From an uncultured Gammaproteobacteria bacterium (GTDB lineage Bacteria > Patescibacteriota > Patescibacteriia > Magasanikbacterales > UBA922): a DNA stretch of 64,000 bases. Positions 1 through 64,000 of the stretch are shown in pieces. Both the position numbers and the translations under genes were made by a program. The notes under the pieces were generated by a model. It was not told the origin of the DNA, searched no databases, and worked only from the letters and a program-made list of their open reading frames with translations. The DNA is taken from the NCBI GenBank assembly GCA_964612105.1, contig CAZTEU010000005.1, positions 45,039-109,038 on the forward strand, written 5' to 3'. Within the stretch, counting starts at the first letter, position 1; every line of letters begins with the position of its first letter.

Positions 1-1308
1 TCTTGCTGCCATTGTTCCAAAAGTAATAATCTGTGCAACTTTATCCTGACCATATTTCTTTGTTACATACTCAATCATTTCATCTCTACGATCATCAGCA
101 AAGTCTGTATCAATATCAGGCGGACTAGGTCGAAATGGATTCAGAAAACGTTCAAACGGAAGTTTAAAACGAATTGGGTCAACTGTTGTAATACCTAATA
201 CATAAGAAACTAATGATCCAGCTGCAGAACCACGAGTGGATTCAACAATTCCATTTTCTTTTGCAAAACGAACATAGTCAGCAACACAAATAAAATATGG
301 GGCATATCCTTTCTTTTCTATAATTCCCAATTCGTAGTCCATTCTTTCCTTAAGTTCATCATTAATTTCACTATAATAATTTGGAGCTAACCTGTAAGCC
401 TCTTCCCTCAAAAACTCATCGTCTGTTTTCCCTTCCGGAATATCCACAGGAGCAAAATGCCAATCGTTCAAAGGTATTTCCACATTACAACGTTCAGCAA
501 TCTTACCTGTATTCTCAATTGCTTGTGGTACATGACGAAAACGAGAAGATATATCTTCTGGAAGATTCATGGAGCGATCTACATGACGATAATCCTCCCT
601 GTCAGTTTGGTCTACTCTCCAACCCTTTCCAATACACATCATAATATCCTGAGCTTCTGCATCATCAGGGTTTGTATAATGAACATCACGTGTAACCACA
701 AGAGGAATACCTGTATCCTCTGAAATCTTAATCAAATCATTATTTACACTGAGTTGACCTTCAACTGCAGGATGATCCTGCAACTCCAGAAAGAAATTAT
801 TTTTTCCAAGAATATTCTCAAACTCAATTGCTTTTTGTTTTGCCTCATCATATCTACCTTGTTTTAATAACTGAGGAATCTGACCACTGATATTTCCAGA
901 AAGAGCAATTAATCCTTTTGAATATTTTTTTAGTAAATCTGTATCAAAACGAGGGAATCCATTAAAAAAACCTTCAAGATGGCTTTCTGAGGTCAATCTC
1001 ATCAAATTTTGATAACCCTCAAAAGTTTCTGCTAAAAACACAAGCTGAAAAACATCCTTGTCCTCCTGATTATCCTTATCTGTCATTTTTCTGGGCCCAT
1101 GAAAAAGTTCTGCCCCCACTATTGGTTTTATCCCCGCATCCAAACACTTCTCATAGAACTGTATGATTCCATACATTCCACCTGTGTCTGTAAGCGCAAT
1201 TGCAGAAAATCCTCTCTCTTTTGTAGTATTAACCAAACGAGGGACTTTAGTAAGTCCCTTAAGGAAGGAGAAGTGTGAGTGCACATGAAGGTGTACAAAG
1301 TCTGCCAT
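1..1308 (-). CDS. dnaE: DNA polymerase III alpha subunit DnaE, N-terminal part (PHP domain); continues beyond window start
   Basis: Reverse translation from ATG at 1306-1308 gives MADFVHLHVHSHFSFLKGLTKVPRLV...ALTDTGGMYG... (PHP-domain His/Asp motifs), continuing into polymerase core with no stop before position 1. Confidence 0.85.
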   Translation of the reverse strand, partial: MADFVHLHVHSHFSFLKGLTKVPRLVNTTKERGFSAIALTDTGGMYGIIQFYEKCLDAGIKPIVGAELFHGPRKMTDKDNQEDKDVFQLVFLAETFEGYQNLMRLTSESHLEGFFNGFPRFDTDLLKKYSKGLIALSGNISGQIPQLLKQGRYDEAKQKAIEFENILGKNNFFLELQDHPAVEGQLSVNNDLIKISEDTGIPLVVTRDVHYTNPDDAEAQDIMMCIGKGWRVDQTDREDYRHVDRSMNLPEDISSRFRHVPQAIENTGKIAERCNVEIPLNDWHFAPVDIPEGKTDDEFLREEAYRLAPNYYSEINDELKERMDYELGIIEKKGYAPYFICVADYVRFAKENGIVESTRGSAAGSLVSYVLGITTVDPIRFKLPFERFLNPFRPSPPDIDTDFADDRRDEMIEYVTKKYGQDKVAQIITFGTMAAR

Positions 1309-1413
1309 AGTCCTTAAATAATAAATCAGATTGGATTAAAACGCAATGGCTGGTCAATTGACTATAGTAATCCTCAAGAGTATAATTAGAATACTAATTA
1401 TTATTTTTTTCAT

Positions 1414-1851
1414 ATGAAAAAACACTCTCTAGTTCGTACAATATATTTATATTTGTTCGCACTTATAGGACTTATCCTAATTGTGATTGGAACAGTGGAC
1501 TTTGTTGACATGGCTCTTAAAACATATGTATTCACAGAAGCAGATAATCAAGAACGAATACACGACTCACAACCTTTGATGGCTCCAAGAAAAGTTGCGC
1601 AAGTTGCAGCACTTGGACAAGTAGAACTAGATGGTGATTTAGAACTTACAGAAGAACAAATGAAAGAAGTTGAGGTTTGGTTAGTGGAATACAAGGAGTG
1701 GCAAGATAAGCAAGAAAAATTTGATGCTGTAAGGTCACGAAGACATAGAGACGCCTCAAGAAACTTAGCTTTCATGTTGGTAGGTCTTCCTTTATACCTT
1801 TACCACTGGTCTGTTATTAAGAGAGAAACAAAAGATAAGAAGAATGCTTAA
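1414..1851 (+). CDS. hypothetical small membrane protein (N-terminal TM helix, C-terminal TM)
   Basis: ORF track; hydrophobic N-terminus LYLFALIGLILIVIG; no recognised domain. Confidence 0.5.
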   Translation: MKKHSLVRTIYLYLFALIGLILIVIGTVDFVDMALKTYVFTEADNQERIHDSQPLMAPRKVAQVAALGQVELDGDLELTEEQMKEVEVWLVEYKEWQDKQEKFDAVRSRRHRDASRNLAFMLVGLPLYLYHWSVIKRETKDKKNA

Positions 1852-2281
1852 CAGTATGTTTAAGAAAATTTCATTGCTAATTGCAGGTTTTGCCGTGATT
1901 GCAATAGTTGGAGGTGGTTGCACATCTCAGGATGCAAAAATACAAACTGACGAATTATCAAAAGTAGAAGAGACAGGCGAAGTTTCACAACTAAATCTTA
2001 CACAGGAAGTTAAGGAATTTAGCATAATAGCAAAAAATTGGGAGTTTGAACCTTCTGAAATTAAAGTAAAAAAAGGAGATAAGGTTAAACTTACAATTAA
2101 AAGTATAGATGTGGAGCATGGATTTAGTATTCCGGACTTCAATGTATCAAAAAAACTAATACCAGACGAAACAGAAGTGATAGAATTTACTGCAGACAAG
2201 ACGGGTACATTTACGTTCTTCTGTAATGTGTGGTGTGGAGCAGGACACTCAACAATGAGTGGAAAACTAATAGTCGAATAA
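1844..2281 (+). CDS. cupredoxin-like (blue-copper/CuA-like) lipoprotein
   Basis: Lipobox-like GGC after signal peptide; C-terminal HGF...FFCNVWCGAGHSTMSG motif (H, C, H, M copper-ligand spacing typical of cupredoxin fold). Confidence 0.6.
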   Translation: MLNSMFKKISLLIAGFAVIAIVGGGCTSQDAKIQTDELSKVEETGEVSQLNLTQEVKEFSIIAKNWEFEPSEIKVKKGDKVKLTIKSIDVEHGFSIPDFNVSKKLIPDETEVIEFTADKTGTFTFFCNVWCGAGHSTMSGKLIVE

Positions 2282-2286
2282 TCATA

Positions 2287-2322
2287 TATTAAAAAATCCC
2301 CACACTGGGGATTTTTTTATTT
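2287..2322. terminator. bidirectional rho-independent terminator hairpin (AAAAAATCCCCACACTGGGGATTTTTTT)
   Basis: Perfect stem TCCCCA/TGGGGA flanked by A-run and T-run between convergent genes. Confidence 0.8.
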
Positions 2323-2329
2323 CTTGAAA

Positions 2330-2668
2330 TTATTTACTCTTCTTTTTGGTTTTCTTGGGGCTAGCCTTTTTCTTCGTAACACGCTTATCAAATTCCGCCC
2401 CCAACTTCCCTACAACCATTTTTTCTACTAATCCCCCAACTGCCCCACTTAGGAATCCCATTTTATTAGACACCTGATCAACCTTGTCTCGTATAAACTC
2501 TACAGCATCCGCAATAAGTTCTAGCTTCTCCATTAAGTTCTCAATAATATCATTAGCATTTTTAAGAACTCTTGCTGCTTGATACAAAAGCCAGCATAAA
2601 AATATAGTAAACCACAAAACTGACAATGAGAGTGCTATATACAGCAAATCTTGTGATGAATCAAACAT
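2330..2668 (-). CDS. hypothetical protein with N-terminal TM helix and Lys-rich C-terminus
   Basis: ORF track; TG-extended -10 promoter 35 nt upstream. Confidence 0.5.
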   Translation of the reverse strand: MFDSSQDLLYIALSLSVLWFTIFLCWLLYQAARVLKNANDIIENLMEKLELIADAVEFIRDKVDQVSNKMGFLSGAVGGLVEKMVVGKLGAEFDKRVTKKKASPKKTKKKSK

Positions 2669-2699
2669 AGACAGGCAATTAAAAGTAAAATTAAGTAAT

Positions 2700-2713
2700 A
2701 ATATTATAGCACA
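2700..2713 (-). promoter_or_regulatory. TG-extended -10 promoter (TTGTGCTATAAT on minus strand)
   Basis: Plus-strand TATTATAGCACAA; same 13-mer recurs at 10027-10040 and 38317-38330, each just upstream of a minus-strand gene. Confidence 0.55.
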
Positions 2714-2741
2714 ATTTGTTGATGAGATAAAATATCAACAA

Positions 2742-2990
2742 CTATATCAAACTATTCATTGTCTTTAACTCTTTTAGGTCCTTATTGTACTTATCTAATG
2801 TTTCTCCATGTCTACTTAAACCATGACGTATCATAATAACTTCCTGCTCAGTCCTTTTTACTATCCCAAGTATCTGATCCATAAAATCAACAACTACGTT
2901 GTGATCCTCTCTTTTAACCATGTTTTCCTCAATTCTATCCAATCTGTCTCTGTGGTTTAAGAGCATAAGGATAACTTTTTCCTCCTCCAT
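2742..2990 (-). CDS. hypothetical protein (82 aa)
   Basis: ORF track only. Confidence 0.35.
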   Translation of the reverse strand: MEEEKVILMLLNHRDRLDRIEENMVKREDHNVVVDFMDQILGIVKRTEQEVIMIRHGLSRHGETLDKYNKDLKELKTMNSLI

Positions 2991-3088
2991 AAATATATAG
3001 CTTATAAATTATATATCTATAATATCAACCCTATTATTCCAAGTCAAAAAAGTTGGCATTTATATACCAAAAGTAAACGAACTGTTTA

Positions 3089-5485
3089 CTAATCGCGAAT
3101 ATTAGCCCCAAACTTCTTCTTAAGTACTTCTTTTATTTTCTTCTCAATCTTACCAACCTCTTCTGTCTCTAATGTTTTCTCATCTGACCTATACTCTATA
3201 TGATATGCCATACTCTTTTTGCTTTCACCAAGTTTTTTACCTTCAAATACATCGAACAGCTCTGCGTTCACAACCAGATTATTTGATTTCAGTACTGTAT
3301 TCACAATCTGTGCATGTTCAACACTTTTGTCTACAACAAGAGCAATATCATGTATTACACTTGGGTATACAGGTAATCTAGAATATGACCCCTCTTCTAG
3401 CACTAGGCCTGATAGTACACTTAAATTAATTTCCGCAATTGCAACACGATTATCTATACCAAAAGCTTCCTGTGTTGCGGGGTGTAATTCTCCAACAAAA
3501 CCAACATCTGTACCATTTACTTTTATCTCAGCAAACCTACCAGGGTTTATAAATGGTAAACCTGTCTTACCAGATGTTGAAATTATTTCTATTTCTTTGT
3601 TATTTAATGAATCTGTAACAGCATTACTTACTTCATAGAAAGGAACATCATTTCCTTTCTGCGTAAACGCAACAGCAAGCATTGTATCTTGTCTTTCTAT
3701 ATTTTTATTATCAAATGTTCTTCCAATCTCAAACAGCTTTACTGAATTAAATCTATGAGCATTCATCTCTATTTTCTCCAGTAGGTTTGGAATTAGATGT
3801 TTTCTTAAATATGGTCGTTCTTTAGAAACCGGATTGTCTAATTCTAAATAGTCTTTTTTGTTAAGCCCTACTCTTACTATTGTCTGCCCTGACACGAAAG
3901 AATAATTATGAACCTCTGAGTATCCTTGCCCATAGGCTAATTGTTCTGTAATTTTCCTCTCCAGAGAGCGTATAGGATTATTAGCTGGTGGCTTTATTCC
4001 AAACGTAGGTAAAGTAGGTTGTATATTTTCATATCCATATATACGTGCAACTTCCTCAACTATATCTTCTGCAATAGAAATATCTTTAGTTGCTCTCCAA
4101 GATGGAACACTAACACTAAATACTCCACCTTTTACTTTCACACCAAAACCAAGCCTATCTAATATGTTCACCGCAATGCCCATTTCTATACTTTCTCCAA
4201 TTCTTTCCTCTATATAGGAGAAATCAATTTCAATAGGACCTTGATTAAGTTCAAAATTACTTTCATCAACAATATTACTACTCACTTCTGCACCAGGAAT
4301 TAATTCTTTCACTAGTTCTACTGCACGCCTAAGAGCAATTTCTGCATTGTTTGGATCTAAACTCTTTTCAAAACGAGATGATGAGTCTGTTCTTACACCA
4401 ATTGCTGTAGAAGTTTTCCTAACATTTGTAGAATCAAAATTTGCAGATTCAAAAACGATGTCTGTTGTTCCTTCTTCTACCTCACTATTTGCACCACCAA
4501 TTACCCCAGCAATTGCTATAGCTTTATTCTTGTCTGCAATAACAAGATTCTCACTTGTTAATGTTTGTTTTTGTCCGTCTAGAGTATCAATACCCTCTCC
4601 CTTTTTTGCATTCCTAATAATTATTTCATCCCCTATCTTACTTCCATCAAAAGCATGCATTGGCTGTCCAATATCCAACATTACATAATTTGTTATATCC
4701 ACTATATTGTTTATAGGACGCACGCCAACAGATTGCAATCTTGACTGCATCCAAGAAGGCGATGAGCCTATCTTAATTCCACTCATAGCAACAGCCATAT
4801 ATCGCGGACAAAGAATCTTATCTTTTACTTTTGCAGATAACTTACGCTTCCTTCCTGCTTTTATCTTTGCGGGTTTATATTCAATTAATTTTTTCTGATA
4901 AATTGCTGAGGCTTCGCGTGCTATTCCATAATGACCCCACAGGTCTGGGCGATGTGTCATTGATTTATTATCTACCTCCAAAACAACATCATCTTGTGCC
5001 AAAGCTTTCATTAATGGTGTCCCAATCTCAAAATCCAAATGACTTAAATCTATAATTTCCTTTTCGTCTTTCTGAGGAAAAAGTTCGCCTAAACCAATTT
5101 CTTCCGATGCACAAATCATTCCAAAACTTTCCACACCTCTTATTTTTGTTTTTTTGAGCTCTATTAATTCTTCTTCTCCGTGCCATTTTACTTTTGCACC
5201 AAGTTTTCCTAGTGCAACCTTCATCCCTTTTGTAACATTAGAACCACCGCACACAACTTGCACCTCTCCATTACCAATATCTACATGACATACTTTTAGT
5301 CTATCTGCGTCTGGATGTTTCTCTACTTTATTAACTAGACCAATTACAACATTGTGTAACAACTCCCCAAGAGTTGATACACCTTCAATTTCTACTGTTC
5401 TAATTGTGAGTTTCTCAGCTAAATCTTCCGGAGTTACCTTTTCCAGATTTACATAATCAGAAAGCCAATTTTTTGAAATCAACAT
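3089..5485 (-). CDS. pheT: phenylalanine--tRNA ligase beta subunit
   Basis: 798 aa; N-terminal MLISKNWLSDYV..., B3/B4 and FDX-ACB-like C-terminus; immediately downstream of pheS. Confidence 0.95.
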   Translation of the reverse strand: MLISKNWLSDYVNLEKVTPEDLAEKLTIRTVEIEGVSTLGELLHNVVIGLVNKVEKHPDADRLKVCHVDIGNGEVQVVCGGSNVTKGMKVALGKLGAKVKWHGEEELIELKKTKIRGVESFGMICASEEIGLGELFPQKDEKEIIDLSHLDFEIGTPLMKALAQDDVVLEVDNKSMTHRPDLWGHYGIAREASAIYQKKLIEYKPAKIKAGRKRKLSAKVKDKILCPRYMAVAMSGIKIGSSPSWMQSRLQSVGVRPINNIVDITNYVMLDIGQPMHAFDGSKIGDEIIIRNAKKGEGIDTLDGQKQTLTSENLVIADKNKAIAIAGVIGGANSEVEEGTTDIVFESANFDSTNVRKTSTAIGVRTDSSSRFEKSLDPNNAEIALRRAVELVKELIPGAEVSSNIVDESNFELNQGPIEIDFSYIEERIGESIEMGIAVNILDRLGFGVKVKGGVFSVSVPSWRATKDISIAEDIVEEVARIYGYENIQPTLPTFGIKPPANNPIRSLERKITEQLAYGQGYSEVHNYSFVSGQTIVRVGLNKKDYLELDNPVSKERPYLRKHLIPNLLEKIEMNAHRFNSVKLFEIGRTFDNKNIERQDTMLAVAFTQKGNDVPFYEVSNAVTDSLNNKEIEIISTSGKTGLPFINPGRFAEIKVNGTDVGFVGELHPATQEAFGIDNRVAIAEINLSVLSGLVLEEGSYSRLPVYPSVIHDIALVVDKSVEHAQIVNTVLKSNNLVVNAELFDVFEGKKLGESKKSMAYHIEYRSDEKTLETEEVGKIEKKIKEVLKKKFGANIRD

Positions 5486-5486
5486 A

Positions 5487-6497
5487 TTAAAACTGTTTCA
5501 AAAATCTTAAATCCCCACTCCTTAAGTGGCGTATGTCTTCAATATGATACTTAAGCATCACAAGACGATCAAAACCAATACCAAAGGCAAGTCCCTGATA
5601 CTCTGCTGGATCTAAACCAGCCTCACGAATAACATTCGGATGCATAAGGCCACAGCCTAACATTTCCATCCATTTTTCATTTCCGTTAACATCTGTATAT
5701 TTTATATCCAATTCAAAACCAGGCTCAACAAACGGGAAATAACCTGGACGCAACCTTACATCCATCTCTTTCCCATAAAAACCAGAGATAAGTTCCTTCA
5801 TAACCCCTATTAAATGCCCTACTGTTATATTTTTATCAACTACAAATGCTTCAAACTGTTCAAAAGTATGTTCGTGTGTTGAATCCAGAGCCTCATTACG
5901 ATATACACGACCTGGATAAGCTATGCGCAAAGGTGCACCATATTTTTTTAGCAAACGTACCTGCATGTTAGAAACATGAGGGCGCATGCACATTTTTTCA
6001 TTTCCTTTTATATAAAACGTGTCTTGACTATCTCTTGCAGGGTGGTACGCAGGAATATTTAACGCTTCAAAACAATAATAATCACTATCCAGCTCTGGAC
6101 CATCTTCCACCATAAAACCCATTCTCTTAGCCACATCTTCCATATGCCACATTGCTTGTGTAATAGTATGTATATTCCCCTGTTCTCTTCTTGGTACTAA
6201 AGGTTGAGTTACATCAATCTTTTCTGCCTTTGCTACATCATCCCACTTTTTTCTTTTAAGCTCTTGTTTCTTTTCTTCAATGCCTCCAACCATAATTTGT
6301 TTTATCTCATTGGCTGTTTTACCAACTTCTTTTCTCATATCCTCAGATAAGTCTTTCATCTCTTTCATAACTAAACTCATCTTTCCTGTCTTACGAGCAA
6401 AAAAATCTTGTTCTAACTCTTCTAGAACATTAAGAGTGCCAACCTTCTTTAATTGCTTAACGAATGAATCCTGAAGTTTTTTAAGTTTATTTTCCAT
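5487..6497 (-). CDS. pheS: phenylalanine--tRNA ligase alpha subunit
   Basis: 336 aa; class II aaRS motifs (FRNE..., GxGxGFDRLVML). Confidence 0.95.
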   Translation of the reverse strand: MENKLKKLQDSFVKQLKKVGTLNVLEELEQDFFARKTGKMSLVMKEMKDLSEDMRKEVGKTANEIKQIMVGGIEEKKQELKRKKWDDVAKAEKIDVTQPLVPRREQGNIHTITQAMWHMEDVAKRMGFMVEDGPELDSDYYCFEALNIPAYHPARDSQDTFYIKGNEKMCMRPHVSNMQVRLLKKYGAPLRIAYPGRVYRNEALDSTHEHTFEQFEAFVVDKNITVGHLIGVMKELISGFYGKEMDVRLRPGYFPFVEPGFELDIKYTDVNGNEKWMEMLGCGLMHPNVIREAGLDPAEYQGLAFGIGFDRLVMLKYHIEDIRHLRSGDLRFLKQF

Positions 6498-6897
6498 CTT
6501 TTCTTCTAAAAGGAATTACACTGTCCCCACCTTCTGCCCTAACTTCCGCACGAACTTCTTGCTCCTCCTCATTGTACATTCTTAACAACTCGTCTTTAAG
6601 TGCGTTTAGATATTTTGCCTTTTCTTTCACTAAGTGTTCTTGGGCAAGTATACCAAGATTTGCTTCATCAGAGCTGTCCAAATAATGCGTATAATGTTCT
6701 GCAAACCTGCGAAAAGCCTGTTCCACTTTCTCCTGGAATGAAAGTTCCGCTGTCTCTTTTTCCACACTTACATCATAAAAATCCGTTAGCAACCTCTCTG
6801 TCCAATTATCTGTGTCTTTCTGTATATAAGCCCCAAGTCTATCCACTTTGGATAACAGATTCTCAAACCTTCTCATTTGTACGGACACGACTGCCAT
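6487..6897 (-). CDS. hypothetical protein (136 aa), overlaps pheS start by 11 nt
   Basis: ORF track; acidic helical protein, no recognised domain. Confidence 0.45.
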   Translation of the reverse strand: MAVVSVQMRRFENLLSKVDRLGAYIQKDTDNWTERLLTDFYDVSVEKETAELSFQEKVEQAFRRFAEHYTHYLDSSDEANLGILAQEHLVKEKAKYLNALKDELLRMYNEEEQEVRAEVRAEGGDSVIPFRRKDGK

Positions 6898-6901
6898 ATT
6901 A

Positions 6902-8080
6902 TCAAATTAACTTTACAACATCTCTCCAAGTAACAACTATAATTAAAATCATAAGCAACACAAAACCTATCATATGTGCTGTCTGCTCATATTTCATTGG
7001 TACAGGTTTTTTTGTAATCTTCTCTATTATAACAAATAATAGGCGCCCACCGTCAAGTGCAGGGATTGGTAAAATATTTAATGCGGCCAAAGATAATGAA
7101 ATTACAGCACTAATGTGGATTAAATAGCTTATTCCCAACTTAGCACTTGCACCAATAACATTAGCTATACCAACAGGACCAGCAACCTCAAACAACAATC
7201 CTTGGCCTACAATAAGATTTTTAATTAACAAGAAAAATCCAATAAATATATTCACTAGCATTATGCCTGCTCCCATAAATCCTTTTACAATAGCTAGATG
7301 CCATGGGTAACGAACTATACCTGCGTTTCCAAGAATCACGCCAAGCTTTGGAACACTCTCTCCTTTTATCATAGCTGGGGCTATGGAATAGCTAATCTTT
7401 TCCTTTCCTCTTAATATTTCTAGTTCTATAGTATCAGAAGACGCTTCTGTATGCTCGTTAATATAACCAACCATTTCTGCCATGTCTTTAATCACCATTC
7501 CATTTATAGCAAGCACCTTATCTCCATATTGTATTCCAGCCTTATCTGCTGGAGTATCCACTTGCACCTGCTGTATCATTACAAAAGGACCCTCAACAAT
7601 AACTGCACTGTCATCAACACCACCACTAATATCTGTAGGTAAACCAATCATTAATCCTCCTGCTAGAAGCAACGCAGCAAGAATAAAATTCATTGTAACA
7701 CCAGCAACCAAAACCAAGGCTCTTTTCCATAACGAATGATACATAAAAGAGTCTTTCTCATTCCTTGCCTCACCATTCTCCCCTTTTATTTTTACAAAAC
7801 CACCTAGTGGTAACCAGTTAAAAGAATAAAGAGTCGTTGGATATTCCTGCTCTCTTTTCTCTCCACCAGCTGTTTGTTTTAATGAACTCTTTCCATTTCC
7901 CCACACCCACCTCCATTTTCCTGTTTTTGGATTCTTATAAACCCCACCAAGTCTTGGAGGAAAACCAAGACCAAATTCATATACTTTCATTCCGCTTTTG
8001 CGTGCAACAATAAAATGCCCCCATTCGTGGGCAATAACAAGTACAGATAATACCGCTAAGAAAATTATTAGTGTTAGCAT
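6902..8080 (-). CDS. rseP: RIP metalloprotease RseP / site-2 protease (M50) with PDZ domain
   Basis: HEWGHF (HExxH) in first TM, PDZ-like middle, C-terminal TMs. Confidence 0.85.
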   Translation of the reverse strand: MLTLIIFLAVLSVLVIAHEWGHFIVARKSGMKVYEFGLGFPPRLGGVYKNPKTGKWRWVWGNGKSSLKQTAGGEKREQEYPTTLYSFNWLPLGGFVKIKGENGEARNEKDSFMYHSLWKRALVLVAGVTMNFILAALLLAGGLMIGLPTDISGGVDDSAVIVEGPFVMIQQVQVDTPADKAGIQYGDKVLAINGMVIKDMAEMVGYINEHTEASSDTIELEILRGKEKISYSIAPAMIKGESVPKLGVILGNAGIVRYPWHLAIVKGFMGAGIMLVNIFIGFFLLIKNLIVGQGLLFEVAGPVGIANVIGASAKLGISYLIHISAVISLSLAALNILPIPALDGGRLLFVIIEKITKKPVPMKYEQTAHMIGFVLLMILIIVVTWRDVVKLI

Positions 8081-8208
8081 AATTAGAGAGATTATCTCAT
8101 ATAATTATGGATAATTCAACAAAACGTTTACTTCTTAGGATTTTCCTGAGTCCAATTTGAGTAATTCTCGGGTTTTAAGTATACTCTAAACATAATTGAT
8201 TAAAAATT

Positions 8209-8559
8209 ATGGATAAATACACAGTATGGCATAATCCCAGATGTGGAAATAGCCGAGGAACAATAGAACTGTTAAAAGAAAGAGGTATAGAGCCAGATAT
8301 AAAACTATATTTGGAGAACGTCCCAAGTGAAGATGAGCTAAAAAATGTTGCTAGACTTCTTAATAAAAAACCTATTGAGTTTACTAGAACAAAAGAGAAA
8401 GCGTTTAAAGAAGCAAATCTGAGAAAAGATAGTAGTGATGAAGAAATAATTAAGGCAATGAAAAAATATCCAATACTTATACAAAGACCAATTGTAATAA
8501 AAGACAATAAAACAGCAGTAATAAGTAGACCGCCAGAAACCGTGCTAGATTTCATATAA
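8209..8559 (+). CDS. ArsC/Spx-family protein (arsenate reductase-like, thioredoxin fold)
   Basis: MDKYTVWHNPRCGNSRGT... N-terminal Cys in ArsC/YffB-like context. Confidence 0.75.
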   Translation: MDKYTVWHNPRCGNSRGTIELLKERGIEPDIKLYLENVPSEDELKNVARLLNKKPIEFTRTKEKAFKEANLRKDSSDEEIIKAMKKYPILIQRPIVIKDNKTAVISRPPETVLDFI

Positions 8560-8560
8560 C

Positions 8561-8590
8561 AAAAAAAGCGCTATGCGCTTTTTTTAATAC
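8561..8590. terminator. rho-independent terminator (AAAAAAAGCGCTATGCGCTTTTTTT)
   Basis: Stem AAGCGC/GCGCTT with flanking A/T runs. Confidence 0.75.
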
Positions 8591-8679
8591 TAGACAAAAA
8601 GGTATGGGAGCGAACGAATCTTGTTTCTACGCCCCCTCAACCCCGCCCCAGATGGGACTAGTGTGGGACGGCGAGGCTA

Positions 8680-8916
8680 CTAACCCCTACTCGTGGTGTT
8701 GCTGTTCCAGACGAGGTCGAAGACCAGCGCCAGGAATAGGCTCATCGTGCAGATGCAGAACAGCACGATGCCGGTGTCGAACATCATGTGCTCGAAACCG
8801 TTCAGCCTGATACCATTGCAGCTGATGGCTGCACTTCGGTACATCGCGGATGCACCACCCACGATGAACAGAACTATGCAACCGATGAAGCAAGAACCAA
8901 ACAGCTTCCAGAACAT
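8680..8916 (-). CDS. small membrane protein (78 aa), island A gene 1
   Basis: Two hydrophobic helices; AAGGAGGGGAAA immediately upstream of ATG (rc of 8917-8932). Confidence 0.6.
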   Translation of the reverse strand: MFWKLFGSCFIGCIVLFIVGGASAMYRSAAISCNGIRLNGFEHMMFDTGIVLFCICTMSLFLALVFDLVWNSNTTSRG

Positions 8917-8990
8917 TTTCCCCTCCTTGAGGAATAGGTAACCTTACGGTCACCAGCGATAAGTACGTTCGCTCAACCTTTCTATCTAGT

Positions 8991-9040
8991 ATAGATTGTA
9001 AAGAGTTTTTGTTTTACCAAACAAAGAAGTGACGGGAGTG
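8991..9040 (+). repeat. intergenic repeat copy 1 (TTGTAAAGAGTTTTTGTTTT ... AAGAAGTGACGGGAGTGAA)
   Basis: Near-identical 20-mer plus related purine-rich 19-mer also at 9576-9628; third inverted partial copy at 9955-9975. Confidence 0.7.
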
Positions 9041-9084
9041 AATTGGATTCAGACTCGCCACCTCGCAGGCTCCTTCTCCTGCGA

Positions 9085-9498
9085 TCAGCGACGGCCCGTG
9101 TGTTGCTCGTCTGCGATCGTCGCCACCCCGGCGAACAGGATAGCGACACTGATGAGCCCAAGGATGGCCCACACCGTCGCCTCTGGATTCAGCACCATCT
9201 GGGCGCTGAATATTCCGCCGTACATGACGGCGGTGAAAACCATCCCAGCGAAGCTCGCCAACCAGACGAACATCCCCGTAACCAGGATTACCATCCCATC
9301 CCAGCGGGAGAAGGTCGACAGGTTGCAGATGCAACCCAAACCAGCCGCCACGAAGATGAAGGCGCCGATCAACAGCGCCAATGTCGCGAACTCGAGGAGG
9401 AACGGCAGGGTGAACACCCAGCCGAACACCTTCATGGCCACGCCCATGATGGTCGCGACTAGAGCCAAACTGACCGTCGGGATATCAAAGAAACGCAT
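9085..9498 (-). CDS. polytopic small membrane protein (137 aa), island A gene 2
   Basis: Four hydrophobic segments; CAAGGAGGAGAAAATG upstream. Confidence 0.6.
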   Translation of the reverse strand: MRFFDIPTVSLALVATIMGVAMKVFGWVFTLPFLLEFATLALLIGAFIFVAAGLGCICNLSTFSRWDGMVILVTGMFVWLASFAGMVFTAVMYGGIFSAQMVLNPEATVWAILGLISVAILFAGVATIADEQHTGRR

Positions 9499-9575
9499 TT
9501 TCTCCTCCTTGCTCGTCTACTGACGAGCTGTAGGCGTTTCGTCCAAAATTCACTCCACTTCTTTATTTGGTATAA

Positions 9576-9628
9576 GTTGTAAAGAGTTTTTGTTTTTCTA
9601 CTAAACAAGAAAGCGAGGAGGTGAACAT
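9576..9628 (+). repeat. intergenic repeat copy 2 (TTGTAAAGAGTTTTTGTTTTT ... AGAAAGCGAGGAGGTGAA)
   Basis: See copy 1. Confidence 0.7.
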
Positions 9629-9683
9629 AGTACGTTACAACCCCTCGCTGGAAACTGCTCCACAGGAAAAGGGTTGAAAGATC

Positions 9684-9920
9684 TCACTCGACGTCGTTGC
9701 ACACCGAGCGCACGGGCTCCTCATCGCTGTACCAGCCGAGGGGGGCTGCATAAACGACGAGGCCACCGATGCTCCCGAGGGAGGCCAGGGACAGACCCAG
9801 AATGGCCGTCTCCACCCGCCCCGCATCAGGGACGAGGAACAGGCCGGTGGCGAAGAGCCCCAGACCCACGAGGAGGAGGATGAAGAAACAGTGGGAATCA
9901 CGATCACGGCGACTACGCAT
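9684..9920 (-). CDS. small membrane protein (78 aa), island A gene 3
   Basis: Two hydrophobic helices; GGAG 8 nt upstream of ATG; TG-extended -10 promoter at 10027-10040. Confidence 0.5.
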   Translation of the reverse strand: MRSRRDRDSHCFFILLLVGLGLFATGLFLVPDAGRVETAILGLSLASLGSIGGLVVYAAPLGWYSDEEPVRSVCNDVE

Positions 9921-9954
9921 GGCAAACTCCAGCCTAGGTTACTTGAACGACGAT

Positions 9955-9975
9955 GTGTCGGACTTGTTCACCTCG
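9955..9975 (-). repeat. inverted partial repeat copy 3 (rc: AAGAAAGCGAGGTGAACA)
   Basis: Reverse complement matches purine-rich half of copy 2; lies about 40 nt upstream of island A gene 3. Confidence 0.6.
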
Positions 9976-10026
9976 CTTTCTTACTTAGTATATTTTAAGG
10001 TACTACTATCCTATTTTACCAACACA

Positions 10027-10040
10027 GTATTATAGCACAA
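10027..10040 (-). promoter_or_regulatory. TG-extended -10 promoter (TTGTGCTATAAT) pointing into island A
   Basis: Identical 13-mer to 2700-2713 and 38317-38330. Confidence 0.5.
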
Positions 10041-10042
10041 AA

Positions 10043-10070
10043 AACCCCTTTTGTCAAGGGGTTTTTATGG
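10043..10070. terminator. bidirectional terminator AAAAACCCCTTTTGTCAAGGGGTTTTT
   Basis: 10-bp perfect stem, loop TTGTC; related hairpin at 21637-21665. Confidence 0.8.
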
Positions 10071-10102
10071 TTTTTTGGCTTATTTTAGCTAAATTGTATA
10101 CT

Positions 10103-11485
10103 TTACTGTTTCTCAATAATACCCCTTATCTCCCCTATCCTACCACTCAAATCCTCTTTCTTCCATGTTTCCAGATTTAGGCGTAAAACAGGCTCAGTAT
10201 TACTCTTTCTTACATTAAACCATCCCCAGTTAAATTCCATCCATACACCATCTATATTATTACTAGAAATAGCCTCATTTTTGTATATTTCTCTTATTTT
10301 TTCCATCATTCCATCTTTATCCTCCACCTCAAAATTAATCTCTCCTGAGTGATAATATTTCTTTAATGGAGTTATAATCTCACTAAGAGATTTGCCTGCC
10401 TGCGAAATAAGCCTAAGTATGTACAAAAGTGATAGTTCTGTACATTCAATCTTGTACATTTCATCAAAATATAGGTGCAGAGAAAGCTCGGAGCCAAACA
10501 CTCCATTTTCCTCACTCATTATTTTTTTAATGTAAGTATGCCCAACCTGTGTCATTATAGTTTTTGCTCCTGCAGACTCATATGACTCTTTAACAATCCT
10601 ACTGGAACGAAGATCATACAGCATTGTTGCACCTGGATTATTTTTTAGCACTTCCAAACCAATAATTGTAGCAACAAAAGATGCATCCACCACTTCCCCC
10701 TTCTCATTAACAACACCTATCCTATCCGCATCTCCATCCAAAGCAAAACCAAAATCTGCACCAACCTCTATAACCTTTGCTTGTAAGTCTTTTAATGTTT
10801 CTGTCTTTAATGGATTAGCCTCATGGTTTGGAAAAGTGCCGTCCGGCTCTATATACATGTACTCAACATTCACTTGAGATAATTTTTCCAATAATCTTGG
10901 AAATGTTACTCCTCCCATTCCATTTGCAGAATCTATAACTATTTTTAATGGTTTAATATCTTCCGGCTTTACCAATTCTAGAATTCTCTCCTGGTACAGC
11001 GGAAACATATCTTTCTCTTCCACATTTCCTTTTTCTTCTTTTACTTCACCAAAATCATTTTTTATTACAGCATCACGAATCTCTTCCATACCGTTTACTT
11101 TACCAACAGCTAATCCATTCCCAAGAGCTAATTTAAAACCATTATATTCTGCCGGATTATGACTAGCTGTAACAATTACCCCCCCAGCATGCTCTTCTAA
11201 ATGAGCGCAGGAGAAATTAAAAAGTGGAGTTGTACTTTGTCCTATGTTTACAACATCCACACCCTCATCTGTAATACCTTTTATTACAGCTTCACTAAAA
11301 GGTTTACTGGTTGGTCTCATGTCCAACCCAACTACCATTTTTTTTGCAGAAAAATCCTCACCTTTATTTTTTAGGAAGTTTACATATGCACGCCCAAGTC
11401 TGTACGCCAAATCCTCACTAAGCTCACTATCTGCAAGCCCGCGAATATCGTATGACTTAAAGACATGTTCTGGAATATCTACCAT
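10103..11485 (-). CDS. phosphoglucomutase/phosphomannomutase family protein (alpha-D-phosphohexomutase)
   Basis: VTASHNPAEYNGFK active-site Ser motif, Mg-binding DGDADR; start probably at MVDIPEHVFKSYDIRG (ORF track start 11542 is upstream). Confidence 0.85.
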   Translation of the reverse strand: MVDIPEHVFKSYDIRGLADSELSEDLAYRLGRAYVNFLKNKGEDFSAKKMVVGLDMRPTSKPFSEAVIKGITDEGVDVVNIGQSTTPLFNFSCAHLEEHAGGVIVTASHNPAEYNGFKLALGNGLAVGKVNGMEEIRDAVIKNDFGEVKEEKGNVEEKDMFPLYQERILELVKPEDIKPLKIVIDSANGMGGVTFPRLLEKLSQVNVEYMYIEPDGTFPNHEANPLKTETLKDLQAKVIEVGADFGFALDGDADRIGVVNEKGEVVDASFVATIIGLEVLKNNPGATMLYDLRSSRIVKESYESAGAKTIMTQVGHTYIKKIMSEENGVFGSELSLHLYFDEMYKIECTELSLLYILRLISQAGKSLSEIITPLKKYYHSGEINFEVEDKDGMMEKIREIYKNEAISSNNIDGVWMEFNWGWFNVRKSNTEPVLRLNLETWKKEDLSGRIGEIRGIIEKQ

Positions 11486-11590
11486 ATAATTTTGTTGAAA
11501 AATAAGCGGATTTAGTATATAGTACGAGTATCTCATACGCAAGTTTCAGAGAGTTTTTATGTACAAAATCTATAAATAAGATATAGGATT

Positions 11591-14134
11591 ATGGACCCAA
11601 AACAACTTCTAGATCATTTCTCCTCTCACCTAAAAAATGTAATAGCAAAAGCAATTTCTGTATCTGCAAGCTTTTCTCATTCAGAAGTAATGCCTGCACA
11701 TTTACTTCTCGCACTAGTACAAGAAAAAGGATCTATTGCTTCTCAGTTACTGGAAAAGTCAGAAGTTTCTTCCAAGACTATTCTTTCTTACCTAAAATCT
11801 ATAACAAAACAACTTCCTGCAATGGACATAGCAACACGAGCGGCAATAGCCACTCTTCCAGAACTCAGTAAATCTTCTAAAAGAGTTTTGGAAAAAGCAA
11901 TGCTTACTGGTTATGAAAATGAACATACCCATGTTGGTACAGAACACTTGCTGTACGGATTATTACAAAGTAGAGATGTTGGAATAAAAGAGATACTATC
12001 CAAAACAAAAATTAAGAGAAAAGAGATGACACAGCAGTTGGAAATTATTTTTACAAGTACAAACAAATTTCCAGATGTGCAGGATATAGCAGAAGCAATG
12101 GGACATATAGAAGAATTGGCAGAAGGAGGTGGTGCGCTTGCAATTACTCCTGAAAAATCAAAAACTCAAAAGAAATCTAGAACACAAAAATACCAAGCAT
12201 TGTCTATGTTTGCTGTAGAATTGACAGATGTAGATGTGCAAAAAACAATTGATCCTGTAATTGGTCGTGAAAACGAAATAGAAAGACTAATCCATGTGCT
12301 TTCTCGCAGGAATAAAAATAACCCTATACTTGTTGGAGAGCCCGGGGTTGGTAAAACAGCAATTGTAGAGGGGCTTGCAAAAAGGGTTTCGGAAGGAAAG
12401 GTGCCGGCTGTATTACAGAACAAAAAAATATTTGCATTGGACTTAACATTACTTGTTGCAGGTACAATATATCGTGGGGAATTTGAGGCTCGTATTAAAC
12501 AGCTTGTAGATGAGGTGTCCAGTAGAAGTGATTTTATTCTTTTTATAGATGAAATCCACAATATAATAGGAACAGGTTCCAATCAAGGAACAATGGATGC
12601 AGCAAACATATTAAAGCCTGCACTTGCGCGTGGAAAACTTAGGTGTATTGGAGCTACAACTCATGATGAGTATAAGAAGTACGTTACAGCAGATCCTGCT
12701 CTGGAAAGACGTTTCCAGGCTGTTAATGTAGAAGAGCCTTCTCGCGAAGAGGCAATAGAAATATTAAAAGGTGTAAAAAAATATTACGATGAATTTCATG
12801 GTGCTTCTATCAGCGATTCAGCAATTACTACAGCAGTAGACTTATCCATGAGATATATTCATGATAATTACTTGCCAGATAAGGCAATTGACTTAATAGA
12901 CGAAGCATCTGCTTCTGTACGCACAAAGAAAAAACCAACTCCCCTACAAAAAAAGAGGTTGGGCATTATAAAAGAGTTAAACAGTATAAGAAAAGACAAA
13001 GATACAGCTATGGCAAGTGAAGACTTAGATTCAGCGACTGTTTTAAAGAAACGACTAGATGATTTAGAAGAAAAAATAGAATCTCTAGAAAAACAGACAA
13101 AGAAAACAAAGAAGGTGGCGAGATCACGTGTTACTAAGAGTGATGTAATAGAAGTACTAGCAAACAGATTGGGGCTAAATAAGAAACTATTGGAAGAAAA
13201 CCAATGGTCCAAATTACAAACTCTTTCGGATAGGCTTTCAAATCATATTGTAGGGCAGGACACTGTACTCAACAAACTAGAGAGAGTATTAAAACAAGCT
13301 CATCTAGGTATAAGAGATAAAAACAAACCGTTGTCGTCTTTGCTTTTTGTTGGTCCTAGTGGTGTAGGAAAAACAGAACTCGCAAAATCTTTGGCGAAGG
13401 AGCTATATCACGATGAAAAATCTCTTATTAGGTTGGACATGAGTGAGTTTGCAGAAGGGCATGGTGTATCTAAACTACTTGGCTCCCCTGCTGGATATGT
13501 GGGATACAAAGACAGAAACCACTTTATCGATAAGCTAAAACAAAGACCTTACTCAGTCGTATTGTTCGATGAGTTTGACAAAGCCCATCCGGATGTTATG
13601 AAATTATTATTACAGATTTTAGATGAAGGCACTTTGACAGATAGTAATGGTAAAAAAGTCCACTTCTGCCACTCAACTGTTATCCTTACAAGCAATGTTG
13701 GGGCGGAACTATATAAGAAGAGTGGTTTTGGTTTTGGTTCTTCCAAGCAAAAAAGTGTGGAAGGTACAAAAAAACGAGATGAAGCAATAAGCTCAAAATT
13801 AAGAGATGTGTTTGGAACTCCCCTTCTAGGAAGACTTCATGAGGTGTGTATCTTTTCTCCTTTGACTAATGAAAATATAATGGAAATAATTTCTAGACAC
13901 GCAATAAAAATTAGCTCAGACCTAAAAACACAGCAGGATATCGCCCTTACTCTTACAAAGACTGCTATTAAACAGCTTGCGATAGACTCTAAACATGATG
14001 ATCTTGGAGCAAGGAATGTTGAACGTATAGTAGATCATGTTATACAGGATTTAGTTGTAGGTGAATTACAAAAAGAAAGTAAGAAGAAACAATATAGACT
14101 ATCCCATAAACAATCTGCATACTATTTACAATAA
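11591..14134 (+). CDS. clpC: Clp/Hsp100 AAA+ chaperone, ClpC-like ATP-binding subunit
   Basis: Clp_N repeats, two Walker A motifs GEPGVGKTA and GPSGVGKTELAK, 847 aa. Confidence 0.9.
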   Translation: MDPKQLLDHFSSHLKNVIAKAISVSASFSHSEVMPAHLLLALVQEKGSIASQLLEKSEVSSKTILSYLKSITKQLPAMDIATRAAIATLPELSKSSKRVLEKAMLTGYENEHTHVGTEHLLYGLLQSRDVGIKEILSKTKIKRKEMTQQLEIIFTSTNKFPDVQDIAEAMGHIEELAEGGGALAITPEKSKTQKKSRTQKYQALSMFAVELTDVDVQKTIDPVIGRENEIERLIHVLSRRNKNNPILVGEPGVGKTAIVEGLAKRVSEGKVPAVLQNKKIFALDLTLLVAGTIYRGEFEARIKQLVDEVSSRSDFILFIDEIHNIIGTGSNQGTMDAANILKPALARGKLRCIGATTHDEYKKYVTADPALERRFQAVNVEEPSREEAIEILKGVKKYYDEFHGASISDSAITTAVDLSMRYIHDNYLPDKAIDLIDEASASVRTKKKPTPLQKKRLGIIKELNSIRKDKDTAMASEDLDSATVLKKRLDDLEEKIESLEKQTKKTKKVARSRVTKSDVIEVLANRLGLNKKLLEENQWSKLQTLSDRLSNHIVGQDTVLNKLERVLKQAHLGIRDKNKPLSSLLFVGPSGVGKTELAKSLAKELYHDEKSLIRLDMSEFAEGHGVSKLLGSPAGYVGYKDRNHFIDKLKQRPYSVVLFDEFDKAHPDVMKLLLQILDEGTLTDSNGKKVHFCHSTVILTSNVGAELYKKSGFGFGSSKQKSVEGTKKRDEAISSKLRDVFGTPLLGRLHEVCIFSPLTNENIMEIISRHAIKISSDLKTQQDIALTLTKTAIKQLAIDSKHDDLGARNVERIVDHVIQDLVVGELQKESKKKQYRLSHKQSAYYLQ

Positions 14135-14135
14135 T

Positions 14136-14495
14136 ATGGAGGATCAACAAAAACAGTGGGCAACAGAACTACAAAAAGCGATAAACAAAACAAAAAAGGA
14201 TTCTGGAGATACCGAAGGAAACACAAGAGTCATTAATAAAAAAATCGCAGAGAAAAAAGAGGAGATTATTAAGGTAGCAGAGAAAAAGGATATAGACGGA
14301 GCAAAGAAGCTCTTTTTTGAGTTAATACAACTTCGTGCAACACATACTGCGCTTGGAATAAAAAAGATGAAAGAAAATGGAAAACTAACAAAAGACCTTG
14401 CAGAAAAGGTTGCAGAATATTTTATTACAGACTGTATTAATCTAGCAATTGCGGTTGATTCAATACTAGGAATAAATTATGGTACTGACTCCTAA
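14136..14495 (+). CDS. hypothetical coiled-coil protein (about 120 aa; start taken at MEDQQKQ after clpC stop)
   Basis: In-frame continuation of ORF 14061..14495 but clpC stop at 14132-14134 makes 14136 the plausible start. Confidence 0.4.
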   Translation: MEDQQKQWATELQKAINKTKKDSGDTEGNTRVINKKIAEKKEEIIKVAEKKDIDGAKKLFFELIQLRATHTALGIKKMKENGKLTKDLAEKVAEYFITDCINLAIAVDSILGINYGTDS

Positions 14496-16206
14496 TATAA
14501 TAGCATCCAAGGGTTTGCTGTCATCCTTACTAAAAGGAAAGGTTGGTACTTTAGTTTTAACAAAGGCATTTGTTGCAGCCGGTCTTGGAGACATGGCTCC
14601 AATAGTTGCGCAGTTGATATCTCGAGATGGTGTATTAGATACATTACTCCCTGGTGTTCTGGCACAGGCTGATTCATACAGACAAAATGCGCAGGATTTT
14701 GTAAGAAATAAGTTTGCTTCTGTTGTAGAACCACCTGCTGGTGCATATGACCCAGGGCTTGCATATGCTGGAGGTCCACAAGAATTTGCTGTCGGTGATA
14801 GCTTCCTTAATGACGCAAAAAAACTTGCTAAGGAAAGCTCTGACTCTGTTAACAAGAATAAGCCAGTAGAATCTTCACCTGAAGTACAAAAAGATGATAT
14901 AATAGCTCCAGAAGCACAACCGCCGGTTGGTGGTGGTCTTGGTGGCGGAAAAACAACCCCTCAGGATGCACAAGAACAACAAGATAATGGTGTAGCGCCA
15001 GACAAATCACAGCAAGTTGGTTCACCAGATAAACAACCTCAAGAAGATGAGGAACAGGCACAGGAACCTGCTTCTAAGGAAAAGCCAGAGCCTAAACAAA
15101 AAGCTAGTGAAGGGCAAGCAAAAGGTGAAGATGCTCCCCAAATACCTATTAGTGTTACTCTGGATAAGCCTGAAGATAGTAGAACTATAAAACTAGATGA
15201 TGAAAGTGAGGGTGGAGCAGGGGGAGAACAGGCAGACGAGGTAGATCCAACAGAATCTCAACCTTCTGTATTAGATGATAAAGAACCCTCAGAAGAACCG
15301 GCTACAGAATCTCCTGAAGAGGGCGGTAAAGAAGGTGAGGAAATCCCCAAAACTAAAACACCAGAGGATAGAGAGAAAAAAGAAGAAGATGAAAAGGAGA
15401 AGGAAGATGATGAGGATAAAGAAGAAAGTGATAGTGATGAAGACGATGAGGATGAAGAAGGTACAGAAGAGGAAGATGATGGATTAGGTTTTGATAAACC
15501 AACAGATTTTAGCGCTCCCGCAGAAGACGATTCCTCTGGAGCAGAAGAGGAACAGAAAGACGATGATAAGAAAGATCCGGGGAAAGAAGCACAAACAGCA
15601 CAACAATTGAGTAAGGATAAGAATCTAGACGCAAAAGAGAAACGTGATAAGAAAGGAAAAGAATCCACTAAAGGTAAAGAAAAAAGACCGGATGCAGAAA
15701 GACATGGGTCATCTAGTAGCGTGATGGTTGTGCTATGGATGCTACACGATATAGTTGCTTTTGTTAACATGATTTTAATGTTAATTCCAGCACTAAATAT
15801 TTTGACCGGCTGGCTAGTCACACTGATGTTCCTTGGTCCAATACTATTTATGCCATTTGTAGACGGTGATATATTCTGGTTTACAGTTGCATATATAATA
15901 GGAAAAAGAACTCCTAGAGGGCCTGAGGATGAGAAGCAGAATGTTGTAGACAGATTCACAAAAGAAAAGAAAGAGCAGGTTGTAGACTTAGCAGAACAAG
16001 AAGGAAAGAGATTAGCAAAGGAGGCTATAAAGTCGTTGGGCTGGTATGCGCTAATAATACCTGGAATAATTATATTATTCCCTGTCGACTTAGTAATATA
16101 CTGGATAATCGTGATTAGATTTACAGCAGCAAAAAGGCCTACAGCTAAGAAATCAAAAGAGGTTGCATTCAGCATTCTAGAACAAGCAAAAATAGCAAAA
16201 AAATAA
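14479..16206 (+). CDS. hypothetical envelope protein with D/E/K-rich low-complexity centre and C-terminal TM helices
   Basis: 575 aa; about 200-aa acidic low-complexity tract (EEDEKEKEDDEDKEESDSDEDDEDEEG), three hydrophobic helices near C-terminus. Confidence 0.6.
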   Translation: MVLTPNIIASKGLLSSLLKGKVGTLVLTKAFVAAGLGDMAPIVAQLISRDGVLDTLLPGVLAQADSYRQNAQDFVRNKFASVVEPPAGAYDPGLAYAGGPQEFAVGDSFLNDAKKLAKESSDSVNKNKPVESSPEVQKDDIIAPEAQPPVGGGLGGGKTTPQDAQEQQDNGVAPDKSQQVGSPDKQPQEDEEQAQEPASKEKPEPKQKASEGQAKGEDAPQIPISVTLDKPEDSRTIKLDDESEGGAGGEQADEVDPTESQPSVLDDKEPSEEPATESPEEGGKEGEEIPKTKTPEDREKKEEDEKEKEDDEDKEESDSDEDDEDEEGTEEEDDGLGFDKPTDFSAPAEDDSSGAEEEQKDDDKKDPGKEAQTAQQLSKDKNLDAKEKRDKKGKESTKGKEKRPDAERHGSSSSVMVVLWMLHDIVAFVNMILMLIPALNILTGWLVTLMFLGPILFMPFVDGDIFWFTVAYIIGKRTPRGPEDEKQNVVDRFTKEKKEQVVDLAEQEGKRLAKEAIKSLGWYALIIPGIIILFPVDLVIYWIIVIRFTAAKRPTAKKSKEVAFSILEQAKIAKK

Positions 16207-16215
16207 ATAAAAAAT

Positions 16216-17451
16216 ATGGATAAAAAAAGAATCTTGTTTATCGTAGCATTCGTTATAGCAACAATAGTGATAGGCTTTGCTATGTATCGAGTGTTCTTTT
16301 ATACTCCAAAACCTGCAGAACGACCTGGAACTATTGCAACAGAACCATCCAAGTTCCCATCATCTGGAGAGGCAGGAGAAATAGACAGACCAACAATCCC
16401 ACCATCAGAAGTGTTACCTCCATCTGTCACAGCACCAAGTCAACCAGGAGTAGGTGATGGAATAGGAGTTGGAGAAGATGTACAAAAAATAGTGCAATCT
16501 GTTATAAACACACCTGTTGTTGGTATGGATATAAGTAATCAGAGTGGGCAGGCTAGATTCTATAACCAAGAAGACGGGAAGTTTTATTCTGTAGACGCAC
16601 TCGGACAACCAAGGGAACTAACAGACCAGGTTTTCTTTAACGTAGAAAATGTAACATGGTCCCCTACTCAAAGTGAGTCGATTATAGAATACCCAGACGG
16701 TGCAAATATTTATTATAATTTCAATACAAAAAAACAAGTTACATTACCAAAACACTGGGATTCTTTCTCATTTACAGATACAGGAGATAAAATAGCAGCA
16801 AAGAGTCTAGGGTTCTCTGAAGAAAACAGGTGGCTCATTAGTTCAGACCCAACAGGAAGTAATATAAACCTAATAGAGCCTCTTGGTAGTAACGCAGATA
16901 AAGTAATTGTAGACTGGTCTCCAAATAAACAGATTGTTGGGTTATCAGCTACTGGTGAAGAGCTTGGTTCTGATAGACAAGAGATATTATTTGTTGGACA
17001 GAATGGTGAGAATTTTAAATCAACAATAGTAGAAGGTAGAGATCTGAGGACAGAATGGTCAAAGACAGGTTCTAAACTATTGTACAGCGTTCATAATTCA
17101 CGAAATGATTTCAAGCCAGAGCTTTGGGTTGTAAAAGGTAGTGGAGAAAACTTGGGGGGAGGAAGAAAGCTACTTAATGTGGATACATGGGCAGATAAGT
17201 GTTCATTCTCAGATGATAGGTATGCCTATTGTGGAGTACCGCAAATACTAGAAAAAGGTTCTGGTTTTGCACCAGCCCTTGCGGACTCAACACCAGACGA
17301 CTTGTACAAGATAGATGTGGAGACAGGACTAAAGGTGCAAATACCTCTAGATGATTTCCATGTAATCGATACTATTTCATTAAGTCCGGACGGGAAGACA
17401 TTGTATTTTACAGACAAAAACATTCCAGGACTATATAAAGTACAGTTATAA
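16216..17451 (+). CDS. TolB-like beta-propeller (PD40/WD40-like) protein with N-terminal TM anchor
   Basis: N-terminal TM, Pro-rich linker, repeated ...W..SP.G..I.. propeller-like repeats, C-terminal LSPDGKTLYFTD. Confidence 0.6.
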   Translation: MDKKRILFIVAFVIATIVIGFAMYRVFFYTPKPAERPGTIATEPSKFPSSGEAGEIDRPTIPPSEVLPPSVTAPSQPGVGDGIGVGEDVQKIVQSVINTPVVGMDISNQSGQARFYNQEDGKFYSVDALGQPRELTDQVFFNVENVTWSPTQSESIIEYPDGANIYYNFNTKKQVTLPKHWDSFSFTDTGDKIAAKSLGFSEENRWLISSDPTGSNINLIEPLGSNADKVIVDWSPNKQIVGLSATGEELGSDRQEILFVGQNGENFKSTIVEGRDLRTEWSKTGSKLLYSVHNSRNDFKPELWVVKGSGENLGGGRKLLNVDTWADKCSFSDDRYAYCGVPQILEKGSGFAPALADSTPDDLYKIDVETGLKVQIPLDDFHVIDTISLSPDGKTLYFTDKNIPGLYKVQL

Positions 17452-17453
17452 AT

Positions 17454-18092
17454 ATGCCTAGTCACAAGCAATTATTAACTTTATTTGTACCAGCCCTTGC
17501 TGTTGTTGCTATTGGTTTAATAATTGCGATTATACAGTACGACCCTCTCTACCCAAAAGAGAACAATAATAAATCAGAGGCTTCTGATCTAATACCTATT
17601 TTTACAGAAGATCCAATTGTCGGATACAAGAAAGCTCCTATTACAATTATTGCGTTTGAAGACTTTGGTTGTGAAGGATGCAAAGCTCAATCAGATATTT
17701 TCGATCAAATAATGCTCAAACACCCAAAAAAAATAAAGGTTGTTTGGAAATCACTTACAGTAACAAGATTCCCAATTTCTACACAACGAGCTCATGAGTA
17801 TGGATTATGTGCAAACGAACAAGGTAAGTTTAGCGAATTCAAAGAACTTGCTTTTGTTAACGGGCTTAACCTGTCCCAAGGAATATTAGATTTAATAGTA
17901 GAAGAAACAGAAATGAGTGAACGCAAACTAACATCCTGCCTAAACTCAGCAAAACCTACAAAATATCTGTCACAAAACGAATCTCTAGCTAACCTGCTAA
18001 ACGTACAGGCAGTACCTACAATATTTATAGACAATGTACAGATTAATACACCTTCTAGTATAGAAGAATGGGAAATGGTCCTAGGATTATAA
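17454..18092 (+). CDS. DsbA-like thioredoxin-fold thiol:disulfide oxidoreductase
   Basis: N-terminal TM, CEGC (CxxC) motif. Confidence 0.75.
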   Translation: MPSHKQLLTLFVPALAVVAIGLIIAIIQYDPLYPKENNNKSEASDLIPIFTEDPIVGYKKAPITIIAFEDFGCEGCKAQSDIFDQIMLKHPKKIKVVWKSLTVTRFPISTQRAHEYGLCANEQGKFSEFKELAFVNGLNLSQGILDLIVEETEMSERKLTSCLNSAKPTKYLSQNESLANLLNVQAVPTIFIDNVQINTPSSIEEWEMVLGL

Positions 18093-18094
18093 TT

Positions 18095-19834
18095 ATGAAA
18101 TCAATACTCCCTAAAAAAATATTATTCTCACTGGGAATTTTTTTATTTGTTTTTGGAGTAATGAGTTATCCCCCACAAGCTAAGTCTGCAAAGTTAGACT
18201 TTGGAGCTGTTTGTACAGGAGATTCTCAATGCGATTCTGGAGAATGCGAAAACAGCACAAAAAAAGATGCGAAAGGACAGACAATAGCCTACTGTGTGTG
18301 TGAGGAAGAAGTTGTAGGAGAAGATGGTTTAGATTGTGCAAAGAAATATGGTGGAACATCTTCTGACTGGACTTGTGAAGATGGTGGAGATGCAAGTTGG
18401 AATATAAACTATTGTGTTAGTACAAAAGATGATAATGATAAGAGGTATGCTGTTCCAGTAAAGATACTAGGTGCTCTAAGTGGAGTTTCAGATGCAATCA
18501 TAAAATCCGGTACTGGAGTAACGAAAGACGAAATAGACACCTTAGTTACAACACCTCAACCTAGGATAAAAATCCCTGGATTAAACTTTACTAAAGTGGA
18601 AAACCTGCGAGATTTAGCTACCAAAGAACAAACTCCAGACGGTCGAGAAGAGTTATATATAAACATACCATTTTTTGGGGAATACATAGCTACTATATAT
18701 AGATTTGCAGTAATACTTGCTAGTATTTGGGCCATTGTATACATGATGGACGCTGGACTACTACTAATAATTGCTGGAGGTAATGCAGAAAAAATTCAAC
18801 AGGCAAAACATAAAATAGTACGGGGTTTCTCTGGATTGTTCATTATATTAGGATCATATGTGCTGTTATACACATTAAATCCAGAGTTGGTGACGTTTAA
18901 GAATCTAAGGATATTGTATGTAGAGACAGAGCCATATCCAGAGATAACACATGAAACTGCTCATCAGGGTCCAGGTGGAACTTTGCTTCCTGCGAATGGA
19001 TTAGTAGCAAAAAAAGTAACCTCATTTGGTGAGCTTACAGAACAAGATTTTACAAAAGATAAAATGAACGCAATAATGACTGACGGATGGAAAGTTTGGC
19101 AATCTTTTACACAAACAGAAAAACAGGAGGTTTTACCACATTTATTTAAGTATATTGGCGAATGCCCACAATCTTCTAGCTTAATTAACATGGGTATTAA
19201 TCATGCCAACTGGTCCAAGAAAAAAATCCACAAGGATGCACTTCCGGCAGCCCAGCTACTTGCAAAAATTGCAGATAGAGAAGGGTTCAGGATATATATA
19301 TCCTCTACTTATCGCACAACTTTGAGACAAACACAGATATGGAATACAGGAATAGTGGCGAGGTATAAGCAAAAAAGATCAGGATGGAAAAGAAATGAGG
19401 GTAAAATCGGACGCCCTTCGTGTGGTTCACCACATAACTCCGGAGCTGCAATGGATGTAAATCTGAAAATACCAGTAAAGAAAGGCGGTAAAATAACATA
19501 TAAGTGCGTGGCTTGTCAGAACGATAAAAAGTACTTTATAACAGCAAAGACCGACTCAGCGGCCATAAAACAATATGAACAACAGTATCTAGGTGGAAGC
19601 GATGGTGGACTATATAGATTAATACTGGAAGAGATGTTCAAAGAGGCTGGTTGGGTAAGATACTGTGATGAGTATTGGCATTTTGAGACTGCAGTTACAA
19701 CACGTTACAACAAGTGGGATAAAGCTCCAGAGACACGTTGTGTAAGACACTATAAAAATTGGAAGCCTGAAATAGAAGACAATATAAAGAAAAAAGCAAA
19801 CTCTCTTACAAAAACTGGCACATTGTTTAAATAA
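18095..19834 (+). CDS. secreted Cys-rich / pilin-like TM / peptidase M15 (VanY/LAS-type D,D-carboxypeptidase) fusion protein
   Basis: Signal peptide from MKSILPKK; 18-Cys N-domain; two-helix hydrophobic hairpin resembling TrbC/VirB2 pilins; C-terminal SPHNSGAAMDV (H-x6-D) and EYWHFE Zn-ligand motifs of M15 peptidases. Confidence 0.6.
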   Translation: MKSILPKKILFSLGIFLFVFGVMSYPPQAKSAKLDFGAVCTGDSQCDSGECENSTKKDAKGQTIAYCVCEEEVVGEDGLDCAKKYGGTSSDWTCEDGGDASWNINYCVSTKDDNDKRYAVPVKILGALSGVSDAIIKSGTGVTKDEIDTLVTTPQPRIKIPGLNFTKVENLRDLATKEQTPDGREELYINIPFFGEYIATIYRFAVILASIWAIVYMMDAGLLLIIAGGNAEKIQQAKHKIVRGFSGLFIILGSYVLLYTLNPELVTFKNLRILYVETEPYPEITHETAHQGPGGTLLPANGLVAKKVTSFGELTEQDFTKDKMNAIMTDGWKVWQSFTQTEKQEVLPHLFKYIGECPQSSSLINMGINHANWSKKKIHKDALPAAQLLAKIADREGFRIYISSTYRTTLRQTQIWNTGIVARYKQKRSGWKRNEGKIGRPSCGSPHNSGAAMDVNLKIPVKKGGKITYKCVACQNDKKYFITAKTDSAAIKQYEQQYLGGSDGGLYRLILEEMFKEAGWVRYCDEYWHFETAVTTRYNKWDKAPETRCVRHYKNWKPEIEDNIKKKANSLTKTGTLFK

Positions 19835-19889
19835 CGGATACATGTAATAATATAGGAACCTGTCGTGAGACAGGTTTTAATATACAAAT

Positions 19890-21224
19890 ATGACAAAAGA
19901 AACAATAATCTTCGTGTGCTCTAACTGCGACGCTCAATTCCAGAAATGGACTGGACAATGCTTCGAATGTGGTAAATGGGGTACAGTAGAAAACAAGACA
20001 GCAATCACAGATAACAAATCTGGAGACAGTAAAGTTATTGGTGTAGGTGTAAACACACAAAAGCTAGGTGAAATAAAAAATGTAGATTCTTTTAGGAACT
20101 CCTCAAAAATTGGAGAACTAGATCGTGTTCTTGGTGGTGGAATAGTACCAGGTAGTTTAATACTTCTTGGAGGAGAGCCTGGTATTGGAAAATCCACTCT
20201 TTCTTTGCAAATTGCAAACAATATGAAAAAGTCACTATACATTTCTGGAGAAGAATCAATAAATCAGATTAAGATGAGAGCAGACAGACTTGGTAATGCA
20301 AATGCAGATATGTTAGTTATGCATGAGAATGATATAGAAAATATATGCGCAACAATAAAAAAAGAGTCTCCGGAGATTGTAATAATAGACTCAATACAAA
20401 CAATGATATCCAATGACACAAGTGGAGAGCCTGGAAATGTAAATCAGGTGCGTGTGTGTGCAACAAAGCTTTTGGATTCTGCTAAGCAAAGTAAGAGTGC
20501 TATAGTTATTATTGGTCATGTTACAAAAGATGGTTCTGTTGCTGGACCAAAGACTCTGGAACATCTAGTAGATACTGTTTTGTACATTGAGGGAGATAGG
20601 TACTACCAAACAAGACTTTTGAGAACAATAAAAAATAGGTTTGGCTCTACAGATGAAGTAGGTGTCTTTGAAATGAACGAACTCGGTCTTAAGGAAGTAA
20701 AAAACCCATCATCTGCTTTCTTAGAAGAGCGTGCAGATGATACGCCTGGCAGTGTTGTTACTTGTCTTATAGAAGGCACTCGCCCACTACTAATTGAGGT
20801 GCAGGCATTAGTAAATAAAACTAGTTTTGGATATCCTGTACGCAAAGCAAGCGGTTTCGATCTAAATAGATTACATGTACTTGTAGCTGTACTACAAAAA
20901 AGAGCAGGACTGCAGTTAGGTCAGTATGATATCCATGTAAATGTAGTTGGAGGATTAAAAGCACAAGAGCCGGCTGCAGACTTAGCAGTATGTCTTGCTA
21001 TAGCAAGCTCTTTTAAGGACAAGGTACTTGGTGGAGATTTGGTAGTTTTTGGAGAAGTTGGATTAGGTGGAGAAGTAAGAAGAGTAAATCAGTCTCAAAA
21101 AAGAATAAAAGAGTGTGAGAAACTTGGTATGCAACGAGTAGTAACTTCCAAAAACCCAGGTAATGTTCATGGAACAAAGATTATAGAAGTAAAGAATATA
21201 GCAGAACTAATCCAGAAAACATAA
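19890..21224 (+). CDS. radA: DNA repair protein RadA (Sms)
   Basis: N-terminal C4 zinc finger (CSNCDAQFQKWTGQCFECGKWG), RecA-like Walker A GEPGIGKST, KNRFG motif, Lon-like C-terminus. Confidence 0.95.
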   Translation: MTKETIIFVCSNCDAQFQKWTGQCFECGKWGTVENKTAITDNKSGDSKVIGVGVNTQKLGEIKNVDSFRNSSKIGELDRVLGGGIVPGSLILLGGEPGIGKSTLSLQIANNMKKSLYISGEESINQIKMRADRLGNANADMLVMHENDIENICATIKKESPEIVIIDSIQTMISNDTSGEPGNVNQVRVCATKLLDSAKQSKSAIVIIGHVTKDGSVAGPKTLEHLVDTVLYIEGDRYYQTRLLRTIKNRFGSTDEVGVFEMNELGLKEVKNPSSAFLEERADDTPGSVVTCLIEGTRPLLIEVQALVNKTSFGYPVRKASGFDLNRLHVLVAVLQKRAGLQLGQYDIHVNVVGGLKAQEPAADLAVCLAIASSFKDKVLGGDLVVFGEVGLGGEVRRVNQSQKRIKECEKLGMQRVVTSKNPGNVHGTKIIEVKNIAELIQKT

Positions 21225-21244
21225 AACCACCTTGTGGGTGGAAT

Positions 21245-21610
21245 ATTGACCGCCGACCCGCCCGAACCACTCAGAAGCAAGCTTCTTTGTGATCCGGACA
21301 GGTCAGACGTGTGAGACTGGTTGAGAACTACACCATACCAACGTGGGCATTGGAGATTCCGATGGAACCCCTGATGATCTGGCCAGACGCTGTGAGGTTG
21401 TAGTTGGAACAGGCACGAACATACCCGCGGTAATTCTCACGGTCATCTTCCGTGCGATTACCGCTCAGAATCCACCTCGCGTAGTCCTGAGGGATTCTGT
21501 GCTCAACACGGAGCCTGGCAACAATCTGTCGCCCCTGTGAAAATTCGCTCTGATGGACACTCATGCTCTCTTTCCTCCTGTTTAGGGGTATTTACCCCTA
21601 AGAAATTGAA
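21245..21610. other. GC-rich micro-island B
   Basis: 60-nt sample 21251-21310 counts 36/60 G+C versus 20/60 in adjacent recG 3' end; flanked by hairpins CCACCTTGTGGGTGG and AGGGGTATTTACCCCT. Confidence 0.7.
21328..21564 (-). CDS. hypothetical 78-aa protein, island B
   Basis: CAGGAGGAAAGAGAGCATG upstream; no recognised domain. Confidence 0.5.
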   Translation of the reverse strand: MSVHQSEFSQGRQIVARLRVEHRIPQDYARWILSGNRTEDDRENYRGYVRACSNYNLTASGQIIRGSIGISNAHVGMV

Positions 21611-21636
21611 TTCGTCAAAAACTATATACTAAAATA

Positions 21637-21665
21637 TCCCTTTTGTCAAGGGATACTTTTTATTC
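21637..21665. terminator. terminator hairpin ATCCCTTTTGTCAAGGGAT + T-run
   Basis: Shares CCCTTTTGTCAAGGG core with 10043-10070. Confidence 0.7.
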
Positions 21666-23726
21666 CAAATGTACTGTCTTTTCCCACTCTTTTAACTTCT
21701 CCTTAATACTTGGTACCTTATCAAAATCTATATCCCTAGCTAATTCCCTAGCTGTCTTAATCAGCTCAACATCCTGCATAGTAGCAAACTGCAATTGCAT
21801 TAATCCACTTTGAGATGTCCCATATACTTCTCCCGGTCCTCGCATAGCAAGATCATATTCTGCAACATCAAAACCGTCTGTGTTTTTCTCAAAAAAACCA
21901 AGCCTGTCTTTTACAAAATCAGAATCACTGTCTGTAAATAAAAGACAAAATGATTGATGAGAACTTCTTCCAACCCTACCACGAAACTGATGAAGTTGTG
22001 CAAGACCAAACCTGTCCGCCCCCTCAATCATCATAACAGACGCATTTGGAATATCTACACCAACCTCAACAACAGACGTAGACACAAGAATATCTGTCTT
22101 CCCATTCGCAAAATCTTTCATTACCCTGTCCTTTTCCTCTGTCTTCATCTTTCCATGCAAATAATCCATGCTTAGTTTTGGAAAAATATCTCTGTTTAGC
22201 TTCTCATATTCTTGCATTACAGATTTCTTCTCAGCACCTTTTGTTGCGTCTATCATTGGACATATTACAAAAATCTGTCTACCTTTTTTTACCTGCTGTT
22301 CTATAAAATCATATGCCATTCCCCTATTCTTTGGTTCCACTAAACGAGTTTTAATAGGTTTTCTTCCTTGTGGCATTTCCTTAATTACAGATAAATCTAA
22401 ATCTCCATAAAGAGTAAGAGCAAAAGAACGAGGAATAGGTGTAGCTGTCATACTAAGAAAGTGCGGTTGAGTGTCCGGATCCCCTGACTTTTCCCTAAGT
22501 TTCTTCCTCTGTTTAACACCAAACCTGTGTTGTTCGTCTACAATTACCAATCCAAGATTGTGAAATACAACATCGTCAGAAAGTATAGCGTGGGTTCCTA
22601 CAAGCACATCTATATTCCCCTCCTCTATATTCCTATACAACTCTCTTTTCCTTCCTGCTTTTGTTTTTTCTTTTAATTCTATACCAATAGTCTCCAACTG
22701 AGAACGTGTAACAAGCGCAATAGCAATTTCTTTCCCTAAAACTTTCTGTAATGATTCAAAATGTTGTTTTGCAAGTATTTCCGTAGGTGCCATCATTATT
22801 GTCTGGAAATTACTCAAAACAGAATTATACATAACCAAACCAGCAACAACCGTCTTTCCAGAGCCTACATCCCCCTCCAAAAGCCTGTTCATTGGATTAG
22901 CCCTCCCTAAATCTTGCAATATATCCCATGCAGATACCTTTTGTGCATTAGTAAGATTAAAAGGAAGTCTTGCAACAAACTCTTTCACCTCCTTTTCCCT
23001 AAACTCAATTTGTGGAGCACTGTGTCTTTTTAATGACTGACGTAACATTTCTGCACGAAGCTGAAGAATAAAAAGTTCATCAAATTTGAGTCTTTTTTGC
23101 GCATGAGTTAGCTCATCCTTATCATCTGGAAAATGAATAGAGCGCACAGCTTCTGCATATGGCATTATATCCACCTCTTCTCTTATATCATCTGGAATCC
23201 AATCCTCCAAACTATCTGCTAGATGTACAACCTGACTCATTAAAAAACGTAATTGTTTCTGTGTAATACCGGCAGTAAGAGAATACATAGGGACAATTCT
23301 TCCTGTATGTACAGTTTCACTTTTCATTTTCTCATAACTGGGGCTTTTCATAACAGTACCAAACATATCTGTACTAACTTTTCCAGAGAAATAAACCATA
23401 TCACCGGATTTTATATTCTTAGAAATATATGGTTGCCCCCACCACACAATTCTCAATTGTTCCTCATCATCACTAACAACAGCTTCTGTTATTATTTTTC
23501 TCTTCTTATAACTTCTTTTACTATTAATTAATTCTACCCTTGCCAACACAGTTACCTGCTCTCCTTCAACAAGATTAGATATAGGGACAGTCTGACTAAA
23601 GTCTTCATAACGAAATGGAAAGTAAAACAACAAATCCCCTGCTGTCTCTATTCCAAGGCGTGACAGGCGGGTAGACAATGCTTTCCCTACTGTCTTAAGT
23701 GCAGATATTGGGGTTTGTTTATTCAT
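21660..23726 (-). CDS. recG: ATP-dependent DNA helicase RecG
   Basis: 688 aa; wedge domain, DEQHRFGV (DExH), helicase motifs. Confidence 0.95.
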   Translation of the reverse strand: MNKQTPISALKTVGKALSTRLSRLGIETAGDLLFYFPFRYEDFSQTVPISNLVEGEQVTVLARVELINSKRSYKKRKIITEAVVSDDEEQLRIVWWGQPYISKNIKSGDMVYFSGKVSTDMFGTVMKSPSYEKMKSETVHTGRIVPMYSLTAGITQKQLRFLMSQVVHLADSLEDWIPDDIREEVDIMPYAEAVRSIHFPDDKDELTHAQKRLKFDELFILQLRAEMLRQSLKRHSAPQIEFREKEVKEFVARLPFNLTNAQKVSAWDILQDLGRANPMNRLLEGDVGSGKTVVAGLVMYNSVLSNFQTIMMAPTEILAKQHFESLQKVLGKEIAIALVTRSQLETIGIELKEKTKAGRKRELYRNIEEGNIDVLVGTHAILSDDVVFHNLGLVIVDEQHRFGVKQRKKLREKSGDPDTQPHFLSMTATPIPRSFALTLYGDLDLSVIKEMPQGRKPIKTRLVEPKNRGMAYDFIEQQVKKGRQIFVICPMIDATKGAEKKSVMQEYEKLNRDIFPKLSMDYLHGKMKTEEKDRVMKDFANGKTDILVSTSVVEVGVDIPNASVMMIEGADRFGLAQLHQFRGRVGRSSHQSFCLLFTDSDSDFVKDRLGFFEKNTDGFDVAEYDLAMRGPGEVYGTSQSGLMQLQFATMQDVELIKTARELARDIDFDKVPSIKEKLKEWEKTVHLE

Positions 23727-23794
23727 ACTGAGTTATTGTACGGGATTTTTGTAATAAAAACAAAAAAACACCATTTTGGGTGTTTCTGGTCCGC

Positions 23795-24100
23795 TGGCTC
23801 GACCACTACTCCGTAGAGTGTGGCCAAGCCAGAGGACATGTTCTACCTCTCCTTCTGTGAACGTACAAACCGTCGTCGTGCTTTCGCAACGATTTCGGAA
23901 ATACGCATGAGTTCCTTGAGTCGACTGAGATCAACCCTGTTCGCTTGCCTTTTCGGTGTTTCAACCTTACCCAGGTATGAAACACCTGGACGATCAAAAC
24001 GAGTCTCTCCGTATGGTCCCCCCATGACTGGCCTCCTGATTGTGCTTCGTTTCTATGGGTTTTTATATCACTGTAGGACATGTCTGTCAATTTAAAAACA
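23795..24100. other. GC-rich micro-island C
   Basis: G+C-rich segment between two AAAAACACC...GGTGTTTT hairpins. Confidence 0.65.
23843..24025 (-). CDS. hypothetical highly basic 60-aa protein, island C
   Basis: AGGAGG 6 nt upstream of ATG; overlapping antisense ORFs lack RBS. Confidence 0.45.
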   Translation of the reverse strand: MGGPYGETRFDRPGVSYLGKVETPKRQANRVDLSRLKELMRISEIVAKARRRFVRSQKER

Positions 24101-24130
24101 AAAAAACACCCTTACAGGTGTTTTATTTTG

Positions 24131-24147
24131 TGCTCCCGACAGGAATA
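24131..24147. repeat. 17-nt direct repeat of tRNA-Arg 3' end (GTGCTCCCGACAGGAAT)
   Basis: Exact match to 24208-24224 inside the tRNA gene, about 60 nt away; att-like duplication. Confidence 0.75.
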
Positions 24148-24210
24148 CTGAGGTGTCCCTAGCTGGAATCACTCACATAAAAAAGTGTGCAAGCACACTT
24201 TTTTGCGTTC

Positions 24211-24282
24211 GTGCTCCCGACAGGAATCGAACCTATACCGATGGCTCCGCAAGCCACTGTTCTATCCATTAAACTACGGGAG
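24211..24282 (-). tRNA. tRNA-Arg (anticodon GCG by manual fold)
   Basis: rc folds as cloverleaf: acceptor GCTCCCG/CGGGAGC, anticodon stem GTGGC/GCCAT, loop TTGCGGA, T-loop TTCGATT; 72 nt, no encoded CCA. Confidence 0.8.
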
Positions 24283-24338
24283 CTTGATTGTTATCAACGC
24301 GAAAATTATATACCAAAAAACAGGTAGTGTCAACCTGT

Positions 24339-24842
24339 TTAATGAAACCTCCACTTCCTAGCGAAAGTGTCAGCATGAGGTTCGTTCTCTTTGTCTAGGT
24401 CTTCTTCTAGGTAGTGGCGTAGTGTTTTACGTATTTCTATTGGATTGTTATCCATAAGAGGCACTCTTAGCAAAGGACGTACGTTGGATTTTGTATCAAA
24501 GAATAGCATTTTTACTTCTGGTGGGTCATATATAATGTAAAAATCATATAATTCACTATATGTGTAAAACCTGTTTCCTACAATTACACCAAGGCTGGAT
24601 ATAGCAAAGGAAACATCCATTGGGTCTTGTTTGCCTTGTACAAACAATATAATTCCAGCTAATACAATAACAAGAGCAAATAGAAAGTTACCACTTATTA
24701 CTCCATAGAGCACTAAAAGTGACATGAGAATACCAACAACAACGTACCATGCCATTGGACGCTCATGTTTTTCGAACTCTTTTACTGTCCACTGATGCTC
24801 TATGTCACCAATGAGTGTAGATTCTGTTATTGCTTTTGGCAT
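24339..24842 (-). CDS. hypothetical membrane protein (start taken at MPKAITE)
   Basis: ORF track 24339..24917; two TM helices. Confidence 0.45.
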   Translation of the reverse strand: MPKAITESTLIGDIEHQWTVKEFEKHERPMAWYVVVGILMSLLVLYGVISGNFLFALVIVLAGIILFVQGKQDPMDVSFAISSLGVIVGNRFYTYSELYDFYIIYDPPEVKMLFFDTKSNVRPLLRVPLMDNNPIEIRKTLRHYLEEDLDKENEPHADTFARKWRFH

Positions 24843-24899
24843 GACAATATTATACCACAATTGCAAATATGGGGAAAATAGGCTATACTCAGCGCTAGT

Positions 24900-26333
24900 A
24901 TGCGACACGAGTACCATAATTTTGCCACTGAGAGGGAAAAACCATCACGCCCTAAATACTGGGGCTATTTCTTATTGTTTTTGGTATTCCTGTTCTTTAT
25001 GACAGGCTGTCTAAGATTTTTGTTTGGGTCTAGATTAATCTCAGAAGACCCTATGGCATATGATCCGGTAACTCTAGATCCAAAGCCACCTGAGGGACTT
25101 ATTAAAAGAATTGGTCATTTTGTTCTGAGTCGGGATGTCACCCTGTCCGGACAAAGAAAAGATCGTATTAATATATTGCTACTAGGTATGGGTGGAGAAG
25201 GTCATGATGGACCCTATCTTACAGATACAATAATTGTTGGGAGTGTAAAACCGTCTACGGGACAAGTCGCTCTTGTTTCTATCCCACGCGATCTTGGAGT
25301 AAAGATTCCGGGGAGAGGTGTAAGGAAAATTAATCATGCCAATGCGTATGGTGAAGCAAAAAAAACAGATTGGGGGGCAGCATTTGCTACAGAAGTAATA
25401 GAAGATACTTTTGATGTGGATATAAACTATTATATACGTTTAGATTTTAGTGCGTTTAAGCAAATTATTGATGAGGTTGGAGGTATTACGGTTAATGTAG
25501 AGAGAAGTTTTGCAGATCACACTTACCCAGCAGATAATAATGATTTCCAAACTGTTAGTTTTACAAAAGGTATTACAAAAATGGATGGAGACATGGCACT
25601 AAAGTATGCGCGCTCTCGTCACGGAAATAATGGAGAAGGTTCAGATTTTGCAAGAGCTCGTCGTCAACAAAAAATGCTATTAGCATTAAAGAAAAAAATA
25701 TTATCTTTTTCTACATTATCTAATCCTGTTCGTTTACACAACATCGTAAAAACACTAGATAAGCACATAACAACAAACATGGAGTTTTCAGATATAATAG
25801 CGTTTGTTAGGTTGGCAAGAGAAGCAGACACTGGTACCATGAAAACAGTGGTGCTGGACAGTTCTGTTAATGGTTTTTTACAAAATGGATATAGTCCAGA
25901 CGGAGCGTTTATCCTAGAATCCAAGACAGGATCATTTAAGGAGATAAGGAAGATGATAGATAATATATTCGAAGAAGATGTAGAGCTCGGAGTTGAGGGT
26001 GCCCCAACACCTATTCCTGTACAAGAAGAACCAGAGATTGCACAAGTAAACCTAGAGATACAAAATGGTACATGGAGAGCAGGACTTGCTGCAAGAATGA
26101 GAAAGAGGTTGCAGGATAAAGGATTTAAAGTAAGTAATATTGGAAACACAGAAGAAAGACCTCAATTTGCAAGTGGAATATATGACATTGTTGGCAATGA
26201 CGACTCTCACGAATTAGTGACAGCATTACAGGATGAATTACACATTCCTGTAAAACAAAAAGTTCCAGATGGATTAAGTGCAACAAGCACAACAGAAATT
26301 CTAATTATATTAGGGGAAGATATACAAGAGTGA
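24900..26333 (+). CDS. LCP family protein (LytR-CpsA-Psr) cell-envelope phosphotransferase
   Basis: N-terminal TM, INILLLGMGGEGHDGPYLTDTIIVGS...IPRDL LCP core, C-terminal LytR_C-like region. Confidence 0.85.
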   Translation: MRHEYHNFATEREKPSRPKYWGYFLLFLVFLFFMTGCLRFLFGSRLISEDPMAYDPVTLDPKPPEGLIKRIGHFVLSRDVTLSGQRKDRINILLLGMGGEGHDGPYLTDTIIVGSVKPSTGQVALVSIPRDLGVKIPGRGVRKINHANAYGEAKKTDWGAAFATEVIEDTFDVDINYYIRLDFSAFKQIIDEVGGITVNVERSFADHTYPADNNDFQTVSFTKGITKMDGDMALKYARSRHGNNGEGSDFARARRQQKMLLALKKKILSFSTLSNPVRLHNIVKTLDKHITTNMEFSDIIAFVRLAREADTGTMKTVVLDSSVNGFLQNGYSPDGAFILESKTGSFKEIRKMIDNIFEEDVELGVEGAPTPIPVQEEPEIAQVNLEIQNGTWRAGLAARMRKRLQDKGFKVSNIGNTEERPQFASGIYDIVGNDDSHELVTALQDELHIPVKQKVPDGLSATSTTEILIILGEDIQE

Positions 26334-26334
26334 T

Positions 26335-27729
26335 ATGGCAAAAGCAACAGAAATAACCCAAAGCAACTTACCTACTATTTGTTTAGTTGGTCGTGTTAAT
26401 GTTGGAAAATCTAGATTGTTTAACCGTCTTATTGAGAAGGAAAAAGCAATTGTAAGTGAAATTGGAGGAACAACTCGCACAAATAATGAAGGTATAGTTA
26501 TATGGAGAGGAAAGGAAATAAATATTGTAGACACAGGTGGACTAACATTCAAGGATGATGTTCCGTTTGAGGAGGACATAATTAAGCAAACAGAGTATGC
26601 AATTAAACATGCATCTCTGATTGTGTTTGTTACAGATGGTACAACAGGACTACTTTCTCAAGAAAGAGAGTTGGCAAAAAGACTGAGAAAGAAATCAATT
26701 CCTGTTATTGTTGTTGCAAACAAGATAGACAATGCAAAAAAAGCACAAGAATTAGTTAGTAAGGAGTGGATGGCACTTGGGTTTGGAGAACCTATTCCTG
26801 TTTCTGCTGCAAACGGAAGAAATGTTGGAGATTTCTTGGATATTGTCTGGAAAACCTTATCAAAACAAAAAGTGCGTCCGAAAAGTCCAAAAAAGACAAA
26901 AAAAGAGATGATAGAAGTTAGTATCATAGGCAAACCAAATGCTGGTAAATCCTCTCTTTTTAATAAACTTATAGGTCAGGAAAAAGTTATTGTGAGTGAT
27001 GTTGCCCACACAACACGTGAACCTCATGATACTCATGTTACATATTCATACAAAGTTGGTAAGAAAGATTTAAAACAAGAAATTAATTTCATAGACACCG
27101 CAGGTATAAGGCGCAAAGCAAAAGTAAAAGGTGGTTTAGAACATGCGGGTATAGGTAAAAGTATAGAATCCATAGAGGAGTCCGATATAATTCTTTTTGT
27201 AATAGATGGAAGTGAAACAATATCTAGTCAGGATAAGCAACTGGCTGGATTAATAGAAAAACGAGGTAAGAGTGTTATTATTTTAGTAAACAAATGGGAT
27301 CTTACAGAAGAAACTTCAGATAAATATCGTAATGATGTAACAAAAATGATTAGATCCCACTTCCCTCACCTAAGTTTTGCACCAATATTATATGTTAGCG
27401 GATTAACTGGATTAAAAGTACATGATATATTTCCGACAATAATGCATGCGTGGAGAACACGTCATATAGAAATACCAGAACATGCATTGGAAAAATTCTT
27501 AGAACAAACAACAAAACAACATAGGCCATCCAGAGGAAAAGGAACTAGACATCCAAAATTGCTTGGAATACATCAGATTGGAGTGTCCCCTCCTATATTT
27601 GAGATATTTGTTAAGTACAGGACATCCTTGCATCGTTCATATATAAACTTCTTAAAAAATAAACTAAGAGATCAGTTTGACTTTACAGGAACACCAGTTA
27701 TAATCAAATTAAAGAAACTTAAAAAATAG
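26335..27729 (+). CDS. der: ribosome-biogenesis GTPase Der (EngA)
   Basis: Two tandem GTPase domains (GRVNVGKSRLFN, GKPNAGKSSLFN) plus KH-like C-terminus. Confidence 0.95.
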   Translation: MAKATEITQSNLPTICLVGRVNVGKSRLFNRLIEKEKAIVSEIGGTTRTNNEGIVIWRGKEINIVDTGGLTFKDDVPFEEDIIKQTEYAIKHASLIVFVTDGTTGLLSQERELAKRLRKKSIPVIVVANKIDNAKKAQELVSKEWMALGFGEPIPVSAANGRNVGDFLDIVWKTLSKQKVRPKSPKKTKKEMIEVSIIGKPNAGKSSLFNKLIGQEKVIVSDVAHTTREPHDTHVTYSYKVGKKDLKQEINFIDTAGIRRKAKVKGGLEHAGIGKSIESIEESDIILFVIDGSETISSQDKQLAGLIEKRGKSVIILVNKWDLTEETSDKYRNDVTKMIRSHFPHLSFAPILYVSGLTGLKVHDIFPTIMHAWRTRHIEIPEHALEKFLEQTTKQHRPSRGKGTRHPKLLGIHQIGVSPPIFEIFVKYRTSLHRSYINFLKNKLRDQFDFTGTPVIIKLKKLKK

Positions 27730-27730
27730 C

Positions 27731-28276
27731 ATGAAATTAATAGTTGGGCTTGGTAATCCAGGGAAACAATACGAAAAGACACGTCATAATATTGGCTTTA
27801 TTGTTCTTGATGCACTTCATGAGAAATTAAAAGATAAAAACATATCAGAATGGTCATTAAGTAAAAAGTTTAACGCAAAAATTGCAGGCGGAACAATTGA
27901 TGGAGAAAAGATATTCCTCGCAAAGCCAATGACCTTTATGAATGATTCTGGACAAGCTGTGCAACTAATTGCAAAGTATTATAAGATACCTGTAAAGGAT
28001 ATTCTGATTGTACATGATGACAAAGATTTAGAACTTGGAAAAGTTAAGATGCAGGAAGACAGAGGGCATGCTGGACATAATGGTGTGCGCTCCATATTAG
28101 CTCTTCTTAAGACTAAGTCTTTCGCAAGAGTGAGGGTTGGTGTTGGAAATGAAAAAAAACAATCAAAGATGGGAACAACAAACTTTGTGTTGGGGCGTTT
28201 TGGAATCTTTGAAAAAAAATCTGTTCAGGCTGTAGTGGAAGAATCATTAAAATATATAACTGAATTCTTAAAATAA
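27731..28276 (+). CDS. pth: peptidyl-tRNA hydrolase
   Basis: MKLIVGLGNPG...TRHNIGF signature. Confidence 0.95.
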   Translation: MKLIVGLGNPGKQYEKTRHNIGFIVLDALHEKLKDKNISEWSLSKKFNAKIAGGTIDGEKIFLAKPMTFMNDSGQAVQLIAKYYKIPVKDILIVHDDKDLELGKVKMQEDRGHAGHNGVRSILALLKTKSFARVRVGVGNEKKQSKMGTTNFVLGRFGIFEKKSVQAVVEESLKYITEFLK

Positions 28277-28282
28277 TAGACT

Positions 28283-29161
28283 ATGACAATATCAAAGGAG
28301 GGGCTCGTTGCTTTTTATAGCAAAATAACTTATGGGCGATACTGTCAGATACAAAAAAACTTCTCCTCTTTTGAGGAGTTTTGGGGTGCTAGTCCTGACG
28401 AATTATTCTTGCGTCTTAGGTGGAAAGAAGATTTGATTTCTCACTTCTGCTCTTGGCGAAAAGATTTAGAGTACAATAAAATAGAAGAGTTAATGCAAGA
28501 ACAAGAAATGTATCTGGTTTTAATGGATGATAAGGACTATCCCCCACTACTAAAAGAGATACATAGCCCACCTATTGCACTTTTTGTTCGTGGAACATTG
28601 GAAAACATAAGAAAACCATTAGCTGTTGTTGGTACAAGGAAATGTTCTACGTACGGAAAACAGATTACAAGGACACTTGTGAGTGAACTAGCAAAAGAAG
28701 GAATCAGTATTATTAGCGGTCTAGCATATGGGATAGACGCAAGTGCTCATTATGCAACCCTACAAGCAAGTGGTAATACAATTGCTGTTCTGGGATCTGG
28801 ATGTGATGAAAACACAATAACCCCAGCCCCACATAGAAAACTAGCACAACAGATAGTAGAATCTGGAGGGGCTGTTATATCTGAGTACCCACCAGGTACT
28901 CATCCTACTAAATATTCTTTTCCAGAGAGAAACAGAATTATATCTGGAATTAGTATAGGGACACTTGTTATTGAGGCTCCTGAAAAATCTGGAGCATTAA
29001 TTACTTCTGATTTTGCACTTAACCAAAACCGAGAGGTCTTTGCTGTACCTCATAATATAACAAATATAAACGGGGCTGGTACAAATGAATTAATTAAAAA
29101 AGGTTCTCACGTTGTAACAAACTCAAGAGATATATTACATGTTTTTGAATCTAATCCATGA
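28283..29161 (+). CDS. dprA: DNA processing protein DprA (Smf)
   Basis: Rossmann-like LAVVGTRKCSTYG...SGLAYGIDASAH. Confidence 0.9.
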   Translation: MTISKEGLVAFYSKITYGRYCQIQKNFSSFEEFWGASPDELFLRLRWKEDLISHFCSWRKDLEYNKIEELMQEQEMYLVLMDDKDYPPLLKEIHSPPIALFVRGTLENIRKPLAVVGTRKCSTYGKQITRTLVSELAKEGISIISGLAYGIDASAHYATLQASGNTIAVLGSGCDENTITPAPHRKLAQQIVESGGAVISEYPPGTHPTKYSFPERNRIISGISIGTLVIEAPEKSGALITSDFALNQNREVFAVPHNITNINGAGTNELIKKGSHVVTNSRDILHVFESNP

Positions 29162-29264
29162 ATTAAAATATAAAATAGGAATAACTATAGAGCTTTGACA
29201 CTTTGCTCTATTATGTGCTATTCTTATCTAGATTAAAATATATATAAATAAATATATAAAATAT

Positions 29265-29948
29265 ATGAAACATATAAAGAAAGAAAAGGTGGTGTTTTTT
29301 GTTCTATTCGTAGTGGTAGGACTTCTTAGCATGAAGGTTCCATTTAGCCAAATGGTAGGTGCAGAAAACATGAGATTTAATCTGTTCGACTTCTTTGGGC
29401 CTATTGCAGGTGCATTTGTAGGTCTTTGGGGACTACTTACAGTACTAGTAATGCAACTAATAAATTGGGGAGCAAATGGTTTTGCCACAGAAGCAACCTC
29501 AATTATACGTATGATTCCAGTACTATTTGCTGTACTATACTTTTCAAAGAATTTCCGTAAACTAACACTTATAGTGCCAGTTATTGCAATGTTGGTGTTC
29601 TGGGCTCACCCAGAAGGGCGTGCAGCTTGGTACTATGCACTTTACTGGTTAATTCCATTGGTTTCTTACCTATTCGCAGATAAGTATGTATTTGCACGTG
29701 CTCTTGGAGCAACATTTACACAACATAGTGTTGGTGGAGCAATGTGGATTTGGGCAACAGGAATGAAAAGTACATTATGGATTTCTTTAATCCCTATTGT
29801 GTGGAGAGAAAGATTGCTTATGGCAATTGGAATTATGGTCACATTTATTGCAGTAAACTACTTACTAAGCATAGTAAGAGAAAAAACAAGCTGGAAACTT
29901 TCATTCGCATCTATAAACAAGAAATACGCGATTGGACACAAATCATAA
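29265..29948 (+). CDS. hypothetical polytopic membrane protein (possibly ECF-type transporter S component-like)
   Basis: Six hydrophobic segments; no confident family assignment. Confidence 0.45.
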   Translation: MKHIKKEKVVFFVLFVVVGLLSMKVPFSQMVGAENMRFNLFDFFGPIAGAFVGLWGLLTVLVMQLINWGANGFATEATSIIRMIPVLFAVLYFSKNFRKLTLIVPVIAMLVFWAHPEGRAAWYYALYWLIPLVSYLFADKYVFARALGATFTQHSVGGAMWIWATGMKSTLWISLIPIVWRERLLMAIGIMVTFIAVNYLLSIVREKTSWKLSFASINKKYAIGHKS

Positions 29949-29981
29949 TAAACATATCCTAAACCCCCACATTGGGGGTTT

Positions 29982-31259
29982 TTGCTTTCTATGACCTTTT
30001 CTCAAGCAGAACAATTTCTATATTCACTCATGAACATGCCGAGGCGTGAATATATGAAAGATGCAAGCATGTGTGATGTCTATCTAAAACGACTGCAGTT
30101 CTTTTTGGATATACTAAACAATCCTGAAAGGAAAATACCTCACTATATTCATGTTGGAGGAACAAGTGGAAAGGGATCTATTGTAAACATGTTACATGGT
30201 GTTCTACTGGCAGATGGTAAAAAAGTAGGCTCTCATATTTCTCCACACGCAACACAGATTACAGAACGATGGAGAATTGGGAACAGAGAAATGAGTAAGA
30301 AAGAGTTTGTTAATCTTGTTAAGAAAATAAAACCAGCATTAGACGAATATATACGGACATCTCCTTATGATATGCTCTCTTTTTTCGAACTTAATGTTGC
30401 AATGACCTATCTGTATTTTGCAGAAAACAAAGTTAAGTGGGCTGTTATAGAGGTTGGCTGTGGTGGAAGATATGAAGGAACAAATATAATGCCGTATAAA
30501 GATGTTGCCATAATAACTAACATAGGAAAAGATCATACTCATATTCTAGGGAATACAAAAAAACAAATAGCGTATGAGAAGGCTGGTATTATAAAGAAAG
30601 GCTGTCATGTGTTCACAATGGAAAAAAATAGTAAAATCCTTGATATCCTCAAAAAAGAAGCTGAGACAGTAAAAGCAAAATCATTTACTCAAATTAAATA
30701 CAAGGATAAGCAAGGTCTCAAACTAAAATCAATTGGAGAACATCAGAAGAAAAATGCATTCCTTGTACTCAGTGTCGCCAAGAAAATAGGTATAAGTGAA
30801 AAAAACGCACTAAAAGGGCTTTCTTCTGTAAAACAGCCTCTACGCTTGGAAGTGGTATCAGATAAGCCAATGACAATACTAGATAGTGCGCATAATACTG
30901 ACAAGATGAAAACAACAGTTACTGCTTTGGAAAAAATAGGAGAGAAAAAAGAAGTAAATTTAGTTTTAGGGTTCAGCCAAAACAAAGAGTGGAAGAAGAT
31001 GATTGATTTACTTTTGGAGTTGAAACCAAAAAAAATATTTTGCACAAGGCAAACACAAAATATATATCGTACTGTAGTCACCCCACAAGATATTTCTAAT
31101 TATATTAAAAGCAAGAAAAGTGACATAAAAACAGAAATATATATTGATCCAGTGGATGCATTTGATCAAGCAAAGAAAAAGACAAAGAAATCTGATATAA
31201 TACTTCTCACTGGTTCACTGTTCTTAAGTGGCGAAATAAAACCACACTTGACAAGCTAG
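29982..31259 (+). CDS. Mur ligase family protein (folylpolyglutamate synthase FolC-like)
   Basis: HVGGTSGKGS P-loop of Mur ligase/FPGS family; 425 aa. Confidence 0.8.
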   Translation: MLSMTFSQAEQFLYSLMNMPRREYMKDASMCDVYLKRLQFFLDILNNPERKIPHYIHVGGTSGKGSIVNMLHGVLLADGKKVGSHISPHATQITERWRIGNREMSKKEFVNLVKKIKPALDEYIRTSPYDMLSFFELNVAMTYLYFAENKVKWAVIEVGCGGRYEGTNIMPYKDVAIITNIGKDHTHILGNTKKQIAYEKAGIIKKGCHVFTMEKNSKILDILKKEAETVKAKSFTQIKYKDKQGLKLKSIGEHQKKNAFLVLSVAKKIGISEKNALKGLSSVKQPLRLEVVSDKPMTILDSAHNTDKMKTTVTALEKIGEKKEVNLVLGFSQNKEWKKMIDLLLELKPKKIFCTRQTQNIYRTVVTPQDISNYIKSKKSDIKTEIYIDPVDAFDQAKKKTKKSDIILLTGSLFLSGEIKPHLTS

Positions 31260-31285
31260 CTATATTGCAATAGAATCGCATTTAT

Positions 31286-33568
31286 ATGAAAAAACTGGTA
31301 ATCGTAGAGAGTCCAACAAAAGCTAAGACAATAACAAAATTTCTAGGAAAGGACTATGTCGTTGAGTCCTCTTTTGGTCATGTACGTGACTTACCAAAAA
31401 GTAAGATGGGTGTTGATATTGATGCAGGAACTTTTGAACCCACATATGTTGTTCCAAAAGATAAAGCTAAAAGAGTAAAAGATTTAAAATCTCTAGCAAA
31501 AAAATCAGATGAAATTATCTTTGCTACTGATTCAGATAGAGAAGGAGAGGCAATTTCCTGGCACCTAACTAAACTACTTGATATCGATCCAGAAAAAGCT
31601 AAGCGCATTGTCTTTCATGAAATAACAAAACATGCGATTGACGAAGCATTAGAAGAACCTCGCCACCTAAACCAAAACCTTGTAGATGCACAACAGGCAA
31701 GGCGTGTTCTCGATCGTCTTGTTGGATACGAACTATCTCCCCTACTATGGAAAAAGATAACTAGAGGATTGTCTGCAGGACGTGTACAATCTGTTGCTGT
31801 ACGTCTAATTGTAGAACGGGAGAGAGAAATACAAGATTTTAAATCCGATGAATATTGGAAGATAGAAGGTCTGTTTACTCCAGAAAAAGAGAAGGAAAAA
31901 GAATTTCCTGCTTTTCTTCACTCAATAGATTCAAAAAAACTAGACAAATTAGCAATTGGAGGAAAAAGTGAAGTAGATAAAATAGTAAAAGATCTTAAAG
32001 ACGTAAAATACTCCATAAAAAAGATAACAAAAAAGGAAACCAAACGCACACCCCCTCCTCCATTTACGACATCTACGCTTCAGCAAAATGCTCATAATAA
32101 GTTAGGTTATTCTTCCAAGCAAATAATGAGACTGGCTCAACAATTATATGAAGGAATAGAACTTCATGGTGAGGAGCATGTTGGTTTAATTACATACATG
32201 CGTACAGATTCCACAAATCTATCAAAAAAATTCTTGGATGAAACAGGAGCGTTTGTAAAAGAAAAATACGGAAAAGAATATAGTTTAGATAAACCAAAAG
32301 TATTTAAAACCAAAAGCAAAGGAGCGCAAGAAGCCCACGAAGCAATCCGTCCAACAGATCCTACACGCACTCCAGAGTCGATAGAAAGCAAGCTTACCCC
32401 TCAACAGCACAAACTGTATTCTCTTATCTGGAAGCGTGCGGTAGCAACGCAGATGGCTCCAGCAAAGCTGGACAAAACATCAATAGACATAGAAGCTAAG
32501 AAGTACATGTTCCGTGCTACAGGACAAACAATGATATTCCCTGGTTGGCTTACATTATATCCTCAAGCTGTTAAAGAAAGCATGCTACCAGAAATGAAAG
32601 AGGGAGAAAATGTAAACCTAAAGGAACTAACACCATCACAGCACTTCACAGAACCTCCTGCTAGATATTCAGATGCTACACTTGTTAAATCTCTGGAAGA
32701 GTTTGGAATTGGGCGACCATCTACGTATGCACCAACAATTGCAACCATAGAAGCACGTGGATATGTAGAAAGAAATGATGATAAAAGATTACAGCCTCAG
32801 AGCGTAGCTTTCCTGGTTAACGATCTTCTTGTAGAACACTTTAAAGATATTGTGGATTACAAGTTTACAGCCAAAGTAGAAGATGATTTCGATGAAATAG
32901 CCCATGGTAAAATGGACTGGCATAAGATGATTAGTGATTTCTATAAACCATTTCACAAGAACCTGGAAGAAAAGACAGAGTCAATAGACAGAGAAGATGT
33001 AATGCATATTCGTGAAGTAGGAATAGACCCTGAAACAAAAAAACCAATCTTTTCTAGAATTGGAAGGTATGGTCCTTTTGTACAACTAGGTTCAAAAGAT
33101 GATGAAGAAAAACCCAAGTTTGCAGCATTAGAGAAAGGGCAGACAACAGAAAGTGTTACATTGGAAGAAGCGTTAAAATTATTGAGTCTTCCAAAGATTG
33201 TAGGTCAAGACGAGGAAGGAAATGACATGCTTGTAGATCGTGGTAGGTTTGGTCCATATGTAAAGGTATTAAAGAAATACTATTCAATAAAAGAAATAGA
33301 TCCATATACAATAACAAAGGAGCAGGCACTAAAAGTAATAAAAGATAAAAAAGAGGCAGACGCTAAAAAAGAAATTAAAACTTTCGAGGGAGAAGATATA
33401 CAAATACTAGATGGCAGATACGGTCCATATGTAAAGGACTCAAAGAACAAGAAAAATGCTAGAATACCAAAAGAGACAGATCCAAAAACACTTACTTTAG
33501 AACAGTGTAAAGAATTACTAGAAAAAGCACCTGCTAAAAAGCGCAGACCTAGAAAGAAAAAAGAATAA
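31286..33568 (+). CDS. topA: DNA topoisomerase I
   Basis: Toprim MKKLVIVESPTKAKTI, active-site region, C-terminal zinc-ribbon-like repeats (GRYGPYV x3). Confidence 0.95.
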   Translation: MKKLVIVESPTKAKTITKFLGKDYVVESSFGHVRDLPKSKMGVDIDAGTFEPTYVVPKDKAKRVKDLKSLAKKSDEIIFATDSDREGEAISWHLTKLLDIDPEKAKRIVFHEITKHAIDEALEEPRHLNQNLVDAQQARRVLDRLVGYELSPLLWKKITRGLSAGRVQSVAVRLIVEREREIQDFKSDEYWKIEGLFTPEKEKEKEFPAFLHSIDSKKLDKLAIGGKSEVDKIVKDLKDVKYSIKKITKKETKRTPPPPFTTSTLQQNAHNKLGYSSKQIMRLAQQLYEGIELHGEEHVGLITYMRTDSTNLSKKFLDETGAFVKEKYGKEYSLDKPKVFKTKSKGAQEAHEAIRPTDPTRTPESIESKLTPQQHKLYSLIWKRAVATQMAPAKLDKTSIDIEAKKYMFRATGQTMIFPGWLTLYPQAVKESMLPEMKEGENVNLKELTPSQHFTEPPARYSDATLVKSLEEFGIGRPSTYAPTIATIEARGYVERNDDKRLQPQSVAFLVNDLLVEHFKDIVDYKFTAKVEDDFDEIAHGKMDWHKMISDFYKPFHKNLEEKTESIDREDVMHIREVGIDPETKKPIFSRIGRYGPFVQLGSKDDEEKPKFAALEKGQTTESVTLEEALKLLSLPKIVGQDEEGNDMLVDRGRFGPYVKVLKKYYSIKEIDPYTITKEQALKVIKDKKEADAKKEIKTFEGEDIQILDGRYGPYVKDSKNKKNARIPKETDPKTLTLEQCKELLEKAPAKKRRPRKKKE

Positions 33569-33569
33569 A

Positions 33570-33600
33570 ATCATGTACACAAAAGCCCCCATAAACTGGG
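33570..33600. terminator. terminator AAAAGCCCCCATAAACTGGGGGCGTTT
   Basis: 6-bp GC stem after topA stop. Confidence 0.7.
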
Positions 33601-33869
33601 GGCGTTTGTGTAGCGGAGAGGAGGTAACCTCAATGCCTGTGGTAATATAAAGGCCCTCAACCCGCTACAAAATACAGGATATCAGAAAAAAGGAGAAAAT
33701 ACAAGAAAAAGAAAAGTCCCGAATAATTTCGGGATTTTTCTCGGCCTTGGGATTACCCTACCTCTATATTACCTACGGACAATTATAGCAATAAAATATA
33801 GATTTGTCAAGTAGGAGTGTAAATAAATCGGAAAAATAAAAAATCATCCTTTTTTAGGATGAATCGTTT

Positions 33870-35060
33870 CACCCTGCCCAGCGTTTCTTGCTGAGCAGGG
33901 TGTGCCTCCTTTTTTGGTAAGGTCATGAGAGACCGAGTGTCCGAGGAACCAAGTTCCACTACCCGAGAGCCAAGGAACCTAGCATCCTAGGGCTGACGCT
34001 TGCTACGGACGAGAAAACGAGAGCGGTCACCCCAGCCGCCGTCAAACCAGCGGAGATAAGTTAAGAGGTGCTGACCGTTGCCGTCGCTCCAGACACACGG
34101 GCAGCCCCGGTCACCGTTCAGGTCCTGCCAGACGCTTCCGAGCGCGACCAGTGGCCATTCCAGACCGACTTCTTGATGTTCGGCGCAGTATACGAGCAAA
34201 TCGCGCAACGAGGCGACCTCGTAGCCTTGTTTCTTGATCTCATCCAGCACTGCTGTGGTGTGCAAACGCTTGTTGAAATGCAAAACCTCGAGACTGTACT
34301 CGTAGTCAGGCTGGTCATCCGGAAGGGGGAAATTCTCGGTAGTGATGTTATATTCGACGTAACCGAACCCACATGCCCCAATGAGCTGTTGTAATTCATC
34401 CGGAGAGGTCTCTTCATCAGAAACGGTCTTCTTACGACGGACCAGGAAACGGTAGTAGTTGATCCACCTGCTCTCAAGCCAGTCGAAATCCAGACGCCGA
34501 CCGTTTCTATCACGCCAGACAAACGGACAACACTGGCCACCGTGCACATTCTGCCAAGTACTCCCGAGTGCGGACAATGGCCAGTCCAGGCCGACTTTGG
34601 AATGTTCGGCGCAGTATACGAGCAAATCGCGCAACGAGGCGACCTCGTAGCCCTGCTTCTTGATCTCATCCAGCACTTCCGTGGTGGTCAGACCCTTGTT
34701 GAGGTGCAGAACCTCGAGACTGTACTCGTAGTCAGGCTGGTCATCCTCGAGCGGGAATTTCTCGCCCATGATGTTATCATCCACTGAGTGGAACTTGCAT
34801 GCTCCAATGAGCTGTTGCAGTTCGTCCGAGATAGGCACTTCGACCAGCTTGTCGAACCGCCCTTCCACAATCGCTTGGAGCGCTTTTTTGACCAGAGCTG
34901 GGTCGTACGGGCACCCCCTCTTCTGCCGAAGCAACCTCTTGATCTCGTGGAGCTGACCATCAATCTCGAAATACAGATCGCCTGCAACGCTAAACGCCAT
35001 GACAATCTCCTCTTTTCTAAGCTACAAATGCCAACGCACTCGCGCCAACACTCTTGCCTG
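33870..35060. other. GC-rich micro-island D
   Basis: Sharp compositional shift; single long minus-strand ORF with RBS, multiple overlapping antisense ORFs typical of high-GC DNA. Confidence 0.7.
33987..35000 (-). CDS. hypothetical 337-aa protein built from two tandem ~150-aa repeats (unrecognised domain), island D
   Basis: AAGAGGAGA upstream of ATG; internal repeat SDELQQLIGAC.F...DDQPDYEYSLEVLH.NK..TT.VLDEIKKQGYEVASLRDLLVYCAEH..VGL.WPL.ALGS.WQ....G..CP.VW.D.NG present twice. Confidence 0.6.
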   Translation of the reverse strand: MAFSVAGDLYFEIDGQLHEIKRLLRQKRGCPYDPALVKKALQAIVEGRFDKLVEVPISDELQQLIGACKFHSVDDNIMGEKFPLEDDQPDYEYSLEVLHLNKGLTTTEVLDEIKKQGYEVASLRDLLVYCAEHSKVGLDWPLSALGSTWQNVHGGQCCPFVWRDRNGRRLDFDWLESRWINYYRFLVRRKKTVSDEETSPDELQQLIGACGFGYVEYNITTENFPLPDDQPDYEYSLEVLHFNKRLHTTAVLDEIKKQGYEVASLRDLLVYCAEHQEVGLEWPLVALGSVWQDLNGDRGCPCVWSDGNGQHLLTYLRWFDGGWGDRSRFLVRSKRQP

Positions 35061-35157
35061 TTTTGGAACTGGATAAAGCATACCAAAATATCACTATATG
35101 TCAAGTATGGTGCTAGAACTTGCCAAAATAGTAAAAAATGGTTAAAGTAAATGGGCT

Positions 35158-36636
35158 ATGGCTAGAAGAATTACAGGCACAATCGAAGATCTTATTGAGA
35201 AAGTTGGTGAATATGCACCAGCTGCGGATTTAGATATGCTTCGTTTAGCATATGATTTTGCTGCAAAGGCTCACAAAGGACAAGTACGTAAATCTGGGGA
35301 GCCATACATAACTCACCCACTAGCGTCTGCTCACATACTTGCAGATATGCGTATAGATCCTGTAATTGTAACAGCCACACTTCTTCATGATGTTCCAGAA
35401 GATACTGATGTTACTTTGGAAGAAATAGAAAAGAATTTTGGTAAGGATATCAAATCAATGGTTGAGGGTATTACAAAGCTTGGAAAACTAAAATATCGTG
35501 GTGTAGAAAGATATATAGAAAATCTTCGTAAAATGTTTGTTGCAATGGCAGAAGATATACGTGTCATGATTATTAAGTTTGCAGATCGTAGCCATAATCT
35601 TACAACACTTGGGGCACTACCGCCTCAGAAACAATATCGTATTGCTTTGGAAAGTCTAGAAATATATGCACCGATAGCAAACAGACTTGGAATGGACGAA
35701 ATGAAGGGGCAGTTGGAGGACTTGGCATTCCAATATGTATATCCAAAAGAATTTCAGAGAGTAAAAAAACTTAGAGATGAAAAACTAAAAGGAAAAGAGA
35801 AATTTTTTAAGATGATGGAAAACAAGGGAGAAAAAGAATTAAAGCAGGCAGGAATTCCTATCAAATACATTAAAGGAAGAAACAAAAGACTATACAGTTT
35901 TTATAAAAAATTACTAAGAAAAGACAATCAGGTAGCAAAAATATATGACTTAGTGGCACTGAGAATTGTTGTCCCAACAGTAGCAGATTGTTATGCAACG
36001 CTTGGAATATTACATAAGATATGGAAACCTGTAAAAGGAAGGATAAAAGACTATATTTCCCAACCAAAACCAAATGGATATCAGTCATTACATACGACTG
36101 TTTTTGCAGAGGGAGGAGAGGTTGTAGAGTTCCAAATACGTACACCAGAAATGCACGAGGAAGCTCAGTTCGGTTTTGCAGCTCACTGGCATTATGATGA
36201 GCATGGTTCACGTTTGCCTGCACGTGAAGTAAAGTGGGCAAAAGAGCTTGCGGAGATTCAGAAGGACATGCTCAACAAACTAACAGATCTTGAAGAAATA
36301 AAAGTTAATTTTCTACAATCTCGTATATTTGTATTTACACCAAAAGGTGATGTTATAGATTTACCAGAAGCAGCAACACCGGTAGACTTCGCGTATCACA
36401 TTCACACAGAAATAGGCAATACATGTGCAGGTGCTATTGTAAATGATAAGATGACAAGTCTAGATACAGAACTAAAGAATGGAGATGTTGTGGAGATTAC
36501 AACAGATAGAAACCGCAAGGGGCCGAATCCTGAATGGTTAGAATTTGTGAAAACAAATACAGCCAAGACTCATATAAAAGCGCAACAAAAAACAAAGATA
36601 GCTAGTTGGTTAAAGTCAGTACTACCAAAACAATAA
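35158..36636 (+). CDS. rel: RelA/SpoT-family (p)ppGpp synthetase/hydrolase (HD + synthetase + TGS domains)
   Basis: HD motif region (HDVPED), synthetase domain, TGS-like C-terminus; 492 aa. Confidence 0.85.
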   Translation: MARRITGTIEDLIEKVGEYAPAADLDMLRLAYDFAAKAHKGQVRKSGEPYITHPLASAHILADMRIDPVIVTATLLHDVPEDTDVTLEEIEKNFGKDIKSMVEGITKLGKLKYRGVERYIENLRKMFVAMAEDIRVMIIKFADRSHNLTTLGALPPQKQYRIALESLEIYAPIANRLGMDEMKGQLEDLAFQYVYPKEFQRVKKLRDEKLKGKEKFFKMMENKGEKELKQAGIPIKYIKGRNKRLYSFYKKLLRKDNQVAKIYDLVALRIVVPTVADCYATLGILHKIWKPVKGRIKDYISQPKPNGYQSLHTTVFAEGGEVVEFQIRTPEMHEEAQFGFAAHWHYDEHGSRLPAREVKWAKELAEIQKDMLNKLTDLEEIKVNFLQSRIFVFTPKGDVIDLPEAATPVDFAYHIHTEIGNTCAGAIVNDKMTSLDTELKNGDVVEITTDRNRKGPNPEWLEFVKTNTAKTHIKAQQKTKIASWLKSVLPKQ

Positions 36637-36665
36637 AAGAACCCCGGAAATCCGGGGTTTTATGA
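36637..36665. terminator. bidirectional terminator AACCCCGGAAATCCGGGGTTTT
   Basis: Perfect 7-bp stem between convergent rel and parB. Confidence 0.8.
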
Positions 36666-37529
36666 TAGTTCTTCTATAAGCCGCTTTAGTTCATCGCTTG
36701 AATGATAGTGTATTGTGATTCTTCCTTTTGCACCTTTCTGTGTTATTTCTACTTTTGTACCAAGACGATCCTCTAGAAGCATCTCCTGAGCACGTATATT
36801 TGGATCTCTACGAGTAGAACCCTTACGAGAAGAGGCTGGTTGATTATGATAAACTTCTCTTTCTACTTCTGCAGATGTCATACCCTTGCCAATCATGGAC
36901 TTAAACATGCTAAGTTGGTCCTTAGTACTCTTAAGACTAACTAATGCTCTAGCCTTTCCAACATTTATTTTCCCATCAATAAGCGCCTTTTGTATTTCTT
37001 CAGGTAAATCTAGTAGACGAATAGCGTTACTTACAACCGGCCTTGATTTTCCAACCTTTTGTGCTATTTCATCATGAGAAAGAGAAAACTCCTCATGTAA
37101 TCTTTTATACGAAAAAGCTTCCTCGATTGGGTTTAGGTTCTCTCTTTGTATGTTTTCTATAAGAGCAAGCTCTAGCTTGTTTTGTTGTGTTGCGCTACGC
37201 ACTAAAGCCGGAACAGTAGAGAGTCCAGCAATCTGTGATGCTCTTAAACGCCTTTCTCCTGCAATAAGTTCATAACCACCATCTTCCTTTTCTGTTACAG
37301 TTAATGGCTGTAAAATACCATGTTCTTTTATGGACATTACAAGACCTTCCATCTCATCATGACCAAAAGTCTTTCTTGGTTGCTCTGAGTTTGGAACAAT
37401 CTCTGAGATGGGAATATGCCATATCTTATCTTTAGAATTCTCGGCAGGACCAGAAGAGGTCTGTGAACGACTCTTCTTTTTTGATTTAGTAGGTGGAATC
37501 AATGATTGTAGACCTTTACCCAATGCCAT
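36660..37529 (-). CDS. parB: chromosome partitioning protein ParB/Spo0J
   Basis: ParB box GERRLRASQIAGL, HTH. Confidence 0.9.
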   Translation of the reverse strand: MALGKGLQSLIPPTKSKKKSRSQTSSGPAENSKDKIWHIPISEIVPNSEQPRKTFGHDEMEGLVMSIKEHGILQPLTVTEKEDGGYELIAGERRLRASQIAGLSTVPALVRSATQQNKLELALIENIQRENLNPIEEAFSYKRLHEEFSLSHDEIAQKVGKSRPVVSNAIRLLDLPEEIQKALIDGKINVGKARALVSLKSTKDQLSMFKSMIGKGMTSAEVEREVYHNQPASSRKGSTRRDPNIRAQEMLLEDRLGTKVEITQKGAKGRITIHYHSSDELKRLIEELS

Positions 37530-37530
37530 A

Positions 37531-38307
37531 TTAATATATTGATGTAGTGTGAATATCTAAAACTTCTCTTGCAAGACGCTCGTATGCTTTTGCCCCCCTG
37601 CTTCTAGGGTCATAATGAAAAATACTTTGTCCAAAGCTTGGGGCTTCTGCAAGTCTTACAGTCCTTGGGATTACAGAACGAAATATTGTATTTGGAAAAA
37701 ACCTATACAACTCCCCCATTACATCATCTGCTAACTTTGTGCGCTTATCAAACATTGTTATCACTGCTCCAAGTACAGATAATTCCGGTTTTAGGTGAGT
37801 TTGTACGAGCTGTATTGTCTGTAATAACTGCCCTAGTCCTTCCAAAGCATAATATTCCGCCTGTACAGGAATGAGTAGCTCATCTGCTGCCACAAGCGCA
37901 TTCACAGTCAACAATCCAAGTGATGGAGGGCAATCGATAATAATATAATCATACGCATGACGTACCTCTTCCAATATGTCTGATAACTGGTGCTCTCGTC
38001 TCTCCATTCCAACTAATTCTATATTTGCTCCAGCTAGATGATGGTTACATGGGATAATTCTTAAACCTTCGTGTGCTGTATTGTGTACTACATCATGTAT
38101 TCTTTTCTGTCGTGCCATTGCTTCATAGAGACTGTTGTCTAGCTCATTTCTTTGTATCCCATATCCACTAGATGCATTACCTTGAGGATCCATATCTACC
38201 AATAAGACAAAACGGCCACTCTCAGCAAGTGCGGCAGCCAGATTCATTGAAGTTGTCGTTTTCCCCACTCCACCTTTTTGGTTCACTACGGCGATAATTT
38301 TGCTCAT
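37531..38307 (-). CDS. parA: chromosome partitioning ATPase ParA/Soj
   Basis: Deviant Walker A KGGVGKTTTSMNLAAALAE. Confidence 0.9.
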   Translation of the reverse strand: MSKIIAVVNQKGGVGKTTTSMNLAAALAESGRFVLLVDMDPQGNASSGYGIQRNELDNSLYEAMARQKRIHDVVHNTAHEGLRIIPCNHHLAGANIELVGMERREHQLSDILEEVRHAYDYIIIDCPPSLGLLTVNALVAADELLIPVQAEYYALEGLGQLLQTIQLVQTHLKPELSVLGAVITMFDKRTKLADDVMGELYRFFPNTIFRSVIPRTVRLAEAPSFGQSIFHYDPRSRGAKAYERLAREVLDIHTTSIY

Positions 38308-38316
38308 ATTTACGCG

Positions 38317-38330
38317 TATTATAGCACAAT
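38317..38330 (-). promoter_or_regulatory. TG-extended -10 promoter (TTGTGCTATAAT) about 10 nt upstream of parA start; implies leaderless/near-leaderless mRNA
   Basis: Same 13-mer as 2700-2713 and 10027-10040. Confidence 0.5.
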
Positions 38331-38374
38331 ATTGACAAAGGAGCTACTCTAGAATATAATTATCAACACCGCAT

Positions 38375-38456
38375 GCCCGAGTGGCGGAACTGGTAGACGC
38401 GCACGACTCAAAATCGTGTTCCTTCGGGAGTGAGAGTTCGAGTCTCTCCTCGGGCA
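38375..38456 (+). tRNA. tRNA-Leu (anticodon CAA), type II with long variable arm
   Basis: GCCCGAG...CTCGGGC acceptor, anticodon loop CTCAAAA, T-loop TTCGAGT; followed by terminator. Confidence 0.9.
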
Positions 38457-38490
38457 CAAAAAAAACACCCTTGTTTGGGGTGTTTTATAT
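38457..38490. terminator. terminator AAAAAAAACACCCTTGTTTGGGGTGTTTT
   Basis: Member of recurring AAAAACACC...GGTGTTTT hairpin family. Confidence 0.75.
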
Positions 38491-38985
38491 TATAGCTCTT
38501 ATTGTACCCCCAGCAAAAAGAGTGATTAGTGTAACAAGGGTGGCTGCAATACAAATACCGATTGCTATCAAAGGTACAGATTTTTTGAAAGGTATATTAA
38601 AAACAAAAGAAGCAAGTGAGCCTGTCCATGAGCCTGTAAACGGAAGAGGTATACCAACGAATATAACGAGTCCAATAGCACCATATTTCGAGTACTTGCC
38701 TGCAAAAGCCTTTTCTGCTTTTCTTAGGTGGTGAGAAAGTACAGGTCCTAGTATTCTACGCTTCATCACCCAATCATGTAAAAGTGGCATTAAATATAGT
38801 ATTGCCAGTGCTGGAATTAAATCACCAATAACAGCAATTATCCATGTTTTCCATATTTCTAGACCGTATATCTCAATACCAATTGGAATAGATGCGCGTA
38901 ATTCTGTTACAGGAATCATAGATAATAACAAAACAGCTAGTTCTGGACTCATGTTAGAAAAAAGTTGTATAAAATAATCTGCCAT
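38485..38985 (-). CDS. small multidrug-export-like membrane protein (COG2426-like); start taken at MADYFIQ
   Basis: Polytopic; conserved PVTELR motif region. Confidence 0.5.
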   Translation of the reverse strand: MADYFIQLFSNMSPELAVLLLSMIPVTELRASIPIGIEIYGLEIWKTWIIAVIGDLIPALAILYLMPLLHDWVMKRRILGPVLSHHLRKAEKAFAGKYSKYGAIGLVIFVGIPLPFTGSWTGSLASFVFNIPFKKSVPLIAIGICIAATLVTLITLFAGGTIRAII

Positions 38986-38986
38986 A

Positions 38987-40003
38987 CTATTCGGGCCACT
39001 TATATGAATTATATACTGCAAGAGCAATGTCTCTTGCTTCTGTGAAGCGAGCTTCGTGCTGGTTTGCCCCTAAAATCACTATGTCTAGTATTATACCATC
39101 TTCATTAGAAACTCTTGTAGTGAAATTGTAACCAGAAGCATCTATATATCCGGTTTTTCCACCATGCATATTTAAATTATTTGGAATCCAACCAAGTAAC
39201 ATCCAGTTAGTGTTCCACATACCATGCCTTTTTTTCCTCTCATTAGAATATAATGTATGCTCCCTTCTCTTTAGTGTGTCTCTAATTTTTTTCTCACCCA
39301 ACGCTTCGTAAAGAAGTATTGCAATATCTGATGCTGTAGAAACATTATTAGGACTTAAACCTGTCGGTTCTTCAAAAACAGTCTGTGTCATACCTAGTTC
39401 CAAGGCCTTTTCATTCATCTTTTGAACAAATTCTGGTTTTGCTAGACCACTAGATCTAGCCAGGGTTAGGATTGCCTTATTAGACGAACCAATTAATGCA
39501 GAGCGCCACAAGTCTTCCAAAGTGAATGTGTCCCCTGCATACATATGTGTATCCATCACGTCATCAGTTACAACTTTCACCTTTTCTTTCCAGTCAGGAT
39601 TCTCTTTTAGAAATATCAAAGAGCTCATTAATTTAGTAATACTAGCAGAGGCACGTTCTTCATATTGAGACTTACCAAACAGAACAACACCTGTTTCATA
39701 GTCTTTTACTATAATTGCTCTAGCGCTAAATGAAGACGGATCAGGGAGCTCATTGACAAGCTCTGGTATTGGCGGAGCTGGTGGCTCTACTATGACATCA
39801 CCCTCTTGTTGTACACTTTCTTCCACTGCCAATGTAATATGAGCTTCTTTAGATGCAACCTCATCAGAAGGAGCGTAATTATTATATGCTACAACTCCAA
39901 TCCCTCCACCAAAAAAAATAATAAAAATGAAAAAAATGTTTCTCCATATATTAGAGAGATTGTTATTTGTCTCTATGTCTAAAAAATTACTGGACATACT
40001 CAC
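38987..40003 (-). CDS. D-alanyl-D-alanine carboxypeptidase (serine-type, peptidase S11/PBP5-like)
   Basis: N-terminal TM; SITK (SxxK) active-site motif, SGN-like motif region. Confidence 0.8.
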   Translation of the reverse strand: MSMSSNFLDIETNNNLSNIWRNIFFIFIIFFGGGIGVVAYNNYAPSDEVASKEAHITLAVEESVQQEGDVIVEPPAPPIPELVNELPDPSSFSARAIIVKDYETGVVLFGKSQYEERASASITKLMSSLIFLKENPDWKEKVKVVTDDVMDTHMYAGDTFTLEDLWRSALIGSSNKAILTLARSSGLAKPEFVQKMNEKALELGMTQTVFEEPTGLSPNNVSTASDIAILLYEALGEKKIRDTLKRREHTLYSNERKKRHGMWNTNWMLLGWIPNNLNMHGGKTGYIDASGYNFTTRVSNEDGIILDIVILGANQHEARFTEARDIALAVYNSYKWPE

Positions 40004-40533
40004 TCTTCCAATGCTAATTGGACATTTTCATGCTGTGATAGCGTCTCATAGTTTGGAAGTTCATTTATAGACTTAATTCCTAGGTGCGCCAATGCTTTTA
40101 CAGAAACCTCATACACTGGCAATAGCTTGTTTTTATCTTCTCTGTCTGTAATTAATCCTCTAACCATTAGATTTCTTAGGATTACAGCACAATTGACTCC
40201 ACGTATTTGTTCTAACTCTGGTCTTGTTACTGGGGCTTGATACGCAATAACAGTCAGTGTTTCCAGCTGAGCCTTTGTTAGTTCATCTGTAACTTCCTGC
40301 TTAACAAAACCTTTTATAACCTCTGAGTGTTCTGGGTTTGCACCCATACGAATCATATCACCAGATATTAAAATATGAATACCGCTGTCATCGCGATTAT
40401 ACTTCATCCTTAATGTTTCTATAGCTTCTTCTACTTCACCTTCATTCTTACCAACAGCCTTAGCAACTCTCTTTATCTTTAATGGTTGAGAAGCTACGAA
40501 TAGTATTGATTCTATTTGGGAAATTATAGACAT
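40000..40533 (-). CDS. scpB: segregation and condensation protein B
   Basis: Tandem winged-helix ScpB signature; adjacent to scpA. Confidence 0.85.
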   Translation of the reverse strand: MSIISQIESILFVASQPLKIKRVAKAVGKNEGEVEEAIETLRMKYNRDDSGIHILISGDMIRMGANPEHSEVIKGFVKQEVTDELTKAQLETLTVIAYQAPVTRPELEQIRGVNCAVILRNLMVRGLITDREDKNKLLPVYEVSVKALAHLGIKSINELPNYETLSQHENVQLALEE

Positions 40534-40534
40534 G

Positions 40535-41227
40535 CTATGAGCGAGTAATTATTATATCTTTAAACTGATTATTTTGTTGCAAATGTACTTCTTGTTTTTT
40601 TACAAGTTCTAATAATGCAAGAAAGCCAATTATTACTTCTGTTTTATTAGAAGAAGATTTTATTGTGTCTTGGAAATTCACCTTCTTTTTCTTTTTTAAC
40701 ATGGATTGAATCCGCTTTATTGTTTGTTTTAGCGTTACGCTTCTATCAATTTCTGTACTAGCAATTTGCTTCGGTGGTTCTAAACGACTCAACAATTGTA
40801 CCATACTTTGGTGCATTAGCTCTAGGGATAGATTCTTTGGAGCTACAAATTCGTCTGGTACATGTGGAGGCTCCACATGGAAGTGTGCTCTGTGTTTTGA
40901 TTCCCACCGTTTGTTTATTTCTTTACTCGCCTCCAAAAACCCCTTATATCTCTTTAGCTGTTCTTCTAAAGTAGGACCTTCATCTTCATCTGGTAGGAAC
41001 TGCGGAAGTAGTGAGCTGGATTTTAGTAATAGTAGCCTTGCAGCCACAACAAGAAAATCTGACAAGCTTACAACATCTGTCTCCTCCATCTTTTCTACAT
41101 ACTCAATATATTGTTCTGTAACTTCTGAGAGAGCCAGCTCTGATATCTCAAGTTTGTTACTGCCAATAAGATTTAGGAGTAATTCCAAAGGACCTGAAAA
41201 TTGTTTTAGCCTAACATCTATATTCAT
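40535..41227 (-). CDS. scpA: segregation and condensation protein A
   Basis: ScpA family N-terminal LELLLNLI... ; operon with scpB. Confidence 0.85.
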   Translation of the reverse strand: MNIDVRLKQFSGPLELLLNLIGSNKLEISELALSEVTEQYIEYVEKMEETDVVSLSDFLVVAARLLLLKSSSLLPQFLPDEDEGPTLEEQLKRYKGFLEASKEINKRWESKHRAHFHVEPPHVPDEFVAPKNLSLELMHQSMVQLLSRLEPPKQIASTEIDRSVTLKQTIKRIQSMLKKKKKVNFQDTIKSSSNKTEVIIGFLALLELVKKQEVHLQQNNQFKDIIITRS

Positions 41228-42930
41228 ATTTGTTTTGCACGGAATACAACATAATGCCCATTCTCGTGTACTTTTTCAAAATATTCACTCTGAAATAATT
41301 CCTTAGAGAATAGTAATGTCTCCTCTTTTAGTCCATTTGGGAAATTATCTAAATGGAAATACAGAGGATATCCTTCATTCACACCTTTGTAAAAAACAAA
41401 GTAATTTATCTCTCCCCATTCAGAACTCTGCGTTACCTCCCATAATTTTTTAGAACTATCAATCTGTGTAGCATCCTTTATGTAGTAGAAACGCTGTGAG
41501 AAGTTTGCTCCTGGGTGTGAATAATGCTGATTATAATACAAAAAATCATCTACTGGAAGAGTTGCGTGTAATTCTGGAATTCCAGATGTTAGTATTCTAC
41601 TATTTCTTAAATCTACGCCCTCAAAAAAACCTATCAACTTCACTATACCAGGACGAAATTCTTTAGCGCGATTATGAACACCCAAAACCTCATAGCTGTT
41701 CGAGAAAGTACCAAAAATGAGTTGTGTTCCAACCAATATTAATCCAATAACTGTAACTACTGTTCTCCATTCCTCACTTCTAGTCACAGCATACTTATTC
41801 CATATTCTTTCTATACCATACCCAACAGCAAGTGCTAGTACTGCCCCATTCCAAAACATAAACCCTTTAGACTCCTGCAATGGTGACGCAAAAAACAAAA
41901 TAGTAAAAAGCCCTATAGTTTGCCAAATATACGGAATAGAAAATAGAACTAGTACTGATCTTGCATAAACTTTTTTTACATAGAAAACTAAAGTTCCAAA
42001 CCCAAACAAAGCAAGTATTCCCTTGATGCTCAACTCAACAAAAGGAGCGTGCAATAAAAGTCTTTCTATTGTCGTGTAACCAAGCTGGAAATTCTCTGCT
42101 CCACTTGTTAAGTATATTTTAGCTAAAGGAAACCAGAACGGAGAACTAAAAAGTAATATTAGAAAACCCACAAGAAAAGTATGTAAATATTGCTTGCCTG
42201 TAATTTTCTTTCCAGAAAATAAGTTAAACACAGCCACACCAATCGCAGAAAAGAAGAACCAAAAATAAAAAGACATAAACAACAAACCCCCAGTAATTCC
42301 AAGAACAATAATATTTTTTCTATTTAGTTTGTTGCTGTGTAGCAAATGTATAAAAAAGATTGTCCACAACACCACAAGAGAAGCAGAAACAAATTCATAT
42401 TGCTTTAGTATTATTGCATCAGTATCCACAAACACAAATAATAATAATGCAGACACAAACCAAGCTATACTTCCAGGGGTATTATTACTTTTATGTTTTT
42501 TCCAAAATAATTCCTGTATGTAATAAAAGATTACTGGAAAAAAGAAAAATACAGAAAGGTTAGCTAGTTTTGCTATTTGTATTCCGTTCCAATCAAAGAT
42601 TTTTCCAAAAATTCCAAAGAACCAGAAAAATAGTGGTGGGTAGAACGCCGGTAAATTGGAGTAAGCAAAGTCTGCAAAAAAACTACTGTGTGCTCCTGCA
42701 TAATATAATGCAGAAATAAAATTCTCATCACCTTGCATCCCCCAGAACATTAATTGTGTTCCTTGAGACAGTGCAAAATATGCGCGTGCCAATAACATTC
42801 CAATAATAAACAAGAATGGTCCATAATCTATCTTCTTCCGAATTGCAAATATTCCAAATACAATAAAAATAAAAAATACCACTTTTATTGCGATAATTTG
42901 TTGCAGATCTGCAAATGACAATATTTCCAT
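41224..42930 (-). CDS. large polytopic membrane protein, GT-C-like glycosyltransferase candidate (hypothetical)
   Basis: 568 aa, more than 10 TM helices plus periplasmic C-terminal domain; family not recognised with confidence. Confidence 0.4.
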   Translation of the reverse strand: MEILSFADLQQIIAIKVVFFIFIVFGIFAIRKKIDYGPFLFIIGMLLARAYFALSQGTQLMFWGMQGDENFISALYYAGAHSSFFADFAYSNLPAFYPPLFFWFFGIFGKIFDWNGIQIAKLANLSVFFFFPVIFYYIQELFWKKHKSNNTPGSIAWFVSALLLFVFVDTDAIILKQYEFVSASLVVLWTIFFIHLLHSNKLNRKNIIVLGITGGLLFMSFYFWFFFSAIGVAVFNLFSGKKITGKQYLHTFLVGFLILLFSSPFWFPLAKIYLTSGAENFQLGYTTIERLLLHAPFVELSIKGILALFGFGTLVFYVKKVYARSVLVLFSIPYIWQTIGLFTILFFASPLQESKGFMFWNGAVLALAVGYGIERIWNKYAVTRSEEWRTVVTVIGLILVGTQLIFGTFSNSYEVLGVHNRAKEFRPGIVKLIGFFEGVDLRNSRILTSGIPELHATLPVDDFLYYNQHYSHPGANFSQRFYYIKDATQIDSSKKLWEVTQSSEWGEINYFVFYKGVNEGYPLYFHLDNFPNGLKEETLLFSKELFQSEYFEKVHENGHYVVFRAKQI

Positions 42931-42934
42931 AATA

Positions 42935-43231
42935 CTATTTGAGAGGTAAACGTTTTTGTTTTTCCATTATTATTTTCTGAGCCTGCTTTTTTCCTTTTGC
43001 TGTTAACTTAATATGAGTGATAAACCACTTCTGCTCTGTTCTCCTTCCATATCCTACCATATATCCACTAGAAATTAACCTCTCTAAACTCTTAGTAACA
43101 TTGTTAGTTTGGTTTTTAATGTCCTTACCTCGGTCTGTTTTATAGAACCCTAAAAACACCTCACGATCCACTCGCCCCCCTTTATTCATTGAGGTAAGTA
43201 AAATGTGGCGCTGTAGTGCCCTAATTGCCAT
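42935..43231 (-). CDS. hypothetical basic 98-aa protein (possible winged-helix)
   Basis: ORF track only. Confidence 0.4.
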   Translation of the reverse strand: MAIRALQRHILLTSMNKGGRVDREVFLGFYKTDRGKDIKNQTNNVTKSLERLISSGYMVGYGRRTEQKWFITHIKLTAKGKKQAQKIIMEKQKRLPLK

Positions 43232-43436
43232 ATTTTTGGCTTAGTTGAGCTAAATTTCTATTGTAATTATATCATAATTCTGCTTGTAATATCAAGGAAT
43301 AGTCAAGTTGACAGGCATACTTTTTTGTGCAACAATGAAAAAACCAGCGTCGTTATGGCGGGGTCATCCCAATGCGGGATTAGGGTGTCTTCTTCTTCCA
43401 CACCAACAAAGGAAGATTTTTCAAGGAGGTGTCGTT

Positions 43437-43799
43437 ATGGCATCTAGACAGTATGAGTTTTTGGACAAGACCGGAGAGACTTGGTACCACATCGTAGAAG
43501 GTATGTGTCCCGGCATTTGGGACCTGATTATCAACTCACTTGTGCGCGGTAACCAGTGCACTGTGATAATCTACACCCAAAGCCAAGCCTCTGGACAAAG
43601 ACTGGGCATCGAGCTGACACACCTGAAGAGTGTCACCAACCTCACGTCGTACGTCGACAAAGAGTGCGAAGAGTGGGCACTCGTTGCAACAACCCCGTGG
43701 AACTGGGTAACCGTGCGGTTCAACACCAAGACGCGACATGGACGCCTCCGGTTCCTGACGAAAGAGGAAGAGAGGGTGTGCACCACGCTCATGGAGTAG
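43437..43799 (+). CDS. hypothetical 120-aa protein, island E (start at MASRQYEF after AAGGAGG)
   Basis: CAAGGAGGTGTCGTTATG; ORF track's longer 43308 start lacks RBS. Confidence 0.5.
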   Translation: MASRQYEFLDKTGETWYHIVEGMCPGIWDLIINSLVRGNQCTVIIYTQSQASGQRLGIELTHLKSVTNLTSYVDKECEEWALVATTPWNWVTVRFNTKTRHGRLRFLTKEEERVCTTLME

Positions 43800-43821
43800 A
43801 GGTAACCCCACACAGACGACA

Positions 43822-43862
43822 AGACCCCCGTTCCTGCAAGGTTCGGGGGTCAATTCTTTTTT
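43822..43862. terminator. terminator GACCCCCGTTCCTGCAAGGTTCGGGGGTC + TTTTTT
   Basis: 8-bp GC stem. Confidence 0.75.
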
Positions 43863-43868
43863 ATAAGA

Positions 43869-45641
43869 TTATTTCTTTTTCTCTTTTCTTTTCTCTAAAC
43901 CTAACTCTTCCAACTGTTCTTTGTCTACCTCTGCAGGACTTCCCATCATTGGTTCTTCTGCTTTCTGGTTTTTAGGGAATGGCACAACAGAACGGATATT
44001 GTTTTCTCCAAGTAGTAACATTGCCAATCTTTCTATTCCAGGTGCAAAACCGCAATGAGGAGGTGCTCCATATTCAAAAGCATCTATCATGTGTCCAAAC
44101 TTTTTGTCTACATCATCTTTGGAATAACCTGCAATTTCAAAAGCTTTGTACATAATCTCCGGATCCTTGTTTCGTACAGCTCCAGATGATAATTCTAATC
44201 CGTTTGCAATAATATCATACTGATAACCCAGTATATCCAATGGGTCTTTATTTTCTAGCGCCTCCATTCCACCTTGTGGCATAGAGAATGGATTATGACT
44301 AAAGTCTATCTTGCCTGTTTCTTTGTCTTTTTCATACATTGGAAAATCTACAATCCAAGCCCACGCAATCATGTTTGGATCTGCTAGTTCCATGTTCTTT
44401 CCAACAAGATGACGAACAGCACCTAGTGCTTCACAACTCACCTTCCAACTGTCTGCAACAAAAAACACAATACTCCCCTCCTCTGGTTCTAATCTTTCTT
44501 GTAAGTCATTTAATGCTACGCCTGTAAAGAGTTTCTTAATTGGTCCACTAAATCCACCATGCTCGAATTTCATCCAAGCAAGACCTTTTGCATGATTTCG
44601 CTTTGCTACATCTTCATATTCATCAGTTATATCTTTTCTAGAAAATGAAGCTCCACCTGGAACATACAATGCTTTTATACTCTCTGCTTCTTTAAAAATA
44701 TTAAAATCTGTTGCATTTCCCCAGTCTGTAAGATCTATTAGTTCCAAATCGTAACGCAAGTCTGGACGATCTGAACCATATCTGTCCATTATTTCTGTAA
44801 ATGCTAACCGAGGTATTTTTTTATCTTTTAATTTCTTTTTAGCAACCTTCGTTGTAAGTTCTATAAAAAGAGGTTCCATTAAATCGAAAAACTCATCCTG
44901 TGTCATAAAGCTTACTTCACAATCTAGCTGATAAAACTCTCCTGGCGAACGGTCTGCTCGCGGATCTTCGTCTCTCATACAAGGCGCAATCTGATAATAT
45001 TTATCAAAACCTGCAACCATTAGTAATTGCTTGTATTGTTGAGGCGCCTGAGGCAGAGCATAAAATTTTCCTGGATGAATTCTACTTGGAACCAAAAAAT
45101 CTCTAGCACCTTCTGGAGAGCTCACTGTAAGAAGAGGTGTGGCAATATTTATGAAATCATTCTTTTCCATATAATTGCGAATATGCTTTTCCATTTTCGA
45201 TCGAAACAATACGTTATTCTTCAACTTCTCACGTCGCAATTCAAGGAAACGATACTTTAGACGCAACTCCTCTTCCTCTTCACCCTTACCAGAGTCGAAA
45301 ATCTCAAACGGCATTGTTTTTGCCTCACTTAAAATCTCTAGCTCGCTAGCTAAAACTTCAATCTCTCCTGTTTTTAATTTTTTATTTACTGTTTTTGAAT
45401 CTCTTTTTACAACCTTTCCAGTAATTTTTATTATAAATTCATATTTTAAAGTCTCTGCCAAACCAAAGTCTGATACTTTGTCAGGATTAAATACAACCTG
45501 AGTAATTCCATAGCGATCTCTTAAATCAACAAAAATAAGACCACCTAGGTCTCTGCGCTTATGCACCCATCCGGCCAAAGAAACCTCTTTGCCTGTGTTT
45601 TTTTTGCTTAATTCTGCGCAATTGTGAGTTCTATATGACAT
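43869..45641 (-). CDS. aspS: aspartate--tRNA ligase (bacterial type with GAD insertion)
   Basis: 590 aa, anticodon-binding OB fold N-terminus, class II motifs, FRDE/GGSIR-type region. Confidence 0.9.
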   Translation of the reverse strand: MSYRTHNCAELSKKNTGKEVSLAGWVHKRRDLGGLIFVDLRDRYGITQVVFNPDKVSDFGLAETLKYEFIIKITGKVVKRDSKTVNKKLKTGEIEVLASELEILSEAKTMPFEIFDSGKGEEEEELRLKYRFLELRREKLKNNVLFRSKMEKHIRNYMEKNDFINIATPLLTVSSPEGARDFLVPSRIHPGKFYALPQAPQQYKQLLMVAGFDKYYQIAPCMRDEDPRADRSPGEFYQLDCEVSFMTQDEFFDLMEPLFIELTTKVAKKKLKDKKIPRLAFTEIMDRYGSDRPDLRYDLELIDLTDWGNATDFNIFKEAESIKALYVPGGASFSRKDITDEYEDVAKRNHAKGLAWMKFEHGGFSGPIKKLFTGVALNDLQERLEPEEGSIVFFVADSWKVSCEALGAVRHLVGKNMELADPNMIAWAWIVDFPMYEKDKETGKIDFSHNPFSMPQGGMEALENKDPLDILGYQYDIIANGLELSSGAVRNKDPEIMYKAFEIAGYSKDDVDKKFGHMIDAFEYGAPPHCGFAPGIERLAMLLLGENNIRSVVPFPKNQKAEEPMMGSPAEVDKEQLEELGLEKRKEKKK

Positions 45642-45738
45642 ATTTTAATATACCTACGAATAGCATTATTTTACCAATAATACAGGGCAAATGCAAGAAC
45701 CCAGCATTCTTATAGCTTTGTGATATAATATATCTATT

Positions 45739-46749
45739 ATGAGGCTATTTCTTGCTATAACTACCATTTTTGCTGTCATTGCGGCAGCTATTTTTGTTGT
45801 TTTCAAATTTGGAAATATTGAGAGTTACGTAGTAGAAATTCCTCCAGCAGTACAACAAGAGCAAGAAGTGGTTAAAAAAGAAAAACTACCTGTAGCAGTA
45901 AAAAGACCAGTCAAACAACCAGAACCACCAATTATTGAGCCTGTGGTTCCAGAAACGAAAGCAGAACTAGTAGAAATACCAGAAAAAGAGGTGGTAAAAA
46001 AGATTGAAGAAGTCGCTAAAATTTCAATCCCAGAAAAAGAAACTAACGCTCCCACTCCAATTGTATATAAAATTGTAAAAGCAGGCTCAAGCTCTTTTCT
46101 TTCTTATGATGGAGTTTTCACCCTGACAAACAGTCATAGAGCACAAAATGGACACGGACCACTTGAGCATAACTCTCTTTTGGACAGCGCGGCACAAATG
46201 AAACTGCAGGACATGTTTGATCAACAATATTTTGCACATGTAGGACCAGACGGAAAAGAACCTTCCACATGGGTAAACGCAGCTGGATACAATTACAAAA
46301 CAACAGGGGAAAATCTTGCACAGGGAAATTTTGAAACAGATGCAGTTTTGGTTCAAGGGTGGATGGACAGCCCTGGACATCGTGCAAACATATTAAACAC
46401 AACTTTTACTCAAATAGGAATTGCTGTTGGCAAAGGCATGTTCGAGGGTCAAGAAACATGGTTGGCAGTACAGGTTTTTGGTAAACCAATGCCAATTTGT
46501 GACCAGCCCGAGCAAGTATTAAAAGATCAAATAGAAGCAGAGAATGTAAAAATAGATCAAACGCAACAAAAAATAAATGGTCTACAAAACGAAATCGACT
46601 CCACTTCTGACGTGGAACTACATAATCAAAAAGTAGATGAATATAATGCGCTTATTCCAATATTCAACGATCTAATTGAAAAAACAAAAGCGCTGACAAG
46701 TAAATTCAACGCTCAAGTTAATGTTTATAATCTATGTATTGATCAGTAA
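45739..46749 (+). CDS. CAP/SCP/PR1-like domain protein with N-terminal TM and C-terminal coiled coil
   Basis: CAP signature HRAQNG...GENLAQG...GW.DSPGHRANIL. Confidence 0.7.
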   Translation: MRLFLAITTIFAVIAAAIFVVFKFGNIESYVVEIPPAVQQEQEVVKKEKLPVAVKRPVKQPEPPIIEPVVPETKAELVEIPEKEVVKKIEEVAKISIPEKETNAPTPIVYKIVKAGSSSFLSYDGVFTLTNSHRAQNGHGPLEHNSLLDSAAQMKLQDMFDQQYFAHVGPDGKEPSTWVNAAGYNYKTTGENLAQGNFETDAVLVQGWMDSPGHRANILNTTFTQIGIAVGKGMFEGQETWLAVQVFGKPMPICDQPEQVLKDQIEAENVKIDQTQQKINGLQNEIDSTSDVELHNQKVDEYNALIPIFNDLIEKTKALTSKFNAQVNVYNLCIDQ

Positions 46750-47493
46750 CTAAAAAGTTTCTATATCAAATGAATCGACTCCATTCCATTTCATTCTAAG
46801 TATATCAATACCAGAAATAACTTCTTCTGCTCTTATTACAACCCCATACCTGGGAAGAATATAAAGATAATTTCTAACATTTTGCTCATTATTTTCTTCT
46901 AATCCTTTTTTTTCTAGGATTGACCAAAATAAATCTTCAACAGCCTCAACCTCTATTTTTGGAACAAGATCCTTTCTCTCTACCCAAACACCTTTATTAT
47001 TTTCAATAAAATACAACTCCTGTGAGCACATAGGACCACACCCAGCGAACTCGATTGCCACAACCCCGAGCTTAGGACCTCTTGTAAACACAGTCATTGT
47101 GTACCAAGATTCAGAGCCAGTTAATCTTATATAATAATTATCTTTATCAACAATTGGATCAGAACCAGGAAACTGTTCGTAACCTTTTTTTAATAATTCT
47201 AACCTGTTCTCTTTAGTATCTTCAATATACCCCCATTTTATTTCTGGAATATATTTAGCAGGTATATTTAAAAAATAATCTTCTATTTCCCAAGTAGCGG
47301 ACTTCTCTACTGCTTCAGTGCTTTTTTTTAAAATCTCCTCTACTTCTGCTTTTTCAACTTGCCCACTTAAATTCACCTCATTTTTAACTTGATTATCAGA
47401 TAACGATACTTCTACCTCACTTGACTTATTTTGCGAACAACCAAAGCCTAGTAAAGCGAAAAAGGCCAATAGTATAAATATTTTATTTCTCAT
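46750..47493 (-). CDS. hypothetical lipoprotein
   Basis: Signal peptide with lipobox LGFGCSQ. Confidence 0.5.
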   Translation of the reverse strand: MRNKIFILLAFFALLGFGCSQNKSSEVEVSLSDNQVKNEVNLSGQVEKAEVEEILKKSTEAVEKSATWEIEDYFLNIPAKYIPEIKWGYIEDTKENRLELLKKGYEQFPGSDPIVDKDNYYIRLTGSESWYTMTVFTRGPKLGVVAIEFAGCGPMCSQELYFIENNKGVWVERKDLVPKIEVEAVEDLFWSILEKKGLEENNEQNVRNYLYILPRYGVVIRAEEVISGIDILRMKWNGVDSFDIETF

Positions 47494-47496
47494 ATA

Positions 47497-48789
47497 TTAG
47501 GGCTTTACCCTGTTTACTAATCTTGGAAATGGAATACACTCACGAATGTGTTCTGTACCAGAAATCCAGCGCACCATTCGCTCCAATCCAATTCCAAATC
47601 CAGAATGCGGCACACTGCCGTATTTTCTTAAATCCAAATACCATTCATACTCTTTTTCATCCAATCCTTCTTTACGAATTCTTTCAAGTAAAATCTCATA
47701 ACTGTCTTCACGTTGTGATCCGCCAGAAATCTCCCCCGCCCCCTCTATTCCTATTAAATCATTATTTAAAACATAGTCAGAATTTTCTGGATCTATTTTC
47801 ATATAAAATGGTTTAATATTTTTTGGCCATCGTTCTATAAAAACAGGAACCTCACTATCCTTTGTAAGAATTCCTTCGTCGTCATTTCCTAAGTCCTCTC
47901 CATGCTTTATGTCTGAACCAAGCTCATTTAATTTTTTAATCGCGTCGTCATATTTTAGTCGGGCAAAAGGTTTGTCTAACATGTTTTTAAGTGCAGTCGT
48001 GTCCCTACCAAGAACCTCAAATTCTTTTACACACTTACCTAGACACTCTTTTACAATTGCTTTCACTAACCCCTCTTGAATGTCCATATTTTCTTCATGC
48101 TCAACAAATGCAGCCTCTGCATCCATCATCCAAAATTCTGTAAGATGGCGCTTTGTTGTGGACTTCTCACTCCTAAAAGTTGGCCCAAAGTCATAGCACC
48201 TCCCTACAGAGCCTATTAGGGCTTCTAGGTATAATTGGCCAGTTTGTGCTAAATAAGCCTCTCCAAGGTCAAAATAAGGCACAGAGAACAGCGTGGTAGT
48301 ACCTTCTGCAGAGTTTGGGGTGAATATTGGAGAATCTGTCCTTACAAAGCTATTTTCGTACATATACATCCCAATAGCCATCTGTACAGTACTGCGTATT
48401 TTGAGGATAGCCCATTGTCTCCTTGAGCGTAACCACAGGTGCCTGTTGTTGAGTAGAAAATCTGGACCATGTTCTTTCTTTGTAATAGGAAACTCTACCG
48501 CCCCATGAAGCAATTCTATTTTACTAACTTGTAGTTCAAAAACATCTTCCTTCTTTGGGTGTTTACTTACAGAACCTGTAACAATTACTGATGACTCCTG
48601 AGTTATTTCATTTACAGTATTAAAAGCTTCTTCAGAAGCACTCTGAGACACAATAGCTTGTACAAAACCAGAACCATCCCTAATCTGCAAGAAAGAAATT
48701 TTACCTGACGAACGGAGATTATATACCCAACCACGTATGGTAACATCTTTACCTACATGCTCGGAAATTTTGGATATTTGTATATTCAT
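47497..48789 (-). CDS. asnS: asparagine--tRNA ligase (class IIb; archaeal-type AspRS not excluded)
   Basis: 430 aa, OB-fold N-terminus, class II motifs, C-terminal GFGIGLERMV. Confidence 0.8.
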   Translation of the reverse strand: MNIQISKISEHVGKDVTIRGWVYNLRSSGKISFLQIRDGSGFVQAIVSQSASEEAFNTVNEITQESSVIVTGSVSKHPKKEDVFELQVSKIELLHGAVEFPITKKEHGPDFLLNNRHLWLRSRRQWAILKIRSTVQMAIGMYMYENSFVRTDSPIFTPNSAEGTTTLFSVPYFDLGEAYLAQTGQLYLEALIGSVGRCYDFGPTFRSEKSTTKRHLTEFWMMDAEAAFVEHEENMDIQEGLVKAIVKECLGKCVKEFEVLGRDTTALKNMLDKPFARLKYDDAIKKLNELGSDIKHGEDLGNDDEGILTKDSEVPVFIERWPKNIKPFYMKIDPENSDYVLNNDLIGIEGAGEISGGSQREDSYEILLERIRKEGLDEKEYEWYLDLRKYGSVPHSGFGIGLERMVRWISGTEHIRECIPFPRLVNRVKP

Positions 48790-48819
48790 AACGGTTTAAT
48801 ACTAGCTTATAATTATATA

Positions 48820-49554
48820 TTAGGCAAGACGACTAATACGACCCCAATCTGGAATGTGTCTCTCATGATAGAATCGCACAAACGAATATATACAGCTGTG
48901 AACTATATAATACTGTTGAGGGGTGAGATTTAGGCGCATTGCTATATCTGGTTTGTTTACAAGAATCTTTAATACCTTTTGTGCTCCCGGACCACACGGC
49001 AATATTTTTTCTCCTCTAGATATTTCTCCACCACGACAGTTAGAACAAATAACTCCCCCTCCAGAAATAATGAAGCCGTGTAACTTTTTCTTTTCTAAAC
49101 ACATCACACAGTGATCTAAAGTTGGACATAATCCAAAGTGCGAATATAGTTGCAATACAAACGTATCTAAATTAACAACTTTTGGTTTTTTACTCTGAGC
49201 CAACTCTTTTAGCCACGCAATCAAGAAGTCATACACAAAAGGATCTGGTGCGTTAGTCTCCAAGAGCCTGTTTACAATTACTAGTGCGTAAGATGCTAAT
49301 AATCTTTTCTTTAAATCTTTCTGAATCAACAAAAAACTTTCCACTGGGATCGCTCTTGTAAGATGGTCTACTCGCTTACCTGGAATAATATCCACATTTG
49401 CTATACGACACTGACCTAAACAAGAAGAGTTTTTACTTGTAATTTTTTTTATTCCACGAGCAAGAACATGGCGTTTGCCATGCTCCTTTGTAATTAGGGT
49501 TATCATTTGATCTGACTCACGAATATCGTAACGTGCAAGTACAAGAGCGTGCAT
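48820..49554 (-). CDS. recO: DNA repair protein RecO
   Basis: OB fold N-terminus, C4 zinc motif CVMC...CSNC. Confidence 0.85.
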   Translation of the reverse strand: MHALVLARYDIRESDQMITLITKEHGKRHVLARGIKKITSKNSSCLGQCRIANVDIIPGKRVDHLTRAIPVESFLLIQKDLKKRLLASYALVIVNRLLETNAPDPFVYDFLIAWLKELAQSKKPKVVNLDTFVLQLYSHFGLCPTLDHCVMCLEKKKLHGFIISGGGVICSNCRGGEISRGEKILPCGPGAQKVLKILVNKPDIAMRLNLTPQQYYIVHSCIYSFVRFYHERHIPDWGRISRLA

Positions 49555-49555
49555 A

Positions 49556-49939
49556 TTATTTTTTCAAGTAACTCTGTAAGATTACCATAGCAGATTTTTC
49601 ATCGCGAGTAGCCTCCCCTCCCATTTCATCTGCTTCAGCAGAGCTAAACCTTTCATCTACAAACTCAACAGGAATATCTATGTCTTTTTTTAGCTCTTCT
49701 ACAAAAGCACGGACTCGCTTTGTGTTTTCGTTTTCTTCAACATCACTGTCTGCACTAATTGGTAAACCTACCACTAACTTGTCCGCTCTTTCTTCTTTTA
49801 TTAAATTAACAAGTTGCTCATGTCGGGATTCACCTGGTTTTTCTTCTACCACACCATACGGTAAAACAACTCCAAGTTCTTTTTGCACCCATGCTAACCC
49901 AATCTTTTTTGTACCAAAATCTATTGCAAGTATATTCAT
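49556..49939 (-). CDS. ruvX: Holliday-junction resolvase-like YqgF/RuvX
   Basis: MNILAIDFGTKKIGLA signature. Confidence 0.9.
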   Translation of the reverse strand: MNILAIDFGTKKIGLAWVQKELGVVLPYGVVEEKPGESRHEQLVNLIKEERADKLVVGLPISADSDVEENENTKRVRAFVEELKKDIDIPVEFVDERFSSAEADEMGGEATRDEKSAMVILQSYLKK

Positions 49940-49940
49940 A

Positions 49941-51458
49941 TTATTTTAGGAATACGTCTATGTTAACTATCCCACTCTTTTCATCCTCCTCAGTAAATTT
50001 CTTGTTTATACTTTTCTTTTCTAAACCATCTTTCTCCACAACAAGAGTAAAATCCCCGACAGCTACAGGCAAAAAATATCTACCAAACATATCTGTAACT
50101 GTGTATGCTATTCTTTTCTCATACGGTTTCTTAAACAAAGACACCACGGCCCCAGATATTGCTTTGTTATCTTTCGTGTATATCTTTCCAAATTTCTTAC
50201 GTTTATCTTTTCTTGTAAGTCTGAGGAATATAATTAAGAGTACAACGTGCACAGCAACAAGTACCCATACCCACCATGAACGAACAAAGAGTAAGGCCAG
50301 AGCAGAAAGGAATGGCGCAATATAACCAACTGTACGACCAATTCTCCTTTGCCATTTTTTTAACTTAAACCTACCAACGCTCGGCTTACCTTCATCTGGA
50401 TCTAAAGGAACTTGTTTGTCTATAACCACTTCCTTATTCTTAACATCCACACTTCCTCCTAAATAATTCTCTGGATTATCTTTTCCAAATACAGACGGAA
50501 AGGAAAAGCTTTGTTTACTTGCCTCTAACTCATACACTCCCGGAGGAGTAAGGAATAAGTAGTTTCCATTCTTGCCTGTAACAGCACTTTTAATAACTTT
50601 CTTTGTATTAGAATCTATAAGCCTTACAGAACTTAGGTCTAATGGATTTTTTGTAATGGAATTAAATACTGTTCCCCAAGTCTTATACTTTCTTCTCCTT
50701 AATAACAGCAATGGTTGTGCAAGTACAAATTGACCAAACAGTATGGTTGTATGTATGCCACTTGCAAAAGGAATGTTTAACACAGCTAGCCCCGCAATGA
50801 CAGGGGCTGTCTTTTTAATGACACACTGTTCTACGTATGAGTAGTCTTTTTCTGTTGGGTTTGTTATTAAGGTTGTAATGTCTGCAACATTATTAACTTC
50901 TAAAGATTCTTTTGCACAGTCTATAACAACTGCTGTCTTACCATACGTATTTGCAAGACTTTCTAAACCAACAGATCCAAAACAATTAGAAATTTCATTC
51001 TGCACCTCTGCGCTTATAGCCCCAGAAAGATTATATGTATTGTTTAGTCTTTCTATACATTCACCCACCTCTTTTGACTGCTCATTTGTAATATTACTTA
51101 AATCTGAATACTGAGCAGAAAGCGTGTCCTTTAGTACAGGTAATTCCCAAACTTTGTTTAATGATTGCTCTTCATAGCACGCAGATAACTCTTTCTGATA
51201 CTCCTGATACAACCTACCCTGACTACAATCTGCCAGTAGTACTATGTATTCTGGATTAGAGGTATCATCCGCATACTTATCATTTACTCCAGCTATACAC
51301 TCCTGCGAAGAGGCGCTGTATTCTTCTGTTACACGCTTAATACAATCTGCAGATGCCTGCTGTCCATCATTCTGTGCATGTACCACACCAAAAGACACAA
51401 AAAAAGAGCCAAAAAGGACAGCAAACAGTAAAAGAGATGTTTTGATGTGTTGTCTCAT
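49941..51458 (-). CDS. hypothetical secreted Cys-rich protein with TM and C-terminal transthyretin/CarboxypepD_reg-like beta domain
   Basis: Signal peptide; Cys-rich N-domain; GKNGNYLF...PGVYEL beta-sandwich-like motif. Confidence 0.45.
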   Translation of the reverse strand: MRQHIKTSLLLFAVLFGSFFVSFGVVHAQNDGQQASADCIKRVTEEYSASSQECIAGVNDKYADDTSNPEYIVLLADCSQGRLYQEYQKELSACYEEQSLNKVWELPVLKDTLSAQYSDLSNITNEQSKEVGECIERLNNTYNLSGAISAEVQNEISNCFGSVGLESLANTYGKTAVVIDCAKESLEVNNVADITTLITNPTEKDYSYVEQCVIKKTAPVIAGLAVLNIPFASGIHTTILFGQFVLAQPLLLLRRRKYKTWGTVFNSITKNPLDLSSVRLIDSNTKKVIKSAVTGKNGNYLFLTPPGVYELEASKQSFSFPSVFGKDNPENYLGGSVDVKNKEVVIDKQVPLDPDEGKPSVGRFKLKKWQRRIGRTVGYIAPFLSALALLFVRSWWVWVLVAVHVVLLIIFLRLTRKDKRKKFGKIYTKDNKAISGAVVSLFKKPYEKRIAYTVTDMFGRYFLPVAVGDFTLVVEKDGLEKKSINKKFTEEDEKSGIVNIDVFLK

Positions 51459-51489
51459 AATGGATGTAGTTTAGCAGAATGAGAGTAAA

Positions 51490-52060
51490 TAGCAAAACAA
51501 AAAAACACCATATTAGTGTTCTTTTGAATTGGGCCGAGATTTTGTATAGGTACTCGGCCGTTTAACCTATGTTGTCGTACTCCCCTTACTCGGTAGGCAT
51601 CTCGACATCGCTGACGTCGACACCTAGAGCCAAGGCGCATACTTGGTAGTCCGCGACGCGATTCTGGTAGATCGACCCTCCAACGCATCGCACGAAGCGC
51701 GTAACGAAGTCCTTGAACCCGTGGTCCAGGTCCATGGCAGTACAGATGATGTGAGATGCCGCATACCTGAAGTCTTCGTCGACCATACCATACATGAAGT
51801 TCTGCAGGGCACTCTCGCAGAGTCCACCACACAGTGAGTCAGCCAGAGGGATGTCCTTCCAGGCGATGTAGGTACGGTTATTGTAGCCACGTTCCTCGTG
51901 AAAGAGTGTTTCATATGAGACCCCCTTCTCTTGAATCGCCGCTTTATTGAGGAGCCAAACCTTCAGACACTTGCTGACCTGGGCTTGCAGATACTGATTC
52001 ATTTCCATCTCCTTGTAAAGAGCCTCTATTTTGTCCTCCACCACGCCTTTTTGTGATTTC
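51490..52060. other. GC-rich micro-island F
   Basis: Compositional shift bounded by hairpins (AACACCATATTAGTGTT, GGCCGAG...CTCGGCC). Confidence 0.65.
51586..52002 (-). CDS. hypothetical 138-aa Cys-containing protein, island F (start at MNQYLQ after AAGGAG)
   Basis: CAAGGAGATGGAAATG; ORF track GTG start further upstream lacks RBS. Confidence 0.5.
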   Translation of the reverse strand: MNQYLQAQVSKCLKVWLLNKAAIQEKGVSYETLFHEERGYNNRTYIAWKDIPLADSLCGGLCESALQNFMYGMVDEDFRYAASHIICTAMDLDHGFKDFVTRFVRCVGGSIYQNRVADYQVCALALGVDVSDVEMPTE

Positions 52061-52205
52061 AGAACGCCTTAATATACCACGAAATGGAGCGTATGTCAAT
52101 GGTTATATAATGCCATAGGTCTGTTATAAGGCTATACATAGCCCTTTTTGTTAATGTTGTCAGAAGTATTGACATATCAAGCATATTATGCTATACTATA
52201 TACAT

Positions 52206-53021
52206 ATGATTGCAGAACGCCATTTAATACAATTAGGCCTTTCTGAGAAGGAATCTCAGCTATATATCTCTACTCTTAAACTTGGATCTGGAACAGTGCA
52301 GGAAATAGCTAAAAATGCCTCTATTAAGCGCCCTACTGCCTATGTTGTGTTGGATCAGCTGGTAGAAAAAGGTCTTGTATCTAAAAAACTAGGCAGTTCT
52401 GGTACCTCATATATTGCAGAAAATCCGGATAAGTTAGAAGGTCTTGTAGATAAACAGAAGTTTGCACTTTCTAATGCTCTCCCTCTACTAAAAGACATAT
52501 ACAAAGAAGAGGTAAATAAACCCCATGTAAAGATATATGAAGGAATAGAGGGAATGAAAAAAGTATATTTTGATACTGTATGGAAAAGTAAGTCAGAAAT
52601 ATTATACTTTGCTTCTATAAGAAAAATAGATCAACTATACCCTGGACTGTTAGATCAGTGGGTAAAGAACTTTAAGACAAAGTATGATTTTCAGCCGGTG
52701 GCTAGAGAATTAATTAATCCAGACAAGGAAGATTTAGAATACGGTGTTGAATTTTCTTTATCAGATAAGAATAGACAAACACGTGTTATTCCAAAGGGCT
52801 TCCCTACTAAATTTGTTGGTACGGATAATGCTATTTTTGATGACAAGGTTATGTTTGTCTCTCTGGAAGGAAAGTTGTTTACAACCCTAATACAAAATAA
52901 GATATTAGCAGACACTATGCGTACGCTCTATGAACTTGCCTGGAGTGCTTCTGTTCCTATTGAAGAGTACATAGAAAAAAATAAAGAGGAATTCCCTGAT
53001 TTGTATAAAAAACTCAAATAA
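52206..53021 (+). CDS. TrmB-family HTH transcriptional regulator
   Basis: N-terminal HTH LSEKESQLYISTLKLGSGTVQEIAK, TrmB-like C-domain; start at MIAERH. Confidence 0.7.
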   Translation: MIAERHLIQLGLSEKESQLYISTLKLGSGTVQEIAKNASIKRPTAYVVLDQLVEKGLVSKKLGSSGTSYIAENPDKLEGLVDKQKFALSNALPLLKDIYKEEVNKPHVKIYEGIEGMKKVYFDTVWKSKSEILYFASIRKIDQLYPGLLDQWVKNFKTKYDFQPVARELINPDKEDLEYGVEFSLSDKNRQTRVIPKGFPTKFVGTDNAIFDDKVMFVSLEGKLFTTLIQNKILADTMRTLYELAWSASVPIEEYIEKNKEEFPDLYKKLK

Positions 53022-53088
53022 TTATGAACAAACAAAAAGAGCTTCTTTTACTAGATGCTCTTTTTTGTATTTTATTTTCTCTCGTTTC

Positions 53089-53898
53089 CTATTTCTCACC
53101 AGGTCGCCTTGTTACAACAAGAGGTCCTTTAGCGTCGATTATGATCGTATGCTCTGCATGCGCACTCAAACTTCCGTCTTTAGTGCTAATGCTCCATCCG
53201 TCGTCTGCAGTAGTAACTTCATGATTACCTAACGTAATCATAGGTTCTAGAGCAAGCACCACACCTTCTTTTAGTTCCCACTGTTCCATTTCTTCGCTGT
53301 AATAGTTTGGTACATGTGGCTCTTCATGAACATCATGCCCAACACCATGTCCCACTAAATCTCTTACAATTCCATATCCCTGTGGCTTAACATAATCTTC
53401 TACAGCTCTTCCAATATCTGCGATTGTACCTCCAGGCTGACATGCTTCTATTGCAAGTTCCAATGCTTTGTTTGTTACAGAAACTAATTGTTTTGTCTTT
53501 TCATCTACTTCCCCAACTAGAACTGTGGTGGCTGTGTCTGTAAAGAAACCATTTCCATTTTTTCCTTCACCTTTGTTTGCTGGCCATTGCATGCCAATAT
53601 CTATACTAAAAATATCCCCGCTTTTGAGTACTTTTTCTTTTGATGGAATACCATGAACAATTTCCTCGTTGATACATGCACAAATAGCTCCAGGAAACGG
53701 ACTACCACTGCCACCGGAGTATCCCTTAAAAGCAGGTAAACCTCCAACCTTTTCTATTAGTTCTACGGCTCTTTCATCTATTTTTAGTGTAGCGACACCA
53801 GGCTTTGCCATGCGACCAAGCTCCTCTAGAATCTCACCAATAAGCTTACCACCTTGTGTTAGTAGTTTTATTTCTCTTTTGCTTTTAGTATAGGACAT
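53089..53898 (-). CDS. map: methionine aminopeptidase type I
   Basis: Pita-bread fold metal ligands (D, D, H, E, E spacing); 269 aa. Confidence 0.9.
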   Translation of the reverse strand: MSYTKSKREIKLLTQGGKLIGEILEELGRMAKPGVATLKIDERAVELIEKVGGLPAFKGYSGGSGSPFPGAICACINEEIVHGIPSKEKVLKSGDIFSIDIGMQWPANKGEGKNGNGFFTDTATTVLVGEVDEKTKQLVSVTNKALELAIEACQPGGTIADIGRAVEDYVKPQGYGIVRDLVGHGVGHDVHEEPHVPNYYSEEMEQWELKEGVVLALEPMITLGNHEVTTADDGWSISTKDGSLSAHAEHTIIIDAKGPLVVTRRPGEK

Positions 53899-53933
53899 AT
53901 AAAATCCACTCTATCAGGAGTGGAGGGAAAAAT

Positions 53934-54062
53934 CAAGTAATGTATTTCAGAAGTAGAAAAGCAATAATACCAAGGAAAAGAAAGAATAGGAACAACAGAT
54001 CATTGCTGTAATGTTGTTTTTCTTTATGATGATGTGGTGAAACTATGTGTTCGTCCATCATA
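53934..54062 (-). CDS. candidate small ORF (42 aa) MMDEHIVSPHHHKEKQHYSNDLLFLFFLFLGIIAFLLLKYIT: His-rich N-terminus + single TM
   Basis: Manual translation of map-adk gap; below ORF-track length cutoff; no RBS. Confidence 0.25.
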
Positions 54063-54101
54063 TCTTATGAGTATAGCAAAATGTATACAAGAATGCACAC
54101 C

Positions 54102-54770
54102 TTACTCATCTTTATGCAATACTTCCTCTATTAAATCGTCTACTTCTGATATTTCCAAACTTCCATCAACGCTTACTAAAATACCTAATTCTTTGTAATA
54201 ATTTACAATTGGAGATAGTGCAGTATTACCCTGCTCTTTTATTCTCTTCTGTATTATTTCTGGCTTATCATCATGGCGAACCTGCAACTTAGCTCCACAC
54301 TCTGTACACTCTTCTACAAGATGATTGTCTGGTGAGTAAGGAATTATATGTCCACACTTTTCACAAACTTTACGCTTTGTAAGTCTCTTATGACTTGTTT
54401 CATCATCTAAGCGCATTTCTATCGCAATGACTTCACCTTCCACACCTTTTTCTACAAAGAACTCCTGATATTTCTTTGCCTGCTCTACAGAACGAATTGC
54501 CCCATCTAGAATAACTCCTTTACTGTCTGAAAAGTTTTTTTCAATCTCTGCAAAAGCAAGTTTATACACTAAATCATCTGAAACTAATTTTCCAGATTTC
54601 ATATCTTCCAGCATTTTCTTATCATTAGGATCTGCATTTTCATCTGCACCTAGTGCACGCAATAGATCACCGGTAGATATTTGTCCATAACCATAGCGAT
54701 CTACTAACAATCTTGCTTGTGTCCCCTTTCCACTGCCAGGCACACCCAGGAGGATAATTATTTTTTTCAT
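54102..54770 (-). CDS. adk: adenylate kinase (zinc-lid type)
   Basis: GVPGSGKGTQ P-loop; CEKCGH...CTECG lid. Confidence 0.95.
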   Translation of the reverse strand: MKKIIILLGVPGSGKGTQARLLVDRYGYGQISTGDLLRALGADENADPNDKKMLEDMKSGKLVSDDLVYKLAFAEIEKNFSDSKGVILDGAIRSVEQAKKYQEFFVEKGVEGEVIAIEMRLDDETSHKRLTKRKVCEKCGHIIPYSPDNHLVEECTECGAKLQVRHDDKPEIIQKRIKEQGNTALSPIVNYYKELGILVSVDGSLEISEVDDLIEEVLHKDE

Positions 54771-54772
54771 AA

Positions 54773-55111
54773 CTATTTCTTACTAAAGTATTTTTCAAAC
54801 TGTTTTACAATTCCTTTACGATCGAACTCACTTATTTTTCTTTGATTTTGTAGTTTATATAATGTTTCATCTACCTGCCGTAACGATATCTTTCCATCTC
54901 CTTTTCTTCGCTTTATAATTGCATTCTCTATAATAACTTCTTCACGGGCATCTAAACTCTTCGTTGTAACAGAAGAAACTAGTTCTTTTATTTTTTCACT
55001 TGTAACAGAATATTCTTTCTGAGAATACTTACTACCTGTGCCAAATATTTCACTTAATATGCCCATATTTTTTAGTTTAATAACTATACCAGAGGGATAA
55101 CCTAAAATCAA
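54773..55111 (-). CDS. hypothetical protein (112 aa) between secY and adk
   Basis: ORF track only. Confidence 0.4.
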   Translation of the reverse strand: MILGYPSGIVIKLKNMGILSEIFGTGSKYSQKEYSVTSEKIKELVSSVTTKSLDAREEVIIENAIIKRRKGDGKISLRQVDETLYKLQNQRKISEFDRKGIVKQFEKYFSKK

Positions 55112-55159
55112 GAGTTAAAAAAAGGCCATATTGGCCAATATTCCTATGACCTACCCATG

Positions 55160-56455
55160 TTACACACGATCGTATTCATGCATCATTATTTGTGCATCTA
55201 TTTGTTTTGCAACCTCAATTGCCACACTTACAACAATAAGCATACTCATACCACCAATTGCTAAAGACTGTATTCCAGACACCATCTGCACTATTACAGG
55301 CATGACAGCAATAGCACTCAAGAAGGTTGCTCCTGTAAACACAAGTCTTCCCATAATTTTACTTAGGTACTGTTCTGTCTGCTTACCCGGACGAATTCCA
55401 GGAATAAATCCACCTTGTCTTTGTAAGTTTTCTGCTATTTTGTCTGGTTTGAAAATAATTGCAGTATAGAAATATGTAAAACCAAATACCAGTAGGAAAT
55501 AAATTAAAGCGTAGATTATCTGATTACTAAATGCTGTACTTACTACTTTTGCAATACTTCCAATTACATCTGGACGATTTATAAAAAATTGTGCAATCAT
55601 TGGTGGGAACAACACAAGTGATACAGCAAAGATAATTGGAATAACACCTGCCATATTTACACGCAATGGAAGATGGGAGTTAGAACCCTGCCCCCTTACA
55701 CCTCTTGCCTTTGCATAACTAATAGGAATATTTCTCTGTCCTTCTGTTACAAATATTACTCCCACAATTGTAATAACTGCAATTACCAAAAAGAGAATAT
55801 AAGTGTATAAGTCAGCTGGATTATAGTTTACTATCAGATTCTGAGTTGTTGTAGGTAAAGCAGAAACAATAGCTGCAAAGATAAGAAGAGAAATACCATT
55901 TCCTACATTCTTTTCTGTGATAAGCTCACCAATCCACATAAGGAAAACAGTACCTGCTGTTACAGATAACAGCATGAACACAAATTGTAGGGTTGAGTTA
56001 CTGCCTAATATTCCTTGTGTTCCTTGTAATAGTTTAATAAGACTAAAAGCCTGTAACAATGCCAAAGGTATTGTAGATAAACGAGTATACATGTTTATCT
56101 TCTGCTGGCCGGACTCACCCTCTTTTGATAATTCTTCTAGCTGAGGAACAACCATAACAAGAAGCTGGAATATAATAGAGGCTGTAATGTATGGAGCAAC
56201 ACCAAGCATTACAATGGAAAAGTTTTCAATAGTACCACCAGAGAATAGGTTAAGCAGTCCTAGAATCTGGTTTCCAGAAAGTACATTCTTTAGTGCTTCC
56301 GCATCAACACCTGGCATTGGAATATGTGCTGTAAGACGGAATATGGTTAACATTGCAACCACAAAGAGTACGCGGTTGCGTACATCTTTAATTTTCCAGA
56401 TTTTCTCAAGTTTATCAAACATGTTAGAAGGTAACTTTTCCACCCTTCTTTTCAA
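55160..56455 (-). CDS. secY: preprotein translocase subunit SecY
   Basis: 10 TM helices, conserved SecY signature regions. Confidence 0.95.
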   Translation of the reverse strand: MKRRVEKLPSNMFDKLEKIWKIKDVRNRVLFVVAMLTIFRLTAHIPMPGVDAEALKNVLSGNQILGLLNLFSGGTIENFSIVMLGVAPYITASIIFQLLVMVVPQLEELSKEGESGQQKINMYTRLSTIPLALLQAFSLIKLLQGTQGILGSNSTLQFVFMLLSVTAGTVFLMWIGELITEKNVGNGISLLIFAAIVSALPTTTQNLIVNYNPADLYTYILFLVIAVITIVGVIFVTEGQRNIPISYAKARGVRGQGSNSHLPLRVNMAGVIPIIFAVSLVLFPPMIAQFFINRPDVIGSIAKVVSTAFSNQIIYALIYFLLVFGFTYFYTAIIFKPDKIAENLQRQGGFIPGIRPGKQTEQYLSKIMGRLVFTGATFLSAIAVMPVIVQMVSGIQSLAIGGMSMLIVVSVAIEVAKQIDAQIMMHEYDRV

Positions 56456-56867
56456 TTATTTCAAGGGCTTTTTTTGTTACAACACATCCTTTAAGGTTTA
56501 CTGAATGAGATAACTCACCACCTGCTACAACCTTTACTCCATTTCTTGCTTTCTTAATTACTCCAAGCTTTTCTAACATATATGGAGTAACTGTCTCGCC
56601 TTCTTTAGAAACACGGGAGAGAACAGCAAGTGTAACTGTTTGTTTTGGTGGTTTGATAGATTTAAAACCGCGTACTTTAGGAACTTTCTGTAATGCCTGT
56701 TTTAATCCTCTTACTTTTAAACCACCTTTACCACCAGAACGAGACCTCTGTCCTTTAAGACCACGAGTTGAATAAGTACCTCTTCCTGAGGCATTACCAC
56801 GACCAACTCGCTTCTTAGTTTTGCGAGATCCTTTTGCACTCTTAATTGTACTTGCTGAAAGTGTCAT
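56424..56867 (-). CDS. rplO: 50S ribosomal protein L15
   Basis: Gly/Arg-rich N-terminus typical of L15. Confidence 0.9.
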   Translation of the reverse strand: MTLSASTIKSAKGSRKTKKRVGRGNASGRGTYSTRGLKGQRSRSGGKGGLKVRGLKQALQKVPKVRGFKSIKPPKQTVTLAVLSRVSKEGETVTPYMLEKLGVIKKARNGVKVVAGGELSHSVNLKGCVVTKKALEIIEKKGGKVTF

Positions 56868-56876
56868 AGTCTAGTA

Positions 56877-57485
56877 TTATTTTGTACCCTTAACTTCCTT
56901 TACTTCTTCTACTTTTGGAGTATCTGTTACTGTCTTTTGCTTTGTATTTTTCTTTTGTGAATCAGCAATTTTCTTTGCTTTCGCTACAGCCTTAGGTCTA
57001 AACATTCCAAGTGCTTTAAACACTGTCTTTACATTTGTAATCTTATTATTAGTTTTTCCAACCATTTTGGAACTTGCATTTGGTACACCTGCCAATTCTA
57101 GGATTGTACGGATAGAACTACCTGCAATTATACCAGATCCTCTCGGTGCTGGCTTTAGTAGAATTCTACCTGCCTTAAACTTTGTTTCTATTCTATGAGG
57201 AATAGTGTCGTTCACAATTGGAATACGAATCATGTTCTTTTTTGCTTGACGCACAGCTTTCTCAACAGCAATTTGCACATCTTTTCCTTTTTGTACTCCA
57301 TATCCAACACGCCCTTTGCGATCACCAATTAGAATACAAACCCTAAAACTTAGTTGCTTTCCACCTTTTGTAACACGTGTAACACGAGCAAGGTCAACAA
57401 TTTGCTGATCAAACTCAGGCTTCTCTTTTTTAAACTTTGAGCCTCTGTGATTACGTTTATTACGTTTTCCTTGCTGTTTTTCCAT
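56877..57485 (-). CDS. rpsE: 30S ribosomal protein S5 (with K-rich C-terminal extension)
   Basis: S5 dsRBD and C-domain signatures. Confidence 0.9.
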   Translation of the reverse strand: MEKQQGKRNKRNHRGSKFKKEKPEFDQQIVDLARVTRVTKGGKQLSFRVCILIGDRKGRVGYGVQKGKDVQIAVEKAVRQAKKNMIRIPIVNDTIPHRIETKFKAGRILLKPAPRGSGIIAGSSIRTILELAGVPNASSKMVGKTNNKITNVKTVFKALGMFRPKAVAKAKKIADSQKKNTKQKTVTDTPKVEEVKEVKGTK

Positions 57486-57493
57486 AATTTCTA

Positions 57494-57868
57494 TTAAAAT
57501 TTCAGACCACCATCACGAGCGCCTTCTGCTACAGCCTGCACTCGCCCATGATAGGCATTTCCACCACGATCAAAAACTACAGTGGAGATTTTTTCTTGCT
57601 GTGCCTTTTCTGCAATAACCTTACCCAAAAGATATGCAACAGCTACTTTTCCAGTTCTCTCGCCAGCGTCTCCCTTACCTGCGTCTTTCTTTGAATTAAC
57701 ACTTACTATAGTTTTTCCTGATGTGTCATCAATAAGCTGTACATATAGTCCCTTAAGACTTCTTCCAACGTGGAGTCTTGGACGACTAGATGTTCCACTA
57801 ACAACCGCACGTACACGTGCGTGACGTCTTTGTCGTCTTTTGGATTTTGTCTGAGGTATTTTGCTCAT
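57494..57868 (-). CDS. rplR: 50S ribosomal protein L18
   Basis: Homology pattern. Confidence 0.9.
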   Translation of the reverse strand: MSKIPQTKSKRRQRRHARVRAVVSGTSSRPRLHVGRSLKGLYVQLIDDTSGKTIVSVNSKKDAGKGDAGERTGKVAVAYLLGKVIAEKAQQEKISTVVFDRGGNAYHGRVQAVAEGARDGGLKF

Positions 57869-57874
57869 ATTATA

Positions 57875-58420
57875 TTATTCTGCAGTTTTAGCAGTTTTTC
57901 CAGCTTTGCGACGGATTACTTCATCAATATATTTAATTCCTTTACCTTTGTATGGTTCTGGTTTACGGATACTTCTAATTTCTGCAGCAACCTGCCCAAC
58001 CAACTCTTTGTCTGCTCCGTTGATTGTAATTACATTTTTTTCAACTTCTGCTTTAATTCCTTCTGGAACTTTATAAATAACAGGGTGAGAAAAACCAACT
58101 TCTATTTTTAGATCTGTCCCCTGTGGAGCTACACGATAACCAACTCCATTTATTTCTAATTGTTTTTTAAAACCTTCTGATACTCCAACTACCATGTTCT
58201 TAAGATGAGAAGCAAAAGTACCCCACAATGCGCGTTGTACCTTATCTTCTTTGTCTGGAACATCAACAGTAGCAATACCATCTGCAACATTTACTGTAAC
58301 TGGTTCTACAATCTTGCGCTCAAGAGTGTCCTTTGGTCCTTGCACCTTTAACAAACCATCAGCTACGCTTACGGTTACACCTTGCGGAATTGCTATTTCT
58401 TGTTTTCCTATACGTGACAT
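57875..58420 (-). CDS. rplF: 50S ribosomal protein L6
   Basis: Homology pattern. Confidence 0.9.
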   Translation of the reverse strand: MSRIGKQEIAIPQGVTVSVADGLLKVQGPKDTLERKIVEPVTVNVADGIATVDVPDKEDKVQRALWGTFASHLKNMVVGVSEGFKKQLEINGVGYRVAPQGTDLKIEVGFSHPVIYKVPEGIKAEVEKNVITINGADKELVGQVAAEIRSIRKPEPYKGKGIKYIDEVIRRKAGKTAKTAE

Positions 58421-58421
58421 A

Positions 58422-58811
58422 TTAGTAGATTGAACAAATTACTTCTCCTCCAATTCCTTGTTTCTTTGCATCCTTATTTGTCATTAAACCTTTTGATGTA
58501 GAAACAATAGCTATACCATATCCGTTTAATACTGTAGGAAGTTCATCAGCTTTTCTGTACACTCTGTGTCCAGGCTTACTCTCTCTCTTTATAGAAGCAA
58601 TAGCTGGTTGTTTATCTTCATACTTCAATTCAACCACTAGCTGTACTGGCAATCCATCTTGTTCTGATATTTTTCCTACATAACCCTCATTGCTCAAAAT
58701 CTCAACAACTGCTCTTTTCACTTTTGATGCAGGAATTAAAACCTCACGCTTCTTTGAAAGTTGAGCGTTACGGATTCTTGTTAACATGTCTGCTATTGGA
58801 TCGGTCATCAT
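58422..58811 (-). CDS. rpsH: 30S ribosomal protein S8
   Basis: Homology pattern. Confidence 0.9.
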   Translation of the reverse strand: MMTDPIADMLTRIRNAQLSKKREVLIPASKVKRAVVEILSNEGYVGKISEQDGLPVQLVVELKYEDKQPAIASIKRESKPGHRVYRKADELPTVLNGYGIAIVSTSKGLMTNKDAKKQGIGGEVICSIY

Positions 58812-58820
58812 ATGTTTATT

Positions 58821-59006
58821 TTACCAGCTGGATTTACGAACACCTGGTAACTTTCCTTGATTAGCTAATTCTCTAAAACAAATACGGCATAAACCAAACT
58901 TGCGCATATATCCACGCTTTCTACCACATTTCCAACATCTGCGAGATTCGCGTGTGCTGAACTTTGGCTTTCTGTTTGATTGTGCAATCTTTGCCTTTGT
59001 TGCCAT
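58821..59006 (-). CDS. rpsZ: 30S ribosomal protein S14 type Z (zinc-binding)
   Basis: [20 protein letters not shown]. Confidence 0.9.
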
Positions 59007-59008
59007 AT

Positions 59009-59554
59009 TTATTTCTTTTTAAATGGGAAACCTAGTCTAGATAGTAACGCTAGTCCTTGTTCATTATTATCCGCTGTAGTTGAAATAACTACTTCCATTC
59101 CATGAATCCTTTCCATACCTTCTGCATTTACTTCTGGAAATGCTATGTTTTCCTTAAAACCAATTGTATAGTTTCCTTTTCCATCAAAACTCTTTGGACT
59201 AATTCCTCTAAAATCACGAACACGCGGAAGAGCAACATTCACCATTCTGTACAGAAATTCGTACATCTTATCTCCACGTAAAGTTACAGATGCTCCGATT
59301 GGCATTCCTTCACGAATCTTAAAGTTAGAAATAGATTTCTTTGCTTTATTATGTACAGGTTTTTGTCCTGTAATTACTGTAAGCGTGTTATCTACATTTT
59401 CTATAAATGACTTGTCCTTGTTGTGACGACCGTATCCAACATTAACAACAACCTTACTTATCTTTGGTACTTCCATTATGTTGCTCTTTCCTAACTCCTC
59501 TTTTAGGGCAGGTACAACATCTTTTATATATTGTTTGTATAGGTTGCTTTTCAT
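59009..59554 (-). CDS. rplE: 50S ribosomal protein L5
   Basis: Homology pattern. Confidence 0.9.
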
Positions 59555-59555
59555 A

Positions 59556-59876
59556 TTAACTTATAAACTCTCCACTTACACGAGAAATTCTTTTCTTGTC
59601 TGAACCTTCTTTTTTGAACCCAACTCGTGTTGGCTTGTTTGATTTTGGATCTATTAACTGAACATTACTAACATCCATAGGAGCCGGAAGTTCTATAATC
59701 TGTCCTTTTTCACCGCGGTTTCTTGTTCGTAGGTGCTTCTTTAGTATGTTTAGTTTGTCTACAACTATTGATACTTTGTTATTTTTCTTGTTTTTTAGTA
59801 CCTGAACAACCTTACCAGTTTTTCCGCGGTCCTTACCTACTAATATCTTTACTTTGTCGCCTGATTTAATCTTCAT
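59556..59876 (-). CDS. rplX: 50S ribosomal protein L24
   Basis: KOW motif. Confidence 0.9.
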   Translation of the reverse strand: MKIKSGDKVKILVGKDRGKTGKVVQVLKNKKNNKVSIVVDKLNILKKHLRTRNRGEKGQIIELPAPMDVSNVQLIDPKSNKPTRVGFKKEGSDKKRISRVSGEFIS

Positions 59877-59877
59877 A

Positions 59878-60249
59878 TTATAATACTTCCGGTGCTAATG
59901 AAATAATCTTTTGAAAACCTTTGGTTCTAAGCTCTCTTGCAACAGGTCCAAAAATACGAGTAGCTTTTGGTTCTTTAGTCTTACGATCTATAACTACAGC
60001 TGCATTTTCATCAAAACGAATATATGTGCCATCTTTACGTCTCATTTCTTTTCTTTGACGAACAATTACAGCATGGATAACCTCACCTTTTTTAACATTT
60101 GTACGTGGCTCTGCTTCTTTTACAGAACAAGTTACAATATCTCCGATTCTTGCAAAGCGTTTTTTGTAACCACCAAGAACACGAATACATTTAAGTTTCT
60201 TTGCTCCAGAGTTATCTGCTACTTTTAGCATGCTTTGATCTTGAATCAT
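59878..60249 (-). CDS. rplN: 50S ribosomal protein L14
   Basis: Homology pattern. Confidence 0.95.
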
Positions 60250-60258
60250 ATTCTTAGA

Positions 60259-60537
60259 TTAGATGGCTTCTTTTACAACCTTAGTTAATCTCCATCTCTT
60301 TGTCTTACTTAATGGTCTACATTCTTGAAACTTTACAGTATCACCAACATTTGCTTCATTCTTTTCATCGTGTATAGCATATTTCTTAATTGTTACATAC
60401 TGTTTGCGGTATTTTGAATGCATTTTAGTGGTACGAACAGCCACATGAATTGTTTTGTCTTCTTTTACACTAACAACAACTCCATCAAATTCTCTCTTGA
60501 TAGTTTCTCTTTTTGGTTGTATTTTTTTATCTTCCAT
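60259..60537 (-). CDS. rpsQ: 30S ribosomal protein S17
   Basis: Homology pattern. Confidence 0.9.
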   Translation of the reverse strand: MEDKKIQPKRETIKREFDGVVVSVKEDKTIHVAVRTTKMHSKYRKQYVTIKKYAIHDEKNEANVGDTVKFQECRPLSKTKRWRLTKVVKEAI

Positions 60538-60539
60538 AC

Positions 60540-60758
60540 TTATGATGTTGTTTCATTTTTCTGAGGCTCCATAATAGCATGAGAACCAAGTGCCGTCAAT
60601 AACTGTGCAATGTTCTTTCTTGTCTTTCTTATTGCACGCACATCTTTTAACTGATTTTCTCCAGCATGAAAACGAAGCTCACGTAACTTTGCGCGTTGCT
60701 CTGTTAGCAATTCATTCAATTCTTTCTTATTTTTGTGCTTGATTTCTTTAGAATCCAT
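60540..60758 (-). CDS. rpmC: 50S ribosomal protein L29
   Basis: Homology pattern. Confidence 0.85.
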   Translation of the reverse strand: MDSKEIKHKNKKELNELLTEQRAKLRELRFHAGENQLKDVRAIRKTRKNIAQLLTALGSHAIMEPQKNETTS

Positions 60759-60764
60759 ACTTCT

Positions 60765-61178
60765 TTATTTACGTTCCACAATTTTTGCCTGAACTGGCAA
60801 TTTGTGTCTAGCTTTGTCCAATGCCTCACGTGCCTTGTCTTCTGGAATCCCACCTATTTCAAACATAATTGTTCCAGGTTTCACTACTGTCATATAATAT
60901 TCTGGTGCACCTTTTCCTTTTCCCATGGGTACCTCAGAACCTTTCTTAGTTACTGGATGATCTGGAAATAGACGAATCCATACTTTTCCACCACGACGCA
61001 CGTAACGTGTCAAAACACGACGTGTTGCCTCTATCTGTCTAGAATTAACCCAAGCATGTCCAACTGATTTCAATCCGTGAGAGCCAAAAGAAACCTTGGT
61101 CATTCGCGTAGCGACACCCTTGTTCATTCGTCTTGGCTTGTGCCATTTTCTATGTTTTACCTTTTTTGGAATTAACAT
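60765..61178 (-). CDS. rplP: 50S ribosomal protein L16
   Basis: Homology pattern. Confidence 0.95.
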   Translation of the reverse strand: MLIPKKVKHRKWHKPRRMNKGVATRMTKVSFGSHGLKSVGHAWVNSRQIEATRRVLTRYVRRGGKVWIRLFPDHPVTKKGSEVPMGKGKGAPEYYMTVVKPGTIMFEIGGIPEDKAREALDKARHKLPVQAKIVERK

Positions 61179-61180
61179 AC

Positions 61181-61936
61181 TTATTTATCAGTCTTTTGTG
61201 TTTTACTTGCTTCTTGCTTGTTATCACCTGATCTATTTTTTCTGTGTGATCTCTTTGGTTTTCTACCTTCCTTTTGTTCACCTTGTTCAAAATGATTCTT
61301 TCTTCCAAAAACTTCCCCGTGGTAGATCCATACCTTAATTCCAATTACACCGTATACAGTATTAGCTTCCACTGCTGCGTACTCAATATCACTACGAAGT
61401 GTGATTAGGGGAATCTTTCCTGCTGAAATAGTTTCTGTACGTGCAATGTCTGCTCCATTAAGACGACCAGCCATAGATACCTTTATACCCTTTGCGTTCG
61501 CCTTCATTGTACGATCAATTGCTTGTTTCATTACACGACGGAATGGAATACGTCTTTCTATGTCTGAAGCCATTGATTGAGCCATAACCTGTGAAGAAAG
61601 AGATGGGTTTCTAACTTCTTGCACATTTAGTTTCACTTTTAATGAAAACTTAAGGATCTGTCTTTCAATGTGCTTTCTTACTAATTCCAACCCCTGTCCA
61701 CCACGACCTATAATAAATCCAGGTTTTGCAGCTTGTACAGTGATTGTCATGTTTTTTGGACCACGTTCAACACGGATAGCATCAATTCTTGCATCTTTAA
61801 ACTTCTTTCCAAGAAATTCACGGATACGAATATCCTCTTTAGCAAACTTTGCATAGTTCTTTCTTGAGAACCAACGTGAGTGCCAAGTGTAAATTACTTG
61901 TGTGCGATGAATTGTGGGGTGGACTTTGTGACCCAT
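61181..61936 (-). CDS. rpsC: 30S ribosomal protein S3 (with basic C-terminal extension)
   Basis: KH domain + S3 C-domain. Confidence 0.95.
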   Translation of the reverse strand: MGHKVHPTIHRTQVIYTWHSRWFSRKNYAKFAKEDIRIREFLGKKFKDARIDAIRVERGPKNMTITVQAAKPGFIIGRGGQGLELVRKHIERQILKFSLKVKLNVQEVRNPSLSSQVMAQSMASDIERRIPFRRVMKQAIDRTMKANAKGIKVSMAGRLNGADIARTETISAGKIPLITLRSDIEYAAVEANTVYGVIGIKVWIYHGEVFGRKNHFEQGEQKEGRKPKRSHRKNRSGDNKQEASKTQKTDK

Positions 61937-61938
61937 AA

Positions 61939-62496
61939 TTATTTATTACCTTTACGTATTGCTTGTGTTTGTTTCTTTGAGGCAGTATTGGGTTTGCTGT
62001 GCTTTCCTGTGTCTATATTATGACGTTTAGGAACTGATGCCTGCTTCTTTTCTGAATCTTCTTCTTTGTTTTCTACTTTCTCACTTTCGTTGTTATTTTC
62101 AGCTTTGGATTTTTCTTTTTTCTTCTCAGCTTCAGCTTTCTTCAATGCTTTTTCATCTACATCACCTTCTAGGACTAGTGTAATGTGGGATGTTCTTTTG
62201 CGTAATGGTGTAGCACGTCCAAACGCACGTGGCATCCAACGGTGAAATGTTGGTCCGCCATCTACCATAATTGTTTTTACAACTAAACTATCTTCTACCA
62301 TGCTGTGATTGTGAATTGCATTTGCAATCGCACTTCTTATAAGTTTTTCTACTGGACGAGCAGCATGTTTTTTTGAAAACTGTAATTGCAACAAAGCTTT
62401 CTTTGTATCCATACCACGAACAAGATCAGCAATAAGGCGAACCTTTCTAGGGCTAATTCTCAATCGTCTTAATTTTGCTGTTGTTTGCAATTTCAT
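61939..62496 (-). CDS. rplV: 50S ribosomal protein L22 (with K/E-rich C-terminal extension)
   Basis: Homology pattern. Confidence 0.9.
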   Translation of the reverse strand: MKLQTTAKLRRLRISPRKVRLIADLVRGMDTKKALLQLQFSKKHAARPVEKLIRSAIANAIHNHSMVEDSLVVKTIMVDGGPTFHRWMPRAFGRATPLRKRTSHITLVLEGDVDEKALKKAEAEKKKEKSKAENNNESEKVENKEEDSEKKQASVPKRHNIDTGKHSKPNTASKKQTQAIRKGNK

Positions 62497-62499
62497 ATA

Positions 62500-62778
62500 T
62501 TATTTTTGTCCCTTTGCAAGTTTACCTCCATGACCTTTAAAGGTTCTTGTTGGGGAAAACTCACCAAGTTTGTGTCCTACCATATTTTCATCAACAAGAA
62601 TATCAATAAACTTGCGCCCATTGTGGACTGCAAAGTACAACCCTACCATTTCTGGTGTTATTGTTGATGCTCTTGCCCATGTCTTGATAGGTTTCTTATC
62701 TCCAGTAGCCTTAGCTGCTGCAACCTTTTTCATGAGCTTTTCATCTATAAATGGTCCTTTTTTTAAACTACGTGACAT
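62500..62778 (-). CDS. rpsS: 30S ribosomal protein S19
   Basis: Homology pattern. Confidence 0.95.
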
Positions 62779-62780
62779 AT

Positions 62781-63629
62781 TTATGATCTTTTCTTCTTTT
62801 TACGTGGTGACACAATAAACTTGTTACTTGATTTTCCTTTCTTTCTTGTCTTAACACCCAAAGCTTTCTTACCCCATGGAGTTTTTGGTCCACCTTTTAG
62901 ACCAATAGGCTGTGCACCTTCTCCACCTCCATGCGGGTGATCTACTGGGTTCATAGCTTTACCTCTAACAGTAGGTCTCCAACCCATGTGGCGTCTACGA
63001 CCAGCTTTTCCAAGTCTTACTAATTTGTAATCTGAGTTACTAACTTTACCAATAGTAGCAAGATTTTCCTTTTTTACAAGTCTTACCTCTCCAGACGGAA
63101 GTTTGAGTTGAGCAAATTTTCCTTCCACAACCTGTAACTGAGCACCATTTCCTGCTCCACGTACCATCTGACCACCTTTACCAGGAGTAATTTCCAAATT
63201 GTATACAAATAAACCTGTTGGGATGTGCTCTAGTGGCATACGGTTTCCAACCACAGCTTCTATCTTCTTGTCAGAAGAAAGCACCTTATCACCAACCTTC
63301 ATGCCTGCAGCCGCTAATATATAGCTCTTCTTACCGTCTTCGTATTGGATAAGAGCAATTCTAGGTCCACGATTTGGGTCGTACTCAATAGCAATTACTT
63401 CTGCTTGTTTATCAAAAGCATATCTCTTGAAATCTATAATACGATATAGTTTCTTTGCTCCACCACCACGGTGACGTACCATAATTTTACCAGTGTTATT
63501 GCGTCCACTGTGTCTTTTTAGGCGTTCAACAAGTGATTTCTCTGGTCTCTTTTTTGTTACATCAGAAAAATCCTGTACGCTTGCGCCACGTCGTCCCGGA
63601 GTTGTTGGTTTGTATTTCTTTACTGCCAT
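62781..63629 (-). CDS. rplB: 50S ribosomal protein L2
   Basis: Homology pattern. Confidence 0.95.
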
Positions 63630-63638
63630 ATATTAGTA

Positions 63639-63914
63639 TTAAACACCGGAGTGAACATCAATAGTCTTCCCTTTCGGTAATGTAATAATTGCCTTTTTCC
63701 AGTCTTTACGTTTTCCTCTAATTCTTCCTGTGCTTGTCTTTTTTCCATCCATGTGAATTACACGAACTTTTACTGGTAAAACTCCATACACATCCTTAAC
63801 TGCGTTCTTTATTTCAACCTTAGAAGACTCTCTGTTAACTACAAAAGTATATTTTCCAAATATTTCTTCGGATGTAGCCTTTTCTGTAACATGTGGTTTG
63901 ATCAGAACTGAGTG
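63639..63914 (-). CDS. rplW: 50S ribosomal protein L23 (start codon not identified; frame stays open upstream)
   Basis: Manual translation ...RAHSVLIKPHVTEKATSEEIFGKYTFVVNRESSKVEIKNAVKDVYGVLPVKVRVIHMDGKKTSTGRIRGKRKDWKKAIITLPKGKTIDVHSGV* ; stop TAA at 63639-63641. Confidence 0.75.
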   Translation of the reverse strand, partial: HSVLIKPHVTEKATSEEIFGKYTFVVNRESSKVEIKNAVKDVYGVLPVKVRVIHMDGKKTSTGRIRGKRKDWKKAIITLPKGKTIDVHSGV

Positions 63915-64000
63915 AGCTCTACTATGTGAAAGAGGTTTTTTGGATACACTTGTCTTTTTCTCTGCTTCCTTCTTGATCTCTTCCTTTTTTTCTTCTTTCT
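63915..64000 (-). CDS. rplD: 50S ribosomal protein L4, C-terminal part (continues beyond window); frame relative to L23 unresolved
   Basis: Conserved operon order L4-L23-L2; K/E-rich open frame to window end. Confidence 0.4.

Follow-up and report, generated by a model that had tools for sequence, protein, structure and literature searches.

Gene organization of the tRNA-Arg locus

The tRNA-Arg gene (anticodon GCG) lies on the minus strand at positions 24211–24283 of the window, by which we mean the whole 64-kb stretch of DNA analysed. It was called by ARAGORN and matched Rfam RF00005 with 67.4 bits, the two tools differing slightly at one edge (24211/24212–24283), and CCA is not encoded. Its promoter, TTGACA-17-TATAAT, agrees with the consensus at 12 of 12 positions in a consensus scan (24305–24340, minus strand), and the −35 hexamer sits in the loop of the terminator hairpin of the upstream gene. 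The syntenic position of the gene is kept in relatives (L159–L168). Even at a permissive E-value, no Rfam family other than this single tRNA was found in the region.

The 3' end of the tRNA-Arg gene is duplicated. The window contains exactly two occurrences of the 17-mer GTGCTCCCGACAGGAAT: proximally at 24211–24227, where the minus strand reads ATTCCTGTCGGGAGCAC and forms the tRNA 3' end, and distally at 24130–24146 (minus strand), where the repeat search revealed an incomplete duplicate of this end belonging to no tRNA, none being called there. It comprises the end of the T-loop, the 3' strands of the T-stem and acceptor, the discriminator base and one further base, and the identity between the copies breaks off sharply at the T-loop. 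Shuffled sequences yielded a mean of 0.11 matches with three mismatches tolerated. The first-pass annotation had reported this duplication at 24131–24147 and 24208–24224; the duplication is real, being exact and anchored in a tRNA placed by both ARAGORN and Rfam, and the sites were correct, with positions 1–3 nt off. Exact direct-repeat pairs of at least 17 nt are few, only eight in the whole window, seven of them in GC-rich islands or the tRNA-Arg locus and one looking like chance. No further copy of the tRNA end was found beyond the neighbouring GC-rich island C, with several mismatches tolerated.

The two copies are separated by 64 nt (24147–24210, minus strand; 43.8% GC; T/C polymorphism at 24164) that are unique in the window and, together with one repeat, make up an 81-bp unit absent from some contigs. 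Directly after the tRNA stands T1 (24179–24204), a perfect 12-bp hairpin of the bidirectional terminator type with the sequence AAAAAAGTGTGC-AA-GCACACTTTTTT and A and T tracts; the roughly 60 bp with a small hairpin noted earlier is thus refined to 64 nt with a perfect terminator hairpin. At the opposite end, minimum-free-energy folding gives the inverted repeat H2 (AGGGACAC / GUAUUCCU; 24141–24160, minus strand). The distal repeat starts with the 3' arm of H2, which could be an att core remnant or an RNA hairpin. A candidate third, degenerate tRNA-end copy inside the segment (GATTCCAGCTAGGGACAC) was rejected, as its score was reached by 438 of 5000 shuffles and equalled by many matches across the window; it resembles the tRNA end because the segment pairs with the distal copy in H2.

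On the 3' side of the distal repeat lies the terminator hairpin T2 (24093–24123). T2 and T3 (23755–23785) form a 31-nt direct repeat with 87% identity on both sides of island C, and T3 lies a short way upstream of recG, ahead of its promoter and start codon (23726). A third copy of the terminator module (AAAACAAAAAAACACC), 18 nt identical to T3, borders a different GC-rich island on its 3' side at 51494–51511. The 14-mer of the module was confined to contigs of the source organism in the set of 168 fetched loci, and L159 conserves the T-rich tail of T3 as well as the recG leader.

Island C

Island C (23786–24056) has a GC content of 51.7% compared to about 37% in the flanking genes, and it lies 37 nt beyond the distal repeat, outside the repeat-bounded segment. 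The very basic 60-aa open reading frame with its own Shine-Dalgarno sequence that had been proposed for this island is borne out: it is a putatively coding frame at 23843–24025 on the minus strand, AGGAGG (24032–24037) stands 6 nt before the ATG, and the predicted protein has a pI of 11.2 with 16 lysine and arginine residues against 7 aspartate and glutamate residues. A putative promoter-like site, read from the sequence as TTGACA, 17 nt and TG-n-TATAAA (24061–24089, minus strand), is omitted by the consensus scan because the last base of its −10 element is A. In the 3' untranslated region, a GC-rich hairpin of about 17 bp (23789–23837, minus strand) was recovered in the fold of the island transcript (z = −5.2).

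The protein found only itself among 5.8 billion proteins and 1.84 billion representatives, and it matched nothing in Pfam, PHROG, PADLOC or viral contigs. Codon periodicity is weak, and GC3 is 0.43, versus 0.62–0.81 in other island frames and 0.22–0.32 in host genes. With GC3 not raised to the level of the island frames and no homologue, the frame does not present itself as a horizontally acquired GC-rich gene. An AlphaFold model made without an alignment contains one helix (residues 33–59, pLDDT 73). Island C looks like a self-contained cassette composed of a promoter-like site, a ribosome-binding site, the 60-aa frame, a GC-rich hairpin and a terminator, and its product is possibly a 60-aa protein without homologue or a structured RNA. 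The window holds five other GC-rich islands, none of which adjoins a tRNA.

An 81-bp polymorphism within the population

Contigs of the same organism, which derive from samples SAMN10231899-924 and SAMN11854481/89 and from JGI 3300007508, 3300007759, 3300008954 and 3300009008, are polymorphic for the duplication. Exactly 81 bp are missing in two contigs (L034 and L036), in which a single 17-mer is followed by T2, so that T2 comes straight after the tRNA, while the unit is present as in the window in 12 other contigs (L027–L033 and L155–L158 among them). The repeat is shorter than the k-mers usual in assemblers, so the indel is unlikely to be an assembly artefact. The single-repeat site found in this population is attB-like, and in itself it fits either direction of change, excision or deletion on the one hand and a site never occupied on the other. 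We infer that the short allele arose by deletion, since slippage in replication or recombination between the two 17-mers would remove exactly 81 bp. At 81 bp, a circle would not plausibly serve a recombinase as substrate, and the indel is therefore silent on integrase activity. Island C is kept in every long- and short-allele contig, and no contig of the organism without island C occurred among those fetched by the 60-aa protein or by the 192-aa gene next to it.

The locus in related genomes

The comparison of loci suggested in the first-pass annotation showed the single-repeat allele in the same population and variable cargo in relatives. A RecG search of species-representative genomes gave a best match of only 45% identity, and useful relatives were obtained from the protein database instead. 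In the clade of the window, L159, L161 and L163, no additional RecG homologue closer than 64–65% was found, contig P0005 excepted.

The duplication is shared with a second species. In L161 and L162, from a related Magasanikbacteria species whose RecG is 70% identical, the tRNA is followed by a hairpin, about 63 nt, the copy and a second terminator, and the copies are spaced 79 nt apart versus 81 nt in the window. The similarity score of the whole insert between the window and L161 was reached by 0 of 5000 shuffles, and that of the spacer alone by 9 of 5000. T1 and the L161 hairpin differ by three compensatory pairs, and a 9-bp hairpin equivalent to H2 can be read in L161 from the sequence and alignment. 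The acceptor sequence in each copy is that of its own tRNA (CGGGAGC in the window and CGAGGGC in L161). No mobile-element genes accompany the L161/L162 duplication, whose insert is homologous to that of the window. The presence of the same duplication in L161/L162 indicates that the structure is old and was inherited, and speaks against a recent integration as the source of island C. A conserved tandem tRNA remnant with no mobile-element association had been named as the outcome that would speak against integration; the L161/L162 duplication answers to that outcome in part, being shared and free of mobile-element genes.

The DNA downstream of tRNA-Arg carries different genes in every relative examined. 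L163, L159 and L161 hold different genes between the tRNA and recG, and L165, L166 and L168 have the order tRNA, terminator and recG with nothing between. The distal tRNA-end copy is absent from L159, the closest relative, and from L163, L165 and L168. The window sequence after the tRNA (GAAnnn and T1) resembles the L159 tRNA trailer with a score reached by 5 of 2000 shuffles, in a test inflated by A/T runs, and this likeness was for that reason not used to choose the ancestral allele. The recG-radA interval has no tRNA and is equally variable in relatives.

Search for an integrative element

No integrative element was detected at the locus. About 30 open reading frames of the window were tested against Pfam and contained no integrase or transposase, and no called gene around the tRNA-Arg locus had an integrase Pfam match; the repeat-bounded segment itself, only 64 nt long, holds no integrase. 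The DNA between the repeats is matched by a counterpart in L161 and, in part, by one in L159 and did not prove foreign. Neither the 17-mer nor pieces of the 64-nt segment were found in viral contigs. In the metagenome collection scanned, the 17-mer occurred at 118 loci, all ordinary tRNA genes or chance matches, and an attP-like junction of CACCTCAGT, the 17-mer and GAACGC was absent from all 118. The proposal that the 17-mer might be recovered as an attP gained no support, as no such junction appeared in the viral and metagenome collections, a weak test given that the metagenome collection does not include the organism's own samples. Two pieces of the 64-nt segment found no other sequence context in the same collections.

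Comparable inserts at other tRNA genes

Copies of tRNA ends downstream of tRNA genes recur in the fetched loci. Among 477 tRNAs, there were 11 independent non-tandem cases with an exact copy of at least 13 nt within 250 nt downstream, compared to only two upstream counterparts in the same survey. The left boundary falls in the T-loop in the window case and in 10 other independent cases. In the orthologous pair L134/L144, the distal copy erodes differently at each end, as expected of a neutral scar. Larger inserts at other tRNAs contain an antisense copy able to pair with the distal copy into a minihelix, and some of the small inserts that follow tRNAs have the motif GGGTACTG in common; the small inserts matched no Rfam family. 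Among the inserts of this kind are those of about 125 nt in L061, L071 and L114 and those at tRNA-Ser and tRNA-Arg genes in L002, L005, L153, L094 and L134. Tandem tRNA-Arg genes bearing the exact same 17-mer exist elsewhere (L083).

Discussion

The tRNA-Arg locus may represent an old att-like scar without an integrase that loses one copy by repeat-mediated deletion and lies at a gene-insertion hotspot, a reading that we put forward tentatively. The duplication of the tRNA end would most likely have begun as an attL/attR pair through site-specific recombination in the T-loop, and we infer an integrase origin for it. A tiny remnant without an integrase, consisting of T1 and about 32 nt with H2 at the edge of the distal copy, would have been left between the repeats. 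The structure would predate the split of the source organism from the L161 species, the two copies would probably have been kept alike by occasional exchange (homogenisation), and island C would be a separate cassette between the distal terminator and recG, bracketed by its own 31-nt terminator duplication.

The exact 17-mer, which starts in the T-loop, stops a single base beyond the tRNA and has a sharp boundary of identity, shows the geometry of a tRNA integration site, and such sites are known to yield partial tRNA fragments (PMC9897764, citing Williams 2002). This reading is also favoured by the 81-bp polymorphism, the common layout in L161/L162, the empty and filled states of the interval in relatives, the 11 comparable cases at other tRNAs and the independence of island C from the repeat. 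Several observations count against an att scar, namely that only 64 nt lie between the repeats, that about 30 open reading frames include no integrase and that no attP junction was found. The textbook model has the element supply the sequence that immediately follows the intact tRNA. The sequence in this position resembles the trailer of L159, which has no second copy, and this counts against the textbook att model. Each copy also tracks the acceptor of its own tRNA, which calls for gene conversion, selection or independent origins and counts against a neutral scar. The attL/attR-like signature claimed in the first-pass annotation stands in its geometry and in the single-repeat allele, but no integrase turned up in the frames tested, no attP-like junction in the collections scanned and no foreign DNA between the copies.

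The attL/attR duplications made by tyrosine integrases in prophages, integrative and conjugative elements and genomic islands have the same intact tRNA and a repeat of its 3' portion from the T-loop to just past the end, likewise with an inverted repeat bordering the distal copy on its inner side, an attB-like single-repeat allele in the population and a hotspot of variable genes. Known tRNA att cases, however, bracket kilobases of DNA that include an integrase, for example about 9–23 kb and 121 kb (PMC9897764). In contrast, the window repeats enclose 64 nt, with no integrase in the frames tested and no attP-like junction in the scanned collections, and the structure is common to two species with a copy that tracks its own tRNA. 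Cis-mobilisable elements (CIMEs) are att-flanked remnants of integrative elements without recombination genes, kilobases long and gene-bearing. They share with the locus the att-like flanks, the lack of an integrase of their own and the presence/absence polymorphism, but the 81-bp unit is too small for excision as a circle and mobilisation in trans is nowhere indicated. When short direct repeats undergo deletion, through slippage in replication or through recombination independent of RecA, the result is the same exact loss of one repeat and 64 nt, and 17-nt repeats 81 nt apart are a favourable geometry for it; this process explains the loss of the copy, but not the origin of the repeat. Group I introns that sit within tRNA genes of the same phylum are likewise tRNA-associated insertions, but they interrupt the tRNA in the anticodon loop (position 35/36) and match group I models, whereas the window tRNA is intact with the insert after it and no Rfam match. 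A group I intron in tRNA-Arg was ruled out by the uninterrupted tRNA and the empty Rfam search at a permissive E-value.

The insert could instead be a functional cis-element, although we consider this doubtful. H2 and the copy would mimic the 3' half of a tRNA, as a T-arm-like hairpin followed by an acceptor 3' strand, and would act in a tRNA read-through transcript or at the DNA level, with selection keeping the match to the tRNA. It might serve as a decoy or back-up site where 3' ends are processed, where CCA is added or where a tRNA-targeting factor acts. The layout and spacing common to two species with 70% identical RecG, copies that equal their own acceptor stems, spacers alike beyond chance and an H2 kept in both species are consistent with such a role. 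The sole difference between copy and tRNA in L161 (C to T) pairs with a species-specific A in the small hairpin, a 126-nt stretch folds better than shuffles (z = −3.6), and the antisense copies in larger inserts at other tRNAs could form a minihelix. On the other hand, only two species have the module while L159, L163, L165 and L168 do without the copy, and within the population it is cleanly lost in some cells. Neither the sequence nor the scan reveals a promoter between T1 and the copy, and T1 has the look of a strong terminator, so little transcript should reach the copy. The absence of an Rfam match and the decay of the copy in L134/L144 also weigh against this role, and the evidence of covariation, from two sequences, is minimal.

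An origin without any recombinase is likewise doubtful. Slippage or unequal exchange would have made a tandem duplication of about 80 bp comprising the tRNA 3' end, terminator and spacer; the second terminator would have diverged into T2, repeated unequal exchange would have kept the copies alike, and the short allele would be the reciprocal deletion. In L161, the repeat continues beyond the tRNA for about 11 nt and reaches the A tracts of both terminators (27 nt, 85% identity), suggesting that T1 and T2 go back to one duplicated terminator. The nearly equal unit lengths (81 and 79 nt), the precise loss of one unit and the T2/T3 pair around island C, by which duplicative events at terminators recur at this locus, also fit a tandem duplication. 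Against it, the T1 and T2 stems of the window are unlike, with no likeness past the 17-mer, and the left boundary in the T-loop, here and in the 10 independent cases, is better explained by the target of a recombinase. Moreover, a 17-nt repeat is short for efficient exchange.

It seems unlikely that the hairpin and the copy are a maintained module co-evolving with the tRNA, the smallest of an undescribed class of structured inserts of about 60–210 nt. The class so conceived follows tRNA genes in Patescibacteria and other bacteria and ends in a copy reaching from the T-loop to the 3' end. If it were real, it could consist of tRNA-end mimics or be a very small mobile element that targets tRNAs.

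The full model of the first-pass annotation, in which an integrative element inserted at tRNA-Arg brought island C as cargo or left it as a remnant, is improbable. Island C does lie 37 nt past the distal repeat, the interval downstream of the tRNA is a hotspot of variable genes in all relatives, and if the tRNA was invaded more than once, an earlier element could in principle have come to lie behind a later scar. Nevertheless, island C is outside the repeats with no further tRNA-end copy beyond it, both alleles retain it, and it is bounded by T2 and T3, whose third copy is at an island with no tRNA anywhere near. There is likewise no tRNA at five other GC-rich islands or in the equally variable recG-radA interval, and no integrase occurs in the frames tested. 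The claim that island C was carried by an element at tRNA-Arg is unsupported, and the event that duplicated the tRNA end probably did not deliver the island.

A chance match or the remains of a tandem tRNA gene, for which the shared 17-mer of the tandem tRNA-Arg genes in L083 and the one chance 17-mer pair in the window could be adduced, is effectively refuted by the shuffles, by a copy that stands 64 nt from the tRNA and bounds a population indel, by the lack of anything tRNA-like upstream of the copy in ARAGORN and Rfam with similarity stopping at the T-loop, by the non-significant candidate for a third degenerate copy and by the same arrangement in L161.

Read as an old att-like scar, the locus would be a small documented case of such a structure that is long-lived in a reduced Patescibacteria genome and still turns over in one population. 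The attractive idea that ties the scar to the GC-rich island beside it is unsupported and is corrected here, and the interval from tRNA-Arg to recG is marked as a site of small-gene exchange in these bacteria. The finding would matter more if the co-variation of tRNA and copy and the recurrence of mini-inserts mean a function or a new, very small tRNA-targeting element.

The duplicated 3' end of tRNA-Arg

The window is a bacterial chromosome segment with a GC content of 37.8%, filled with housekeeping genes (pheST, clpB, radA, recG, der, pth, dprA, topA, relA/spoT, parAB, aspS and ribosomal protein genes). Its tRNA-Arg gene (anticodon GCG; minus strand, 24211-24283; ARAGORN and Rfam) is preceded by a TTGACA-17-TATAAT promoter (minus strand, 24305-24340). 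The 17-mer GTGCTCCCGACAGGAAT occurs exactly twice in the window, at 24130-24146 and at 24211-24227, where it forms the tRNA 3' end from the last T-loop bases to one base beyond the discriminator. Along the minus strand, the tRNA is followed by GAACGC, terminator T1 (24179-24204; a 12-bp hairpin without mismatches, with A and T tracts, within the 64 nt separating the copies), a 32-nt spacer, the distal 17-mer, AAAATA and terminator T2 (24093-24123); hairpin H2 (24141-24160) forms between the end of the spacer, AGGGACAC, and the beginning of the distal copy. The repeat and the other features that the first-pass annotation described are borne out, with its coordinates 1-3 nt off. Exact direct-repeat pairs of at least 17 nt number eight in the window, seven of them in GC-rich islands or at the tRNA-Arg locus, and the 17-nt repeat is distinct from background noise.

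An arginine tRNA with anticodon GCG stands at the same conserved position in the window and in every relative examined (contigs L159, L161, L163, L165, L166 and L168), the usual bacterial anticodon for such a tRNA being ACG. CCA is encoded in L163 and L168 and not in the window, L159, L161 or L165. A compact terminator-promoter arrangement recurs in the genome: the TTGACA (-35) of the next promoter sits in a terminator-hairpin loop, and TATAAT or TATAGT follows 17 nt later (minus strand, 10045-10075, 21621-21655 and 24305-24340).

Alleles in the population

The same organism is represented by 14 contigs (99.8-100% identity) from independent marine assemblies, recovered with the 60-aa protein of GC-rich island C and the neighboring 192-aa protein as queries. 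The long, window-like arrangement is present in 12 of these, and exactly 81 bp (the 64 nt and one 17-mer) are absent from the other two (L034 and L036), in which the tRNA passes directly into AAAATA-T2 and then island C. Island C is kept in all 14, whichever the allele. A T/C polymorphism at 24164 segregates among the long-allele contigs, and the two short-allele contigs have no SNPs in common. Several contigs from other samples terminate within the duplicated stretch, as would be expected if the assembly graph branches there. Assembler k-mers are usually longer than 17 nt; because the repeat is shorter than these, we take the 81-bp indel as real and not an assembly artefact.

The locus in related genomes

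Species-representative genomes contained no close relative (best RecG, 45%), and a large protein database supplied RecG homologues of 63-73% identity, the named ones labeled Candidatus Magasanikbacteria or Patescibacteria, whose contigs were fetched. Synteny is conserved: the genes keep the order lytR, a 167/192-aa gene, tRNA-Arg(GCG), recG and radA, with variable stretches on both sides of recG. Between tRNA-Arg and recG lie only a terminator in L165 and L166 (RecG 65%) and in L168 (63-65%), a 126-aa ORF without homologue in L163 (68%), about 1.1 kb of GC-rich ORFs in L159 and L160 (73%), a GIY-YIG gene and a 199-aa gene in the P0005 contig (67%), and a second tRNA-end copy followed by an opposite-strand aldehyde dehydrogenase gene in L161 and L162 (70%). 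The contents of this interval vary among relatives, and it is therefore a gene-turnover hotspot; the recG-radA interval is one too, though it has no tRNA. HAD and GDSL genes are additionally present upstream of the tRNA in L159/L160. The GIY-YIG endonuclease gene of the P0005 contig and the HAD hydrolase and GDSL lipase genes (L159, 2721-4650), all located between the 167-aa gene and recG, have a GC content above their host's, which is further evidence that this interval collects foreign DNA.

Among the relatives compared, only L161/L162 share the tRNA-end duplication with the window. Their layout is tRNA, GAAAAC, a hairpin (AAAAAAACGTGC-TA-GCACGTTTTTTT), about 35 nt, the copy (TT[T]CTGTCGAGGGCAC-GA) and a second terminator, with the copies spaced 79 nt start to start, versus 81 nt in the window. 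Similarity between the window and L161 inserts exceeds chance (0 of 5000 shuffles for the whole insert; with just the spacer, 9 of 5000), T1 contains three compensatory pairs between the two, and H2 is found in both. The acceptor 3' strand reads CGGGAGC in the window and CGAGGGC in L161, and each copy agrees with its own tRNA. The layout, the insert likeness and this agreement argue that the duplication predates the split of the two lineages and that the copy has followed its tRNA. By RecG identity, the nearest relative of the window is L159 (72.8%, versus 70.6% for L161), yet L159 has no copy, so the history of the copy includes either repeated loss or more than one gain.

Search for a mobile partner and similar inserts

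The 17-mer had no match in viral contigs. Its 118 metagenome loci are all either normal tRNA genes from a range of organisms or chance matches in coding DNA; the one with two direct copies is a complete tandem tRNA-Arg gene pair, and none is an attP-type junction, a weak test as the collection excludes the organism's own samples. Two pieces of the 64-nt segment had no viral match and no further copy in the window, and no recombinase or transposase appeared among about 30 window ORFs tested against Pfam.

Short inserts ending in a tRNA-end copy also occur elsewhere. All fetched loci (477 tRNAs) were scanned for exact copies of at least 13 nt of a tRNA's last 22 nt within 250 nt, which gave 11 independent downstream cases, tandem tRNA genes excluded, and 2 upstream ones. 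The inserts (60-210 nt) directly follow the tRNA gene and end in an exact 11-21-nt copy of its T-loop-to-3'-end segment, always starting in the T-loop or T-stem. They are found at tRNA-Ser (L002, two cases; L005, L153 and L096), tRNA-Gly and tRNA-Asp (L061/L071), tRNA-Val (L114) and tRNA-Arg (L094 and L134/L144). Inserts in L134, L144, L094, L153, L096 and L002 contain an antisense copy able to pair with the distal copy (predicted minihelix of ~20 bp), the motif GGGTACTG recurs in some, and within one tRNA array three inserts of ~125 nt are clearly related. The inserts match no Rfam family. L134 and L144 are an orthologous pair in which erosion of the distal copy differs at each end, a pattern that looks neutral. 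The 64-nt unit of the window lacks both the antisense copy and the motif.

Island C and other GC-rich islands

Island C (23786-24056) lies beyond T2. On the minus strand, T2 is followed by a promoter-like site (TTGACA, 17 nt, TG-n-TATAAA), AGGAGG, the 60-aa ORF (24025 down to 23843), a GC-rich hairpin of ~17 bp, terminator T3 (23755-23785) and the recG leader and start codon (23726). T2 and T3, whose relation the first-pass annotation missed, form a 31-nt direct repeat (87% identity) bracketing island C in the manner of a 31-nt target duplication. The terminator module (AAAACAAAAAAACACC, loop, GGTGTTT) has three copies (23755-23785, 24093-24123 and 51494-51511), each at the edge of a GC-rich island; the third, at the 3' edge of another island, has 18 nt identical to T3. 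Its 14-mer core is confined to contigs of the window organism among the 168 fetched loci. The module may mark the end of a cassette, serve as a target for insertion or act in recombination.

The 60-aa ORF is preceded by a good ribosome-binding site, and its product is very basic (pI 11.2). Only a self-match was returned from 5.8 billion proteins and 1.84 billion representatives, and no family from Pfam, PHROG or PADLOC; the AlphaFold prediction without alignment shows disorder in the N-terminal half and a single helix over residues 33-59. The ORF has a GC3 of 0.43 and weak codon periodicity, and the fold of the island transcript is far better than those of shuffled sequences (z = -5.2). Island C encodes either a small protein or a structured RNA.

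Six GC-rich islands lie between housekeeping genes (8567-9991, 21200-21604, 23786-24056, 33844-35074, 43342-43874 and 51524-51991), at ~51-54% GC versus 38% for the genome, each with a strong ribosome-binding site. Their ORFs (at least one per island) had no Pfam, PHROG or PADLOC match. Outside island C, the GC3 of the island ORFs (0.62-0.81, versus 0.22-0.32 for host genes) is as would be expected of foreign coding DNA. In L159, the intergenic positions after tRNA-Arg and between recG and radA likewise contain GC-rich stretches, with called ORFs differing in number and size. Island A (minus strand, 8600-10050) comprises three tandem cassettes for small hydrophobic proteins (78, 137 and 78 aa), with a common repeated ribosome-binding-site and start region, CAAGGAGGnGAAAATG; the AT-rich linker between the cassettes is a 48-nt repeat (8968-9015 and 9549-9596, 81% identity). 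The 337-aa island D protein (minus strand, 33987-35000) is internally duplicated: 300 nt of its gene recur at a distance of 426 nt with 80% identity. It has a paralogue (49% identity) on the same 390-kb contig, and just three further homologues among 5.8 billion proteins, including a single-repeat version (84% identity). An ORF-free stretch between island D and the topA end (minus strand, 33600-33830) is a possible small RNA gene: a consensus-like promoter (TTGACA...TATAAT) precedes ~100 nt containing two hairpins and T tracts. Rfam gave no match at gathering scores.

Origin of the duplication

The window shares the geometry of tRNA attachment-site duplications: identity begins in the T-loop and stops just beyond the 3' end, the distal copy has an inverted repeat at its inner edge, a terminator is supplied directly after the intact tRNA, a single-repeat allele exists, and the site is a cargo hotspot. 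Mobile-element integration is the documented origin of partial tRNA fragments (PMC9897764). Because of this geometry and this documented source, we rank first, tentatively and at somewhat less than an even chance, an old att-type duplication of the tRNA 3' end whose integrase is absent, with deletion between the two 17-mers as the step that would have produced the short allele. The integration scar proposed by the first-pass annotation is thus plausible in its att-like form, as an old structure common to another species and probably not one that carried island C.

Four observations do not fit a plain scar: the unit is tiny and of near-equal size in two species, the copy tracks its tRNA, T1 resembles the trailer of the tRNA in a relative that lacks the copy, and a recombinase is absent from the ORFs tested. 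They keep alive two rivals, which we consider unlikely to a similar degree: a maintained cis-element mimicking the tRNA 3' half, and a tandem duplication made without a recombinase and kept uniform by unequal exchange. That island C was the cargo of the element is very doubtful and is not borne out, as it lies outside the repeats, is present in both alleles, is bracketed by T2 and T3, and has no third tRNA-end copy beyond it; position decides this, whether island C is protein or RNA. A chance match or a decayed tandem tRNA as the origin of the second 17-mer is effectively excluded. In an otherwise known kind of structure, the unusual feature is the co-variation of the copy with its tRNA across species.

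Follow-up and report, generated by a model that had tools for sequence, protein, structure and literature searches.

A single GC-rich gene lying among housekeeping genes (topA, relA/spoT and parB) in the window, by which we mean the whole 64-kb stretch of DNA analysed here, raises the question of what kind of protein it encodes and what that protein might do in its host. An earlier note, made from the letters alone, had described a 337-aa product built from two tandem copies of a Cys/Trp-rich module that it could place in no family, and had guessed at a ligand-binding or immunity-type function. The ORF is a real minus-strand gene and is present as described there, with an ATG start and a ribosome-binding site. 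The TTGACA-N16-TATGCT site exists as well, although it lies at 35104..35077, slightly offset from the 35095-35125 first given for it. The minus strand carries the conserved frame, since this frame matches the family profile described below and no overlapping plus-strand ORF does. GC content across the gene reaches 0.54-0.60 against 0.378 window-wide. The identical protein, hereafter P0001, recurs on at least 21 contigs of many different samples, flanked in every case by relA/spoT and topA, and no signal peptide, hydrophobic or membrane segment is visible in its sequence. The features of the locus are as follows, VR and TR standing for the variable and template repeats of a DGR.

35077..35104 (-), promoter-like TTGACA-N16-TATGCT with TG extension, 10/12 consensus matches, putative function
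35006..35014 (-), Shine-Dalgarno sequence AAGAGGAGA, 5 nt ahead of the ATG, as read from the sequence
33987..35000 (-), ORF P0001, a helical N-terminal domain followed by two modules of predicted C-type-lectin fold
34848..35000 (-), N-terminal two-helix domain of ~51 aa (AGDLYxEIxGQLHEIKRxLRQ..G.PYDP..LQ..IEG.F), common to P0002, P0004 and P0005
34425..34847 (-), module 1, aa 52-192, predicted C-type-lectin fold
34428..34571 (-), DGR-VR-equivalent segment of module 1 (ALGS..W...RFLVRRK), homologous to the VR of P0166 and others
33990..34421 (-), module 2, aa 194-337, predicted C-type-lectin fold, family-profile match 2e-49, secondary structure as in module 1
33999..34145 (-), DGR-VR-equivalent segment of module 2, closing the gene on its 3' side
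33933..33986 (-), CTYGG array directly 3' of the stop codon, six or seven 8-nt-spaced motifs: GATGCTAGG TTCCTTGG CTCTCGG GTAGTGG AACTTGG TTCCTCGG ACACTCGG
33870..33902 (-), 3'-UTR hairpin CACCCTGCTCAG...CTGGGCAGGGTG, common to the paralogue P0003
33834..33862 (-), intrinsic-terminator-like hairpin with T-run (also delimited as 33862..33844), homologous to the terminator after P0003 and likely the 3' edge of the GC-rich island

That P0001 contains two copies of one module was borne out by an internal direct repeat of 300 nt (80% nucleotide identity, 426-nt spacing) and by the 67% amino acid identity (E=1e-63) between the two modules of ~140 aa. Their differences are unevenly distributed: 25 of 48 residues differ in the VR-equivalent segment, the most diverged part, against 17 of 85 in the scaffold, and the module centres are 92-97% identical at the nucleotide level. 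Because a central stretch of 145 nt is 92% identical, the sequences suggest a duplication that is not evidently old, or copies that have been homogenised, and the earlier dating of the duplication as old appears unwarranted. A DGR-like pattern of divergence between the two VR-equivalent segments, with changes on codon positions 1 and 2 only, was considered and ruled out: the nucleotide changes are spread over all three codon positions, with a 6-nt indel besides, and are thus not like recent adenine mutagenesis.

Used alone as a query, P0001 had no meaningful match in Pfam, PHROGs or the PDB sequences, and the Pfam Lectin_C and FGE-sulfatase HMMs did not match it even at E≤10. Similarly, Pfam did not match the module in 10 relatives at E≤0.01, NCBIfam and PADLOC matched none of 8 family members, and a search of the PDB sequences with the family profile returned nothing. 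In none of Pfam, NCBIfam or the PDB sequences was a well-characterised housekeeping domain matched, and the module is indeed unassignable to any curated family, as had been stated. It is not an isolated oddity, however. A word-indexed search of 5.8 billion proteins returned five matches only, namely P0001 itself, P0002 (a 195-aa single-module form at the same locus), P0003 (a paralogue of 315 aa with two modules, encoded on the same 390,833-bp contig) and the single-module proteins P0004 and P0005 (~200 aa each). The rarity suggested by these five matches proved to be an artefact of sensitivity: an exhaustive HMMER search with a family profile built from seven modules retrieved 6,358 cluster representatives at E≤1e-3, 3,686 of them at E≤1e-10. 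Both P0001 modules match this profile at about 1e-49, no other ORF of the window does, and all scaffold residues of the family are conserved in P0001.

The single-domain relatives that the earlier note had proposed to look for make up most of this family: its members are mostly single-module proteins of ~200 aa, and most of the loci come from Patescibacteria MAGs. Among the best 153 of the 6,358 representatives, the ~138-aa module is nearly always C-terminal and ends in RF(A/L)(A/V)VRK; 126 of these proteins have a single copy, 23 have two and 4 have three. The N-termini that come before it are short, helical and of many unrelated kinds, the AGDLY type of P0001 being found in 27 of these 153. 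The near-invariant family residues are F, L-G-S, R, W and R-F. Cysteine positions are kept between the two copies and in P0003 but not in the wider family, being specific to this sub-branch, and "Cys/Trp-rich" cannot serve as a signature of the module.

Two of these relatives lie at or near the locus itself. P0002 (L016 1895-2482, SCRA20-1 scaffold_7531) is a chimera that exactly combines the first half of module 1 with the second half of module 2. Either it is a genuine allele that arose when recombination between the repeats deleted a segment, or the assembly has collapsed at this point; topA, too, is fragmented on this contig. The gene for P0003 (L001/L002 8001-8948) lies on the same scaffold as the window, between uvrD and ndk, about 21 kb past the window's 3' end. 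P0003 shares 49% identity with P0001, has a GC content of about 52% and a different N-terminus, and is followed by a GC-rich ORF of 102 aa (L001 9927-10235).

An AlphaFold2 model of P0001 residues 1-195, computed from a 42-sequence alignment, had a mean pLDDT of 80.8, with values above 90 over most of the module. When this model was compared with the PDB by Foldseek, a check that the earlier note had recommended, the top 50 matches were all C-type lectin-like domains (E 0.03-0.3, probability up to 0.96), the folds of TvpA and Mtd among them, and the viral library BFVD likewise gave weak matches to C-type lectins. The full-length model (pLDDT 76, pTM 0.56) displayed the same secondary-structure pattern in both modules, their mutual arrangement being uncertain, and the N-terminal domain was modelled as two helices with low pLDDT. 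According to these models, the module adopts a C-type-lectin fold. Mtd of Bordetella phage BPP-1 (PDB 1yu0) and TvpA of Treponema denticola (PDB 2y3c) are DGR variable proteins of this fold, with no detectable sequence similarity to P0001; neither is there any to FGE-type domains. The family module is much smaller (~140 aa) than Mtd or TvpA and its members generally lack signal peptides; P0001 further differs from both in carrying the module twice and in having no DGR in the roughly 110 kb inspected. Canonical CTLD and FGE/sulfatase-modifying-factor domains likewise have the same overall fold as the model, but the Pfam Lectin_C and FGE-sulfatase HMMs match neither P0001 nor the 10 relatives, and the disulfide cysteines are not conserved in the family.

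The link with DGRs came from the genomic neighbourhoods of homologues, many of which hold Avd and/or RT genes and a TR. Immediately downstream of the gene encoding P0166 (L018) come a bAvd gene and an RVT_1 reverse transcriptase gene. The final 141 nt of the P0166 gene recur 498 nt downstream with 85% identity, every mismatch corresponding to an adenine in the downstream copy. Mismatches confined to template adenines are what defines a pair of template and variable repeats of a DGR. Scanning species-representative genomes with an alignment of the closer subset yielded 46 family loci, mostly from Patescibacteria MAGs, about 20 of which have an Avd gene (opposite strand), an RT gene or both immediately behind the family gene. 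A TR of the C-terminal ~45 codons is found 350-400 nt after the gene at 17 loci or more, with mismatches at template adenines only or nearly so (20/20, 18/18, 18/18 and 24/24 at example loci). DGR-bearing loci are arranged as target, TR, Avd (opposite strand) and RT. One family member devoid of a local DGR (L056 1455-1838) matches a TR situated on a different contig of the same MAG, H41-bin111_1 (L042 10754-10881), with 26 of 27 mismatches at template adenines. This adenine-specific match makes L056 a remote target of the L042 DGR, so that remote targeting does occur in the family. The L042 locus carries two Avd/RT pairs. At some loci two or three paralogous family genes are arranged in tandem (L022 8513-10411; L046 9577-9765; L007 9052-9681), and adenine-specific mismatches are then limited to the copy nearest the template. 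At L007 the gene for P0004 adjoins such a paralogue, with a type I restriction-modification system and a CBASS operon (CD-NTase plus Cap15) nearby.

P0001 is therefore a homologue of proteins that have a VR at their C-terminal end and a TR differing from it at adenines and, this homology being combined with the C-type-lectin-fold model, each of its modules is a DGR variable-protein domain. The earlier guess of a ligand-binding domain is most likely right. In having most of the loci found here in Patescibacteria MAGs, in lacking any recognisable Pfam or transmembrane domain and in its gene order, the family resembles, by description and not by assignment to a named cluster, both the "clade 2" DGR targets of CPR bacteria (Roux et al. 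2021, PMC8144416) and the ungrouped/UVR VR classes in the CPR set of Wu et al. 2018 (PMC5758913). In the latter study the fold of several VR classes was left unassigned. Both studies left open the fold that is modelled here as C-type lectin. [quoted passage not shown] The order of the ribosomal protein operon just outside the window, where S5 is directly followed by L15 with no L30 between them, is consistent with a Patescibacteria (CPR) genome; in the same flanking regions (L068 5126-9895; L070 1505-2092 and 16145-17206), dnaE contains an intein bearing a LAGLIDADG domain, and upstream of tuf there is a free-standing LAGLIDADG ORF.

A second character ties P0001 to this family. Directly after their stop codon, most family loci carry 3-8 motifs of the CTTGG type (CTYGG, CTTTGG), followed by a strong hairpin. 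Across 35 loci, CTYGG motifs average 2.6 per 70 nt after the stop codon against 0.27 expected, at least three being present in 18 of the 35, and the modal spacing is 8 nt (33 of 64 intervals), with recurrent spacings of 15-16 and 24 nt. The array of P0001, with six motifs in 70 nt against 0.18 expected, is the sole such cluster in the 64-kb window; P0003 has the downstream hairpin and terminator in common with P0001 but lacks the ~50-nt array. No such array follows the template repeats of family loci. Occurring after stop codons and not after TRs, it distinguishes the VR side from the TR side, like the IMH and cruciform in the Bordetella phage (PMC5758913, PMC3240598). A full-text search of the literature returned no description of this array, for which we propose a role in target recognition.

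We then asked whether a DGR could act on P0001. The search covered about 110 kb, comprising the window and L001/L002/L008/L068-L071. Queries for RT and Avd taken from a family locus found nothing in the window by tblastn (best E 1.7), and neither RT, Avd nor TR was found in 10-kb extensions beyond both window ends or in the 17-kb P0003 locus. No second copy of either VR-equivalent segment (33999-34145 or 34428-34571) exists in the roughly 110 kb inspected. A degenerate template pattern allowing the VR base or A had 0 matches in a metagenome contig collection from which the P0001 gene itself is absent, and a profile of the family-linked RT had at least 8,000 matches, none of the 120 listed being on the 390,833-bp contig. 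The 5.8-billion-protein collection contains no VR variant of P0001, a count that rests on assemblies, that is, on consensus sequences and not on reads; the 90% cluster of P0001 has a single member, and P0003 has one variant with a single V/L difference. Because neither DGR machinery nor template was found in about 110 kb and no variant is on record, we read P0001 as a duplicated and currently static DGR-type binding protein, either orphaned or domesticated, with its own promoter, Shine-Dalgarno sequence and terminator, and assign this reading a probability of roughly 0.6.

We favour it over the alternative that P0001 is an active remote target, whose 3' end (33999-34145) would be rewritten by a cassette of TR, Avd and RT located elsewhere, the CTYGG array taking part in recognition. 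This alternative is rather unlikely. In its favour, remote targeting exists in the family, as L056 and L042 indicate, DGRs are enriched in CPR genomes (PMC8144416), and P0001 keeps the full array at the very place where genuine targets have one, on the VR side and never after TRs. It has to contend with the empty search of the window, its extensions and the paralogue locus, with the lack of VR variants among 5.8 billion proteins for a locus assembled at least 21 times, and with VR-equivalent differences that, unlike those left by fresh adenine mutagenesis, involve all three codon positions and an indel. The more ambitious proposal that the array is the target-recognition signal of this DGR clade, the counterpart of the IMH and cruciform, and that P0001 is a live remote target rewritten by a DGR elsewhere in the genome, is tentative and somewhat less likely still. 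If true, the array could be used to predict remote DGR targets genome-wide.

That P0001 is merely a recently imported passenger gene, functionless in its host or decaying, appears improbable. A 54% GC gene in a 38% GC genome, standing as a single-gene islet amid housekeeping genes, could be read in this way, and its GC content and Shine-Dalgarno sequence had been put forward as marks of foreign origin. Both are real, but in 22 of 29 loci the family module exceeds its own flanks in GC (by a median of 10 points and by up to 23); high GC thus seems to be a family trait and is by itself no proof of recent import. Moreover, the frame is intact and equipped with a promoter-like site, a strong Shine-Dalgarno sequence and a terminator, the protein is identical across many samples, the same genome holds a second intact paralogue, P0003, and no scaffold residue has been lost. 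The weakest alternative, in which P0001 would serve as immunity protein or antitoxin in a conflict locus of the polymorphic-toxin or a similar type, could draw on the small, repeated and GC-atypical nature of P0001, its few close relatives in the word-based search and the defence systems near P0004, but is highly improbable given the housekeeping neighbours of P0001 with no toxin gene among them, the position of P0003 between uvrD and ndk, a model fold that is that of C-type lectins and of no known immunity protein, the lack of PADLOC matches and the ties of the family to DGR cassettes.

Other GC-rich islets (0.49-0.54 against 0.38) lie between housekeeping genes of the window, at 8600-10000, 21328-21564 (-), 43437-43799 (+) and 51586-52044 (-). 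They hold one or more small ORFs, including three predicted membrane ORFs at 8680-8916, 9085-9498 and 9684-9920 (-), and none of the islet ORFs matches Pfam or the DGR-target family profile. The possibility that these islets are RNA genes was discarded, Rfam and ARAGORN finding two tRNAs elsewhere and nothing more. Next to P0001, a perfect sigma-70 promoter (TTGACA-N17-TATAAT with TG, 12/12) at 33810..33782 (-) precedes a non-coding stretch of ~200 nt whose predicted folding is far more stable than that of its shuffles (MFE -82 kcal/mol, z = -7.6). This stretch, 33575-33810 (-), contains an internal terminator-like hairpin (33734..33717), ends in a bidirectional terminator common with topA (33585-33603) and has no match in Rfam; on sequence grounds it is a candidate structured small RNA.

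Considering P0001 as a static DGR-type binding protein, its mode of action could be the following. In DGR-bearing relatives, Avd and RT rewrite the last ~45 codons, from ALGSxW to RFxxVRK, copying the TR with changes at template adenines, and in this manner vary the binding surface on a constant scaffold. No such diversification would currently take place in P0001, each module of which may bind a ligand through its VR-equivalent surface. As the VR-equivalent segments are the most diverged parts of the two modules, each module probably has its own fixed binding specificity, and the tandem arrangement may provide two fixed specificities or a higher avidity. The N-terminal helical domain may act as an adaptor that couples the binder to a partner. 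With no signal peptide or hydrophobic segment visible, P0001 is probably a protein of the cytoplasmic type that is not secreted by Sec.

What had been described as an unrecognised Cys/Trp domain is thus a compact module of ~140 aa with a predicted C-type-lectin fold, a hypermutation target of a mostly-Patescibacteria DGR clade. The family runs to thousands of members, yet neither Pfam nor NCBIfam has a model for it, which makes it invisible to routine annotation; a curated HMM would label many hypothetical proteins in CPR genomes. The CTYGG array provides a concrete candidate for the poorly understood target-recognition step of DGR retrohoming, and the duplicated module of P0001, DGR-less in the roughly 110 kb inspected, bears on how DGR targets become domesticated or are serviced in trans.

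Follow-up and report, generated by a model that had tools for sequence, protein, structure and literature searches.

A GC-rich single-gene islet between aspS and a wHTH gene in an AT-rich genome of Candidatus Magasanikbacteria, probably acquired by horizontal transfer

Island E, a GC-rich segment between aspS and the gene of a wHTH protein in a member of Candidatus Magasanikbacteria (Patescibacteria/CPR; placed by the neighbouring aspS), is probably a horizontally acquired, moron-like single-gene cassette for an orphan soluble protein of 120 amino acids (orf120), as judged from its sequence and from that of its relatives. The island is part of a stretch of 64,000 nucleotides, which was analysed at full length and is referred to as the window. 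Housekeeping genes typical of a streamlined bacterium fill this window. An earlier reading of the letters alone (the sequence-only reading) had noticed a GC-rich island at this place, and the island proved to be real: the region 43341-43876 has 51% GC (peak 56%) vs. 37.8% for the window, with sharp borders. The insert is bounded by conserved flanks, which are the wHTH promoter region on the left and the 3' end of aspS on the right. It comprises, together with its neighbours, the following features:

42935-43231, minus strand: wHTH gene, 98 amino acids, divergent from orf120
43266..43295, minus strand: promoter-like site of the divergent wHTH gene, TTGATA-18-TATAAT with TG (11/12, consensus scan)
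43298..43866, no strand: whole insert, without homology to the corresponding gap of the sister species (alignment with locus L010, GC profile); borders to within about 10 nt on either side
43308..43336, plus strand: sigma-70-like promoter, TTGACA-17 nt-AACAAT with a TG extended -10 (10/12, consensus scan)
43343..43436, plus strand: GC-rich 5' leader of about 95 nt (fold z = -0.38, in-frame GC3 0.25-0.35)
ATG 43355 to TAG 43447, plus strand: uORF of 30 amino acids in the leader; its stop overlaps the start of orf120 by 11 nt
43423-43429, plus strand: Shine-Dalgarno motif AAGGAGG, 7 nt 5' of the ATG (read from the sequence)
43437-43799, plus strand: orf120 coding sequence, 120 amino acids (ORF list, codon-position GC, composition)
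43823..43862, plus strand: terminator-like hairpin with T-run; 8-bp GC stem and inner 3-bp stem
43869-45641, minus strand: aspS, convergent with orf120, tail to tail

The open reading frame with the translation quoted in the sequence-only reading was present, and the Shine-Dalgarno motif was found ahead of it as described. Together with a promoter-like site and a terminator these elements form the self-contained unit that had been proposed. The TTGACA box also exists and belongs to a 10/12 promoter, but it is located at 43308-43313 and not at 43303; the promoter of orf120 is a consensus match only. This promoter is AT-rich and host-like and lies back to back with that of the wHTH gene, whose promoter-like site is inside the flank that is conserved in the sister species. 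The position "upstream of aspS" did not hold, since aspS is encoded on the minus strand and the two genes are thus convergent.

In the leader, neither a significant structure nor a coding signature was detected by the values given above. The 11-mer GTCGTTATGGC is present at both start codons, that of the uORF (43349-43359) and that of orf120 (43431-43441), with two copies in the window. The uORF copy lies at the very start of the GC-rich segment. The pair might be the scar of a duplication or might serve translational coupling.

The arms of the hairpin are GACCCCCG (43823-43830) and CGGGGGTC (43844-43851), followed by AATTCTTTTTT up to position 43862. According to the sequence-only reading, this terminator appeared to have arrived with the gene, as it seemed unlike those of the host. 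The hairpin does lie inside the segment without homology to the sister species and hence belongs to the insert. The difference from the host holds only in part, as host genes in the window use similarly GC-clamped stems (GCCCCC..GGGGGC at 33585-33603; AACCCCGG..CCGGGGTT at 36640-36659), and the style of the terminator is not diagnostic of a foreign origin. On the opposite strand the hairpin is located 17 nt past the stop codon of aspS and has no T-run there, so that read-through of aspS, antisense to orf120, might be possible.

By its codon-position signal, island E looks protein-coding and does not look like an RNA. The GC contents at the three codon positions of orf120 (GC1/2/3) are 0.49/0.42/0.69, a periodicity that significantly exceeds chance (shuffle P = 0.0004; chi-square P = 1.7e-4). 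The 43 host ORFs have a GC3 of 0.261±0.026, and none of them exceeds 0.32; the GC3 of orf120 is about 16 standard deviations above the host mean, which bears out the foreign-looking composition claimed before. The in-frame GC3 jumps from 0.25-0.35 to 0.6-0.8 exactly at the ATG at 43437. In addition, the stop-free run of 152 codons is longer than expected from shuffles of the island (P = 0.017). Gene callers gave versions of orf120 with 154 and 163 amino acids. The start of the 120-amino-acid version is favoured, because the extra residues of the longer versions are without a coding signature and their starts overlap the predicted promoter. For the annotation this means that the 120-amino-acid start should replace both calls and that the region should not be listed as an RNA gene.

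The nearest species representative, here called the sister species, is OZ246405.1 (locus L010) with an AspS identity of 83%; a metagenome scan for closer relatives yielded none above 72% AspS identity. In 11 other loci on 10 contigs, aspS and the wHTH gene are co-directional and separated by an empty gap of only 2-138 bp. These loci were found via homologs of the wHTH protein (L090, L091, L092, L093, L095) or by the metagenome scan (L102, L118, L123, L124, L125), and the comparison takes in every other lineage with a wHTH gene downstream of aspS. The gap between both genes is 637 bp in the window and 491 bp in the sister species, which keeps the order aspS-gap-wHTH-AftA-ScpA and whose flanks can be aligned as far as about 43297 on one side and again from about 43866 on the other. 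Its gap holds a different insert with about 50% GC and an ORF of 79 amino acids in the same orientation, with its own Shine-Dalgarno motif and hairpins; the GC1/2/3 values of this ORF are 0.62/0.45/0.38, i.e. GC3 is not enriched. A shared ancestry of this ORF and orf120 was considered, and none was detectable, as the two inserts showed no similarity at the protein, DNA or six-frame level (blastn, tblastx).

The tight aspS-wHTH pair in the relatives indicates that this pair is the ancestral state and that the window and the sister species carry insertions. Judged by synteny, island E is therefore an insertion relative to these relatives. The sequence-only reading would have been refuted by the same gene in this place throughout the lineage, which is not what the synteny shows: the relatives have gaps of 2-138 bp, and in the place where the same gene might have been expected the sister species has an unrelated ORF.

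The orf120 protein was 100% identical on at least 24 contigs (JGI, ENA, Logan and NCBI assemblies), always with the same neighbours. A segment of 1.1 kb centred on the island was also identical, except for a single substitution in one of the contigs (position 43914, within aspS), and all available copies of orf120 are clonal. A chimera of the assembly was ruled out, since independent assemblies share the same junctions. One otherwise identical strain (L002; ENA SUTE22-1 scaffold_217) differs in about 390 alignment columns, all within 37000-38500 (parA/parB). This indicates a recombination tract by which the partition genes were probably replaced.

Within the collections searched, the product of orf120 is a strict orphan with no detectable relatives. 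A word-index search of 5.8 billion clusters and a full exhaustive HMMER search (phmmer) of 1.84 billion representatives returned the protein itself only. No match was obtained with the Pfam, PHROGs, PADLOC and NCBIfam profiles, among PDB sequences and IMG/VR viral contigs, by tblastn against phage and plasmid collections, or with Pfam for the alternative frames and the 163-amino-acid extension. At E ≤ 0.1 the profiles contained zero defence, toxin or immunity families for orf120, a result which leaves room for a novel member of this class. The sequence-only reading had suggested a homologue search in Actinobacteria; a homologue was found neither there nor elsewhere, and no donor was detected. 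The protein databases apparently lack OZ246405.1, since the search for wHTH homologs did not yield the one encoded there, and orf120 may still have a relative in another part of that genome.

The orf120 protein has a mass of 14 kDa and a pI of 6.3 and is rich in Thr, Val, Ile and Trp (composition); a signal peptide or transmembrane segment was not evident by inspection. Structure prediction, which had been recommended as a check, gave an all-beta meander as single-sequence AlphaFold model, but its pLDDT of 48 is unreliable and a Foldseek search of this model against the PDB yielded no significant match. The product is probably a small, soluble, cytoplasmic and beta-rich protein.

Since neither a donor nor a homolog was found, the argument for a transfer draws on composition and phyletic pattern only. 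Horizontal transfer from a GC-richer donor is the likely origin of the insert as a whole or, failing that, of the part that is transcribed. The promoter is AT-rich and host-like, so that only the transcribed part would be alien. No integrase or transposase ORFs were found in or beside the island, and target-site duplications, terminal inverted or direct repeats and transposon- or integron-type ends were not convincingly present; the nearest tRNA is 5 kb away. Uptake of DNA with illegitimate recombination is the probable route, because mobility genes and terminal repeats are absent. The cassette would have landed in the ancestrally tight, co-transcribed aspS-wHTH junction and thereby split the old operon, so that the wHTH gene would now rely on its own 11/12 promoter in the conserved flank. 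Transcription of orf120 would start at its own sigma-70-type promoter, divergently from the wHTH gene, and stop at its own intrinsic terminator, which faces the 3' end of aspS. The content of this slot probably turns over between sister species.

Four further islands with 51-54% GC are located between AT-rich housekeeping genes of the window:

8566-9993: GC-rich island
21198-21609: GC-rich island
33843-35080: GC-rich island
51520-52049: GC-rich island

They and island E account for about 6.5% of the window. In the main ORFs of these four siblings, GC3 is 0.62-0.81. In codon usage, all island ORFs are negatively correlated with the host (r = -0.05 to -0.52; RSCU correlation of orf120: -0.35) and positively with each other (r = 0.35-0.67). 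All four siblings (4/4) show the same ordered layout with an AT-rich TTGACA promoter, a GC-rich leader and a GC-stem hairpin, and in five of the seven island ORFs examined a strong Shine-Dalgarno motif precedes the ATG by 5-8 nt. In two cassettes the -35 box is placed in the loop of the terminator hairpin of the upstream gene. No similarity of the five islands to each other was detected at the DNA or six-frame level. The ORFs of the sibling islands matched no Pfam, PHROGs, PADLOC or NCBIfam family in the subset of combinations of ORF and library that was searched.

An identical 15-mer, CCCTTGACAAAAGGG, is present at 10046-10060 and 21638-21652 (both on the minus strand) in exactly two copies, with 0.12 expected. 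Both are located shortly 3' of housekeeping stop codons (pgm-like and recG), at the 5' ends of islands A and B. The motif is a terminator-like hairpin, the loop of which provides the -35 box of the island promoter. Island A contains three tandem small ORFs, membrane-protein-like by inspection, with a repeated AT-rich promoter-like spacer between them.

Island C encodes a protein of a small family. A one-repeat version occupies the same slot in a strain with about 98.5% identity (L177, from ERZ23499059), and a paralog is found elsewhere in the same genome (L178). A further relative (L176; 38% identical) lies beside CBASS and HsdM genes on a contig with 57% GC and is of native composition in this GC-rich setting, which supports the import from GC-rich donors. 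The repeats of island C differ at 29, 22 and 15 sites of codon positions 3, 1 and 2, respectively, and a divergence mostly at position 3 would be as expected under selection. The C-type-lectin-like fold of island C prompted the consideration of a DGR, which was rejected, as the mismatches between the repeats show no specificity for A (16 of 66). For island E no DGR repeat partner was found in the window, and with respect to a nearby reverse transcriptase, the GC-rich islands other than C contain no ORF of at least 250 amino acids.

Islands with GC3-rich ORFs are similarly present in other AT-rich loci of Magasanikbacteria. Together with the sibling islands of the window they support a repeated import from GC-richer donors, in line with the published surveys of Patescibacteria mentioned below. 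The segments 4083-4610 and 5046-5561 of L011 are GC-rich islands with two paralogous lipoprotein-like ORFs (GC3 0.84-0.87), and the segment 3297-3536 of L014 is a GC-rich island with an ORF of 79 amino acids (GC3 0.82). In the window's own genome, an island with 54-58% GC (L178, 2401-3600) encodes a protein with the Pfam domain GCS2 (carboxylate-amine ligase).

Beside the transfer of a functional gene, other explanations have to be considered. Island E might be a non-functional remnant, i.e. a recent foreign scrap with a frame that is open for lack of decay time and gives no useful product. This would fit the strict orphan status of orf120, copies without the variation that could show purifying selection, and a GC3 that is not ameliorated toward the host and thus points to a recent arrival; the ORF in the slot of the sister species (GC3 0.38) could be a decaying counterpart. 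Against this stands the completeness of the unit with its 10/12 promoter including TG, an optimally spaced AAGGAGG and a hairpin with T-run, the ORF of which fills the insert from the Shine-Dalgarno motif to the terminator. The recurrence of the same ordered layout in the four sibling islands and the preference of the island C repeats for differences at codon position 3 also speak against mere scrap, and we regard this explanation as unlikely.

It is quite improbable that orf120 is a native, fast-evolving gene which entered the slot before the window and the sister species separated and then, with no replacement, diverged beyond recognition. In its favour, the slot of either species holds a small GC-rich ORF of the same orientation with Shine-Dalgarno motif and hairpin, the wHTH promoter region beside it is common to both, and the identity of the neighbouring proteins has already dropped to only about 60%. 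Residual similarity would nevertheless be expected in the DNA, the six-frame translations or the proteins and was absent, the lengths differ (120 vs. 79 amino acids), and a GC3 of 0.69 is hard to keep in a host with a GC3 of 0.26 unless it is selected or recently imported.

Structured RNAs often account for GC-rich islands between the genes of AT-rich genomes. That island E is a structured non-coding RNA or riboregulator with an incidental ORF is very improbable: the GC-rich part does match the predicted transcript from leader to terminator and not the ORF alone, and the fold of the whole island gave z = -2.3 against shuffles, but the antisense strand gave a similar value (z = -2.0), so that the effect is one of composition and not of structure; the leader is unstructured, no Rfam family matched, and the strong three-base periodicity in frame with the Shine-Dalgarno motif and the ATG is unexpected for an RNA gene. 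With Rfam 15, the window at gathering thresholds contained two tRNAs only, and at E ≤ 10 nothing relevant was obtained for island E (best score ≤ 18 bits vs. thresholds of 33-70). Like the GC-rich structured RNAs found by GC-based discovery, island E is a sharply bounded intergenic GC island with promoter and terminator; it differs from them in its codon periodicity, Shine-Dalgarno motif and long ORF as well as in the lack of an Rfam match and of a strand-specific folding excess.

The preferred reading, a horizontally acquired single-gene cassette, corresponds to a kind of element that is already known, and orf120 is a fairly ordinary orphan. Phage morons as described by Hendrix and Juhala are extra genes with their own promoter and terminator and a deviant composition, inserted between two conserved genes. 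Island E resembles them as an autonomous promoter-gene-terminator unit of deviant GC between genes that are adjacent in relatives, and also in that a related genome carries other cargo in this slot; both its promoter and its terminator are consensus matches only. It differs in its flanks, which are chromosomal (aspS, wHTH, an AftA-like GT, scpA/B, parAB, recO) and not those of a prophage, and in the lack of matches to PHROGs, phages or viral contigs. ORFans and acquired DNA reportedly tend to be richer in AT than the genome that carries them (e.g. Daubin and Ochman 2004). The much GC-richer orf120 deviates from this, and the AT-rich host makes this direction less surprising.

Genomic islets with ORFan cargo are also comparable (survey PMC12455944), as they share an atypical composition and codon usage and a short uncharacterised cargo, are absent from the orthologous site in relatives and are embedded among conserved housekeeping genes; unlike them, island E is without an identifiable donor or homolog and without mobility machinery. 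In Patescibacteria, islands of horizontal transfer of up to 13% of the genome length have been reported (PMC12455944). The literature on this phenomenon in Magasanikbacteria and Patescibacteria yielded general surveys of horizontal transfer only.

As to its function, orf120 might, quite tentatively, encode a dispensable protein for the interaction with the host, with competitors or with phages, e.g. an orphan immunity or anti-defence factor. This guess is made because such proteins are a class typical of strain-specific single-gene islets with a fast turnover. Taken alone, orf120 is one more orphan accessory gene in a CPR genome and is useful mainly for annotation. Island E is in addition a clean and well-bounded case of a foreign single gene wiring into the genome of a streamlined episymbiont, for which both empty sites and another occupant of the slot are available.

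A more speculative and rather doubtful idea is that the islands are a systematic feature of these marine, AT-rich Magasanikbacteria, namely many single-gene, GC3-rich, mostly orphan cassettes with strong host-type promoters, derived from a recurrent GC-rich source. If so, they would reflect a recurrent acquisition from a GC-rich partner, for example by competence-mediated uptake from the host of the episymbiont, and their cargo would be devoted to the interaction with host, competitors or phages. In that case, the identity of the host might be traced through the composition of the islands and through their rare homologs. Together, the islands might help to find the organisms that act as donors or hosts of this uncultured lineage.

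Two minor observations concern the wHTH side of the locus. The wHTH protein (homologs P0005-P0021) matched no Pfam family above threshold, and its gene was located directly 3' of aspS in 10 of 10 contigs examined that carry a homolog; the protein seems to be a small, uncharacterised regulator with a fixed syntenic position. In two of the tight pairs (L123, 5804-5874; L124, 2395-2466), the spacer of about 72 nt between both genes is GC-rich and conserved and contains the complementary arms CCCGCC/GGCGGG (…CCGCC.TTAGGACGGGATCCCT.CT.G.GGCGGGAC…); it may represent a terminator or attenuator or a small regulatory element.

Follow-up and report, generated by a model that had tools for sequence, protein, structure and literature searches.

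TrmB of Archaea, with a sugar ABC transporter encoded divergently from it, is an example of a TrmB-family regulator paired with a divergent target operon. Another relevant kind of unit is the phage moron, a Hendrix/Juhala concept, the criteria for which are summarised in PMC2920897. Horizontal gene transfer into Patescibacteria, amounting to up to 13% of genome length, has been documented (PMC12455944). Species-specific orphan genes typically match the GC content of their host (PMC11293555). The locus described here, island F, has features of each of these. It lies in the window, that is, the whole 64-kb stretch of DNA that was analysed, and the host is a Magasanikbacteria-like CPR bacterium, the closest named relatives of its Map protein being Candidatus Magasanikbacteria MAGs (60-62% identity). 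We consider island F to be probably an acquired, moron-like, single-gene piece of accessory cargo of foreign-looking composition in the chromosome of this bacterium.

The original prediction described a GC-rich island with a Cys-containing ORF of 138 aa at 51586-52002, preceded by AAGGAG, followed by two hairpins and set between the gene of a secreted protein and a TrmB-like regulator. All of these elements are present (Table 1). The translation of the ORF is identical to the predicted one, and its strand, which had been left unstated, is minus; AAGGAG occupies positions 52014..52009, 6 nt 5′ of the ATG at 52002, and both hairpins are found 3′ of the stop codon. The regulator matches PF01978 (52.3 bits, cut-off 25.6; E = 5e−14) and thus belongs to the TrmB family, and the secreted-protein neighbour is a 505-aa protein with CarboxypepD_reg domains, whose gene is separated from the ORF by the predicted terminator. 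The wider neighbourhood encodes ribosomal proteins, SecY, Adk, Map, RuvX, RecO and AsnRS.

Table 1. Features of the island F region, GC-rich patches of the window and TrmB-linked cargo in related loci
Feature	Position	Strand	Description
Orphan CDS	51586..52002	minus	ATG start, 138 aa, 15.6 kDa, pI 5.0
Predicted promoter of the ORF	52071..52099	minus	sigma-70-type; TTGACA, 17 nt, TG-extended TATATT; 11/12 matches
Predicted 5′ leader	52003..52064	minus	~60 nt, holds AAGGAG; start placed from the promoter position
Hairpin 1	51532..51559	minus	GGCCGAG-N14-CTCGGCC, 26 nt past the stop; 3′ end of the GC-rich segment
Hairpin 2 and T-run	51498..51526	minus	AACAC-N7-GTGTT at 51504-51520; terminator-like by scan, AT-rich, host-like composition
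Palindrome GGCTATACATAGCC	52130..52143		between both divergent promoters; partly conserved in relatives; candidate operator
Palindrome TGTCA-N7-TGACA	52158..52174		overlaps trmB −35; candidate TrmB operator
Predicted trmB promoter	52169..52197	plus	TTGACA, 17 nt, TATACT
TrmB-family wHTH regulator	52206..53021	plus	conserved start ATG 52206; mechanical ORF from 52188
Downstream neighbour, membrane/secreted	49941..51458	minus	505 aa; hydrophobic N-terminus, CarboxypepD_reg domains, host-like composition
GC-rich patches of the window	8547-10009, 21193-21625, 33834-35077, 43438-43894, 51503-52010		the last is island F
L015 (1.23-Mb contig)			TrmB 81% identical to that of the window; cargo: NMT1-type ABC transporter operon of host-like GC
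L017			TrmB 69-70%; cargo: GC-rich 243-aa gene (GC3 0.86), PEP-utilizer gene and, beyond it, a homologue of the 505-aa protein
Contig carrying P0013 and its fragment L021			TrmB 51%; cargo: Metallophos gene
L022			TrmB 50%; cargo: 253-aa gene and PEP-utilizer gene
L023			TrmB 50%; cargo: DUF3865 and 251-aa gene
L027			TrmB 47%; cargo: 239-aa unknown (GC3 0.79) and PEP-utilizer genes
L026			TrmB 46%; cargo: SD-led 105- and 202-aa unknowns
His-phosphatase-like cargo	L017 7071-7802, L022 4514-5275, L023 121-876, L027 4010-4729		beside TrmB and PEP-utilizer genes

The predicted GC richness was borne out: over ~51503-52010 GC is 0.51-0.55, against a window mean of 0.378. The window holds ~57 long ORFs, and their GC3 is bimodal with no intermediates. 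Host genes have GC3 values of 0.15-0.36 (about 0.27) and almost no Shine-Dalgarno (SD) sequences, whereas GC3 of the ORF in island F is 0.67. When ~50 host genes were scanned for SD sequences within 20 nt of any plausible start, those of 6-7 nt turned out to be confined to the ORFs of GC-rich islets, and the best host gene, map (53089-53898), reached 5 nt. Codon usage of the ORF correlates negatively with that of the host (r = −0.39) and positively with that of the other GC-rich islands (r = +0.62). Because both GC3 and SD use differ from those of ~50 host genes and codon usage runs counter to that of the host, we judge the composition of the gene to be foreign.

Two starts can be considered for the ORF, the ATG at 52002 and an upstream GTG at 52044, which would extend the product to 152 aa (the mechanical ORF). 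We favour the former since AAGGAG sits 6 nt upstream of it. GC at the three codon positions is 0.57/0.35/0.67, a spread that was equalled by none of 20,000 shuffles (p < 5e−5). The ORF is the longest one, and its stop-free run of 157 codons was reached in 1% of island shuffles. The SD and the predicted promoter and terminator likewise speak for a gene. As the protein has no homologue and all of its copies in public assemblies are identical (they form a cluster of four members that differ solely in the called start), we conclude from intrinsic signals only that the ORF of island F is a protein-coding unit. Its six Cys residues in 138 aa correspond to 4.3% compared with 0.9% in host proteins. 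The 138-aa sequence has neither a transmembrane or hydrophobic segment nor a signal peptide, and it is helical by prediction in a low-confidence single-sequence AF2 model (pLDDT 41). From these properties we infer that the product is a small acidic, helical, Cys-rich cytoplasmic protein serving as a lineage-specific accessory factor.

The protein was searched for extensively. A word-index search of 5.8 billion clusters retrieved only its own cluster, and an exhaustive phmmer search of 1.84 billion representatives retrieved only the protein itself. No match was found by tblastn against phages and plasmids or by a scan of IMG/VR. In line with the expectation that no domain would be recognised, there were no families at E ≤ 1 in Pfam and PADLOC and none at E ≤ 0.1 in PHROGs and NCBIfam, and the best match among PDB sequences had E = 0.75. 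The structural search that had been suggested as a check gave no match with E ≤ 0.001 either: Foldseek against PDB, run with the low-confidence AF2 model built without an alignment, returned a best E-value of 0.98. Paralogues are missing from both the window and the fetched loci. In comprehensive databases the protein thus has no homologue outside the species, which is how species-specific orphans are defined, and as far as these searches reach the ORF is an orphan gene.

Sequences from NCBI, ENA, JGI and Logan contain the orphan protein in identical form on more than 20 contigs, among them ones of 390 kb and 269 kb, and in two other samples (L001 and L002) the region is 99.8-99.9% identical to the window with no SNPs in the island. 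An assembly artefact can therefore be excluded, and the orphan gene is real and fixed in the population. All 12 SNPs relative to L001 and all seven relative to L002 fall into two tight clusters inside map (53095-53146 and 53521-53530), and this clustering suggests short recombination tracts.

Fixation of a family-less gene may also be read less favourably. Island F could be a recently acquired foreign fragment with an intact ORF, i.e. functionless, neutral 'junk' awaiting deletion or AT-decay; the gene is a singleton without a family, its composition is unameliorated, its structure model is of low confidence and it shows zero variation in the population, so that purifying selection is not demonstrable. 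We find this unlikely. CPR genomes are streamlined, and no sampled contig of the species lacks the island or differs in it. The unit is also neatly whole: the SD is ideally spaced, the frame is intact, a hairpin follows, and all of it stands exactly behind a strong conserved promoter.

That promoter is part of a control region shared with trmB. The predicted promoter of the ORF diverges from that of trmB, and in an alignment of six homologous intergenic regions its −35 and −10 blocks show little or no variation. The bidirectional promoter/palindrome region as a whole is conserved in eight relatives. TGTCA-N7-TGACA occurs once in the 64-kb window; it is also located just upstream of trmB in L015-L019 and L021-L023 and can be recognised in L026 and L027 as well. 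This palindrome and GGCTATACATAGCC are conserved across the clade, the latter in part, and are likely operators. That TrmB controls the ORF through the conserved palindromes is plausible, but it is put forward as a conjecture because the TrmB palindrome lies ~60 bp from the −35 element of the ORF. The leader, too, is partly shared: its first 35-40 nt are ~68% identical, as counted on the alignment, to the leader in L017. Since the start of the leader is common to both loci, the novel segment begins ~25-40 nt upstream of the ATG. As to the other end of the unit, a GC-rich hairpin analogous to hairpin 1 comes after the cargo gene of L017. In addition, a 24-nt direct repeat (79% identity) is formed by positions 52054-52077 and 52207-52230, so that the orphan leader region, in its plus-strand reading, resembles the initial codons of trmB (ATGATTGCAGAACGCC...). 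The resemblance between the leader and the start of trmB is visible in L017 as well, and a past duplication of the 5′ end of trmB may have left the repeat behind.

Comparative genomics of the intergenic gap, proposed as a further check of the original prediction, revealed a variable slot. In the more distant Magasanikbacteria L003 and L004 ruvX directly follows map. Closer relatives were located through TrmB homologues, while a scan of metagenome contigs with TrmB produced a single distant locus (24% identity) and was uninformative. The content of the trmB-to-ruvX interval differs in L015 and L017, and the genes found next to TrmB range from a transporter operon to unknowns (Table 1); like the orphan gene, this cargo is usually GC3-rich and SD-led. 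Because the control region is conserved while the cargo of the relatives differs, the ORF occupies a conserved expression slot in which cargo turns over.

The 243-, 253- and 251-aa proteins of L017, L022 and L023 constitute one family with RHG...GRGxHTG...TSHFE motifs and a weak match to PF00300. At the L017 locus the public gene call is a 293-aa, R/V/L-rich product on the plus strand (6969-7850), opposite the SD-led 243-aa ORF (7071-7802, minus strand). The public call looks like a shadow ORF, and for this reason the RHG/TSHFE family may be missing from protein databases. Members of this His-phosphatase-like family diverge in step with TrmB: identity is 63% between L022 and L023 (69% for TrmB) and 39% between L017 and L022 (51% for TrmB). 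Their GC3 is nevertheless 0.86-0.96 in L017, L022 and L023 and 0.79 in L027, compared with a background of 0.4-0.7. High GC3 is therefore no proof of recent transfer in this clade, since the His-phosphatase-like cargo tracks TrmB yet stays GC3-rich, and something other than recent import may keep slot genes GC-rich.

These observations are what a native origin would draw upon. The orphan would then have arisen within the TrmB slot, either de novo or by fast divergence, and would owe its high GC3 not to import but to the factor, whatever it may be, that maintains GC richness in the slot genes of this clade. In most relatives the cargo beside TrmB is SD-led and has a high GC3, including cases of apparently vertical inheritance, and the leader is partly common to L017. 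We nevertheless rate such an origin as decidedly improbable. The ORF was examined as a possible remnant of the relatives' cargo and this was rejected, as there was no similarity by BLASTP, hhalign (probability 0.5%), blastn (word size 7) or tblastx. The lengths also disagree (138 aa against ~250 aa), four other GC-rich, SD-led islets elsewhere in the window are unlinked to TrmB, and the typical match of species-specific orphans to host GC mentioned above is not seen here.

The four other islets have GC of 0.50-0.54, with ORF GC3 values of 0.59-0.81, and their ORFs are without a family match. All five islets are built alike. A TTGACA-type promoter lies in AT-rich DNA and is followed by a leader and a strong SD; the ORF and the hairpin after it are GC-rich, and an AT-rich terminator closes the unit. 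Several details of the other islets may be recorded here. The island at 8.5-10 kb has an array-like look, with a 48-nt AT-rich direct repeat (81% identity; 8968-9015 and 9549-9596) located 5′ of two of its three tandem minus-strand ORFs. The 337-aa protein encoded at 33987-35000 (minus strand) consists of an internal tandem duplication. A single-unit, 195-aa version of it is encoded at L025 1895-2482, in a strain with ~98% DNA identity and a 100% identical RelA. Cassette swapping between strains at this 34-kb island was considered and rejected, because all that distinguishes L025, at 98% DNA identity, is one internal tandem repeat unit that was either lost or gained. A 49%-identical paralogue of the 337-aa protein is recorded on a contig of 390,833 bp, and a 38%-identical homologue is found in a 57%-GC organism (L024 5001-5588), ~2.9 kb downstream of CBASS genes (CD-NTase, Cap15), with a gene for a type I RM methylase (HsdM) further upstream at the same locus.

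A bolder reading connects the slot with these islets. In Magasanikbacteria-like CPR bacteria, the conserved bidirectional promoter that is linked to TrmB, where the ribosomal-protein/secY-adk-map cluster ends, would be a dedicated 'cargo slot' for SD-led, GC3-rich single genes that are captured or exchanged and kept GC-rich; together with the other four islets, they would make up a distinct, mechanistically mobilised gene class undergoing cassette-like exchange without a recognisable recombinase, and island F would be its newest, family-less cargo. We regard this extension as quite unlikely.

GC-rich islands in AT-rich genomes are often RNAs, so that island F could in principle be a structured non-coding RNA or cis-element, with the ORF being incidental. 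The sense strand does fold slightly better than shuffles (z = −2.26), but this value includes the two terminal, terminator hairpins, and the antisense strand gives z = −0.06. Rfam yielded no match when the whole window was scanned at the gathering threshold, nor when positions 51400-52250 were scanned at E ≤ 5, and the strong three-base periodicity and low GC2 are coding signatures. A non-coding element is thus very improbable. The abrupt change in composition might even suggest that GC-rich DNA was joined to a CPR contig through chimeric assembly or contamination. Yet assemblies made independently from several samples and sources show the same junctions, on contigs of up to 390 kb and with 99.8-99.9% identity to the window across the island, leaving the likelihood of such an origin next to negligible.

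Acquisition of the island as accessory cargo, which we favour, would involve the following steps. The SD-CDS-hairpin unit would have entered the slot, by acquisition or by a swap, once the lineage with the 81% identical TrmB had branched off, displacing an ancestral cargo that presumably comprised the His-phosphatase-like and PEP-utilizer genes. Transcription would start from the resident promoter at 52099..52071, possibly under TrmB control via the palindromes. A leader of ~60 nt would be followed by SD-driven translation from the ATG at 52002, transcription would terminate at the tandem hairpins, and the product would be a small acidic cytoplasmic protein.

Taken by itself, the orphan gene adds yet another hypothetical protein to a CPR genome, and an acquired accessory gene is an ordinary kind of finding. 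The locus nonetheless provides a clean example of a compositionally foreign, SD-led orphan that became fixed in a streamlined, SD-poor symbiont genome, where the control region has been kept and the cargo turns over. If the slot is truly regulated by TrmB, it illustrates how ultra-small bacteria connect new genes to regulation that is already in place, and the slot would be a natural place for lineage-specific host-interaction or metabolic factors. The persistently high GC3 of slot genes that appear to be vertically inherited may merit a clade-wide survey.

Among known systems, an integron cassette resembles island F in being a compact CDS with a 3′ hairpin behind a resident promoter and in the interchangeability of its cargo, but island F is a single unit rather than an array. 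An integron origin was rejected: the 3′ hairpin has no RYYYAAC...GTTRRRY attC core pair, and no integrase gene is called within 6 kb on either side. With the species-specific orphans and acquired islets of Patescibacteria (PMC11293555; PMC12455944) island F shares the short protein, the restriction of homologues to one species, the position in a variable region and the setting in a genome that receives genes by horizontal transfer. It departs from the typical orphans in GC, the GC3 of its ORF being 0.67 against ~0.27 in the host, and in carrying a strong SD in an SD-poor genome. As in TrmB divergent units, a wHTH regulator of the TrmB family and the gene beside it have in common a bidirectional promoter region that bears palindromes, and in L015, the closest relative, an ABC transporter operon takes the place of that gene; in the window the putative divergent target is instead an orphan. 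The phage moron provides the most detailed comparison. Unlike morons, island F belongs to a cellular chromosome, where it lies at the end of the ribosomal-protein/secY-adk-map cluster and outside any phage or prophage, and its ORF has no PHROG match. Consensus-like promoter and terminator sites are predicted for it, the promoter being part of a resident control region that the clade has conserved instead of one brought in with the unit. Since it lies outside a phage, we call island F moron-like and not a moron. As with morons, it is a single-gene unit between genes that are adjacent in relatives (map and ruvX in L003 and L004), its GC deviates from that of the surroundings (0.51-0.55 against 0.378), and the hot spot holds a different unit from one genome to the next.
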